Virus record (IMG/VR): IMGVR_UViG_3300036855_000043
Span: 1-35,324 of that record
Source of the DNA: a virus
Taxonomy: Duplodnaviria > Caudoviricetes
Length of the DNA: 35,324 nucleotides
Direction: 5' to 3' (one strand)
Each line of letters opens with the position of its first letter. Position 1 is the stretch's first letter. The translations under genes were made by a program, and so were the position numbers. Below, one piece after another: positions 1 through 35,324 of this stretch. Under the pieces are notes generated by a model. The model did no database searches. It saw only the letters and a program-made list of their open reading frames with translations, and was not told the origin of the DNA.

Positions 1-126
1 CGCCGCCTATAAGGCCGCGAAGCCTCAATTCGAGAAGCTGTATGCCGAGGTTGCGCACGAAGTGCGCGACGAGGTCTTACAGCTGCTCGACCGCCTGATC
101 GAGGTCGGCAAGCCGGACGCACCAGC
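1..126 (+). repeat. 126-bp exact direct repeat, copy 1
   Basis: Identical to 34461-34586 (cgccgcctataagg...ggacgcaccagc); sequences diverge at the next base. Confidence 0.97.
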
Positions 127-142
127 TGAGGCAGCGGCATGA
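1..142 (+). CDS. Partial CDS: C-terminus of the Ala-repeat protein family gene (variant of 33640..34602)
   Basis: Reads AAYKAAKPQFEKLYAEVAHEVRDEVLQLLDRLIEVGKPDAPAEAAA*; stop overlaps ATG at 139 (ATGA). Confidence 0.85.
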   Translation, partial: AAYKAAKPQFEKLYAEVAHEVRDEVLQLLDRLIEVGKPDAPAEAAA

Positions 143-573
143 CCACGATCGTCAAGCACCGCACAACGACGGTCGCCAGGATCCGCGAGCAGCTCGCGAA
201 GGAGATGGCGCGCGAGCGGACGACGTCGATCGCATGCGTCGCCTGCAACGGCGAGGGCTACATCGTCCGTAAGGCGCCCGTGAGTCAGGCCGAGGTCGCC
301 AAGGCAACGGGCATGCACCAGTCGACGCTCAGCGCGTTTATCAAGGGCCATTCGAACCTGTCCCTCGAGAAGGGCCTGGCCATCATCGCCTGGCTCGACG
401 AGCAGCAGGAGCGTCCGAATCCTGATGCTCCTTACGACGCGGATGAACCGCGATCGCCGGTCGTGCGCGAGCAGTCGCGCACTCGCCTGGCCGCGATGTC
501 GCAGTTCGCCTCGGAGGCGGCCGCGAAGGCCGGCATCGACGCGATCCACCGACCACCGGTGCTGCGGTCATGA
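139..573 (+). CDS. XRE/Cro-C1-type HTH protein with a CxxC motif
   Basis: VSQAEVAKATGMHQSTLSAFIKGHSNLSLEKGLAI is a typical XRE HTH; CVAC upstream; ATGA overlaps at both ends. Confidence 0.8.
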   Translation: MTTIVKHRTTTVARIREQLAKEMARERTTSIACVACNGEGYIVRKAPVSQAEVAKATGMHQSTLSAFIKGHSNLSLEKGLAIIAWLDEQQERPNPDAPYDADEPRSPVVREQSRTRLAAMSQFASEAAAKAGIDAIHRPPVLRS

Positions 574-788
574 GCCTGACCCAGCACTTCTTCGACAAAG
601 CTGATCGCATCCGGTCCGCCGTACCAGCCGTTCTCCATCGAACTCGCGACACGCGTGAAACAGGCAATAAACACCGGACTCTGTGGCTCGCCTGGCCACT
701 TATCCACACCGTCAACAGAGTGAGTGGCGCAGCGGCCCCCGACAATGAGCAGCGACCAAGCAACTCAATAGTCGGAGGCCTGTCCTGA
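570..788 (+). CDS. Hypothetical protein
   Basis: ATGA overlap upstream and TGATG overlap downstream; atypical codon usage. Confidence 0.45.
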   Translation: MSLTQHFFDKADRIRSAVPAVLHRTRDTRETGNKHRTLWLAWPLIHTVNRVSGAAAPDNEQRPSNSIVGGLS

Positions 789-1054
789 TGGTAGCGACGC
801 CGTCTACGCGCGAGCATCACGCGCCACTCACCGAAGCCGAGCTCATCCGCGCCCACAGCGCCGGCGCAGCACACGAGCACATTCCACAGCCGCACGAGCT
901 GCGCAACGCCTGGGAGAGCGCGAAGCAGCTCGAGGAACGGCTCGAGCTGGCCAACCAGCCGGTCCTGCGCCGGATCGCGCGCTACCTGCGCGAGCAGACC
1001 TTCCTCGCACTCATGGAGCTCGAGGGCTTCGTCGAGGTCGCGAGCGATGGGTAA
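788..1054 (+). CDS. Hypothetical protein
   Basis: GGAGG upstream, GC3-rich codons, helical C-terminus. Confidence 0.75.
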   Translation: MVATPSTREHHAPLTEAELIRAHSAGAAHEHIPQPHELRNAWESAKQLEERLELANQPVLRRIARYLREQTFLALMELEGFVEVASDG

Positions 1055-1493
1055 GCGCTATGCAGAGGGAACAGCGGTTTCCGTCGAGTCGAGCCGCGGC
1101 GAGATCACCGGTGTGCTCACGAAGCACGGCTGCATGCGCATGGCGTGGGCGACCGAGCCCGAGGGCGACACGCTGCAGTTCGAACTCGGTGGCCAGCAGT
1201 ACCGCTTCAAGATCGTTCGTCCCACGGTTGACGCCGTCAAGGCGATGTACCGCGAGGACGGCCGCGACTGGAGCCGCGTGTACGACGCACAGTCCAAGGT
1301 CGATGCCGAATGGCGTCGGCGGTGGCGCGCCCACGTGCTCCTGCTCAAGGCAAAGCTCGAGTTCGTCGAGGGCGGCGACACGACGCTCGAGCAGGAGTTC
1401 ATGCCTGCGCTCGTCACCAAGAACGGCGCCACGCTCGGTGAGCTCATGGCCACAGCGAAGGGTCAGCAGCTGCTGCTCGGCACTGGCGCATGA
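1047..1493 (+). CDS. Conserved phage hypothetical protein
   Basis: RYAEGTAVSVESSRGEI...WRRRWRAHVLLLKAKLEFV...EQEFM pattern resembles a recurrent uncharacterised phage early protein; GAGG upstream. Confidence 0.8.
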   Translation: MGKRYAEGTAVSVESSRGEITGVLTKHGCMRMAWATEPEGDTLQFELGGQQYRFKIVRPTVDAVKAMYREDGRDWSRVYDAQSKVDAEWRRRWRAHVLLLKAKLEFVEGGDTTLEQEFMPALVTKNGATLGELMATAKGQQLLLGTGA

Positions 1494-1510
1494 GCGCTAG
1501 GCAGAGTCGG

Positions 1511-1927
1511 CTACTCGGGAACGCCGAGGTCCCGCCTCATCGCAACGATGAGCGGCACGGACTCGGCGAGCAGTCGATCCCGGGCCTCCGGAGTCATCTT
1601 GTCGTCGTCGGGAATCTCGTCCGCCCACTTACTGAGCGCGTTCAGCACAGCGTCGGGAGCGAAGAGCTTCATCTGGACCGCGACAGCCTTGATCTCAGCC
1701 TTGGTGACGCCGGTGAGCTCTCCGGGCGGGTCGGATTCGAGCAGATCGTTGAGCGTAAGAACTCGGATGTAGAGGTCGCGCTTGCCATCGGTGAACCGGT
1801 GGCGGCCCTCATAGCGCCGGCGCGATCTCTCCACGATCAATCCGGTTGCAAAACCGAGCAGGACGGCCAGCAACGTGCCCAGCACCTGTATCGCCGCCTC
1901 GAGCACCGCACGCGTGTTGTCGTCCAT
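1511..1927 (-). CDS. Membrane-anchored accessory (moron-like) protein
   Basis: MDDNTRAVLEAAIQVLGTLLAVLLGFATGLIVERSRRR: N-terminal TM helix followed by basic residues and a helical domain; opposite strand to the operon. Confidence 0.75.
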   Translation of the reverse strand: MDDNTRAVLEAAIQVLGTLLAVLLGFATGLIVERSRRRYEGRHRFTDGKRDLYIRVLTLNDLLESDPPGELTGVTKAEIKAVAVQMKLFAPDAVLNALSKWADEIPDDDKMTPEARDRLLAESVPLIVAMRRDLGVPE

Positions 1928-2039
1928 GGACGGCTGAGTCTCGCACCGCTTCGCAAGTGGGAGGTGATGCCGGATCCAGCCTGAGCGCGCTCCTGGGCAC
2001 CGTCCCGAACCAACCAACGACTTCACGAACGAGGTATCC

Positions 2040-2603
2040 ATGGGCTCACCGTTCATCACCATCACCAAGGGCGGACCGACACAGGACATCGACGACGGCG
2101 TCTACCCGGTCGTTCTGATCGACATCAAGGGACCCAAGACAGTCACCGCGCAGCGCGGGCCGAACGCCGGCCAGGAAGTCGAGCTGCTCGACTGGGAGTT
2201 CGCCGTCGACGAGGGCGAAATGGAAGGCTTCGAGATCTCGGTCTCGAGCTCCACGGCGTCAGGCCCGCGCAGCAAGACCTACGCCTTCCTGACGGCGCTC
2301 TTCGGCGGCAAGACGCCGCCGGTCGGCACGCAGCTGCAGAAGGACCAGATCGTCGGCCGGCGTGCCCTGGCCACGATCCAGCACAACGACGGCGGCTGGC
2401 CGGTCATCGCCAACCTGGGCGCCATGCCGGTCACGGCGCCGATGGGGCTGCAGGCGCCGGCAACGCCGACCGACAACACGGCCATGGTGCCCGTCCAGCG
2501 CGCGCCGCGCCCCCAGCCGCCGCTCAACGAGACGGTCGAGCGACCTGCCGCGGCCGCGGTGGCAGTGGCGGCACGAGCGGCCAACGACGACCTGCCTTTC
2601 TAG
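2040..2603 (+). CDS. Putative single-stranded DNA-binding protein (phage SSB-like)
   Basis: Beta-rich N-terminal domain, Pro/Ala linker, acidic-aromatic tail DDLPF like the SSB C-terminal peptide; GAGGT RBS. Confidence 0.7.
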   Translation: MGSPFITITKGGPTQDIDDGVYPVVLIDIKGPKTVTAQRGPNAGQEVELLDWEFAVDEGEMEGFEISVSSSTASGPRSKTYAFLTALFGGKTPPVGTQLQKDQIVGRRALATIQHNDGGWPVIANLGAMPVTAPMGLQAPATPTDNTAMVPVQRAPRPQPPLNETVERPAAAAVAVAARAANDDLPF

Positions 2604-2614
2604 GCATCATCCAC

Positions 2615-2652
2615 GGGCGGGCGGCAGATCCGGGCAGTTCTGCCGTCCGCCC
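2615..2652 (+). promoter_or_regulatory. 14-bp intergenic stem-loop
   Basis: GGGCGGGCGGCAGA (2615-2628) pairs with TCTGCCGTCCGCCC (2639-2652) with one G-U; weak U tract. Confidence 0.55.
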
Positions 2653-2672
2653 CTCATTTCTGAGGGACCTCA

Positions 2673-3244
2673 ATGACCTCTGACGGCTGGCTCCGCGGCG
2701 ACTGGATGCAGACCTACACCGGCCGGCGCTACTACCCGCTGGATCCTCGTGCCGCCGAGATCGAGGCTGCGGACATCGCCCACGCGCTGTCGCTGCTGTG
2801 CCGCTACGGCGGCCACGTCGACCGCTTCTATTCGGTCGCCGAGCACTGCGTGCTCATGTCCGAGGCGGTCGCACCTGAGAACGCACTGGCGGCCTTGCTG
2901 CACGACGCGACCGAGGCCTACGTATGCGACGTGCCGCGGCCGCTCAAGCGCCAGCTGCGCAACTACGCGGACCTCGAGGCGGCGGTCTGGCTGGCCATAT
3001 GCGATCGCTACCAGCTTTTCCCTGTGCTGCCTGACGAGGTCAAGGCAGCCGACAACCGGATCCTGATTATAACGAGCGCGACACGCTGATGGCGCGCGCC
3101 GAGAAGGCCGAATGGCACGAGGTGGCGCACCTCGAGCCGCTGCCGGTGGTCGTGTCTGGCTGGTCGCCGGAAGAAGCCGAGCTCAAGTACTTGGCGCGCC
3201 TCGCGACTCTGCTCGAGCAGCATCTGCAGACATGGCCGGCGTGA
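2673..3244 (+). pseudogene. HD-domain phosphohydrolase (YfbR/YfdR-like), frameshifted near 3069-3071
   Basis: DIAHALS..CRYGGH..FYSVAEH..ALLHDATEAY..DVPRPLK motifs; frame stops at 3089, but the -1 frame continues NERDTLM...WSPEEAELKYLARL and ends at 3244 overlapping the primase GTG. Confidence 0.85.
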
Positions 3245-5316
3245 CCGTGGCCAAGCCCGCGGCCGACGAGGCCGTCGTCCGCCGTGTCGAGCTGGCCACG
3301 CGGATGATCGGCCTCGGCGCGCGCGTCTTCCCGCTGCAGCCGGGCGGCAAGAAGCCACTCATCGCAGGCTCCCAGGGCGGCCGCGGCTTCCTCGACGCGA
3401 GCGACGACGTCGCCATGGCGCAGGTCTTCCTGTCGAACCCGGGCAAGCCCAACTACGGCGTCGCCTTCCCACCGGAGAGCGACGTCATCGTGCTCGACCT
3501 CGACGGCGGCGGCGATGGCGGCAACCCCGACTGGAAGGCCGACTGGCAGCGCCTGTACGAGCAGCTCGGGCCGCCAGGGCTGACCTACATCGTGCGCAGC
3601 GCGTCCGGCGGCCGCCACGTCTACTACCGCTGGCGGACCGACCTGTACGGGCCGATTCCGCCCGGTGACGAGATGCTCGGTTGGACCGTGCGCAAGCCGT
3701 GGAAGGGCTACCTGGTCGGCCCGGGCTCGATAGTCGACGGCCAGGTCTACGAGCCGGTCGGCATCGACACCATCAGCGACCTGCCCGAGGCCTGGGCGCG
3801 AGCGGCGCTCGACGAGGCGGCCGCGCGTCGCACGCCAGCCGGATCCGGCGATCGCCTGACGATCCGTGTCGGCGGTGGGCCGGCCGACGTCGCCAAGGGC
3901 CACCGACATGCGTTCCTGCGCGACAAGGCGCGCCACCTGGTCGGCGTCGGGCTGACCGGCGAGACACTGTTCGCGGCGGTGATGGACATCAATCGCCAGC
4001 TTGCCGAGCCCAAGACCGAGGACGAGGTCAGGCGCGCGATCGGCGACGCGGAGGCCAAGTTCGAGGCTGATCCGGTCGATGAAACAGGCCGCAAAAAGGT
4101 GTTTGCACATAGGGACGTAGGCATTGTGCAAACACCTCCAGACCTGACCTACTACACGGCCGCCGAGGTGAGCAGCCTGCCCGGCGCGGACGTCGAGTGG
4201 GCGCTCTACGGCTACCTGGCGTTCGGTGGCATCACCGAGCTCGTCGGTGGCCCGAAGATCGGCAAGACGACGCTCGTCTTCGGACTCATCAACGCGCTCG
4301 TGAGCGGCGATCAGTACCTCGGCCTGCGCACCTCGAGCGGACCCGTTGTCGTGCTCACCGAGCAGGGGCCTACGTCGCTCAAGGCCGTGCTCAAGCGCAC
4401 GGGCATCGACCAGCGCGACGACGTCCACTTCCTGCTGCATCGCGACATCCGCGGCGAAGAGTGGCCAGGCGTCGTCAGCTCGGCGTTTGCACAATGCGGA
4501 CGGGTCAATGCGCAAGTACTGATCGTCGACACCTTACCGGCGTTCGCTGGCCTCGCCGGCGATGCCGAGAACGACGCCGGCGCAGCGCTGGAGGCGATGG
4601 CGCCGCTGCTCGAGGTGGCCAGCCACGGCTTGGCCATCCTGGTGAACCGGCACCGAGGCAAAGGCCCGCAGCGCGACATCGCCGACGAGGGACGCGGCTC
4701 GAGCGCGTTCTCGGGCGCGGTCGACGTGATCCTGACGCTGCGCCGCAAGACGGGCATGGCGCGGCCATCGATCCGCGAGCTCGCAGCTGCGAGCCGCTTC
4801 GACGAGACGCCCGAGGAGCTCGTGATCGAGCTCGGCGAGGACGGCTACGTCGCGCTCGGCACTGAGCAGGCGATCGCCGCCCAGGAGGCCGAGTTCGCGA
4901 TCATCGAGGCACTGACCAACGAGCCCGACCTGACCATGCGCGGCCTGGTCGAGGCGACGGGCAAGGTGCGGCGCACCATCGAGCGCGCCATCGGCGACCT
5001 GGTCGAGGCACGCCACGTCAAGCGCACCGGCGAGGGCAAGCCGAAGGCGCCCTACCGCTACCGCCTGGCAGCCTCGAAAGAGGTGTTTGCACAAAACCCA
5101 TCCCGTAGGGATGACACATCAGATGTGCAAAGCACCGACATCGACGGGATCGAGTCTGCGGCGCCGCCTGACGCGGACGCCAGCAGCAGACCTGATCCCG
5201 TGCCAAACGCGACATGGCTGCAGCCGTGCCGGGATTACCGGGCTCACCAAGCGCACCACCGCAAGACAGCGCAGGGCTGGATCTGTGACATCTGCAGCAG
5301 CGAGGGAGCGGCATGA
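3241..5316 (+). CDS. Bifunctional primase-polymerase fused to an AAA/RecA-like helicase, with C-terminal HTH and Cys/His finger
   Basis: VFPLQPGGKKP, VIVLDLD, RSASGGRHVYYR (Prim-Pol); GGPKIGKTT Walker A, VLIVDT Walker B, RGSSAFSGAVD; start set by GTGA overlap (ATG 3232 possible). Confidence 0.9.
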   Translation: MTVAKPAADEAVVRRVELATRMIGLGARVFPLQPGGKKPLIAGSQGGRGFLDASDDVAMAQVFLSNPGKPNYGVAFPPESDVIVLDLDGGGDGGNPDWKADWQRLYEQLGPPGLTYIVRSASGGRHVYYRWRTDLYGPIPPGDEMLGWTVRKPWKGYLVGPGSIVDGQVYEPVGIDTISDLPEAWARAALDEAAARRTPAGSGDRLTIRVGGGPADVAKGHRHAFLRDKARHLVGVGLTGETLFAAVMDINRQLAEPKTEDEVRRAIGDAEAKFEADPVDETGRKKVFAHRDVGIVQTPPDLTYYTAAEVSSLPGADVEWALYGYLAFGGITELVGGPKIGKTTLVFGLINALVSGDQYLGLRTSSGPVVVLTEQGPTSLKAVLKRTGIDQRDDVHFLLHRDIRGEEWPGVVSSAFAQCGRVNAQVLIVDTLPAFAGLAGDAENDAGAALEAMAPLLEVASHGLAILVNRHRGKGPQRDIADEGRGSSAFSGAVDVILTLRRKTGMARPSIRELAAASRFDETPEELVIELGEDGYVALGTEQAIAAQEAEFAIIEALTNEPDLTMRGLVEATGKVRRTIERAIGDLVEARHVKRTGEGKPKAPYRYRLAASKEVFAQNPSRRDDTSDVQSTDIDGIESAAPPDADASSRPDPVPNATWLQPCRDYRAHQAHHRKTAQGWICDICSSEGAA
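4097..4137. repeat. 13-bp perfect inverted repeat inside the primase gene (candidate origin element)
   Basis: AGGTGTTTGCACA-N15-TGTGCAAACACCT; related copies at 4482-4520 and 5081-5136. Confidence 0.8.
5081..5136. repeat. Second copy of the AGGTGTTTGCACA inverted-repeat element with nested palindromes
   Basis: AGGTGTTTGCACA-N30-TGTGCAAAGCACC containing CATCCC-gta-GGGATG and CACATC-a-GATGTG. Confidence 0.75.
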
Positions 5317-6107
5317 CCACGACCGTGCCCGGGGTCGGCGCTGTCCGAACGCCCAGGCATCTCTACTACCACAACGGTCGCGGCCCATGGCCGGGCGTGA
5401 CGACCATCACCGACGTGCTCGACAAGCCGGCGCTGGTCAAGTGGAAGCGCGAGCAAGTGGCACTGGCAGCGCTGGCCCATGTCGATCGACTGGCCGAGGA
5501 CAAAGCAGCGGGCAACGAGGATGCAGCCGTGGCGTTCCTGATGAACGCCCGAGACGAAGGCCGCAACAGTCGCGAGCGCGGTTCACGGATCCATGAGGCG
5601 ATCGAGGGCGTGCTGCTGCGTCAGTCGCCGCAGATCGATCCGCGCGATGTTGCTGCGGTCGAAGGCGCTCGAGCATGGCTCAACGCCAAGCGACCAAAGC
5701 CGCTCGAGGTCGAGAGCTTCCTCATCAACGCGACGCTCGGCTACGGCGGCACGTGCGACCTGATCGCCGAGCTCGACGGCGAGATCTGGCTGCTCGACTG
5801 GAAGTCGTCGAAGTCTGTCGCCTGGCCGAGTGGTCAGGTCTACAACGAGTACCGGCTGCAGCTGTCGGCTTACGCCCATGCCGAGTTCGTCGGCGTAATC
5901 GGCGACGCCCAGGAATATGAGGTGCCGGCCATCCAGCGCCTTGGCATCGTCCACGTCACCGATGGCGGGACGCGGTTGTATCCGGCCGACGTCACCGCCG
6001 ACGGATCGCGAATGTCGGCCGAGCAGCTGAACGACGACTGGATCGCCTTCCGAGCCTGCCTGCGGCTGCACCAGTGGCAGTCGCCACGGTCGAGGAGCGC
6101 AGCGTGA
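5313..6107 (+). CDS. PD-(D/E)XK exonuclease (Cas4/RecB-like phage nuclease)
   Basis: WPGVTTI..VLDKPAL, RGSRIH, YGGTCDLIAELDGEIWLLDWKSS, LQLSAY motifs. Confidence 0.88.
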   Translation: MTTTVPGVGAVRTPRHLYYHNGRGPWPGVTTITDVLDKPALVKWKREQVALAALAHVDRLAEDKAAGNEDAAVAFLMNARDEGRNSRERGSRIHEAIEGVLLRQSPQIDPRDVAAVEGARAWLNAKRPKPLEVESFLINATLGYGGTCDLIAELDGEIWLLDWKSSKSVAWPSGQVYNEYRLQLSAYAHAEFVGVIGDAQEYEVPAIQRLGIVHVTDGGTRLYPADVTADGSRMSAEQLNDDWIAFRACLRLHQWQSPRSRSAA

Positions 6108-6430
6108 ACGCGGCCGTCGCGACCCAGGGGGTGGCTAAAAGTTCGGCGAATCGCGCCATCGCGCACGACCTGGCAAGTTCGAAAAATGGGCGACGGGTTT
6201 CCGCCACGGCGAAGTTTCCGACCGTCGAGCCAGTCGCGCCGGTCAGTCGGCAGGCTCCCCTGCCCGAGCCGACCAGGTGTGGCTGCGGCGCGCTGATCTA
6301 TGACCCGGCCGACCTGGCGGATCCCGTTCCTGCGATCGAGGTCGTCCAGCCGGCGGGCCATCTGTCGCTTTCCGAGCAGCTGCTCATCGCCTTCGGTGAC
6401 CTGATCCGTCGACGGATGCCCCGGTCATGA
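6104..6430 (+). CDS. Hypothetical protein
   Basis: GTGA and ATGA overlaps at both ends; GAGGAG upstream; CGCG motif. Confidence 0.6.
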   Translation: MNAAVATQGVAKSSANRAIAHDLASSKNGRRVSATAKFPTVEPVAPVSRQAPLPEPTRCGCGALIYDPADLADPVPAIEVVQPAGHLSLSEQLLIAFGDLIRRRMPRS

Positions 6431-6927
6431 ACGGTCGGTGCAAGTCGCTCGTCGAGGTGCCTGGACTCGGCGAAATCCAGTGCGACCGAGGCCTCGGTCA
6501 CCCCGACGAGCACGTGGCACGGCGGCAGGGCATCGCCTACGGCTGGCCTCAGCACCCCGCTCAGGGTCTCGCCGAGGGTCTCGCCGAGTCCATCGCCCGG
6601 ATGTTCCAGGTACCGGCGGATGTTGCGTTTGCCAGGACCTTCCAATCGGATAGCACCACCGATCCGGCACCGCGTCTGCCATCGCTCGAGGACGCGGTGG
6701 AAGCACAGCTCGAGGCGATCCACGACGAACTGCCCGACGACTGGCACGGCCACCTCGAGGTAGAGCCCGTTCCACCCGAGCTGACCGACACCTACGGCGT
6801 CGCGTTCGGCTCCGCGGTCAAGAACTGCGATCACTCGCGCAGCTCGCACGGCACGCTCCATTCGCGCGGCGAGCGCCAGTGCGATGACTGCGGCCGCTAC
6901 TTCATCCGGCGGAGCTGGTTCGAATGA
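6427..6927 (+). CDS. Hypothetical protein with Cys/His motifs
   Basis: QCDRGLGHPDEH and C-terminal CDDCGR; ATGA overlaps. Confidence 0.65.
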   Translation: MNGRCKSLVEVPGLGEIQCDRGLGHPDEHVARRQGIAYGWPQHPAQGLAEGLAESIARMFQVPADVAFARTFQSDSTTDPAPRLPSLEDAVEAQLEAIHDELPDDWHGHLEVEPVPPELTDTYGVAFGSAVKNCDHSRSSHGTLHSRGERQCDDCGRYFIRRSWFE

Positions 6928-7109
6928 CCAGCCGCGACTGCCTCAACGCCGACGGCTCGCCGAAGCGCAAGTACCGCTCGGCGTCGGCAGCTGACAAGAT
7001 CGCCCGCCGCCAGAACCACGACCGCCCGTTCGAGGCGCCGGTTCACGCCTACCTGTGCCCGGGCACCGAGCACTGGCACATCGGCCATCCGCGGGAGGGG
7101 CTCGCATGA
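6924..7109 (+). CDS. Small putative zinc-binding phage protein
   Basis: KRKYRS..AA..IA..HAYLCPGTEHWHIGH pattern; ATGA overlaps. Confidence 0.7.
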   Translation: MTSRDCLNADGSPKRKYRSASAADKIARRQNHDRPFEAPVHAYLCPGTEHWHIGHPREGLA

Positions 7110-7585
7110 CCGTCGTCCTGGCCATCGATCCCGGCTCGCAGCTGTCCGGCTGGGTCGGTTATGAGGTTGGCGACAGCCGGCCGATCATGGCGCATGGCAA
7201 GCACCTCAATGAGCTCGTCCTCGCCGTCGTCAAGGAGACCCGCTTCGACGTCCTCGCCGTCGAGTGGATGGAGAGCTCGTTCGGCTCGCACATCGGCAAG
7301 GAAGTGACCGAGACGCTGTGGTGGGTCGGCCGCTTCTGCCAGGCGGCCGAGGAGCGCGGGATCCCGTTCGCCCGGGTGGGCCGCAACAAGCTGCGCCACC
7401 ACCTCACCGGCAAGGCGACCGCCAACGACACGATGATCCGCGGCGCCCTTGTTGACCGATTCGGTGGGATTGGCGGACGTTCGGCAGCGGTCGGGACGAT
7501 GAAGGCGCCCGGCCCGCTCCACGGCATCGCCGCCGACGAGTGGCAGGCACTCGCCGTGGCCGTCACCTGGGCGGACCAGCGATGA
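7106..7585 (+). CDS. RuvC-like Holliday junction resolvase
   Basis: MTVVLAIDPGSQLSGW, LAVE, TGKATAND, ADEWQALAVA match RuvC catalytic motifs; GGAGG RBS. Confidence 0.82.
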   Translation: MTVVLAIDPGSQLSGWVGYEVGDSRPIMAHGKHLNELVLAVVKETRFDVLAVEWMESSFGSHIGKEVTETLWWVGRFCQAAEERGIPFARVGRNKLRHHLTGKATANDTMIRGALVDRFGGIGGRSAAVGTMKAPGPLHGIAADEWQALAVAVTWADQR

Positions 7586-7869
7586 GCAAGCCCCGGCACT
7601 GCAAGGCCTGGCTTTGCCGGCCGCTGAACGTGGCGCCCGAGGTCAAGCCCGGTGAGTTCGCGTGGATGGTGGCCGAGATCAAGGTCCACCACGAGTCGTG
7701 CCCGTTCTGGTCGCCGCCTCAGCCAGAGCCCGGTGAGCGGCTTGAGTTCGGTGTCCACCGCCAGCTCGTCGCCGACGCGGAGACCGCCCCGGCGTGGACG
7801 CCGTTGGCCGATCTGCGGAAGGCCAAGGAGAAGAGCTACAAGCACTTCGTTCGGGGCGACGACCAATGA
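7582..7869 (+). CDS. Hypothetical protein
   Basis: ATGA overlaps at both ends; GC3-rich codons. Confidence 0.65.
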   Translation: MSKPRHCKAWLCRPLNVAPEVKPGEFAWMVAEIKVHHESCPFWSPPQPEPGERLEFGVHRQLVADAETAPAWTPLADLRKAKEKSYKHFVRGDDQ

Positions 7870-8042
7870 CCCGCCCGCCCCGCTACTACTTCCGACCGCG
7901 CCTCGTCGCGCTCGCTCTGTGCTGGCTGCTCGGCCATCGCTGGGTCGGGACCTGGCCCGACTTCGAGACGATCTCGATCTACCCACGGCCGCGGCGCTTT
8001 CACTGCCGGCGCTGCGGCGAATGGACGTTCTGGCACCGATGA
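7866..8042 (+). CDS. Small Cys/His protein
   Basis: LCWLLGHRW...CRRCGE pattern typical of small prophage proteins; ATGA overlaps. Confidence 0.7.
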   Translation: MTRPPRYYFRPRLVALALCWLLGHRWVGTWPDFETISIYPRPRRFHCRRCGEWTFWHR

Positions 8043-8221
8043 TCGAGCTCGTGACGGTCGACGAGGCAGCTGCGCGGCTGCGCATCTCGCGCCGATCGGT
8101 TTACCGGCTGATCGGCGAGGGCAAGCTGCGCCCGGTCCACCCGACGCCAGGACGCACGCTGCTGACGAGCCGCGAGGTCGACGCCTACATCGCGTCGCTC
8201 GACCGCCGGCGTGTCGCATAG
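8039..8221 (+). CDS. xis: Excisionase (MerR-like HTH)
   Basis: MIELVTVDEAAARLRISRRSVYRLIGEGKL..., directly upstream of the integrase. Confidence 0.85.
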   Translation: MIELVTVDEAAARLRISRRSVYRLIGEGKLRPVHPTPGRTLLTSREVDAYIASLDRRRVA

Positions 8222-8230
8222 GATGGCGTC

Positions 8231-9268
8231 GTGGCACGTCGTAGCCGGCACGGCGAAGGCACCTGGTATCCAGATCGCGTCAACGGTCGCTACGTCGCGA
8301 AGTACCGCGGCCACAAGGCCTACGCCAAGCCGAACACCATCGAGGGTGCGAAGCTCACGCTCGAGGCGCTGCGGCGCAAGTACGGTCGCAACGACTACAG
8401 CCCCGCCAAAGGCTCGGTCGACGACTACCTGCGCGACTGGCTCGACACGCTGCAGGGCGTCGAGGCCTCGACCAAGGTGAGCTACGCCGGCCACGTCAAC
8501 CACCACATCAGTCCCCTCATCGGCACGATCCCGGTCGTCGACCTGCGCCCGTCGGACGTCCGCGCGCTCATCGCCGATCGCCTGGCCGCCGGGCTGTCAG
8601 CTGCGACCGTGCGCCGGATCCACTCGACGCTCCACGCAGCGCTCGGCCAGGGCGTGCGCGAGCGGACGCTGCACGACAACGCCGCCCACGGCGTGACGCT
8701 GCCGAAGGTCGAGGAGAAGCTCGTGCCGGCGATGACCGAGGCGGACGCCGAGGCGATCCGCGGCGCGGTCAAGGGCACGTTCCTCGAGGCGCTCGTCGAG
8801 CTGCTCCTCGGTTCTGGCCTGCGCCTCGGTGAGGCGCTCGGCCTCAACCAGGACGACGTCAAGGGTCGCGTCGTCTGGGTGCGCAAGACGAAGGGCCGCA
8901 AGCGTGCCGTGGCCATCAGCGAGGACGCGGCCGCGGCGCTCGCTGAGCACATCGCCGAGCTCAAGGTGCGCGGCCCCGAGGAGCCGGTCTTCTTCGGCCC
9001 GCGATCGGGACGCCGACTCAACGGCTGGACCGTGACTCACGCCTTCCCGCGGATCCTGCAGGACGCTGGTCTGGCGCGGCTCAACCCGCACGGCACGCGG
9101 CACGGCGTGGCCACGATGCTGCTCGCCCAGGGCGTGCCGATGAAGCACGTCAGTGAGCAGCTCGGCCATCGATCGATCACGACGACTGACCGCTTCTACG
9201 CCCACGTGGCGCCCGAGCACCTCCAGGGTGAAGTGCAGCTGCTGAACCGGAGGAAGAAGGCAGAGTGA
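8231..9268 (+). CDS. int: Tyrosine integrase
   Basis: N-terminal arm-binding RRSRHGEGT; catalytic GLRLGE, K, HGTRH, LGH, Y (DRFYAH). Confidence 0.95.
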   Translation: MARRSRHGEGTWYPDRVNGRYVAKYRGHKAYAKPNTIEGAKLTLEALRRKYGRNDYSPAKGSVDDYLRDWLDTLQGVEASTKVSYAGHVNHHISPLIGTIPVVDLRPSDVRALIADRLAAGLSAATVRRIHSTLHAALGQGVRERTLHDNAAHGVTLPKVEEKLVPAMTEADAEAIRGAVKGTFLEALVELLLGSGLRLGEALGLNQDDVKGRVVWVRKTKGRKRAVAISEDAAAALAEHIAELKVRGPEEPVFFGPRSGRRLNGWTVTHAFPRILQDAGLARLNPHGTRHGVATMLLAQGVPMKHVSEQLGHRSITTTDRFYAHVAPEHLQGEVQLLNRRKKAE

Positions 9269-9723
9269 AGCCATCTGAGGTCGTGGTCGTCCCTGGCAGA
9301 AAGAAGCGGCCGCACAACACGGGCACGGTCTTCTTCGACAGAACTAACGGGCATTGGATTGCTCGGATGTCTCTCCCTGGTGGCCGCCGCATCCAGCACG
9401 CTCGTCGAACCGAGGAGTTGGCCTGGCGAGCCCTTGACGAGCTGTTTGCGACCACGGCGATATCTGACGACGCGAACGTCCAGCCGGTCGGTCGGCGGCA
9501 CCTGCCTCCTGCCGCGCGCTTCGCCGTGCTCGAACGCGACGGCTTCCGCTGTCGCTATTGCGGCAATACGGCGGCTCACTCTCGGCTGACGGTTGACCAC
9601 GTCCTCTCCGTAAGGAACGGTGGCTCGGATGACCCTTCGAACCTTGTGACGGCGTGTATCGATTGCAACCGTGCAAAGCAGTCGGCCAGCGTCGATCCCT
9701 CTCTGATCCCGGCCCTAGAATGA
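9265..9723 (+). CDS. HNH endonuclease with an integrase-arm-like N-terminal domain
   Basis: RFAVLERDGFRCRYCG..LTVDHV..GGSDDPSNLVTACIDCNRAK; N-terminus RPHNTGTVFFDRTNGHWIAR. Confidence 0.85.
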   Translation: MKPSEVVVVPGRKKRPHNTGTVFFDRTNGHWIARMSLPGGRRIQHARRTEELAWRALDELFATTAISDDANVQPVGRRHLPPAARFAVLERDGFRCRYCGNTAAHSRLTVDHVLSVRNGGSDDPSNLVTACIDCNRAKQSASVDPSLIPALE

Positions 9724-9944
9724 GCATCCGAGACGCGAATTGGTCTAAGAGTTGGTCTACCCGACCAGCGGCCGCGGCCGATTCCACGCTCGCGGTGGCC
9801 TTAGCTCAACCGGCAGAGCATCGGACTGTGGATCATCTGCGCGGCCTTTTCGCGCGGAACCTTCCGAGTGTCAGCCCGCGCCATGCTGTGCCATTCAGGG
9901 CCTGCCTGGGCGCGAATTGGTCTGCTGAATTGGTCTACTCGTGA
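9720..9944 (+). CDS. 74-aa ORF spanning attP (putative translational-coupling bridge)
   Basis: ATG overlaps the HNH stop (ATGA 9720-9723); its stop overlaps the LuxR-HTH GTG (GTGA 9941-9944); no recognisable domain. Confidence 0.45.
   Translation: MSIRDANWSKSWSTRPAAAADSTLAVALAQPAEHRTVDHLRGLFARNLPSVSPRHAVPFRACLGANWSAELVYS
9734..9938 (+). other. attP: tRNA-His 5'-half core flanked by two pairs of arm-type direct repeats
   Basis: GA(A/G)TTGGTCT at 9737, 9749, 9914 and 9927 around a tRNA fragment, about 0.5 kb downstream of int. Confidence 0.85.
9794..9834 (+). pseudogene. 5' half of tRNA-His(GUG) (att core; not a complete tRNA)
   Basis: G-GTGGCCT-TA-GCTC-AACCGGCA-GAGC-A-TCGGA-CT-GTG-GA-TC: acceptor 5' strand with G-1, D arm, anticodon GTG at 9828-9830; no T arm or 3' strand follows. 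Confidence 0.88.
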
Positions 9945-10156
9945 ACACCGCCGTCTACAACGGCGCCCGTCGCGCCGGCTGCACGCCGCGCGAGTCCGAG
10001 CTGCTCGCCGTCTACGTCGAGTCCGAGAAGATGGCGAACGCGGCCCTCGAGCTCGGCATCAGCCTTCACACCGCTAAGAACACGATGACCAAGGTTTATC
10101 GCCGGCTCGACGTCGGCCATGCCGCAGCGGCTGTTGCGCGGGTGATGTCGGCTTAG
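9941..10156 (+). CDS. Stand-alone LuxR/GerE-type HTH regulator
   Basis: CTPRESELL...AALELGISLHTAKNTMTKVYRRLDV fits the LuxR C-terminal HTH. Confidence 0.85.
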   Translation: MNTAVYNGARRAGCTPRESELLAVYVESEKMANAALELGISLHTAKNTMTKVYRRLDVGHAAAAVARVMSA

Positions 10157-10274
10157 ACGAAAGTCACGGGTTTTATTCGTGCGAGTACTACCCGGACGTT
10201 TAAACGGCGTTGCATAGAACCCTTGGACAGTGCATAAGGGTCGCAGTGTGCATCTCCTCCTCCCCCTCGGCGTC

Positions 10275-10304
10275 GACCGGCCGGCCTCCCCTTGCCGGCC
10301 GGTC
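10275..10304 (+). promoter_or_regulatory. 11-bp GC stem-loop ahead of the lysis-position cassette
   Basis: GACCGGCCGGC-ctcccctt-GCCGGCCGGTC perfect stem; no U tract. Confidence 0.55.
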
Positions 10305-10321
10305 ATCCTGCTGGGCGGCCT

Positions 10322-10660
10322 GTGGATGAGGCGACGTCTCGGCGGGGGAACGACTACGTCACGGTCCGTGAGTGGGCCCGGGGACGAGCCGACGACGAGC
10401 GCCAAACGCAGCGCGACCGCGATGTCGCGCTCGGCTTGAGCGAGGAACGCATCATGGCCGCCCTCAACACGCACATCCGCATCAGCCAGGACGCGCACAA
10501 GGCCCAGGACGACCGCATCGTCAAGCTCGCCGACGGCATCGACCACATCGACTCGGCGCTCGACCAGCAGCGCGGCGCGCGGAACATCCTGCTTTTCCTA
10601 GTCGGCACAAGCGTCGTCCAGGTCATCGCCCTGGTCATCACCATCCTGGTCGTGCACTGA
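10322..10660 (+). CDS. Coiled-coil protein with C-terminal TM helix (lysis-cassette membrane protein)
   Basis: Heptad-like middle and hydrophobic tail ILLFLVGTSVVQVIALVITILVVH; start codon uncertain. Confidence 0.75.
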   Translation: MDEATSRRGNDYVTVREWARGRADDERQTQRDRDVALGLSEERIMAALNTHIRISQDAHKAQDDRIVKLADGIDHIDSALDQQRGARNILLFLVGTSVVQVIALVITILVVH

Positions 10661-11391
10661 TGAACGAGAACGCGGTGGTCAAGCCAGGCGCCATCCAGAC
10701 CGTGACCGTCGGGGCGTTCTCCATCACCGGCACGCCGGCGCTCATCGCCAAGATCAGCGACATGGCCAAGCACGTTTCCGACGTGCTCGGCGATCGCATC
10801 AAGAACGTCCAGGTCGGCTTCTACTCGGCGGCGCTGATGCCCAGGCGCGCCGATGGCGGGCCGTCGGTCGGCTACACGCCGAACCCGCACAAGATCATGC
10901 TCTGGCAGGCGCTCGTGCACCACGTGCCCGAGACGTTCGCCCACGAGTGCTGCCATGTCCTCGACGGCCAGTGGATGACCACCGAGCAGCGCCAGGACAT
11001 CATGGCCCTCGAGGTGCCGCCGGCGACAAAGTGGCAGTCGGCCGACTACGACCACGAGGGCTGCGAGAACTTCGCGTGCTACGGCTCGGGCGCCCTCTTC
11101 GGCGTGCAGCCTGCCTGGCAGCGCTTCTACCTCGACCCTGTCCCGACGTCGGCGTGGCCGCAGCTCGCCGCGATGGCCCTCAAGGATTACGGCGCGCCGG
11201 TCCCGGTGCCTCCGCCCGATCCGACACCGCCGGATCCGGTCGACCTGCAGGCCCAGATCGACGAGCTGTCCGCCCAGCTCACGCAGTCGGCGTCCGCACT
11301 GCAGTCGTGCCAGAACGATCGCACCAACGCCCTGAACACCATCGCCCAGCTCAACACCAAGATCGCCGCGGCGAAGACGGCGCTGACATGA
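10660..11391 (+). CDS. HExxH zinc metallopeptidase (zincin) with Pro linker and C-terminal coiled coil, in the endolysin position
   Basis: TFAHECCHVLD at 10942-10956 plus downstream CENFA; PVPPPDPTPPDP linker; TGATG and ATGA overlaps. Confidence 0.8.
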   Translation: MNENAVVKPGAIQTVTVGAFSITGTPALIAKISDMAKHVSDVLGDRIKNVQVGFYSAALMPRRADGGPSVGYTPNPHKIMLWQALVHHVPETFAHECCHVLDGQWMTTEQRQDIMALEVPPATKWQSADYDHEGCENFACYGSGALFGVQPAWQRFYLDPVPTSAWPQLAAMALKDYGAPVPVPPPDPTPPDPVDLQAQIDELSAQLTQSASALQSCQNDRTNALNTIAQLNTKIAAAKTALT

Positions 11392-11717
11392 ACGAGCCAC
11401 TTGTCGTCGCGGCGACTCCCGAGCTTGATTGGATGTCGATCGACGACGTGATCTGGCTGTCTTGGATGAAGCCCGCTCCGGAGCCGCTCGCCGCCCGGTC
11501 AGACGAGGCGCACGGCATTCTCGACGGCAACCTGCTCGAGGCACACCACCCGGTCGAGCCCGTGAAGCGCAAGCATGGCCTGGGCTGGATCGACGTGACG
11601 TCCGGTACGCGACACAAGATCGTGCAGCTTGAACCGCTGACGATCACGGCGTCGATCGCCTGCGAGGGCTGCGCGTTCCACGGCTTCATCACCGACGGTC
11701 ACTGGGTGCCGGCGTGA
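11388..11717 (+). CDS. Small Cys/His protein (DUF6527-like)
   Basis: C-terminal PLTITASIACEGCAFHGFITDGHW motif. Confidence 0.7.
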   Translation: MNEPLVVAATPELDWMSIDDVIWLSWMKPAPEPLAARSDEAHGILDGNLLEAHHPVEPVKRKHGLGWIDVTSGTRHKIVQLEPLTITASIACEGCAFHGFITDGHWVPA

Positions 11718-11860
11718 TCGCCACCCTGCTGCTCGGCCTGCTCGTCCTGGTCCTGCTGCTCGCGGGCTTCGCCATCGTCGATAGCAACGGCCGCTCGCCT
11801 CTCGGCTGGGCGGTCGCAATCGTCGCCATTGTGCTCATCGTCTGGAGGTTGCCGTCATGA
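11714..11860 (+). CDS. 48-aa two-TM membrane protein (holin-like); not in the ORF track
   Basis: MIATLLLGLLVLVLLLAGFAIVDSNGRSPLGWAVAIVAIVLIVWRLPS; GTGA and ATGA overlaps. Confidence 0.75.
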   Translation: MIATLLLGLLVLVLLLAGFAIVDSNGRSPLGWAVAIVAIVLIVWRLPS

Positions 11861-12159
11861 CGCTCAGACAGGATCCCGCGACGCTCACCCGCAGCCAGCG
11901 CATTCGCGTCTGGATCGGGACGTTCATCGTCGACTACGTCGAGACATTCCTCGGCCTCGTGCCCGCGCAGCTGCTCATCGCGTTCGCGGTGCCGACCAGC
12001 TCGATCACCGACGCAACGGCTTCGGTGTACGCGTGGGCCATCCAGCTCGGTGCGCCGGCACTCGCCGCCCTGGTCTCGGCCGGTCGACGAGCTCTGGCGA
12101 ACGCTTGGCCGGCGCTCAAGGCGTTCTTCGCGTCCGGCTTCGGCGCCATCAAGTCGTGA
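11857..12159 (+). CDS. Putative holin / membrane protein
   Basis: Two or more hydrophobic segments, 100 aa, GGAGG RBS, in the same cassette. Confidence 0.65.
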   Translation: MTLRQDPATLTRSQRIRVWIGTFIVDYVETFLGLVPAQLLIAFAVPTSSITDATASVYAWAIQLGAPALAALVSAGRRALANAWPALKAFFASGFGAIKS

Positions 12160-12719
12160 CCGCCGTCAACGCCCGGCGTGACCAGCTCGAGCGCCCGTTT
12201 CGCGTCGACCACGAGCTGCGCAACGCCGAGCTCGCCGTCACGCGAGCCGCGATGCCCAAGGACCTGCCCGCGCTGCTGCGTTGGTTCGAGGAGCTGTGGG
12301 CGCTCGAGATCCCCGAGGAGCTGCACAGCTCGGCCATCTGGCGCGATCGCGTGTCGCCGTCCGAGCTCAAGGCAGGCGTACGCCCGGTCGGCTCGTCCGA
12401 GACCGGCGCCCTGGCCTACGCCGACGAGTTCCGCCGCCGCCTCGAGAACGGACCGTCCGAGGTCGACGGCGCGGATCCGGCGACTGCCGGCAGCGGCCGC
12501 GTGTACTACGCCCGACCGATTGCCGCGGCGCTCAGCCGCATCAGCCGCAAGGGCAAGCCGCTCATGGCGAGGACGCTGATCGCGATCGGCCTGGCAGGTT
12601 TCGACTGGCGGGCGGTCGCCGATCGCGGCAGCTGGCCGCACGAGATGTTCGAGGTCTATGCCCGCGAATCGCTCATCCGCCTGTGGTTCGAGCATCGCGA
12701 ATGGGTGAGGTCCGACTAG
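12156..12719 (+). CDS. Hypothetical protein (possible late-transcription regulator)
   Basis: GTGA overlap; helical; followed by a TACAAT element; function inferred from position only. Confidence 0.65.
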   Translation: MTAVNARRDQLERPFRVDHELRNAELAVTRAAMPKDLPALLRWFEELWALEIPEELHSSAIWRDRVSPSELKAGVRPVGSSETGALAYADEFRRRLENGPSEVDGADPATAGSGRVYYARPIAAALSRISRKGKPLMARTLIAIGLAGFDWRAVADRGSWPHEMFEVYARESLIRLWFEHREWVRSD

Positions 12720-12729
12720 CGGAGGCGCC

Positions 12730-12735
12730 TACAAT
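12730..12735 (+). promoter_or_regulatory. Candidate -10 element upstream of the packaging/morphogenesis genes
   Basis: TACAAT in the intergenic gap; no consensus -35 at normal spacing. Confidence 0.4.
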
Positions 12736-13035
12736 GCGCGACCAATGGCAGCGGCCGGCGACGGCGACCGCAAGGGCGAGGCAGATGCCCGGGGCCGACA
12801 GCTCCGTTAGGCGCGCCTCGTGAACGTCCAGCCCGCCCATCCGCCGGCACCCCCGAAGCCGCCTCACCCGGTTGGCCACCACCACCCGACGCACGGCAAG
12901 CACGGCCAGCCACCGGGTCATCACGCGCCCTCCCACCCATCCAGTGGCGGCAGCAGCCCGGCCAGGCCAAACCGGCCGCCAAAGCCGCACAAGCCGCCGC
13001 ATCCCGCTAAGCAGTCAGCACCGCTCGGAGTGGAC

Positions 13036-13305
13036 ATGACGAATCAGGGCGAACAGCCAGACCAGATCGACCAGGCAGTAGCGGCCGCCGGCCAGGTGCG
13101 CGGCGTCGTCACCGAGGTGATGCTCACGCGACCGAACGGCGACCAGTGCAAGGTCGGTTTCGTCGTCCCGGAGGACCTGCAGCCGGGCGACATCCTGGCC
13201 ATCTCGGAATCGCTGAACCGACACCTGCGTGCCGTGCTCGCGATGGCCGACGCCAAGCGCGGCCCGGGTCTCCTCCTCGCTCGCGGGGCGCTGCCCAAGA
13301 ATTGA
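13036..13305 (+). CDS. Hypothetical protein (frame open upstream to 12820 as a Pro/His-rich segment)
   Basis: GGAG before ATG 13036; GC3-rich codons; TTGA overlap with the HNH gene. Confidence 0.7.
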   Translation: MTNQGEQPDQIDQAVAAAGQVRGVVTEVMLTRPNGDQCKVGFVVPEDLQPGDILAISESLNRHLRAVLAMADAKRGPGLLLARGALPKN

Positions 13306-13580
13306 GGGTCTGCAGCCGGCCCGGCTGCCCGCGCCTGGTCCAGAAGGGTTACTGCCCGGAGCACGACCCGCGGCCGGCGCTGTACGGCCGAAAAAGCGGC
13401 GGCTGGCGGCAGCACTCGGAGCGCCAACGTGCGCGTGACCGGCAGTGCGTCGTCCGCGGTTGCGGGTCGCAGGATTTGACCGTGGACCACGAAAGCGGAG
13501 CGACCATCTGTCGCTCGCACCACCTCAAGCTCGAGGCGCAACGTCGACGCGGCGAGCCGACGATGCTCGACTGGAGGTAG
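13302..13580 (+). CDS. Terminase-associated HNH endonuclease (compact)
   Basis: CSRPGCPRLV..YCPEH; ARDRQC..C..LTVDH..CRSHH; immediately upstream of terS. Confidence 0.78.
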   Translation: MRVCSRPGCPRLVQKGYCPEHDPRPALYGRKSGGWRQHSERQRARDRQCVVRGCGSQDLTVDHESGATICRSHHLKLEAQRRRGEPTMLDWR

Positions 13581-13582
13581 CG

Positions 13583-14002
13583 ATGTCCGGGCCAATGCCG
13601 AAATCTCCGGACAACCGCGCCCGCCGGCGGGAGCCGATCGTCGAGCTCGAGGCCGCCGAGCCGCTCAAGGAGAAGCCGCCGATCCCCGATGGCGAGTGGC
13701 ACCCGCTGGCCGTCGCCTGGTGGAATGACTTCTGGGCGTCGCCCCAGGCGAAGCTCGTGACGTCGCTGGGCAAGTACCAGGTCATCGACCTGATGATCGA
13801 TCGCCACCTCTTCTACACGAACCCGACCGAGCGCATGGGCCAGCGCATCGCGGTCCTCGAGGAGGCGCTGCTCATCAGCACCGCCTCGATGCGCCGCAAC
13901 AACATCAAGGTCCCGGTCGCCGAGCCAGAGAAGACAGACAAGCCGAAGCGAGCCGCCACGGCGTCACGCGATCCGCGCAAGAGACTGCGCGTCGTCTCGT
14001 GA
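13583..14002 (+). CDS. terS: Terminase small subunit
   Basis: GPMPK..RARR..PP..WHPLAVAWWNDFWASPQA pattern; GGAGGT RBS; overlaps terL. Confidence 0.85.
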   Translation: MSGPMPKSPDNRARRREPIVELEAAEPLKEKPPIPDGEWHPLAVAWWNDFWASPQAKLVTSLGKYQVIDLMIDRHLFYTNPTERMGQRIAVLEEALLISTASMRRNNIKVPVAEPEKTDKPKRAATASRDPRKRLRVVS

Positions 14003-15630
14003 CGGCGCTGGTCACGCCGGCGGCTGAGCGGCGACCGTGGCCCAGCCTCGGCGGCCAGGTGTGCGACTTCATCCGCGACTACCTGGTCTTCGGCCCGGGC
14101 GACCGCCTGGGTGAGCCGGCCGAGATCGACGAAGAGACCGAGTGGCTCATCTGGCGGTTGTACGAGGTATACCCGCGCGGCCACGCGCTAGCCGGCCGGC
14201 GACGATTCCAACGTGGCGGGCTGTCGCTGCGCAAGGGCCTGGCCAAGACCGAGAAGGCCGCCTGGATCACGGCCGTGGAGCTGCACGTTGAAGGACCTGT
14301 GCGCTGCACCGGCTGGCGCCGCAACGAGCCGATCGGCGGGCCGGTCAACGACCCCTACATCCCGATGCTCGCCGCCTCAATCGACCAGACCGAGGACATC
14401 AGCTACGGCGCGCTGAAGGCGATCCTCGAGAACTCGTCGATCGCGCGCGACTTCGAGATCACCGAGGGCTACGTCAGGCGCGCCGTGGGCAGCGGCGAGG
14501 CCAAGCCGGTCACCGACTCTCCGCGATCGCGCGACGCGGCACGCGTCTCGTTCATCCACTTCGACGAGACGCACAACCTCGACAACCCGCGCCTGGTCAG
14601 GGTCCACCAGACGATGGTGCTCAACCTGCCGAAGCTGCTCAAGACCGACGCCTGGGCGCTCGAGACAGGCAACCGCGGCGTGCCGGGATCCGGGTCGGTC
14701 GCCGAGAACACGGAAGATTACGCGCGGAAAGTCGACGTCGGCGAGATCCACGACAGCAAGCTCTTCTACTTCGGGCGCTGGGCGAACGAGAAGATCGACA
14801 TCAGCACCGAGCTCGGGCTGCGCGCGGCGATCGCCGATTCGACCGGGCCGTACATGAGCTACACGAACACCGACGGCATCATCGGCCTGTTCCAGGATCC
14901 GCGGCTCGATCGCGGCCTGCTCGAGCAGCGCTGGCTGAACCGCCGGCGCCAGCCGACGAGCGCCGCCTTCGACGTCGACGCCTGGAAGCGCAACTGCGTG
15001 AAGTTCGCCAAGGACCACCCGGGCTACCGGATCCCGAAGGGCGCTCGCGTCGTGGCTGGCTACGACGGCTCACGGCGCAACGACCACACCGGCCTGCTGA
15101 TCGGCGAGCTCGAGACGGGCTTCATCCAGCGCCTCGGCTGGTGGGATCCGAAGCGCTTCGCAGGCGAGATACCGAGCCACCTCGTGGACATCGCGATCGA
15201 CGAGATGTTCGACGGCTTCGACGTCTGGCGGCTGTACGCCGATCCGTGGGGTTGGGCAGACACGATCGCTCGCTGGGCCGGCAAGTACGGCAAGGATCGC
15301 GTCATCGAGTGGTACACGAACCGCGACCGTCTGTGGGGCATCGCCTGCGCCAACTTCGCCGAGGCGATCGCCAGCGGCGAGGTCTACGGCGACCCCGAGG
15401 ACCGGATGCTCGAGACCCACATCGGCAATGCCCGCAAGCGGCCTGTGAACGCGCACAACGACCAGAACGAGCGGCTCTGGGCCATCGACAAGGAACGCTC
15501 CGATTCGGAGCTGAAGATCGACCTCTCGGCGGCCGCGGTGCTCACCTGGGAGGCGCACGGCGACGCCATCGCCGCCGGGATCCTGCGTCCGCCAGCAGAA
15601 GCACCTGTCTACTTCGTGCCCGTCTCGTGA
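13999..15630 (+). CDS. terL: Terminase large subunit
   Basis: RKGLAKTE (Walker A), FIHFDETH (Walker B), AGYDGS..D nuclease motif, KIDLSAA. Confidence 0.93.
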   Translation: MTALVTPAAERRPWPSLGGQVCDFIRDYLVFGPGDRLGEPAEIDEETEWLIWRLYEVYPRGHALAGRRRFQRGGLSLRKGLAKTEKAAWITAVELHVEGPVRCTGWRRNEPIGGPVNDPYIPMLAASIDQTEDISYGALKAILENSSIARDFEITEGYVRRAVGSGEAKPVTDSPRSRDAARVSFIHFDETHNLDNPRLVRVHQTMVLNLPKLLKTDAWALETGNRGVPGSGSVAENTEDYARKVDVGEIHDSKLFYFGRWANEKIDISTELGLRAAIADSTGPYMSYTNTDGIIGLFQDPRLDRGLLEQRWLNRRRQPTSAAFDVDAWKRNCVKFAKDHPGYRIPKGARVVAGYDGSRRNDHTGLLIGELETGFIQRLGWWDPKRFAGEIPSHLVDIAIDEMFDGFDVWRLYADPWGWADTIARWAGKYGKDRVIEWYTNRDRLWGIACANFAEAIASGEVYGDPEDRMLETHIGNARKRPVNAHNDQNERLWAIDKERSDSELKIDLSAAAVLTWEAHGDAIAAGILRPPAEAPVYFVPVS

Positions 15631-15637
15631 GGTACCG

Positions 15638-15781
15638 ATGCCACGCCTGGCCACGCTCATCGAAATCAGCGGGTACGCGCTCGCGGTCGTCTTCGCGCTG
15701 GTCGTCGATCCGCGGATCCTGATCGCGGAGGCGGCGATAGGCCTGGTCGCCCTCGGCCAGGAAATGGGTAAGCGCCCGTGA
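15638..15781 (+). CDS. 47-aa membrane protein between terL and portal; not in the ORF track
   Basis: MPRLATLIEISGYALAVVFALVVDPRILIAEAAIGLVALGQEMGKRP; GAGGT RBS; GTGA overlap with portal. Confidence 0.7.
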   Translation: MPRLATLIEISGYALAVVFALVVDPRILIAEAAIGLVALGQEMGKRP

Positions 15782-16995
15782 CGGCGTTCCAGAGCGTGGC
15801 CAGCGCGCTGTCGCGCGTCTCGCGTCGCGACATCTTCGCTCGCCAGGGCATCCCCGCCGAGGGCCTCGTCGGCCCGGGCGCCCTGCCCATCTACATCGAC
15901 CAGCAGACGGCGACCCGGATCATCGCCGTGCACGCGGCATGGAGCCTGCTCGCCGACGCTGTCGCGCTTCTGCCCATCGACGTCGTCCAGGCGGTCGGCG
16001 ATCGTCGCGTGCCGCAGCCATCGCCGGAGTGGCTGACCAACCCGGACCCGTTCGACCCGTCGGTCACAACCGAGGACCACTTCACGCAGGTCGTGGTGTC
16101 GATGGCCAGCGACGGGAACGCGTTCACCCTGGCACTGCCAGAGGTCGCCGACGCGGCATCGCTCACGGTGCTCGATCCGACGCGGGTCGAGGTCAAGAAG
16201 GCAGGCGCCGAGCCCAAGTACCGCTACCACCCGCCCGATGGCGGGCTCGAGGTGCTCGGCGCGGACCAGATCATCCACATCAGCCGACTGCGGAGGCCCG
16301 GCCAGCTGCGCGGGCTGTCGCCGATCGACGAGGCCGGCCAAGCGCTGGGCAAGATGCGCGCCGCCGACCAGATGGGCAACCGTGTCTTCACCAACGCGGT
16401 GATCCTGGGCGGCATGGTCACGGTCCCGGGACCGATGACCTCCGACGAGCTGGGCGACCTGCGTAAGCAGATCCAGGAGCAGTACACCGGCGCCAACGCC
16501 GGCAAGTTCGGCATCTTCGCCAACGGCTCGACCTTCGGCTATCCCGAGATCGACATCGAAAAGATGTCGCTCATGGCGATGCTCGGCTGGGGCGTCATCG
16601 AGGTCGCCCGGATCTACCACATCCCGCCGCACATGCTCGGCGACAACTCCCCTGGCTCGATGTCGCACGGCTCGGTCGAGCAGCAGTACATCGAGTTCAC
16701 CGACATGGGCGTGCGGCCCTACGTCGAGCGGATTGAGCCCGCCTACAGGCGTCTCCTGCCGGTCGACCACCAGCTGCGCTTCAACCTCGACGCCAAGGTC
16801 CGCGCGGACATCTTCGCCCGTTACCAGGCCTACGCCCTGGCCCTGCAGAACAAGATCGCCAGTCGCGACGAGATCCGCGCCAAGGAAGACTGGCCGGCTG
16901 CGGACGAGGCGCTCGGCGTCGATACGGAGAACGGCGGCTTCCTCGAGACGCCCAACAACAACTTCGTCGGGCAGCCGCCCGTAGTAGCGAGGTAA
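15778..16995 (+). CDS. HK97-family portal protein
   Basis: GNAF, IIHI..GLSPI, EVARIYHIPPHMLG, DEIRAKED motifs. Confidence 0.93.
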   Translation: MTAFQSVASALSRVSRRDIFARQGIPAEGLVGPGALPIYIDQQTATRIIAVHAAWSLLADAVALLPIDVVQAVGDRRVPQPSPEWLTNPDPFDPSVTTEDHFTQVVVSMASDGNAFTLALPEVADAASLTVLDPTRVEVKKAGAEPKYRYHPPDGGLEVLGADQIIHISRLRRPGQLRGLSPIDEAGQALGKMRAADQMGNRVFTNAVILGGMVTVPGPMTSDELGDLRKQIQEQYTGANAGKFGIFANGSTFGYPEIDIEKMSLMAMLGWGVIEVARIYHIPPHMLGDNSPGSMSHGSVEQQYIEFTDMGVRPYVERIEPAYRRLLPVDHQLRFNLDAKVRADIFARYQAYALALQNKIASRDEIRAKEDWPAADEALGVDTENGGFLETPNNNFVGQPPVVAR

Positions 16996-16999
16996 CCCC

Positions 17000-17932
17000 A
17001 TGCACGAGCGAGCGATCCCGATCGCAGCCGAGTTCGAGATCCGGTCGACGGCCGATGGCCACCAGTTCGAGGGCTACGCCGCCGTCTTCGGCGCACAGTC
17101 GTCTCCCCTGCCGTACACCGAGACGGTCCAGGCCGGCGCATTCGCGCGCAGCCTGCAGATGCCACCCAACGGCCGCCAGACCTTCACGGTCGACCACGAC
17201 GACACGAAGCTGCTCAGCTCGACCAGGACGGGCAACCTGCACCTGTCAGAGGACAGCCACGGCCTGCACGTCGAGTCGAACTGGCCGGACACGAGCTACG
17301 CCCGCGACGTGCGCGAGCTGCACGAGGCCAACGAGCTCGGCGGCATGTCGTTCGAGTTCTCGGCGACGGCCAAGGGCGCGCCGTTCAGCTCAGACAAGAA
17401 GAGCCGCAACATCCGCGAGGCGAAGCTCTACAACGTCACGGTCCTGACGGGCAAGACGCCGGCGTACAGCGCCACGACGGCCGGCTTCCGGGCGCTGGGC
17501 GAGCAGCTCGGCGCGACGTTCGACGACGTCGTCGCGCTCTTCGATGCGATCCGCGAGGGCCGCAAGCTGACGGTCACCGAGCACAGCCTGCTCATCCGCG
17601 CCGTGCTGCCGGTGGTGCCCTACGAGCTGCGCTATAGCGGCGCCGCCTGGGACGCTTCGTCAGCCGCCTACTCGCTCGCCGGCATCCTCTCGATCATGTC
17701 CGACGAGGCGGCCGAGGCCGACCAGCTGGCCATGCTCAAGACCGCCGCGGACGCAATGCAGCAGTTCATCACTGCCGAGGCGGGCGAGGTCGGAGGCGCG
17801 CAGGACGCGCTCGAGTCCGGCTATGCCCAGGTCAGCGACGTGACCGTCGGCGTCACCGTTACGTCCAACTCACGACCGAACCTCGCCGAAGCGCGAGAGC
17901 TCTGGCCAACTCTTCACACCGCCAACAACTAG
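17000..17932 (+). CDS. HK97-type prohead protease with C-terminal extension
   Basis: FEGYAAVF, GAFARSL, DHD, EDSHGL, GGMSFEF, PAYSAT motifs. Confidence 0.92.
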   Translation: MHERAIPIAAEFEIRSTADGHQFEGYAAVFGAQSSPLPYTETVQAGAFARSLQMPPNGRQTFTVDHDDTKLLSSTRTGNLHLSEDSHGLHVESNWPDTSYARDVRELHEANELGGMSFEFSATAKGAPFSSDKKSRNIREAKLYNVTVLTGKTPAYSATTAGFRALGEQLGATFDDVVALFDAIREGRKLTVTEHSLLIRAVLPVVPYELRYSGAAWDASSAAYSLAGILSIMSDEAAEADQLAMLKTAADAMQQFITAEAGEVGGAQDALESGYAQVSDVTVGVTVTSNSRPNLAEARELWPTLHTANN

Positions 17933-17934
17933 CT

Positions 17935-18012
17935 CGGCGCGGAGCCGGTCCGGGTACGGCGCGGAGCCCCTGCAGGGCCACCAACCGCAACACCAACCGC
18001 GGCCACCAACCG
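17935..18012 (+). repeat. Short direct repeats in the capsid gene leader
   Basis: CGGCGCGGAGCC at 17935 and 17957; CACCAACCG at 17979, 17991 and 18004. Confidence 0.8.
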
Positions 18013-18053
18013 ACGTTGTCAGGAAACCCCACTGAATCGCTAGGAAAGGAACC

Positions 18054-19634
18054 ATGCGCTTCAAGCACGGCATCTCTCTCGGGCGCTACCTCACGGCAGT
18101 TCTGTCGCCGGCGATCGCCCTCGCAAGCTTCCTCGGACTGGTCGGCATCGGCCCGCTCGGGTTCACGCCCGATGGCGGCGATGGTGGCGGCGCGCCGCTC
18201 GGCGTGCTCGACCGCCTCAAGGCCAAGCGCGACGCCGCGCTGACCGCTGCCCGGGCACTCGTCACAGGTGCCGAGGCCGAGGACCGCGACCTCACCGACG
18301 ATGAGCTGGCCAAGATCAAAGAGCACCGCTCTGACGTCGACAAGCGCGACGGCCAGATCGCGGAGCTCGAGCAGCTCGAGCAGCGCCAGGCACGGGCCAA
18401 CCAGGCAGGCTCCATGAGCCAGCCGGGCCAGCCTCTCGCGGCCGCAAGTGCGCCGCACGTCCAGGTCACCCGCAACGAGTCGACCTACCGCCCTGGTGGC
18501 GAGACCTCGTTCCTGCGCGACATCTACTCGGCCCAGCGCGGCGACTATGCCGCGGCCGAGCGCCTGCAGCGCAACAACAAGGAGCAGGGCGAGATCGAGC
18601 AGCGGCGCTTCGCCGAGGCTCGCGCCAAGAGCTCAGCACTCGGTGCCGAGTTCGCCGGCGAGTCGATCCCGGAGCTCCGCGACGGCACCACCGGCTCGAC
18701 GTCGATGGGCTCGTTCATCCCGCCCGTGTGGCTGGTCGACGAGTTCGCGGCGAAGGCTCGCGTGGGCCGCGTCCTCGCGCCCTTCATGCGTGACGGCGGC
18801 TTCCCGACCACCAACTCGATCACCATCCCGCGAGCCACGACCGGCTCGTCCGTGGCCGGCCAGGCCGGTGACAATGCAGGCGTCTCCGAGACGGACATCG
18901 TCACCTCCCAGCTGACCCGCTCGACGGTCACGATCGCGGGCCAGCAGGACGTCAGCATCCAGTCCCTGGACCTGTCGCCCTACCCGGTCGACCAGATCAT
19001 CTTTGCCGACCTCGAGGCTGCCTACCAGGCCGAGCTTGATCGCCAGATCATGCGCGGCTCGGGCACCAACGAGCTGCTCGGCATCGACCAGGTCTCGAGC
19101 ATCGGCGCGGTGGCCTACACCGACGCCAGCCCGACGGTCCCCGAGGCATACCCGAAGCTGGCCAACGCCTGGCAGACGGTTGCCACCGCCCGGTTCCTGC
19201 CGGCGGATCTCGTGTCCATGCACCCGCGCCGCTGGGCGTGGTTCCTGGCCTCGCTCGACTCGAGCAACCGGCCGCTGATCCCCGCCGTCGCCGGCGGACC
19301 GCTCAGCACCACGGTCGGCCAGAACGTGATCGCGCGCTACGACAGCAACGCCGCCCAGGGCATGGTCGGCGAGCTGTTCGGCACGCCGATCGTGACCACG
19401 GCCAGCCACGCCACGAACCTCGGTGCGGGCACCGAGGACCAGGTCATCCTCGCCCGAACGGCGGACATGATCCTGATGGAGAGCCCGCGTCGCACCCGGA
19501 TCCTGCAGGAGGTCCTCTCGGGCAACCTGACCGTCCGGCTGCAGCTCTACAGCTACGTCAACTTCTTCGCCGGCCGGTATCCGGGCGGCATCTGCCGGGT
19601 CTACGACACCGGCTTCATCGCACCGACCTTCTAG
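18054..19634 (+). CDS. HK97-fold major capsid protein with delta-domain and hydrophobic leader
   Basis: AGGAAAGGA RBS; coiled-coil N-terminal region, GSFIPP, MHPRRW..DSSNRPL, GELFGTPIV. Confidence 0.92.
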   Translation: MRFKHGISLGRYLTAVLSPAIALASFLGLVGIGPLGFTPDGGDGGGAPLGVLDRLKAKRDAALTAARALVTGAEAEDRDLTDDELAKIKEHRSDVDKRDGQIAELEQLEQRQARANQAGSMSQPGQPLAAASAPHVQVTRNESTYRPGGETSFLRDIYSAQRGDYAAAERLQRNNKEQGEIEQRRFAEARAKSSALGAEFAGESIPELRDGTTGSTSMGSFIPPVWLVDEFAAKARVGRVLAPFMRDGGFPTTNSITIPRATTGSSVAGQAGDNAGVSETDIVTSQLTRSTVTIAGQQDVSIQSLDLSPYPVDQIIFADLEAAYQAELDRQIMRGSGTNELLGIDQVSSIGAVAYTDASPTVPEAYPKLANAWQTVATARFLPADLVSMHPRRWAWFLASLDSSNRPLIPAVAGGPLSTTVGQNVIARYDSNAAQGMVGELFGTPIVTTASHATNLGAGTEDQVILARTADMILMESPRRTRILQEVLSGNLTVRLQLYSYVNFFAGRYPGGICRVYDTGFIAPTF

Positions 19635-19652
19635 GCCGAAGCGAGAACCGAT

Positions 19653-19692
19653 CCCGAGGGCGAGCCCCAGCGCTCGCCCTCGGGCCTTCTTC
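19653..19692 (+). terminator. Stem-loop after the capsid gene (probable terminator/stabiliser)
   Basis: CCCGAGGGCGAGC-N6-GCTCGCCCTCGGG 13-bp perfect stem followed by ccttcttc. Confidence 0.7.
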
Positions 19693-19723
19693 CCTGCCAA
19701 TCAACTGAGTACAGGAGCCTTCT

Positions 19724-20290
19724 GTGAGCGCACGACATCCCGAGCCGATCACGGACGCCTACCTCTTGGAAGGCGGCCCATCGGCGTTCCTCAAGGAGAA
19801 CTTCGGCCGCTATTTCGCGGCCTCGAACTGCGCGGCATTGGCAACTGGCGTGATGACGGCCGTCGCCCTGCCGCTGCGCACCGGCCAGACGGTGACGTCG
19901 CTGACCTTCGTGTCAGGCGCCACGGCAGCCGGCACGCCAACGCACTGGTGGTTCGCCCTGTACTCCAACGCCGCGACGCCGGCGCTGCTGGCCCAGAGCG
20001 CCGATCAGACGAGCGGCGCATGGGCGGCACACACGGCCAAGACGCTTGCCCTGGCGACGCCGCAGCTCGTTACCGCCGACGGCATCTACTACGCCGCCGT
20101 GATGGTCACCGCGACCACGCCGCCGACGCTCGAGGGCATCACGCTCGAGAACGCTGTCGCCGCGGGAGCCATCGTCACGGGCATGGCCGTCCTGGCACAG
20201 ACCTCGGGCTCAGCCCTGGCTGCCTCGGCGCCAGCCACGATCGCGACACCGACGACGGTCGCGACCGTGCCCTACGTCGTCGCCCAGTAG
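19724..20290 (+). CDS. Putative head decoration / beta-rich structural protein
   Basis: AGGAG RBS; Ala/Thr-rich beta pattern; directly after the capsid gene. Confidence 0.65.
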   Translation: MSARHPEPITDAYLLEGGPSAFLKENFGRYFAASNCAALATGVMTAVALPLRTGQTVTSLTFVSGATAAGTPTHWWFALYSNAATPALLAQSADQTSGAWAAHTAKTLALATPQLVTADGIYYAAVMVTATTPPTLEGITLENAVAAGAIVTGMAVLAQTSGSALAASAPATIATPTTVATVPYVVAQ

Positions 20291-20302
20291 CTCGGAGGAC
20301 CA

Positions 20303-20653
20303 ATGCCGACCGCACGCAAGACGGCGCCGAAGCCGGCGCCCCAGCCGGCCGCGGAGCCGGTCGACCAGCCTGCTGCCCCGGTGGGCATCATCCACCCCGA
20401 CGGCGGCTTCCATCCCGACAGCAACGGCCTTGGCCAGGGCGACGACCCCGGCGTGGCCAGCGCCGAGGAGCAGAACCAGGCCGAGATCAACGGCTTGCTC
20501 GAGGCCAGGCGCTTCGCCTTGGCCAAGGACAAGGACGGCCAAGTCAAGGCCATCGACGCGTCGCTCAAGCGTCGCGGCTATAAGGCCGAGCACGCCGTCG
20601 CGCCGAAAGACGCGGCTGTCGAGCAGGCAGTCGTCGAACCCGAAGACCAGTAG
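20303..20653 (+). CDS. Hypothetical head-region protein
   Basis: GGAGG RBS; low-complexity N-terminus. Confidence 0.75.
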   Translation: MPTARKTAPKPAPQPAAEPVDQPAAPVGIIHPDGGFHPDSNGLGQGDDPGVASAEEQNQAEINGLLEARRFALAKDKDGQVKAIDASLKRRGYKAEHAVAPKDAAVEQAVVEPEDQ

Positions 20654-20668
20654 GCGGAGGCGAGGCTC

Positions 20669-21520
20669 GTGTCCGTCGCCCAGACGAAGCTCGTAGGAGC
20701 TCTCAACAACTCGGCCACGAGCCTCACTGTCTCCGATGCGCTCGGCTTTGCGAGCTCGATGGAATCGGACGACCTGATCCAGATCGATGATGAGTACCTG
20801 CTCGTCACGGCCGGTCTCGGCACGACGGGCTGGACCGTCAGCCGCGGCTATGCCGGATCGGCGGCAGCGTCCCACCTTGACGCCGCGACGGTCACGCGTC
20901 TCGAGCGCGGCTACACCGATGCCTCGCGCATCAACAAGATGGCCAAGGCGGACATCGCCGACGCCTCGTACCTGCAGGACTGCGCCGACCAGGCCAACAG
21001 CTGGCTGAACAGCGAGGTCGGCCAGTTCTACGGCCCGTCGACGGACACGCAGCGGACCTACGACGTCGAGTCGATCTCGAAGACGCTCAAGATCCCGGGC
21101 GGCATCCGCTCGCTGACGACGCTCGAGATCAAGACCTACACCTCGGAATCGACCTGGCACGCGGTTGCCGCCGGCGACATCTTCCTGCGGCCGCATCCCT
21201 GGGACCGGCTCGATGGCCTCGTGGCGGACAAGATCGTGCTTGCGGACTTCCCGACCGGCCAGTACTGGTTCTTCTACTACGGCAGCGACGTCGTCCGGCC
21301 GACGGGCGTCTTCGGGCCGCCCGAGCCGCCGAACACGCTGCGGCGCATCGCCGATTCGGTCGGCTGGTGGCTGTACCAGTCACGCGACGCCGGCGGCACG
21401 GGCATCATCGGCCAGCTCGACACAGGCGAGCTCGTGGTCAACCACGTGCTCACCGCGATGGACGTGCGCACCATCCAGCTCTACCGCAACTCGTCCGGCA
21501 CGTACAGCTACGTCGGCTGA
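20669..21520 (+). CDS. Head-tail adaptor with an extra N-terminal beta domain
   Basis: Helical connector motifs (LQDCADQANSWLNSEVG, PNTLRRIA..WLYQSRD) and synteny. Confidence 0.75.
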   Translation: MSVAQTKLVGALNNSATSLTVSDALGFASSMESDDLIQIDDEYLLVTAGLGTTGWTVSRGYAGSAAASHLDAATVTRLERGYTDASRINKMAKADIADASYLQDCADQANSWLNSEVGQFYGPSTDTQRTYDVESISKTLKIPGGIRSLTTLEIKTYTSESTWHAVAAGDIFLRPHPWDRLDGLVADKIVLADFPTGQYWFFYYGSDVVRPTGVFGPPEPPNTLRRIADSVGWWLYQSRDAGGTGIIGQLDTGELVVNHVLTAMDVRTIQLYRNSSGTYSYVG

Positions 21521-22065
21521 TGGCCACACCGAAGGGCTCGGGCGCCGGCTACGCGAGCGGTCCGTTCGCTATCCAGATCGGACTCAACCCGGCGAGCTAC
21601 GACCGCGCGATCAAGGCGCTCGATCGCTACAAGGGCGCGCCGCTCGCCAAGCGAGAGGCCGAGGCAGCGCAGAAGACGGCCAACGTGGCACTCGCCGCGA
21701 TCAAGCGCAACACGCCAATCGCCCGCGAGGGCGAGCTCGGACCCGACTCAATCCGAGGCGAGCTGCTGGCCAAGACCAGAGTGCGAAAGCTCAAGCCTCG
21801 AACCACGCTCCATGTCGGATCGGTCGGGATTCAGCTGACTGGACTCGCGGGTCTCGTGGCCAACGCGGGCGAGGTGGCCGCTTATGCCGCCGGCTCGACA
21901 TCTCCCGTCACGCACCTAGTGGTGCCCGGGCACCGCAACGTCACGCACCTGGGCCGCGACACAGGCTCGCGAACCGCGCCTGAGCCCTATGTCGACGAGG
22001 CAATCGAGCCGATCCTAGGCGAGCTCGAGTCGTTTATGGCCGAGCAGGTCGAGAGGCTGGCCTAG
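21520..22065 (+). CDS. Tail completion protein (HK97 gp10-like)
   Basis: IKRNTPI..G.L..HLV..GH..PEPYVDEA pattern; TGATG overlap. Confidence 0.7.
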   Translation: MATPKGSGAGYASGPFAIQIGLNPASYDRAIKALDRYKGAPLAKREAEAAQKTANVALAAIKRNTPIAREGELGPDSIRGELLAKTRVRKLKPRTTLHVGSVGIQLTGLAGLVANAGEVAAYAAGSTSPVTHLVVPGHRNVTHLGRDTGSRTAPEPYVDEAIEPILGELESFMAEQVERLA

Positions 22066-22515
22066 ATGGACTTCCAGGCGGTCGCCGACGCCATCGCGCT
22101 GCGTCTCGACCAGGACCACATCACGCCGCCGACGGACCAGGAGGCGATCAAGCTCTCGACCGCGCGACTGCCGGCGTCGATCAAGAACGAGCCGGTCGTC
22201 CTCGTGCTGCCGCCGACGATCGCGTTCAACCTCCCCTCGGCGCGCCTGCATACGGGGTCGGCAACCTACCCGGTGCGCTTCTACCTCAACGCCTATGCGC
22301 GCAACCAGGAGTGGAACACCGCTCTCCTGCACAGCTGGCCGAGCCAGTTCTACACGGCCTTCGACGCCCAGGCGGACTTCCAGCTCGGGCTCGACACCTA
22401 CGTGACGGGCACCTACATCAGCTCGTCGACGCCGGGCACGATCCGCTACGGCGGCAAGCCCTACTACGGCCTGGCGATGACCGTCGTCGTCAACTTCTCG
22501 GAAGTGATCGCGTGA
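22066..22515 (+). CDS. Putative tail terminator
   Basis: 149 aa, synteny, terminal YYGLAMTVVV strand. Confidence 0.65.
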   Translation: MDFQAVADAIALRLDQDHITPPTDQEAIKLSTARLPASIKNEPVVLVLPPTIAFNLPSARLHTGSATYPVRFYLNAYARNQEWNTALLHSWPSQFYTAFDAQADFQLGLDTYVTGTYISSSTPGTIRYGGKPYYGLAMTVVVNFSEVIA

Positions 22516-22528
22516 AGGAGCCTCGAAC

Positions 22529-22786
22529 GTGACGAAGATCTACCCGCACCCGGATCTTTCCGCACGGAAGGAATACCTGCCCGGCGTCGGCATCGACGGT
22601 GCGGATGTGCCGGCCGCCGAGGCGGCGAGCCTGGTCGAGCGCGGCCTGGCCGTCACCGTCAAGCCGAAGAACGCCCAGCCCTTCCACAACGCTGAGCCGG
22701 TCAAGCTCGAGGCCGCTCCGAAGCCACGCAAGCCGAAGGCCAAGCCGGTCCAGAAGACCGCGCCGACGCCGCCAGCCGAGGAGTAA
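22529..22786 (+). CDS. Small hypothetical protein before the tail tube gene
   Basis: AAGGAG RBS; EAASLVERGLA motif and Lys/Pro tail. Confidence 0.7.
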   Translation: MTKIYPHPDLSARKEYLPGVGIDGADVPAAEAASLVERGLAVTVKPKNAQPFHNAEPVKLEAAPKPRKPKAKPVQKTAPTPPAEE

Positions 22787-22789
22787 CCC

Positions 22790-23794
22790 GTGACCGCGCC
22801 AGGCACACAGCGATTCACCTATCTGCAGTCGGGCAAGGAGACGGTCGCCGGAACCGCCGTCGCCGCTACCCGGCCGTGGTACCCGGACGGCTCCGGCTTC
22901 ATCGACATCGACCCGATGCTCATGAAGCACGGCGGCAACCGCGGCACGCGTACCGCCCTGGCCTACGTCACCAGCCAGGGCGTCATGGTCGAGATCCCGT
23001 TCAAGAGCCACGCTGACCGGCCGATCGCCTACGACGAGCTGATCTACCTCGGCAGCCAGCTCAAGGGCGGCGTCTCAGGCACTGGCGGCGCGGCCGACAA
23101 GACGTGGATCCACGCGCCGTCGCAGACCGGCGCCAACGCGCAGGAGAGCTTCACGCTCGAGGCGGGCGACGACGTCCAGGGCTGGCAGTTCCCCTACGGC
23201 CAGATGACCGACTGGACGCTGTCGGCCTCGAACACGGGCATGACCGACGCCCAGGCCAACTGGTTCGCCCAGCAGCCGGTCAAGGCCTCGAAGACGAGCC
23301 TTACCGCCAACCAGGCAGTGATGATCCCGGGCTACCTGTGGAAGATGCGTTTCGCGGCCGCGCAGTCCGGCCTGTCGGGTGCCACTGACAACACGGTCAA
23401 CCTGATCGACTGGAATCTCAACGTCGTCACCGGTCTGGTGCGTCGCAAGAACATGACCGGCAGCCCGTACTTCGACCGCACTGTCGAGGCCGCCGACATC
23501 TCCGGCGTGCTGACGCTGCATGTCGAGTCGACCGCGGCCGCGGTGTCGGAGTTCTACGACAAGTTCTACGGCGAGATCGTGGACTTCGCCCAGCTCAAGG
23601 CCGTCGGGCCGACCCTCGGCGGCAGCAACTACTCGAGCCAGATCCAGATGGCGCTCATCTACACGATGGTCAAGCCGATCAGCGCCGCCGACCAGGGCGT
23701 GAACCTGTACGAGATCACGGCCGAGCTGACGGCCGACCCGACCTGGAACCAGTCCATCGCCATGACTACGGTCTGCTCGGCCACCGCCTACTAA
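22790..23794 (+). CDS. Major tail tube protein
   Basis: QSGKETVAGTAV start, SFTLEAG, beta-rich 334 aa, upstream of chaperone and tape measure. Confidence 0.85.
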   Translation: MTAPGTQRFTYLQSGKETVAGTAVAATRPWYPDGSGFIDIDPMLMKHGGNRGTRTALAYVTSQGVMVEIPFKSHADRPIAYDELIYLGSQLKGGVSGTGGAADKTWIHAPSQTGANAQESFTLEAGDDVQGWQFPYGQMTDWTLSASNTGMTDAQANWFAQQPVKASKTSLTANQAVMIPGYLWKMRFAAAQSGLSGATDNTVNLIDWNLNVVTGLVRRKNMTGSPYFDRTVEAADISGVLTLHVESTAAAVSEFYDKFYGEIVDFAQLKAVGPTLGGSNYSSQIQMALIYTMVKPISAADQGVNLYEITAELTADPTWNQSIAMTTVCSATAY

Positions 23795-23859
23795 CCCCAC
23801 CCACGACCATGCCGGGCGGACCGAGCACCGCCCGGCGACCCTTGCTCGGAGGGCCCCCT

Positions 23860-24312
23860 TTGGCTGAAATCGAATACGACTTGAACAACCGGCCGGATTG
23901 GATCCTGCATATCGACCTGCCGGGCGGCCAGTGGGGCGACCTGCTCGTCCGCCTGCCCTACGACCGGGCGATGCTCATGGAGACCGCCTTCGAGCGCGAA
24001 CAGCGCGCGGGTTCGCCGAACTCGGGCCTCGTAACAGCCTGCCTGAAGGCGCATTTCGTGCGCGGGCAGTTCATCCACACGCTGACCAAGCAGTGGACGG
24101 GCGAGATGGGGATGGCCGATGCGCCGGTCGTGGCGACGCTCGCCAACCGCGCCTACGAGCTGTACTTCGCCTGGCGCGTGGAGGCGTTCCCAAAAGGCCA
24201 GGGCCAGACGGACAGCCCGACAGGGGGCCAGACGGATACCCCGTCGCCGGACCTCGCGAGCGCCGCGCCAGAGCCCTCCGCACTCTCTTCGGAACCGGCT
24301 CCGGCGTCCTAG
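23860..24312 (+). CDS. Tail assembly chaperone (G-like)
   Basis: GGAGG RBS then TTG; between tail tube and tape measure genes; slippery site near the 3' end. Confidence 0.75.
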   Translation: MAEIEYDLNNRPDWILHIDLPGGQWGDLLVRLPYDRAMLMETAFEREQRAGSPNSGLVTACLKAHFVRGQFIHTLTKQWTGEMGMADAPVVATLANRAYELYFAWRVEAFPKGQGQTDSPTGGQTDTPSPDLASAAPEPSALSSEPAPAS

Positions 24313-24482
24313 ACCGCGACACCCGCTCGGCGCTCTTCCTGTCGCGCCACCCGGCCTGGACGGCGCAGGACCTGGGCTACCCAGCGGCCGACTACATCCT
24401 CTACGACCTGATCTCCCTCGCCGACACCATCGCCGCCGAGGTGGCCAACGCGGCAGCAGCAAAGCACGACCGGAGACGCTGA
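24189..24482 (+). other. -1 programmed frameshift site (C CCA AAA) and GT-like extension
   Basis: Heptamer at 24189-24195 in X XXY YYZ register; -1 frame open to TGA 24482, abutting the tape measure start. Confidence 0.8.
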
Positions 24483-26123
24483 GTGGCCTCTGAATCGCTC
24501 GAGTTCATCGCTACCGCGCGCGACGAAGCGTCCGGCGTCATAAGTGGCCTGCAGGCCAAGCTCAAGTCGCTCGGACCGGCCAGCAGCGGCGCAACCTCGA
24601 GCATCGGCGGCCTGAGCACCGGGATGCTCGGCGTCGTCGGTGCGTCGGTAGGAGCTGCCTTCGCCATCGCGGGCGTTGCCGAGGGTGTGGGCAGGATGGC
24701 CGCGGACTTCATCCAGGCGGCGCTCGACGAGCAGCAGTCCATCTCGAACCTGGACCAGGCCCTCAAGAACAACGTCACCAACTGGGACGGCAACACGATG
24801 GCCGTCGAGAGCTACATCCAGCAGCTGGAGAACACCGGCTACAGCGCGCAGGATCTGCGCCAGGGCCTATCGCAGCTGGTCGGCACGACCAAGGACGTTA
24901 CCAGCGCCGAGACTGACCTATCCCTGGCCACCGACATCGCGCGCGGCAAGAACATCGACTTGACCACGGCCATCACCGACCTGCAGCATCTCGCGGCCGG
25001 CAACTGGAAGAGGACGCTGGTGAGCCTCGGTGTAAGCACGCAGGGCGTGACCGACGCCACTGGCGCGCTCGACGCAATCATGACGCAGTTCGGCGGCGAC
25101 GCAGCGGCGTACACACAGACGACCTCCGGCCAGATGGACGTCATGAAGAACAAAGCGCATGACATGTCGGTCGAGATCGGCAACGACCTGATGCCCGGCG
25201 AAGAGGCGTATGTCAACTTCCTCTCCGAGGCGCTGATCCCGGCGTTGGGCAACGCGACGAGCGCCTTCGGCAGTTTCCTTGACTCGTTCGGTGACAGACG
25301 CAGTCTCGGCGGCGCGTCACAGATGGGCGTCCTGATAAAGACCGGCGTGGCCTCGCTCGCTGCTCAAGGGCCAGCGATCAGCGACATGATGACGAACGTC
25401 ATGACCAGTGGCGCGGGCAAGATTTTCGCGGCGCTGGCGGGTGAAGGCAAGAAACTCGGCCAGGACGTCGCCGATGCCTACGCGGCCGGACTGACTGATA
25501 CCCAGGACAGCGTGCAGACGGCCTGGAAGGGACTCCTCACTGCCGAGAAGAATCCCGCGAGCGCAGCCAAGCAGATCGCCCAGGTCCAGGGCGAACTGAA
25601 CTCCAAGGCGCTCGCCAAGGGTCTCGCATCGAGCGACCCGGACATCGTTGCCCGCGCGGAGGCTCTGCAGGCCACTCTTGAGCAGCGCCTGACCGAGCTC
25701 CAGACATTCGCCGGGCTCAGGGGCGCGGGCATCGATAACGCTCTGGCGAATGGCATCACGAACAACCTGCCCGTGCTGACCCGGGCCGAGGACAGGATCA
25801 TGCAGCAGATGGCGAATCGGTTCGCGTCCTCGCCATTCCTCAGTTTCCTTGCGCCGCCACGACCGCCCGCGTCCCACCACGCCGCCGGCGGCCCGTTCGG
25901 GCCGGGCGAGGTGCTCCACACCGGCGAATACGGCGAGGAGACGATCTACACCGGCGGCCAGTCGGGCTACGTCGTGCCCGGGCGCGGCAGTGGCTCGTCG
26001 GACGGCGTGCCGCCGCACTCCCATCCGATCTACATGAACAGCCGCCGCGTGGGTGATGCGGTCGACCAGCACATCGGCAAGCGCCTGGCGATGGCGTCAG
26101 ACGGCGACTACTCGCGAGGTTAG
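24483..26123 (+). CDS. Tape measure protein (short, 546 aa)
   Basis: IATARDEAS start, Ala/Gly/Thr-rich helices, LATDIARGK, C-terminal AAGG...GEYGEE motif. Confidence 0.9.
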   Translation: MASESLEFIATARDEASGVISGLQAKLKSLGPASSGATSSIGGLSTGMLGVVGASVGAAFAIAGVAEGVGRMAADFIQAALDEQQSISNLDQALKNNVTNWDGNTMAVESYIQQLENTGYSAQDLRQGLSQLVGTTKDVTSAETDLSLATDIARGKNIDLTTAITDLQHLAAGNWKRTLVSLGVSTQGVTDATGALDAIMTQFGGDAAAYTQTTSGQMDVMKNKAHDMSVEIGNDLMPGEEAYVNFLSEALIPALGNATSAFGSFLDSFGDRRSLGGASQMGVLIKTGVASLAAQGPAISDMMTNVMTSGAGKIFAALAGEGKKLGQDVADAYAAGLTDTQDSVQTAWKGLLTAEKNPASAAKQIAQVQGELNSKALAKGLASSDPDIVARAEALQATLEQRLTELQTFAGLRGAGIDNALANGITNNLPVLTRAEDRIMQQMANRFASSPFLSFLAPPRPPASHHAAGGPFGPGEVLHTGEYGEETIYTGGQSGYVVPGRGSGSSDGVPPHSHPIYMNSRRVGDAVDQHIGKRLAMASDGDYSRG

Positions 26124-26125
26124 AA

Positions 26126-26749
26126 GTGGCGCGATCGAAGGTCCCGAACACCAACGGCACGGGCGATACCAACTGGGACACGTTCGCCCGCGTCTATGAC
26201 GGCGTTACCACGGTCCAAGAGCTCTACGTTCAACGGTCTGAGCCCGCCAACGCGACCTATGACGCCGTGGCGACGCTCGTCCTGACGACGACGGGGACAG
26301 ATCATCTGTTGGCCTTGGCCGGCGACGGGATCAACTACACACGCCTCAAGCAGATCTCTGTTGAGCAGAGCCTCGGATCAACGGCGGGCCTCGCCGATCT
26401 GCGCCTGTATAGGACCTCCTCGCTGCCCGTCGTCGGCGGCGGCACGACGATCGTGCCACGACCACGCGATACGAGCGATGCGGCCTACGGGGGCGCGTGC
26501 ATCTCGCGACCAGGCACAAAGGGCACGGAGGGCGTGCAGCTTCTCCAGAAGCGCCTCTACCTCGTCTCGACTGCGGCGATCGGCGCGCAACCGAACCGCT
26601 GGGACTGGTATGCACACGAGGATGATGGACTGAAGCCAATCATCATCGGCCCAGCCACGACGGACGGCATCGCCCTGAAGATCGTTAGCGGCCTCTCGGG
26701 TTCTGAGGTTGACGTCACCTTTACCTTCACGGTCGACAGCTCGCTCTAG
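26126..26749 (+). CDS. Minor tail / structural protein
   Basis: GAGGT RBS; beta-rich; directly after the tape measure gene. Confidence 0.65.
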   Translation: MARSKVPNTNGTGDTNWDTFARVYDGVTTVQELYVQRSEPANATYDAVATLVLTTTGTDHLLALAGDGINYTRLKQISVEQSLGSTAGLADLRLYRTSSLPVVGGGTTIVPRPRDTSDAAYGGACISRPGTKGTEGVQLLQKRLYLVSTAAIGAQPNRWDWYAHEDDGLKPIIIGPATTDGIALKIVSGLSGSEVDVTFTFTVDSSL

Positions 26750-26752
26750 GCC

Positions 26753-29335
26753 GTGGGCAACACCCCGCTCTCGACGAACGTCTACGTCACGGACAACGCC
26801 TACGACACGCCGACGCTGATCGGCTGGGCGGCAGAGGCGTTGTCGCGCATGACGACGAGCATGGACACGCTCTTGGCCGGCGGACGGGCCGATATCGTCT
26901 TCGCCACGCCCAAGCAGATCAAGGCGCTGGGCGGCGTATGGGGCTTCACGAACACCAGCACCCGGCAGTCGCACGTCAATAACTCGCTGACGAAGGCGCA
27001 GACCGAGTACACGGTGCTCCACGAGCTCTCGCACATCGTCGACCCGGACACGCTCAACCACACCAGTCGCGCCGCGATCGCGGGGCTGATGCATCCCTCG
27101 GTGAACACCGCCACCTCGGGCTTCTGGGGCAACGGCACGGCCCAGAACGCACCGGCTGAGTGCTACGCCAACACCTTTCCGCAGGCCTTCACCGACCTGG
27201 GCGACGTCGCGGGCTCGTACTACACGCGCACCATCAACTCATCCGACTTTGGCACCTACCGGACCGACATCACGGGTTCGGGGGTGCCAACTTCTCTGTC
27301 TCTGGCGTCGATCGCCAACTCGGGTGCGTCGAACGTCAAGTACAGCGGCACGCCGACGGGCCTGACAGTCGGAGACTGGATCCAAATCGACACGGGCTCA
27401 AACGCGGAAGTGACGCAGATCACCTCTCTCGGGACGTCAGGCTCTGGCGGAACCGGCATCGGCGTCAGTCCTGCGCTGGGCTTCACCCATCAGGCGGGAG
27501 CGGCGATCGTCGAGACCAGCGCCCCATCTGTCGGCTCCGGGACCGGGGCAACGGGCTTCGGCGTCTACTCGCTGACCGTTCACGGCGTGCAGTACATCGG
27601 CCAGGTCCCATCGAGCTCGATCCGCATCGAGGAATCCGGCTCCGACGCGATCGCCACCTTCGAGTTCCTGAACGAGATCGAGGATCCGGACAGCGACCTG
27701 CAGATCGCCGGCGTGGGCAACGGTTACGACGTCCCGGCCGGGACCGAGTTTCCCGACGACCAAGTGATCCTGTCGCGTGTCGACACCGGCTGGCGCGTCT
27801 TCGGCGGCGTGCTCACCGGGGCTACCCGAGCGCATATGGCGGGCCCCGGCATCTCGCAGGCCATCCGCTGCGTGTCCTATGACTCGTGGCTCGATCGACG
27901 CTCCATCCCGGCATGGTGGACGACCGGCTCAGGCGCGCAGAGCGGGACAAAGATCAGCGACGACCGCCTGATCGTCGAGAACATCATCCTGCAGGACTCG
28001 GCGGGCAAGGTCGGCGGCGGCGTGGGGCTGATCGCCAACGACACCTACGTCAAGTCGACCAACGTCGCGATGCCGAAGCTCAACCTGCCCGACGGCACGC
28101 TGCGCGACCACATCCGCGCGGTCGCCGACGCCGCGGCCACAGCTGCGGATCCCACGCCGCGGCGCGCGTATGTCGATTTCTTCAAGCGTGTCCACTACTT
28201 CAAGGGCAACGAGGGCAACCCCGCGCCGTATCGCATCGGCGACGCGGTCTACGCGTCGACCGTCCAGGCGACGGCCGGCCTCGTGTCGTACTGGCCGCTC
28301 AACGAGGTGGGCGGCTCGAGCTGGTACGACGCCAAGGGCGGCCACCACTTCGCCATCTCGGGCTTCCGCGTCGTCGGCATCACCGCCGGCGTCGTCAACC
28401 AGCCGCAGACGGCCGCCACGTACTTCGCCGGCGCGACATCGGGCCTGGCGAGCTCGGCTGCCCTGCACCCGGGCAATACGTTCTCGGTCGAGCTCTGGTT
28501 CCAGCGCAACAAGACCGGCACCGAGCAGGTGCTCCTAGACGCCGGAACAGCCGACTACCAGATCGAGTTCGACTCGGGTGACCACATCAAGGTCCTCAAG
28601 AAGGGCACGGGCGCCGACTTCACGACCACCGCCACGTTCACCGACACGAACTGGCACCACCTGGTCGTCACGCACTCGGGATCCGCGACGCACGTCTACG
28701 TCGACGGCAACGACAAGGCCGGCACGGCGGCGCTCAAGAGCCTCGCGCCATCCACGAACAACCTATTCGTCGGCGAGCAGTCGGACGGCACGCTCAAGTT
28801 CAACGGCTCGCTGCAGCACCTCGCCTTCTACAGCGTGGCGCTGGCCGGCGCGACCGTGACGGCCCACTACAACGACGGCATCACGCTCGTGCCCGACTAC
28901 ATCGAGTTCGACACCGACTACAACACCGCTGTCTCATCGGTCTACATCCGCGGCGCGAACCCAGCCGGCACGGGCTGGTCGACCTTCAACGGCGTGCGCT
29001 CGCCGTATGGCGCGAACGCGATCATCGACCGCCAGGACTCGGACGCCGCGGCAACCAAGGCCGCGATCGAGACGGCATTCCTCAAGCGCGACGGCGCGAC
29101 CGTACAGGGTGGCTACTTCGAGATCACCGGCTACGACGGCTGGCGCGCCGGCCAGACGGTCAGCGTCGACGATGCGGGGCTGAGCGTGCTGGGCTCGTGG
29201 GAGATCAAATACATCCAGGGCGACGTGCAGCAAGAAGGCTCGGGGCTCATCACCTGGCAGGTCCACTTCGGCACAATGCCCTGGCGGGGCACGTTCGACA
29301 TCCGGCGCAAGAACCGGCGCCGGTCCAACAACTAG
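26753..29335 (+). CDS. Large tail-tip protein: N-terminal zincin domain, hub-like region, inserted LamG/ConA-like domain
   Basis: TVLHELSHIVD at 27020-27034 plus AECYA; VFGGVL and YVDFFKRVHYF hub-like motifs; LVSYWPLNE, FSVELWF, WHHLVVT, VYVDG, FNGSLQHLAFY (LamG). Confidence 0.85.
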   Translation: MGNTPLSTNVYVTDNAYDTPTLIGWAAEALSRMTTSMDTLLAGGRADIVFATPKQIKALGGVWGFTNTSTRQSHVNNSLTKAQTEYTVLHELSHIVDPDTLNHTSRAAIAGLMHPSVNTATSGFWGNGTAQNAPAECYANTFPQAFTDLGDVAGSYYTRTINSSDFGTYRTDITGSGVPTSLSLASIANSGASNVKYSGTPTGLTVGDWIQIDTGSNAEVTQITSLGTSGSGGTGIGVSPALGFTHQAGAAIVETSAPSVGSGTGATGFGVYSLTVHGVQYIGQVPSSSIRIEESGSDAIATFEFLNEIEDPDSDLQIAGVGNGYDVPAGTEFPDDQVILSRVDTGWRVFGGVLTGATRAHMAGPGISQAIRCVSYDSWLDRRSIPAWWTTGSGAQSGTKISDDRLIVENIILQDSAGKVGGGVGLIANDTYVKSTNVAMPKLNLPDGTLRDHIRAVADAAATAADPTPRRAYVDFFKRVHYFKGNEGNPAPYRIGDAVYASTVQATAGLVSYWPLNEVGGSSWYDAKGGHHFAISGFRVVGITAGVVNQPQTAATYFAGATSGLASSAALHPGNTFSVELWFQRNKTGTEQVLLDAGTADYQIEFDSGDHIKVLKKGTGADFTTTATFTDTNWHHLVVTHSGSATHVYVDGNDKAGTAALKSLAPSTNNLFVGEQSDGTLKFNGSLQHLAFYSVALAGATVTAHYNDGITLVPDYIEFDTDYNTAVSSVYIRGANPAGTGWSTFNGVRSPYGANAIIDRQDSDAAATKAAIETAFLKRDGATVQGGYFEITGYDGWRAGQTVSVDDAGLSVLGSWEIKYIQGDVQQEGSGLITWQVHFGTMPWRGTFDIRRKNRRRSNN

Positions 29336-29344
29336 GAGCTTGAT

Positions 29345-30202
29345 GTGTCGCTCGAGCGCATCCAGGACGCCTTCCCTGACTTTTCCGATGGCGTGTCGCA
29401 GCCGACGATTGACGATCAGGGCAACGAGCTGCTGACCACGGACAGCGCCGGCCAGGGCCCCCTCTCGGGATCACGCCTGCGCTCGGAGTGGTTGCGCGGC
29501 GTCGCCAACGGCGACTTCCACGATCCGCCAACCGACCCGTCGCGGGCGATCAACGACGACGTCGACGACGCCGACTACAACCCGCTGCCAGGCTGGACGC
29601 TGGTCGACGCGAGCAACGGGGCGATCAGCTGGTGGTGGGTCGCCGACAGCAACACCGGATCGGGCGCCCACGTCGAGGCGCGGGTGCCGGCCGGGCTGAG
29701 TGGGACGCTCAGCTCGTGGCTCACGCAGAGCGTCCCGGTGCGCTCGACGCCGCTGGGCGACCAGACCATCTCGGCACTCGCCGCCCTGAGCGCGGACGCG
29801 GGCAGCGCCGGCTCCACGGACCTGGCGAGCCTGACGATCAGCCAGGTCGACCCGAGCAGCGCAGCCATTGCCAGTGTCGGCACGGTCGAGGGTGACGCGA
29901 CGCTGGCCGATGCGGCACTCGCCATCCAGGCGCCGACAGCTGAGACAGCGCTGGCGGCCAACGCTGCCGCGGCCGTGCTGTCGATCGGTGTCCAGGTCAG
30001 CACGTCGAGCGCGCACACGGTCACGTGGTACGAGGTGCTGGCGGTTTATCCGCCGTCAGAGACGCTGCTGCCCGACATCTCGGACCTGGGCGGCCTGGCT
30101 GCCTACGACACGCCCGAGACCGCCGCCGGCGGCAAGCGCATCTATGTCGGCACGGACACGCCTACGGGCATGTCCGAGGGCGACATCTGGATAAAGAGCT
30201 GA
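29345..30202 (+). CDS. Minor tail protein
   Basis: VANGDF carbohydrate-binding-like start; C-terminal IYVGTDTP..EGDIWIK fibre motif. Confidence 0.75.
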   Translation: MSLERIQDAFPDFSDGVSQPTIDDQGNELLTTDSAGQGPLSGSRLRSEWLRGVANGDFHDPPTDPSRAINDDVDDADYNPLPGWTLVDASNGAISWWWVADSNTGSGAHVEARVPAGLSGTLSSWLTQSVPVRSTPLGDQTISALAALSADAGSAGSTDLASLTISQVDPSSAAIASVGTVEGDATLADAALAIQAPTAETALAANAAAAVLSIGVQVSTSSAHTVTWYEVLAVYPPSETLLPDISDLGGLAAYDTPETAAGGKRIYVGTDTPTGMSEGDIWIKS

Positions 30203-30205
30203 GCG

Positions 30206-31426
30206 ATGCCCACGATCGGAAGCAGTTCCAAGCCGACCCACTACTGGTGGGCCTTCGGCGTCAGCTCGACCAACCAGGAAGCCGAGCTGCTGACGATGCC
30301 CGAGGACGGCACGATCAACACCCTCGGCCAGTGGATCGGCGGCTGGAACACGACGTGCCGGACGAAGCTGTGCATCTGGGACAGCAGCGGCGCGCTGCTC
30401 GGCCAGAGCGCGCAGTTCACGGTCGCCGATAAGGGCGACGGCGCGGACGGCAACGTCGATCTCTACACCGCCGACCTGACCGCCGGCGTGCATCTCTCCG
30501 CCGGCGACACGTTCTTCGTCGGTTTCTCGCGCAACCCGGCAGACAAGCACCAGGTCTCGGGCGGCAACGCGGGCAGCGGACCGCACTACGACAACACCAA
30601 GGCGTCGTGGCCGGACGTGCTCAGCGGCGCCACGACCGTCGCCCGGCGCATCGGCTCGTATGTCGCCGACTACACGCCCGAATCGGGCGGCGGCGGTGGC
30701 GGCGGAAGCACAGGCGCCTATCCCACCGCGGACTCAAAGAGTGGCACGCCGGCGTCGTCCACCTCGTGGACGGTGACCTACCCGTCAAGCATCAGCGCCG
30801 GCGACCTGATCCTCGTCGCGGCGACCGTGAGCAACGACACGACGATGAGCGCCAGCGGCTTCACACTCCTGCTCGATGTCGGGAGCGGTGCGTCGATCGC
30901 CCACCTGAAGGTGCTGGGCAAGGTCGCCGCGGGCGGCGAGTCCGGGACATTCACGCTCACGCTCGGCACCGCCCGCGCGGGCGAGTGGCAGGCCATCCAC
31001 ATACCGGCCGCGTCGTGGTACGGCGGCGCGCTGTCGGCGGGCAGCACGATCAACGCGAGCACCGGCTTCAACGCGGCCACCAGTTCCAGCGGCAGCGGCA
31101 ATGCCGACCCGCCCAGCCTCACGCCCGCGTGGGGTGACGGAGACAACATCTGGCTGGCCATGCTGGCCGTCTTCGGCAGCTCCGGCATCGCGATCTCTGG
31201 GGCGCCGTCCGGCTTTGGCGACCTGGCGACGGTCTACGCCGCGGCGGCCACGCATGGCAACGCGATCGCCGATGAGCTGCTCGATGCGACGAGCCTCGAT
31301 CCGGCAACCTTCACGGTCAGCCCGGCACCGGGCAACAGCGTCGCGGCGACCATCGCCATCAGGCCTAACGCACCAGCCAACGGCATCTACATCTACCGCT
31401 CGGGCGCCTGGACGCTCGTGAGCTAG
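30206..31426 (+). CDS. Tail fibre / receptor-binding protein
   Basis: Two beta-rich domains joined by a poly-Gly linker; AGDLILVAA motif; last late gene. Confidence 0.75.
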   Translation: MPTIGSSSKPTHYWWAFGVSSTNQEAELLTMPEDGTINTLGQWIGGWNTTCRTKLCIWDSSGALLGQSAQFTVADKGDGADGNVDLYTADLTAGVHLSAGDTFFVGFSRNPADKHQVSGGNAGSGPHYDNTKASWPDVLSGATTVARRIGSYVADYTPESGGGGGGGSTGAYPTADSKSGTPASSTSWTVTYPSSISAGDLILVAATVSNDTTMSASGFTLLLDVGSGASIAHLKVLGKVAAGGESGTFTLTLGTARAGEWQAIHIPAASWYGGALSAGSTINASTGFNAATSSSGSGNADPPSLTPAWGDGDNIWLAMLAVFGSSGIAISGAPSGFGDLATVYAAAATHGNAIADELLDATSLDPATFTVSPAPGNSVAATIAIRPNAPANGIYIYRSGAWTLVS

Positions 31427-31449
31427 GTCGTTTCCAGTCCTGTCCGAGC

Positions 31450-31480
31450 AGCCGTCCGCCTTTCGGGCGGGCGGCTTTTT
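31450..31480 (+). terminator. Rho-independent terminator ending the late operon
   Basis: AGCCGTCCGCC-tttcg-GGCGGGCGGCT followed by TTTT. Confidence 0.88.
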
Positions 31481-31490
31481 CGTATGGGCT

Positions 31491-31856
31491 TTACGCCGTC
31501 TTCGTCACCTCGAGAGTCCAGGACACGCAGCTCGACTCGACGAAGACCTTGTGCCTGCCAGCGCGAAACGCGTGGCTTGCGTCCGTCTTAGGGCTGTCGT
31601 CAGCCTCCACGATGTCATAGAAGGAGACACGCCCGTCGATCTCGAACGAGCTGTAGCACACGCCGCTGCTATCGGGCGTGTCGGCCATCCAAACGGTGAA
31701 CTGGCCGCGATGCGCAAGGACGAAGCGACCGACAGCCTGCCGCGGCTGGGCACTCCCGTAGGCGAAGTACTTGAGCGGGCTGGCAGCGACGGGCGAGGCC
31801 ACACCGAGGACCGCGCTGACTGCCAGCGCGACCGCTGCGAGGCGGGCAAACCTCAT
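31491..31856 (-). CDS. Secreted protein with Sec signal peptide (moron)
   Basis: MRFARLAAVALAVSAVLGVASPVAA-S; beta-rich mature part with two Cys; AGGAG RBS. Confidence 0.82.
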   Translation of the reverse strand: MRFARLAAVALAVSAVLGVASPVAASPLKYFAYGSAQPRQAVGRFVLAHRGQFTVWMADTPDSSGVCYSSFEIDGRVSFYDIVEADDSPKTDASHAFRAGRHKVFVESSCVSWTLEVTKTA

Positions 31857-31997
31857 GTGGGACTCCTCTAGCGTGTCAAAAGAGCTGTCACCGGATAGGA
31901 CGATCGTAATGGGCCGGATGCCGGTCGAGATAGCCAGCGAATCTCGTAAATGGTCGCTGGGCAGCAGGAGATCCGGCGTTGCCCGACGTCAGCGACA

Positions 31998-32420
31998 TCA
32001 ATCAACCGTGGCCGGACTTTGAGCGCGAACTGCGTCTGCGATTTGTGACAACGCTGCTTCGCCTCCAACGGAGTGCGCGACCAGTGCCAGCAACTCGGTC
32101 AGAAACGACGCGCTTTGTCGTTGTTCCTGGCGGACTTCGCGAACGGCCGCGGTCAGCTCGCGAATAGCGGCGACCAGATCGCTCCGGTCGTCAGCCTCGA
32201 CGGGCGCGGTCGTGCCAAAGATCCGCTCGAGCCCTTCGATGTTGTCGACGCTCGGCGACCGGCCTGATTCCCAGACCTGCACCGTGCTCTCTTCGGCCTC
32301 GTAACCAAGGTCCTTCAGCCGCCTCGAAACGTCTGCCGGCTTCCAGCCCATGCGTTTCCGCTCGTCGACGATCCACTGACTGACCGGAGGCTTTGGCTTG
32401 CGAGCCGCTCTGACTGCCAC
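31998..32420 (-). CDS. CI-like immunity repressor (XRE HTH, no S24 peptidase domain)
   Basis: ERKRMGWKPADVSRRL...STVQVWESGRSPS; divergent from the cro-like gene. Confidence 0.82.
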   Translation of the reverse strand: MAVRAARKPKPPVSQWIVDERKRMGWKPADVSRRLKDLGYEAEESTVQVWESGRSPSVDNIEGLERIFGTTAPVEADDRSDLVAAIRELTAAVREVRQEQRQSASFLTELLALVAHSVGGEAALSQIADAVRAQSPATVD

Positions 32421-32510
32421 GCGCCGACGTTAGACGAAAACTTGTCGATTGCGTCAGATTTCACGATTAGTTCTTGACAAGGTTGCGTAAGCCTGTCAGC
32501 ATCCGCGACC
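32421..32510. promoter_or_regulatory. Divergent cI/cro promoter-operator region
   Basis: + strand TTGACA (32474)-17 bp-CAGCAT with TGn extension; - strand TAACGT 6 nt before the cI GTG; TTGCGT(C/A)AG at 32449 and 32483. Confidence 0.8.
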
Positions 32511-32741
32511 ATGACAACGATGAACGAGGAACTCGTCAGCGGCCTCGAGCTGAAGCTCGAGCGGGTCGCACGCCAGGTCAAGGCGTCCGATCTAGCCGCA
32601 CAAATCGGTGTCTCTCGCTCGTACCTGTCGCAACTCGAGAGCCGTCACAGCGTCAAGCCCGAGGCCGCTCAGCGGTACCGAGCCGGACTTGCAACCTTTC
32701 CAAGTCTTGCAAGCCATTCAGAGAGCTCGAGCGCCGCGTGA
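32511..32741 (+). CDS. Cro-like XRE HTH protein
   Basis: LKLERVARQVKASDLAAQIGVSRSYLSQLES. Confidence 0.85.
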   Translation: MTTMNEELVSGLELKLERVARQVKASDLAAQIGVSRSYLSQLESRHSVKPEAAQRYRAGLATFPSLASHSESSSAA

Positions 32742-33028
32742 TGGCGCTGAGTACCGCTCCGACCAGCATCGCCCGTCCTGGGGCATCCACGGCGCCCACG
32801 CGCGGTCGTGGCCGGCCCGACATGGTCACGATTCGGGCGACCGAGCTCGACGATGCACAAGTCGAGGTCCAGGCACTGCGCGCCGAGCTGCGCGCCCTGG
32901 GCCGGCTGTCTCCACAGGCTGAGCGCGTCTACCGCTACGTCGCCACGGTCGGCGAGTCGATCGAGGCCGAGCAGATGTCCGCCGCGGTCGCCGCCTACCT
33001 GGCGCGTGCCGCGAAGAGGCATCCATGA
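32741..33028 (+). CDS. Hypothetical early protein
   Basis: TGATG and ATGA overlaps; helical C-terminus. Confidence 0.65.
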   Translation: MALSTAPTSIARPGASTAPTRGRGRPDMVTIRATELDDAQVEVQALRAELRALGRLSPQAERVYRYVATVGESIEAEQMSAAVAAYLARAAKRHP

Positions 33029-33135
33029 TCACCGCCGGCCTGCGGGTCTTCTTCACCGGCATGGCCTTCGGCTATGTCGCCGCCATCGCCATCGGCACGG
33101 TTGGCGTCGTTCTAGGAACGCCGGTGCGGCTGTGA
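33025..33135 (+). CDS. 36-aa hydrophobic peptide; not in the ORF track
   Basis: MITAGLRVFFTGMAFGYVAAIAIGTVGVVLGTPVRL; ATGA and GTGA overlaps. Confidence 0.6.
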   Translation: MITAGLRVFFTGMAFGYVAAIAIGTVGVVLGTPVRL

Positions 33136-33308
33136 AGCGCCTCGACATGGCGCACCCGGACACGACGCGTCTGGCCTACGACCCGCAGGAGGCGCCAGAC
33201 GACCAGCTCGACCTGACTTGGGCCGAATGGCGCTGGATCGTTGTCGGCTTCCTGGTCGCGGGCATCGCGGTCCTGCTCATGTCGCTCGCCGGCGGCGGTC
33301 CGTCATGA
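33132..33308 (+). CDS. Small membrane protein
   Basis: WRWIVVGFLVAGIAVLLMSLA TM segment; overlaps at both ends. Confidence 0.65.
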   Translation: MKRLDMAHPDTTRLAYDPQEAPDDQLDLTWAEWRWIVVGFLVAGIAVLLMSLAGGGPS

Positions 33309-33523
33309 CCGTCGACGCGCTGCTCGATGTCGACGAGCGCGACGCCGCGATTCGCGCACGTGTGTTCAACGAGGCCACGACTCCCGTCGCGCGCCCTGAC
33401 GCCACGACCGGTTCGACCGGGACACCTGCCCACAAGGGTGATTTCGACGGTGGCAATTCAGGGCGCGCGACGGTTGCCGCGGCCGCGCTCAGCGAGGGCT
33501 CGAGAGAGTCGGCAGTCGGGTAA
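33305..33523 (+). CDS. Hypothetical protein
   Basis: ATGA overlap; weak coding signal in the 3' half. Confidence 0.45.
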   Translation: MTVDALLDVDERDAAIRARVFNEATTPVARPDATTGSTGTPAHKGDFDGGNSGRATVAAAALSEGSRESAVG

Positions 33524-33545
33524 ACGGGCTCAAGGGCCGGACCGA

Positions 33546-33600
33546 GACCGGGCACGGCGACGGTCCGGCCCGACCGGGCACGGCGACGGTCCGGCCCGAC
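33546..33600 (+). repeat. 26-bp perfect tandem duplication
   Basis: GACCGGGCACGGCGACGGTCCGGCCC twice (33546-33571, 33572-33597) plus GAC. Confidence 0.92.
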
Positions 33601-33639
33601 GAGCCGGAATGGGGATCGAGGACAGGAAGGGACGAGGAG

Positions 33640-34602
33640 ATGGTTGGACTGATTCAGGATCGGCTCGAGAAGCTGCCCAAGATCGTCCTGCGCTCGGGCG
33701 CAGGCCCAGCGCCGAACGGCAAGGTCGACGGCTGCGTCATGCAGGTTGTGGCCTGGGTCGCCGGCGAGCCGTGGAGCGACCACCCGGCGTGCGCCAGCCC
33801 GCTGCTGACGAGCTTCTGCATCCGGCTCAACGACCGCTGGTCGGACGAGGACCGGCAGCTGCTCAAGCCGTTCATCCCGCGCCTGGTCGGGACCAACCTG
33901 GGCAAGGCCGTCGACAAGGAGCGCGCCTACCTCATGGCCGACTGGGCGGTGCGCTCCTACGCCCCGCGCTGGCTGCGCAAGGCAGGCATGGACGACGAGG
34001 CAGCAAAGCTCGAGGCGCTCGCGCCGCTGACCGACGCGGCGAGCTCGCGCAAGGCGCGCACGATCACCCAGGCGACGCGCGAGGTCGCGTGGGCCAGGCG
34101 AGAGGCAGTCCGCGAGCTGATCCGGGCCAAGGTCCGGGCTGAGCTCGAGGCGCAGGGAATCGCTGTCGCTGACGCTGCCGCTGACGCTGCCGCTGCCGCT
34201 GCCGCTGCCGCTGTCGCTGCCGCTGCCGCTGTCGCTGTCGCTGCCGCTGACGCTGCCGCTGCCGCTGCCGCTGCCGCTGTCGCTGCCGCTGCCGCTGTCG
34301 CTGTCGCTGTCGCTGTCGCTGCCGCTGCCGCTGTCGCTGTCGCTGCCGCTGCCGCTGCCGCTGTCGCTGCCGCTGCCGCTGTCGCTGTCGCTGCCGCTGT
34401 CGCTGTCGCTGCCGCTGTCGCTGTCGCTCGGTCGAAGGGCGACTACTGGGCGCAGTACAACGCCGCCTATAAGGCCGCGAAGCCTCAATTCGAGAAGCTG
34501 TATGCCGAGGTTGCGCACGAAGTGCGCGACGAGGTCTTACAGCTGCTCGACCGCCTGATCGAGGTCGGCAAGCCGGACGCACCAGCCGCAGTCGCGGCAT
34601 GA
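33640..34602 (+). CDS. Conserved hypothetical protein with an Ala/Val/Asp repeat tract
   Basis: GCVMQVVAWVAGEPWSDHPACASP..IRLND motif; strong purine-rich RBS; ATGA overlap with the next gene. Confidence 0.85.
   Translation: MVGLIQDRLEKLPKIVLRSGAGPAPNGKVDGCVMQVVAWVAGEPWSDHPACASPLLTSFCIRLNDRWSDEDRQLLKPFIPRLVGTNLGKAVDKERAYLMADWAVRSYAPRWLRKAGMDDEAAKLEALAPLTDAASSRKARTITQATREVAWARREAVRELIRAKVRAELEAQGIAVADAAADAAAAAAAAAVAAAAAVAVAAADAAAAAAAAAVAAAAAVAVAVAVAAAAAVAVAAAAAAAVAAAAAVAVAAAVAVAAAVAVARSKGDYWAQYNAAYKAAKPQFEKLYAEVAHEVRDEVLQLLDRLIEVGKPDAPAAVAA
34162..34428 (+). repeat. Coding hexanucleotide array (GCTGNC)x44
   Basis: Units GCTGCC, GCTGTC, GCTGAC encode Ala-Ala, Ala-Val, Ala-Asp. Confidence 0.95.
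34461..34586 (+). repeat. 126-bp exact direct repeat, copy 2
   Basis: Identical to 1-126. Confidence 0.97.
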
Positions 34603-35324
34603 CCGACGCCGTCGCCGTCCCGATTCGCCAGAACACGGCCGAGTGGGAAGAGGCTCGCCTCGATGGGATCGGCTCGTCTGACGCGCCTGTCATCGCCGGC
34701 GAGCGCGGCTCTGTGGTCGCCCTTTGGGCGGCCAAGACACGCCAGGCGCCGGCCGAGGAGATCGACGCCGACACGCGGGCCATGTTCGACCTCGGCCACC
34801 GCCTCGAGCCGGTCGTGGCCGACGTCTACACGGAGCGTGTCGGCCGGCCAGTGCGCCGCGTCAATCGCATGCTGCGCCGGCGCGAGGATCCGTGGGCGTT
34901 CGCCTCGCTCGATCGCGTGAGCGCCGTCAAGGGCGAGCGGCGCATCGTCGAGCTCAAGACCGCGCCGTGGAGCACGTGGGGTGTCGGCGAGCCCGTTCCG
35001 GGCGACGTCCAGGCACAGGTCCAGCACCAGCTGTGGGTGACCGGCTACGACGTCGCCGACGTCGTCGTGCTGCACCGCGGCTACGACCTGCAGATCCACG
35101 AGGTCGGCCGCGACGACGGCTTCATCGACGACCTGGTCTACCTCGAGCGCGAGTTCTGGCAGTGGGTCCAGACGCGCTCGCGGCCGCCCGTCGACGGCTC
35201 GGAGCTGACGCGCAAGGCGCTGCAGCGCATGTTCCCCGACGAGTACGGCGAGGTGCTGCCCGCGACGCCCGAGTTCGACGAGCTCGCGGAGCGGCTCTAC
35301 ATCGAGACGGCGCTCTTCAACTCG
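34599..35324 (+). CDS. YqaJ-like viral recombinase/exonuclease (3' truncated); not in the ORF track
   Basis: My translation: QNTAEWEEARLDGIGSSDAPVIAG...LWAAK...GHRLEP...ASLDR...ELKT...QVQHQLWVTG; runs off the window end. Confidence 0.9.
   Translation, partial: MTDAVAVPIRQNTAEWEEARLDGIGSSDAPVIAGERGSVVALWAAKTRQAPAEEIDADTRAMFDLGHRLEPVVADVYTERVGRPVRRVNRMLRRREDPWAFASLDRVSAVKGERRIVELKTAPWSTWGVGEPVPGDVQAQVQHQLWVTGYDVADVVVLHRGYDLQIHEVGRDDGFIDDLVYLEREFWQWVQTRSRPPVDGSELTRKALQRMFPDEYGEVLPATPEFDELAERLYIETALFNS

Follow-up and report, generated by a model that had tools for sequence, protein, structure and literature searches.

A 74-codon open reading frame runs through the entire attachment site (attP) of a circular soil phage and overlaps, by four nucleotides at each end, the stop codon of the last early gene and the start codon of a small regulator gene that has no Shine-Dalgarno (SD) sequence. 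We favour a role of this frame, hereafter the bridge, in translational coupling, on the strength of sequence comparisons, and gating of the regulator by integration and excision of the phage appears plausible. The more specific view of the bridge as a sequence-free coupling leader that is cut by integration stands, in our judgement, at about even chances. Comparison with related phages shows in addition that the bridge is optional in this family of tRNA-integrating phages, because six of 11 informative relatives do without it.

Genome organization and early operon

The stretch analysed, here called the window (IMGVR_UViG_3300036855_000043, 35,324 nt), is a complete circular phage contig consisting of a 34,460-nt unit and an 864-nt terminal repeat, with a GC content of 67.8% and nearly all genes on the plus strand. 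The 40-nt core of its attachment site matches 12 genome loci, each of them a full tRNA-His gene; at 11 of these loci the label is of Chloroflexota type, including two Limnocylindrales, and at the remaining one it is Steroidobacteraceae. The phage's host is probably a Chloroflexota bacterium.

Early genes begin with a cro-like gene (32511-32741, plus strand) and continue round the origin to an excisionase-like helix-turn-helix gene (xis, 8039..8221, plus; PHROG 66 excisionase, E 3.5e-8), a tyrosine integrase with an N-terminal extension (8231..9268, plus; Pfam PF00589, E 1.5e-29), whose closest homologs are 60-78% identical, and an HNH endonuclease gene (9265..9723, plus), which is GTGA-coupled to the integrase and has its own SD. 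A repressor-like gene (31998-32420, minus) diverges from the cro-like gene, the pair spanning 31998..32741, and past the attP region lie the genes for terminase small subunit, portal, protease and capsid. The preliminary description of this DNA had nearly all early genes joined by 4-nt overlaps, which is roughly right: 17 of the 24 junctions from cro to HNH are at -4 and 20 of 24 overlap, in gene calls that are our own and were partly steered by overlaps. Ahead of the gene at 33640, two tandem copies of a GC-rich repeat of ~27 nt (33540-33600) may mark an origin or a regulatory element.

The attachment site and the frame across it

The bridge (9720..9944, plus) runs from an ATG at 9720 to a TGA at 9944 with no internal stop, and stops are present in all five other frames over the same positions. 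Its start overlaps the HNH stop (9721-9723) in an ATGA, and its stop overlaps the regulator's GTG at 9941 in a GTGA (9941-9944). That the site is the attP of a tyrosine integrase is firm, given the adjacent integrase, the tRNA core and a pair of arm repeats on each side. The four copies of TTGGTCT in the window (9740, 9752, 9917 and 9930), with none on the minus strand, all fall within the bridge; they make up a left arm-type pair on the P side (9738..9759, plus) and a right pair on the P' side (9915..9937, plus), and relatives likewise have pairs on both sides of the core. The core itself (9795..9834, plus) equals nucleotides 1-40 of tRNA-His at 40/40 positions and is identical in 12/12 of the bacterial loci, which had been found by that pattern. 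It ends two bases past the anticodon loop (9826-9832), the probable place of the crossover. Between core and right arms, three short repeats with a 10-nt period (9880..9909, plus; copies at 9880, 9890 and 9900) are likely excisionase (X) sites, and arrays similar by eye occur in relatives. The bridge thus crosses all four arm repeats and the tRNA core, as the preliminary description had it, and would be split by integration.

The bridge peptide has no homolog in Pfam, PHROG or a protein database search, and third-position GC of the frame is 0.65, against mostly 0.8-0.9. RNA folding of the stretch is unremarkable (z -0.96), and an Rfam scan gave nothing above the gathering score. The integrase ends at 9268, ~470 nt upstream of the first arm at 9738, placing attP outside the integrase frame; the crossed frame has no helix-turn-helix match, and the repressor-like gene lies elsewhere.

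The preliminary description was silent on which part of the tRNA the core represents. ARAGORN finds no tRNA in the window, and the core is the 5' half only. In the relatives at tRNA-His that integrase homology or a pattern search turned up, it is the 3' half, in the same orientation. The window and its near-twin have the 5' half, and the near-twin alone was found with the 5'-half pattern among viral contigs. Such 5'-half sites are known but uncommon, since Islander records a 5' fragment in 159 of 3919 islands (PMC4383910). In those islands, as would be the case for the window, the tRNA gene is restored at the far junction from the 5' part that the element brings along (PMC4383910). The tRNA-His kin of the window that were examined have the usual 3' half, with the same site in the anticodon loop, so the window's lineage probably switched tRNA half.

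Several further observations concern these sites. HNH genes in the window (9265-9723), L020, L097 and L232 adjoin arm-repeat pairs on either side of attP; some of the HNH genes beside arms have an integrase-like N-terminal part, which raises the possibility of homing to att arms, and in L232 an antisense HNH fragment sits between duplicated arms. Within L005 1942-3076, an unrelated, divergent tyrosine recombinase gene lies just upstream of a host tRNA-His that has no usual promoter box, possibly another element of the 5' type.

The regulator and the start of the late region

The gene after the bridge (9941..10156, plus) encodes a helix-turn-helix protein of LuxR/GerE or sigma-region-4 likeness and is the last gene before a putative late promoter. 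Its earlier assignment to the LuxR type is below threshold in Pfam, where PF00196 (GerE) scores 20.5 bits, under the gathering cut-off of 23.5; PHROG 3282 matches at E 3.3e-5. Four of eight homologs of the regulator contain PF00196. The predicted structure is all-helical (pLDDT 65.6), and many top matches in a fold search are NarL/LuxR-type domains, none with E below 0.79 and hence not significant. The lack of an SD was borne out with a generic anti-SD motif rather than the host's own: the duplex before 9941 scores -2.7 kcal/mol, which is background (median at random positions, -2.6), and eight other genes of the window range from -5.0 to -9.5 in the same scoring. In all aligned orthologs, asparagine directly follows the start codon, and this codon creates the TGA of the overlap.

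We consider the regulator a likely late activator, judging from its position as the last gene before a non-coding stretch shared with L177 and as the end of the gene chain in L236; this fits the reading and does not prove it. A role of the LuxR-like gene as the immunity repressor was ruled out, as a divergent repressor/cro pair exists. The putative late promoter and leader (10157..10321, plus) contain motifs common to L177, which holds the closest regulator ortholog among the fetched loci.

In detail, GTACTAC and a TGCATAA motif are retained past the regulator ortholog in window 10185-10310 and L177 900-1030; after them come CU-rich anti-SD-like loops, a hairpin and then the first late gene, and CU-rich leaders of a similar kind occur in many relatives. 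The 10-mer TTAGACGAAA has its sole copies at the regulator stop (10153-10162) and between repressor and cro (32430-32439), possibly as a shared operator. Lysis genes had been named alongside regulator and virion genes in the preliminary description, which found no support here: Pfam and PHROG returned no lysis-family match. By eye, an HExxH motif and a tail resembling a coiled coil make the second late gene (10660-11391) a candidate lysis peptidase; in PHROG it has a weak, unrelated match only.

Promoters and junctions after integration

A -10-like hexamer, TAGAAT (9716..9721, plus), overlaps both the HNH stop and the start of the bridge, a feature that had gone unmentioned in the preliminary description. 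It is one of only two plus-strand hexamers in the circle that match the -10 consensus at no fewer than 5/6 positions, and it lies 74 nt ahead of the tRNA start. A comparable box lies 20-70 nt upstream of the gene in 11/12 host tRNA-His loci, and at attR TAGAAT is the candidate promoter of the restored tRNA-His. A promoter scanner applied to 7500-11000 detected no full sigma-70 site. The absence of any further -10-like box from 9200-9960 speaks against leaderless initiation at 9941. In relatives, a -10-like hexamer recurs in the left arm, 26-27 nt before the anticodon (L023, L026, L030, L097, L098, L180 and L192; 7/23 relatives), where it adjoins a CGTGCG-like motif and could be a promoter or an accessory-factor site.

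Because the core is the 5' half, the attL-side junction would place the right arms, the regulator and the late genes behind the host promoter and a broken 5' half, and the other junction would join integrase, HNH gene and left arms to a restored tRNA-His. The restored gene would be cut from its host promoter and need one from the phage. Taken together, the 5'-half core and the -10 box predict that integration swaps promoters, placing the regulator behind that of the host tRNA and depriving it of its supply of ribosomes. In simulated attL junctions the cut frame retains in-frame GTG codons, mostly without SD, one of them at the tRNA's first base, so some leak is possible.

The separation of early genes from regulator and late genes by integration, as the preliminary description had proposed, is visible at natural prophage ends of relatives (L190, L177/L227). 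At the natural attL ends of L190 and L199, the host tRNA-His is followed by the late leader; the tRNA gene reads into phage DNA, with no U-tailed terminator by eye. The ends in L026 and L231 show the integrase followed by non-phage-looking DNA, and record G403 has regulator ortholog and integrase at opposite ends. For the window phage itself, no attL or attR junction was seen in the contigs of two runs; a hole at 9860-9939 in run X1 carries no weight either way. Integrase searches found no prophage of the window phage (2/401 genomes matched, 22/401 at a looser cut, and 4/401), and the regulator search matched 0/381 genomes.

Chance and conservation of the bridge

Could such a frame arise by chance? 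At the window locus, the chance of a bridge is ~0.06 with the core fixed and the flanks randomised, and 0.16-0.21 if the start codon is given. By itself, the window's bridge is not clearly beyond chance, and support comes from relatives. Its start may come free with the -10 box and the HNH stop, and its GTGA end with the regulator's conserved Asn2. Phase-randomised nulls were used here; a fixed-gap shuffle null was discarded, as it gives unbridged loci zero chance. None of nine other intergenic gaps in the window is bridged, a comparison that is partly circular in that bridged gaps would be called genes.

In the near-twin L002, a phage 98.6% identical to the window, 6 nt are inserted directly ahead of the regulator start, and both the frame and the GTGA overlap are kept; an indel of this size would keep the frame one time in three by chance. 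The same allele is present on a contig of run X2, possibly the run that L002 itself came from. Other codon changes between the two bridges number two non-synonymous and no synonymous, against synonymous/non-synonymous counts of 8/0 in the regulator and 14/2 in the integrase.

In 11 distant relatives, attP and the late leader are separated by a gene. Five of them (L017, L018, L024, L032 and L098) are bridged, counting as a bridge one frame that runs from within a few nucleotides of the upstream stop to within a few nucleotides of an in-frame downstream start. The expectation is 0.68 (P 2e-4), and after pruning of kin 4/9 are bridged (P about 0.001); these P values are optimistic, because the loose window and the downstream starts were picked after the frame maps had been viewed. 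Under a strict rule, with one frame and 1- or 4-nt overlaps at both ends, the count is 2/11 (P 0.026), and 1/9 (P 0.24) in one kin-pruned subset; 4/11 qualify if strict overlaps are kept and a three-codon mini-frame is allowed. The remaining six (L019, L020, L023, L029, L097 and L187) have no restart near the upstream stop. The open frame that the preliminary description expected to be conserved is kept in L002 and has a counterpart in 5/11 distant relatives; its absence from 6/11 counts in part against that description. The coupling reading gains from the frame-keeping indel and the above-chance recurrence, and is weakened by the six unbridged relatives.

A second comparison bears on the same point. 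Across 23 att loci, all six with an ATG or GTG beside the upstream stop, the window included, have frames that cross the core and reach the next gene. A seventh locus, the rebuilt attP of G403 described below, behaves in the same way, and the chance per locus is 0.08-0.37. An ATG or GTG restart is missing from all 11 att loci that lack an early gene downstream. If TTG is allowed, three of these control loci have a restart; the frames of L021 and L233 cross the core, and that of L182 stops before it. Left out of the counts were duplicates (L031 of L017, L033 of L032, and re-fetches among L184-L203), L192 (a read-through frame, with no integrase on the fragment), L190 and L199 (which show an attL end only), L195 (an unrelated tRNA cluster) and loci with another or unclear site (L022, L028, L099, L103 and L204). 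In L192, the frame comes from well upstream and reads through the whole attP to an ATGA overlap.

Outside the shared tRNA part, the bridges of relatives differ in length and are mostly unrelated in sequence. The window's bridge differs from that of its closest integrase kin, L017 and L018, in tRNA half, start and stop, and was therefore probably rebuilt independently; L017 and L018 are themselves kin and have a common start. In the integrase tree, bridged loci stand in four places, and five of the six unbridged loci fall in one clade. The attP of G403, rebuilt from the prophage's two ends, belongs to another integrase at a tRNA-Pro site in opposite orientation; an ATGA restart opens a 65-codon frame that crosses its core and overlaps an HNH gene by 11 nt, and this HNH gene is itself coupled to the closest regulator ortholog among the fetched loci. 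SD scores are good for the genes downstream of the bridge in L024 and L098 and nil in unbridged L019 and L029, so that absence of an SD does not track the bridge cleanly.

Gene order in relatives also hints at history. HNH orthologs lie downstream of attP in L020 and L097, which suggests that the window arose by rearrangement and that only a version that kept coupling was retained. In L236, which lacks an integrase, the regulator ortholog is still last in a GTGA chain. Within L236 1-1200, integrase core and attP are lost, and xis, an integrase-N-terminus/HNH remnant, a small frame and the regulator form a coupled chain.

Discussion

How would a frame across attP act? On free or excised DNA, the early transcript would cross attP; ribosomes stopping at the HNH stop would restart at 9720, read arms and core, and restart again at 9941 by termination-reinitiation. 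The SD-less regulator would in this way be fed by ribosomes handed over from the early operon. Such coupling requires overlaps or very short gaps, according to two studies (PMC10666635; PMC6728339). The supply would end when integration cut the bridge in the anticodon loop, and would return upon excision. In the prophage, the regulator would sit behind the host tRNA-His promoter and the broken tRNA half, severed from the host 3' sequences; it might be transcribed by read-through from the tRNA promoter, without coupled ribosomes, and the phage -10 box at 9716 would drive the tRNA-His restored at attR. Since an ordinary divergent repressor/cro pair is present, the bridge is not the main lysis-lysogeny switch. 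If the regulator turns on late genes, the gate would serve as a safety lock and timer in addition to the cI/cro switch, without replacing it. The full account, in which Chloroflexota phages repeatedly evolved a ribosome bridge over attP, recombination gates translation of a late activator that is silent in the lysogen behind the tRNA promoter, and tRNA-His passes to a phage promoter, is one that we put forward tentatively, as possible rather than probable.

The bridge could instead be translated and needed in the free phage only, to keep a coupled operon continuous across attP. It would then gate nothing useful in the lysogen, for which repression and the split in transcription would already suffice. 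The existing cI/cro pair and the half of the relatives that manage without a bridge speak for this, and so do L020 and L177, in which HNH and regulator genes are adjacent and overlapping downstream of attP, so that the window looks like a rearrangement forced to keep coupling. The rearrangement history fits this alternative and our best explanation alike. Yet coupling, if required, is automatically cut by integration, and the tRNA read-through in L190 and L199, with no visible terminator, would give a reason for a translational lock. We regard continuity of the operon as the sole function of the bridge as somewhat doubtful.

Rather unlikely, in our view, is that the frame is open merely as a consequence of GC-rich DNA, the -10 box and a start inherited with the regulator, the real switch being the promoter swap, with the regulator transcribed from a P-arm promoter at attP or the host tRNA promoter at attL and initiated independently of an SD. 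The chance level at the window locus (0.06-0.21) would allow it, the start codon takes its A and T from TAGAAT, the conserved asparagine of the regulator creates the TGA, and the peptide has no homolog. Recurrence in relatives, however, exceeds the null, the insertion in L002 keeps the frame while altering the spacing to any upstream element, and a second -10-like box is missing from 9200-9960. That the 74-aa peptide is a functional protein made from excised DNA only would agree with a complete frame with start and stop in an operon context, but is very improbable: it has neither homologs nor family matches, all codon differences in L002 are non-synonymous, third-position GC is low, and the bridges of relatives vary in length and sequence outside the tRNA part.

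The elements of the proposed gate have precedents. Excision-dependent expression across an att site is known, at the level of transcription, for Tn916 (PMC4344509, citing Celli and Trieu-Cuot) and ICEclc (PMC5812530). As proposed for the window, genes beyond the joint are expressed upon excision and circularisation; those cases concern transcription in ICEs, whereas the window would use a translated frame, in a phage, to feed a regulator. In the integration-dependent immunity of the mycobacteriophages BPs, Brujita and Charlie, attP also lies inside a reading frame and integration alters the output of a regulator (PMC3694055). In those phages, however, the repressor gene contains attP, a degradation tag is lost on integration, and there is no xis (PMC3694055); the window's split frame belongs to no protein family and is accompanied by the xis-like gene (8039-8221), arm-type sites and a separate cI/cro pair. 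Mx8 and SSV integrases likewise have a frame across attP that is cut upon integration, but it is the integrase itself (PMC4383910), which in the window ends well upstream of the arms. The closest parallel to the leader function is S004-repA of SGI1, in which a short leader frame must be translated in cis for the overlapping downstream gene; unlike the bridge, it spans no att site and is not cut by recombination (PMC7826253). In HE-PICIs, too, late functions wait for an excision event, with the difference that a satellite interrupts the helper's late gene, whereas in the window the phage's own attP would be the break (PMC10111431). Finally, tRNA-dependent lysogeny combines a short core with a complete phage replacement tRNA (PMC10865867); the window has a 40-nt core and no complete tRNA. 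Excision-gated expression, attP-split frames and leader coupling are thus known already, and the literature searched, whose coverage takes in few subscription papers, showed no case of an attP-spanning coupling leader.

Limnocylindria phages and prophages appear to be little studied, and our analysis suggests that 'spurious' reading frames over attP sites are worth re-reading. If the proposal is true, integration itself would be the off-switch for the regulator, and recombination of DNA would act as a translational switch, a compact design for recombinase-gated expression. It would also offer a testable answer to how prophages behind strong tRNA promoters silence the lytic regulators downstream. 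Attachment sites could then carry a second code as well, namely a frame held open solely for handing on ribosomes.

Follow-up and report, generated by a model that had tools for sequence, protein, structure and literature searches.

In this study, the N-terminal domain of a probable tail protein (residues 1–176) and the free-standing protein in the endolysin position of the same phage (10660–11391) were confirmed, on sequence grounds, to be homologous HExxH...E zincins. The window, that is, the whole stretch of DNA analysed here, is the entire virus record IMGVR_UViG_3300036855_000043 (35,324 bases, 67.8% GC), which carries an integrase, a terminase, a portal, a prohead protease, a capsid and tail genes. 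Its completeness estimated by CheckV was 43%, and a search of its ends found no terminal repeat. The DNA runs holding the window were from soil, and no RNA runs holding it were listed. Two further open reading frames were noted in the window: a 161-aa frame with a His/Pro-rich N-terminus that precedes the small terminase (12820–13305), and a 320-aa frame with a long Ala/Val low-complexity run arising from a tandem repeat, whose N-terminus matches PHROG 13065 (33640–34602). The features of the lysis cassette and of the tail module are collected in Table 1.

Table 1. Zincin-bearing genes of the window and their neighbours in the lysis cassette and the tail module.
Feature	Coordinates	Strand	Evidence and remarks
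Gene preceding lysis zincin, 112 aa, membrane segment at C-terminus	10322..10660	+	
Free-standing gluzincin in endolysin position, 243 aa	10660..11391	+	HECCH residues 95–99 = 10942–10956; Glu136 = 11065–11067
109-aa soluble protein within cassette	11388..11717	+	PHROG 15183 (unknown function), 2e-4
48-aa two-helix membrane protein, holin candidate	11714..11860	+	
100-aa hydrophobic protein, holin candidate	11857..12159	+	a single segment above threshold; no family match
Tape measure protein, 546 aa	24483..26123	+	PHROG tail protein match, 0.0065
207-aa minor tail gene between tape measure and tail zincin fusion	26126..26749	+	gene order; no family match
N-terminal gluzincin domain of tail protein, residues 1–176	26753..27280	+	HELSH residues 90–94 = 27020–27034; third-ligand Glu136 = 27158–27160
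Small beta-rich domain, approximately residues 177–256	27281..27520	+	PHROG 1302 'distal tail protein', E = 1.1e-5
Probable tail hub (Tal-like), N-half	27554..28240	+	by eye
LamG/concanavalin-like domain inserted in tail protein	28433..28858	+	Pfam PF13385, E = 2.6e-22; PHROG 701 virion structural protein, 2.2e-6
Probable hub, C-half	28880..29335	+	by eye
Pair of genes after tail fusion (285 and 406 aa), probably minor tail or fibre	29345..31426	+	no family match

The first-pass annotation had related the tail N-terminus to the lysis-cassette enzyme by eye, and the question of homology was decided by a family test. A profile of 27 relatives of the tail domain, which was gathered from the tail domain alone and contained no row of the lysis protein, found the lysis protein at E = 2.8e-16 (scaled to 1.8e9 sequences). 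When the profile was restricted to 10 tail fusions, the E-value was 8.4e-5. The five blocks that had been matched by eye (GFT/GYT, TVLHELSHIVD/TFAHECCHVLD, LNHTSRAAIAGL/MTTEQRQDIMAL, FW/KW and PAECYA/GCENFA) occupied identical columns in a 30-row family alignment, and the proposed relationship was thereby upheld. In the direct comparison of the tail domain with the lysis protein, BLASTP gave E = 0.023 over 29 aa, and hhalign of three tail sequences with three lysis sequences gave a probability of 10.8% (E = 0.0028). On their own, the pairwise BLASTP and the small hhalign comparison were too weak, and we rejected them as proof. The two proteins were 15% identical, and for each of them this was the minimum among its 29 comparisons. 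In the ESM Atlas, both domains had the same top cluster (71 members, commonest phylum Chloroflexota) and matched the same 177-aa model, with TM of 0.70 and 0.72.

When a profile of the tail domain and two close homologues was searched against 1.84 billion proteins, there were 26 hits, without the lysis protein: seven long fusions (435–1143 aa), two shorter fusions, 15 free proteins (192–471 aa), one fragment and one false hit. The two shorter fusions (P0018 and P0022) were labelled 'tail' by eye, and a Dit-like C-terminus common to them and the long fusions was not significant. P0009, a 103-aa fragment, was omitted, and P0025 was rejected as a false hit through a Cys-rich repeat. H90, E91, H94, W125 and E136 were invariant in 49 of 49 rows, a conservation that is partly circular because the rows were picked by profile or by a motif holding the HExxH, with W125 and E136 lying outside that first motif. 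The same five residues were intact in 15/15 tail-type rows, and an Asp followed the HExxH by three residues in 45 of the 49 rows. Neither window domain had a convincing family match in Pfam, PHROG or NCBIfam. The tail domain reached PF06114 (Peptidase_M78) at E = 0.26, below the cut-off, and the lysis zincin had no match to PF06114 (M78) in Pfam; for ATLF (PF07737), the best match was E = 0.21, under the cut-off and in 2/21 members. No signal-like N-terminus was found in the 41 stored family proteins checked.

The fold models were of low confidence. The AlphaFold models were built from 3-row alignments and had pLDDT of 43 and 50; the HExxH lay on a helix in both (helix 81–96 and 91–100), and the region of E136 was under pLDDT 50 in both. 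With these models, Foldseek gave no hit at E ≤ 0.001 and weak gluzincin hits at E of approximately 0.1. Other hits of the fold searches were to coiled coils. The ESM Atlas clusters of both domains were ATLF/M90-like, and the ESM Atlas models matched Peptidase_MA_2/M61/M1/ATLF models at TM of approximately 0.6. The nearest solved relatives by sequence were proteases, namely IrrE (E = 0.007) and PPEP-1 (0.03).

The family zincins are joined to LamG, Ig/Fn3, SLT-like or coiled-coil partners, and none lies in a large multi-effector protein. P0021 carries an SLT-like (transglycosylase-like) domain at E = 5e-4, just under the cut-off, and P0028 has a related segment. A C-terminal domain of approximately 110 aa (e.g., L028 6400–6738) is common to the chromosomal zincins of the P0016 clade and the zincin–SLT protein P0021 (E = 3e-21); it had no Pfam match and is a candidate wall-binding domain. 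Other members were also observed: P0029 and P0030 are free proteins ending in a hydrophobic membrane anchor, not a coiled coil, and a distant cellular homologue in G440 (L057 1435–2010) has an apparent signal peptide and adjoins a CAP-like secreted protein.

The tail ORF (26753–29335) encodes 860 aa and is the second gene after the tape measure. The protein was placed in the tail on the basis of gene order and its PHROG and Pfam matches. Its central and C-terminal parts follow a pattern seen by eye, which is probably that of a Tal-like hub; this hub part had no match in Pfam, PHROGs, NCBIfam or the PDB. The LamG domain likely binds carbohydrate, to judge from its sequence, and in cultured phage genomes the protein was matched through LamG only. 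The small beta-rich domain is common to other virion proteins and stands behind the zincin in most long fusions. The same domain was observed at the N-terminus of the probable head–tail adaptor of the window (20669–20910) and behind the tail zincin (27281–27520). The tape measure was said in the first-pass annotation to be without lytic transglycosylase or M23 motifs, and indeed no lytic-domain match was found for it in Pfam, PHROGs or NCBIfam.

The lysis protein consists of a catalytic domain, a Pro-rich linker and a long C-terminal helix (193–242 in the model). Its domain had no match in cultured phage genomes, and the zincins had no amidase, glycosidase, M23, M15, CHAP or NlpC match, that is, no known muralytic catalytic domain. 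The lysis zincin gene of the window (10654–11391) and that of locus L002 (7587–8324) were 92% identical in DNA, and the holin candidates and head genes of the two phages differed. Compared with the L002 copy, the 10660–11391 gene had 36 synonymous and 15 non-synonymous codon changes. From these sequences, we read the zincin gene in the window and L002 as a recent single-gene swap.

The locus scans with the first motif recovered true members in 3/3 viral, 3/12 genome and 8/12 metagenome loci, some of which were redundant; the other 9/12 genome and 4/12 metagenome loci, as well as L054, were false. L004–L006 were rejected as unrelated ImmA-like fragments, and the single-protein scans and the A1/A6 locus scans gave few matches. 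Tail fusions lay within a tail module in all four loci read (window, L003, L007 and L033). Their carriers sit after the tape measure, as virion lysins do, and have minor tail matches in PHROG. The tail zincin rides on at least three unrelated scaffolds. Both zincin forms were present in 3/3 phage records holding both modules, namely the window and two further phages, G814 and G004, so that the pairing noted in the first-pass annotation recurs. G814 (CheckV completeness 41%) has a lysis gene 94% identical to that of the window; its head genes differ, and its tail carrier is an Ig-rich protein of 1032 aa. G004 is a 48.4-kb record (CheckV 100% complete) whose adaptor is SU10-like; it encodes very large virion proteins, and its tail carrier has 1705 aa. 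Side observations were made in three of these loci. Among the tail-completion genes of G814, a third HExxH protein of 160 aa (L003 4207–4689) had no family-profile score and no Pfam match. A 259-aa segment of the 1705-aa protein of G004 (L007 7909–8685, minus strand) resembles a GH25-type barrel by eye, with a D-I-E motif, and had no match in Pfam, PHROGs or the PDB; if it is muralytic, one tail protein would bear a zincin and a glycosidase. In L009, a GDSL esterase gene (7062–8633) lies between the portal and the prohead protease of a fragment that also has a lysis zincin.

Free copies were flanked by genes of small membrane proteins in seven distinct loci (window, L002, L007/L050, L009, L013, L016 and L018), where they stood either behind the tail fibres or ahead of the terminase. 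Two of the neighbours had weak holin matches (PF05105, 8.8e-4; PHROG 9752 holin, 0.0019). No known lysin domain was found by Pfam in the predicted genes scanned of the window, G004, G814 and the G003 prophage; these genes were picked by a codon-bias heuristic that small or frameshifted genes may escape, and Pfam misses divergent lysins. G001, G002 and the G003 prophage had the free copy only (the G003 assembly is frameshift-rich), and approximately six free copies stood alone in chromosomes without a nearby holin candidate (L023, L026, L028, L061, L068 and a broken copy in G757). The family is rare in cells, with 1/301 genomes in the class of G002, 4/301 in its family, 4/32 in its genus and 4/301, three of them weak, in the class of G003. 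This rarity fits a phage-borne gene with stray remnants.

These contexts bear on the idea that the family is a cytoplasmic regulatory protease of the IrrE/ImmA kind whose presence beside lysis and tail genes is incidental, the true lysin having escaped recognition. Peptidase_M78 matches, weak in 10 of 21 members and over the cut-off in one of them, speak for it, as do the lone chromosomal copies without an export signal. However, the M78 matches cover the HExxH stretch only, no HTH fusion or repressor neighbour was found in the phage loci, and the slot between membrane genes recurs in the seven loci with differing neighbours. We regard a regulatory role as very unlikely.

In a tree of 42 rows, from which nine near-duplicate rows had been dropped, the main tail fusions formed one clade (12 rows, 99/98), and three other tail-type rows grouped apart (93/93). 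All five lysis-slot rows lay to the same side of one branch (12 rows, 94/84), and the SLT-like fusions were in neither the tail clades nor the lysis-slot clade. By the tree, the tail and lysis copies are separate old clades, and the zincin may have been joined to tail proteins on two occasions. A recent duplication within the phage was ruled out by the separate clades together with the lowest pairwise identity.

The prophage-bearing genomes were those of an Anaerolineaceae, a Chloroflexia and a Solirubrobacterales bacterium. By RpoB, G001 and G002 were 97% identical, and G003 was 55%. G001–G003 are hosts of relatives of the window phage; all three had murA, murF and PBP matches (murA being split in G003) and no SLH match. 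On these matches, a peptidoglycan-free host was rejected for G001–G003. The class of G002 would fit Ca. Limnocylindria as described in PMC10608941, and a preprint reports peptidoglycan genes in that lineage.

We put at even chances the proposal that the two members of this gluzincin family both cut peptide bonds in the host peptidoglycan, with the free copy as endolysin and the tail copy as virion lysin. The free zincin would be released through the holin, the tail-fused zincin would open the wall locally during DNA entry, and the LamG domain would keep the tail at the wall during the enzyme's action. We infer a zinc-dependent activity, a virion location, holin dependence, a peptidoglycan substrate and this holding role of LamG. 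The free copy is most simply taken as an endolysin because of its signal-less N-terminus, which is expected of a holin-released endolysin, its Pro-rich linker and long helix, its position in the endolysin slot, the lack of another lysin and the walled hosts of its relatives. Its tail homologue would most simply be a virion lysin, given the site intact in every tail-type row and the LamG neighbour. Three points suggest peptidoglycan as the substrate: the wall genes of the hosts, the SLT-like fusion and the failure to find another lysin. Against a peptidoglycan peptidase are the nearest solved relatives, IrrE and PPEP-1, which cut proteins, and the lone chromosomal copies without a holin candidate; the argument from the SLT fusions is weakened by their position outside the lysis-slot and tail clades. 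The paired role is opposed by the G003 prophage, which has a lysis copy and in which no tail copy was found. With the window and G814 less than half complete, a lysin may also lie in the missing DNA.

An unlikely alternative is that the envelope is indeed the target of the two copies at entry and exit, but that the bond cut lies in an envelope protein (a surface-layer, wall-anchored or wall-building protein) instead of in peptidoglycan. The nearest characterised zincins are proteases (IrrE and PPEP-1, with the ATLF/M90-like clusters), and some Chloroflexota have protein walls. Two studies point the same way: VgrG2b, a spike-fused HExxH enzyme, lyses without peptidoglycan hydrolase activity (PMC6899460), and a phage-derived metzincin sensitises Listeria to lysins via a protein substrate (PMC8235301). 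In contrast, peptidoglycan synthesis is encoded in all three genomes that have lysis-slot copies, SLH domains were not found in them, and no separate muralytic enzyme was found in the complete phage genome G004, where something must still cut the wall. The SLT-like fusion also argues for peptidoglycan.

It has also to be considered that the free copy is the lysis enzyme and that the tail domain has other phage proteins or its own carrier as targets, in maturation or self-release, or cuts a host protein inside the cell. The zincin domain is N-terminal, whereas tip lysins such as Tal of TP901-1 are C-terminal; the Tal peptidases are M23 domains. The separate clades of the tail and lysis copies indicate that their jobs may have split. 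Zincins of phage polyvalent proteins have been proposed to process themselves, and one of their clades has an Asp at +3 (PMC5512222), as do most rows here. Nevertheless, we consider such a role quite unlikely, since carriage on at least three unrelated scaffolds is more in keeping with a cargo facing outwards than with a maturase specific to one scaffold, a prohead protease is already encoded by both siphoviral genomes, and the closest kin of the tail domain are free lysis-type proteins, not polyvalent domains.

Returning to the two zincins as endolysin and virion lysin, we lean slightly towards a broader view in which, among phages infecting Chloroflexota-like bacteria of soil and freshwater, a gluzincin stands in for every known type of endolysin and also serves, on several unrelated tail proteins, as the entry enzyme. 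This would hint that the wall of these uncultured hosts has an unusual bond or layer. If true, a gluzincin in the endolysin slot adds a catalytic class and explains phages without an annotatable lysin, and an enzyme of approximately 170 aa becomes a small probe of the poorly known Chloroflexota wall. Its presence on tails as well would make it possible to ask directly whether the phage breaks one and the same bond on entering and on leaving.

The literature compared comprised PMC10608941, 10.1101/2021.08.23.457424, 10.1101/2025.05.26.655371, PMC5380687, PMC6899460, PMC12352652, PMC5512222, PMC11667670, PMC1796659, PMC7650644 and PMC8235301. The phage wall peptidases in these papers were of LAS/M23, CHAP or NlpC types, and tail endopeptidases of phages have been catalogued (PMC5380687). 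A full-text search of open-access papers, a set that most subscription papers lie outside, listed no HExxH...E endolysin or virion lysin. Three possible precedents were set aside: archaeal Woldo is M23, motif 3 of TM4 has the LAS fold and is not an HExxH precedent, and Cluster AZ phages have an HExxH protein that is SprT-like.

Some described systems resemble the present family in part. Like the tail zincin in its proposed role, the virion lysins of siphophages (Tal of Tuc2009/TP901-1 and motif 3 of the TM4 tape measure) have an endopeptidase domain on a tail protein and a monoderm host; in contrast, TM4 motif 3 has a LAS fold with HxH, whereas the tail zincin is HExxH...E, N-terminal and without an M23, M15, CHAP or NlpC match (PMC5380687, PMC1796659, PMC11667670). 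VgrG2b of Pseudomonas aeruginosa is likewise an HExxH metallopeptidase on a tail-like spike acting on the envelope, a likeness by description alone; it is a T6SS effector with a C-terminal enzyme domain and an immunity gene, and is described as not a peptidoglycan hydrolase (PMC6899460). The MPTases of polyvalent proteins share the phage HExxH, the distal Glu and, in one clade, the Asp at +3, but they lie in large injected multi-effector proteins, whereas the present zincins occupy the lysis slot or form part of structural tail proteins; the His conserved in the Asp-bearing clade was not seen here, and the published MPTase alignments might include the clade found here (PMC5512222). IrrE/ImmA (M78), PPEP-1/ATLF and M90 have a gluzincin-type site and weak profile and structure-feature matches to the family, but these matches are weak or motif-limited, and the family has no HTH and no signal peptide. 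The closest system in design is T4, whose gene e endolysin and tail lysozyme gp5 use one catalytic family for exit and entry in the same phage, as the window pair would (PMC7650644). The T4 enzymes are lysozymes superimposing at approximately 1 Å, whereas the window enzymes are 15% identical HExxH...E metallopeptidases, carried on probable hub and Ig/Fn3 tail proteins (PMC7650644). The first-pass annotation had suggested that a virion-borne protease opens the layer that the lysis protease destroys, a design it did not recognise as described. The shared envelope job is consistent with the common family, the intact site, the lysis-slot context and the pair in two more phages, and the novelty of the design did not hold. 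The paired entry and exit design is already known, and it is the gluzincin family in that role which appears to be new.
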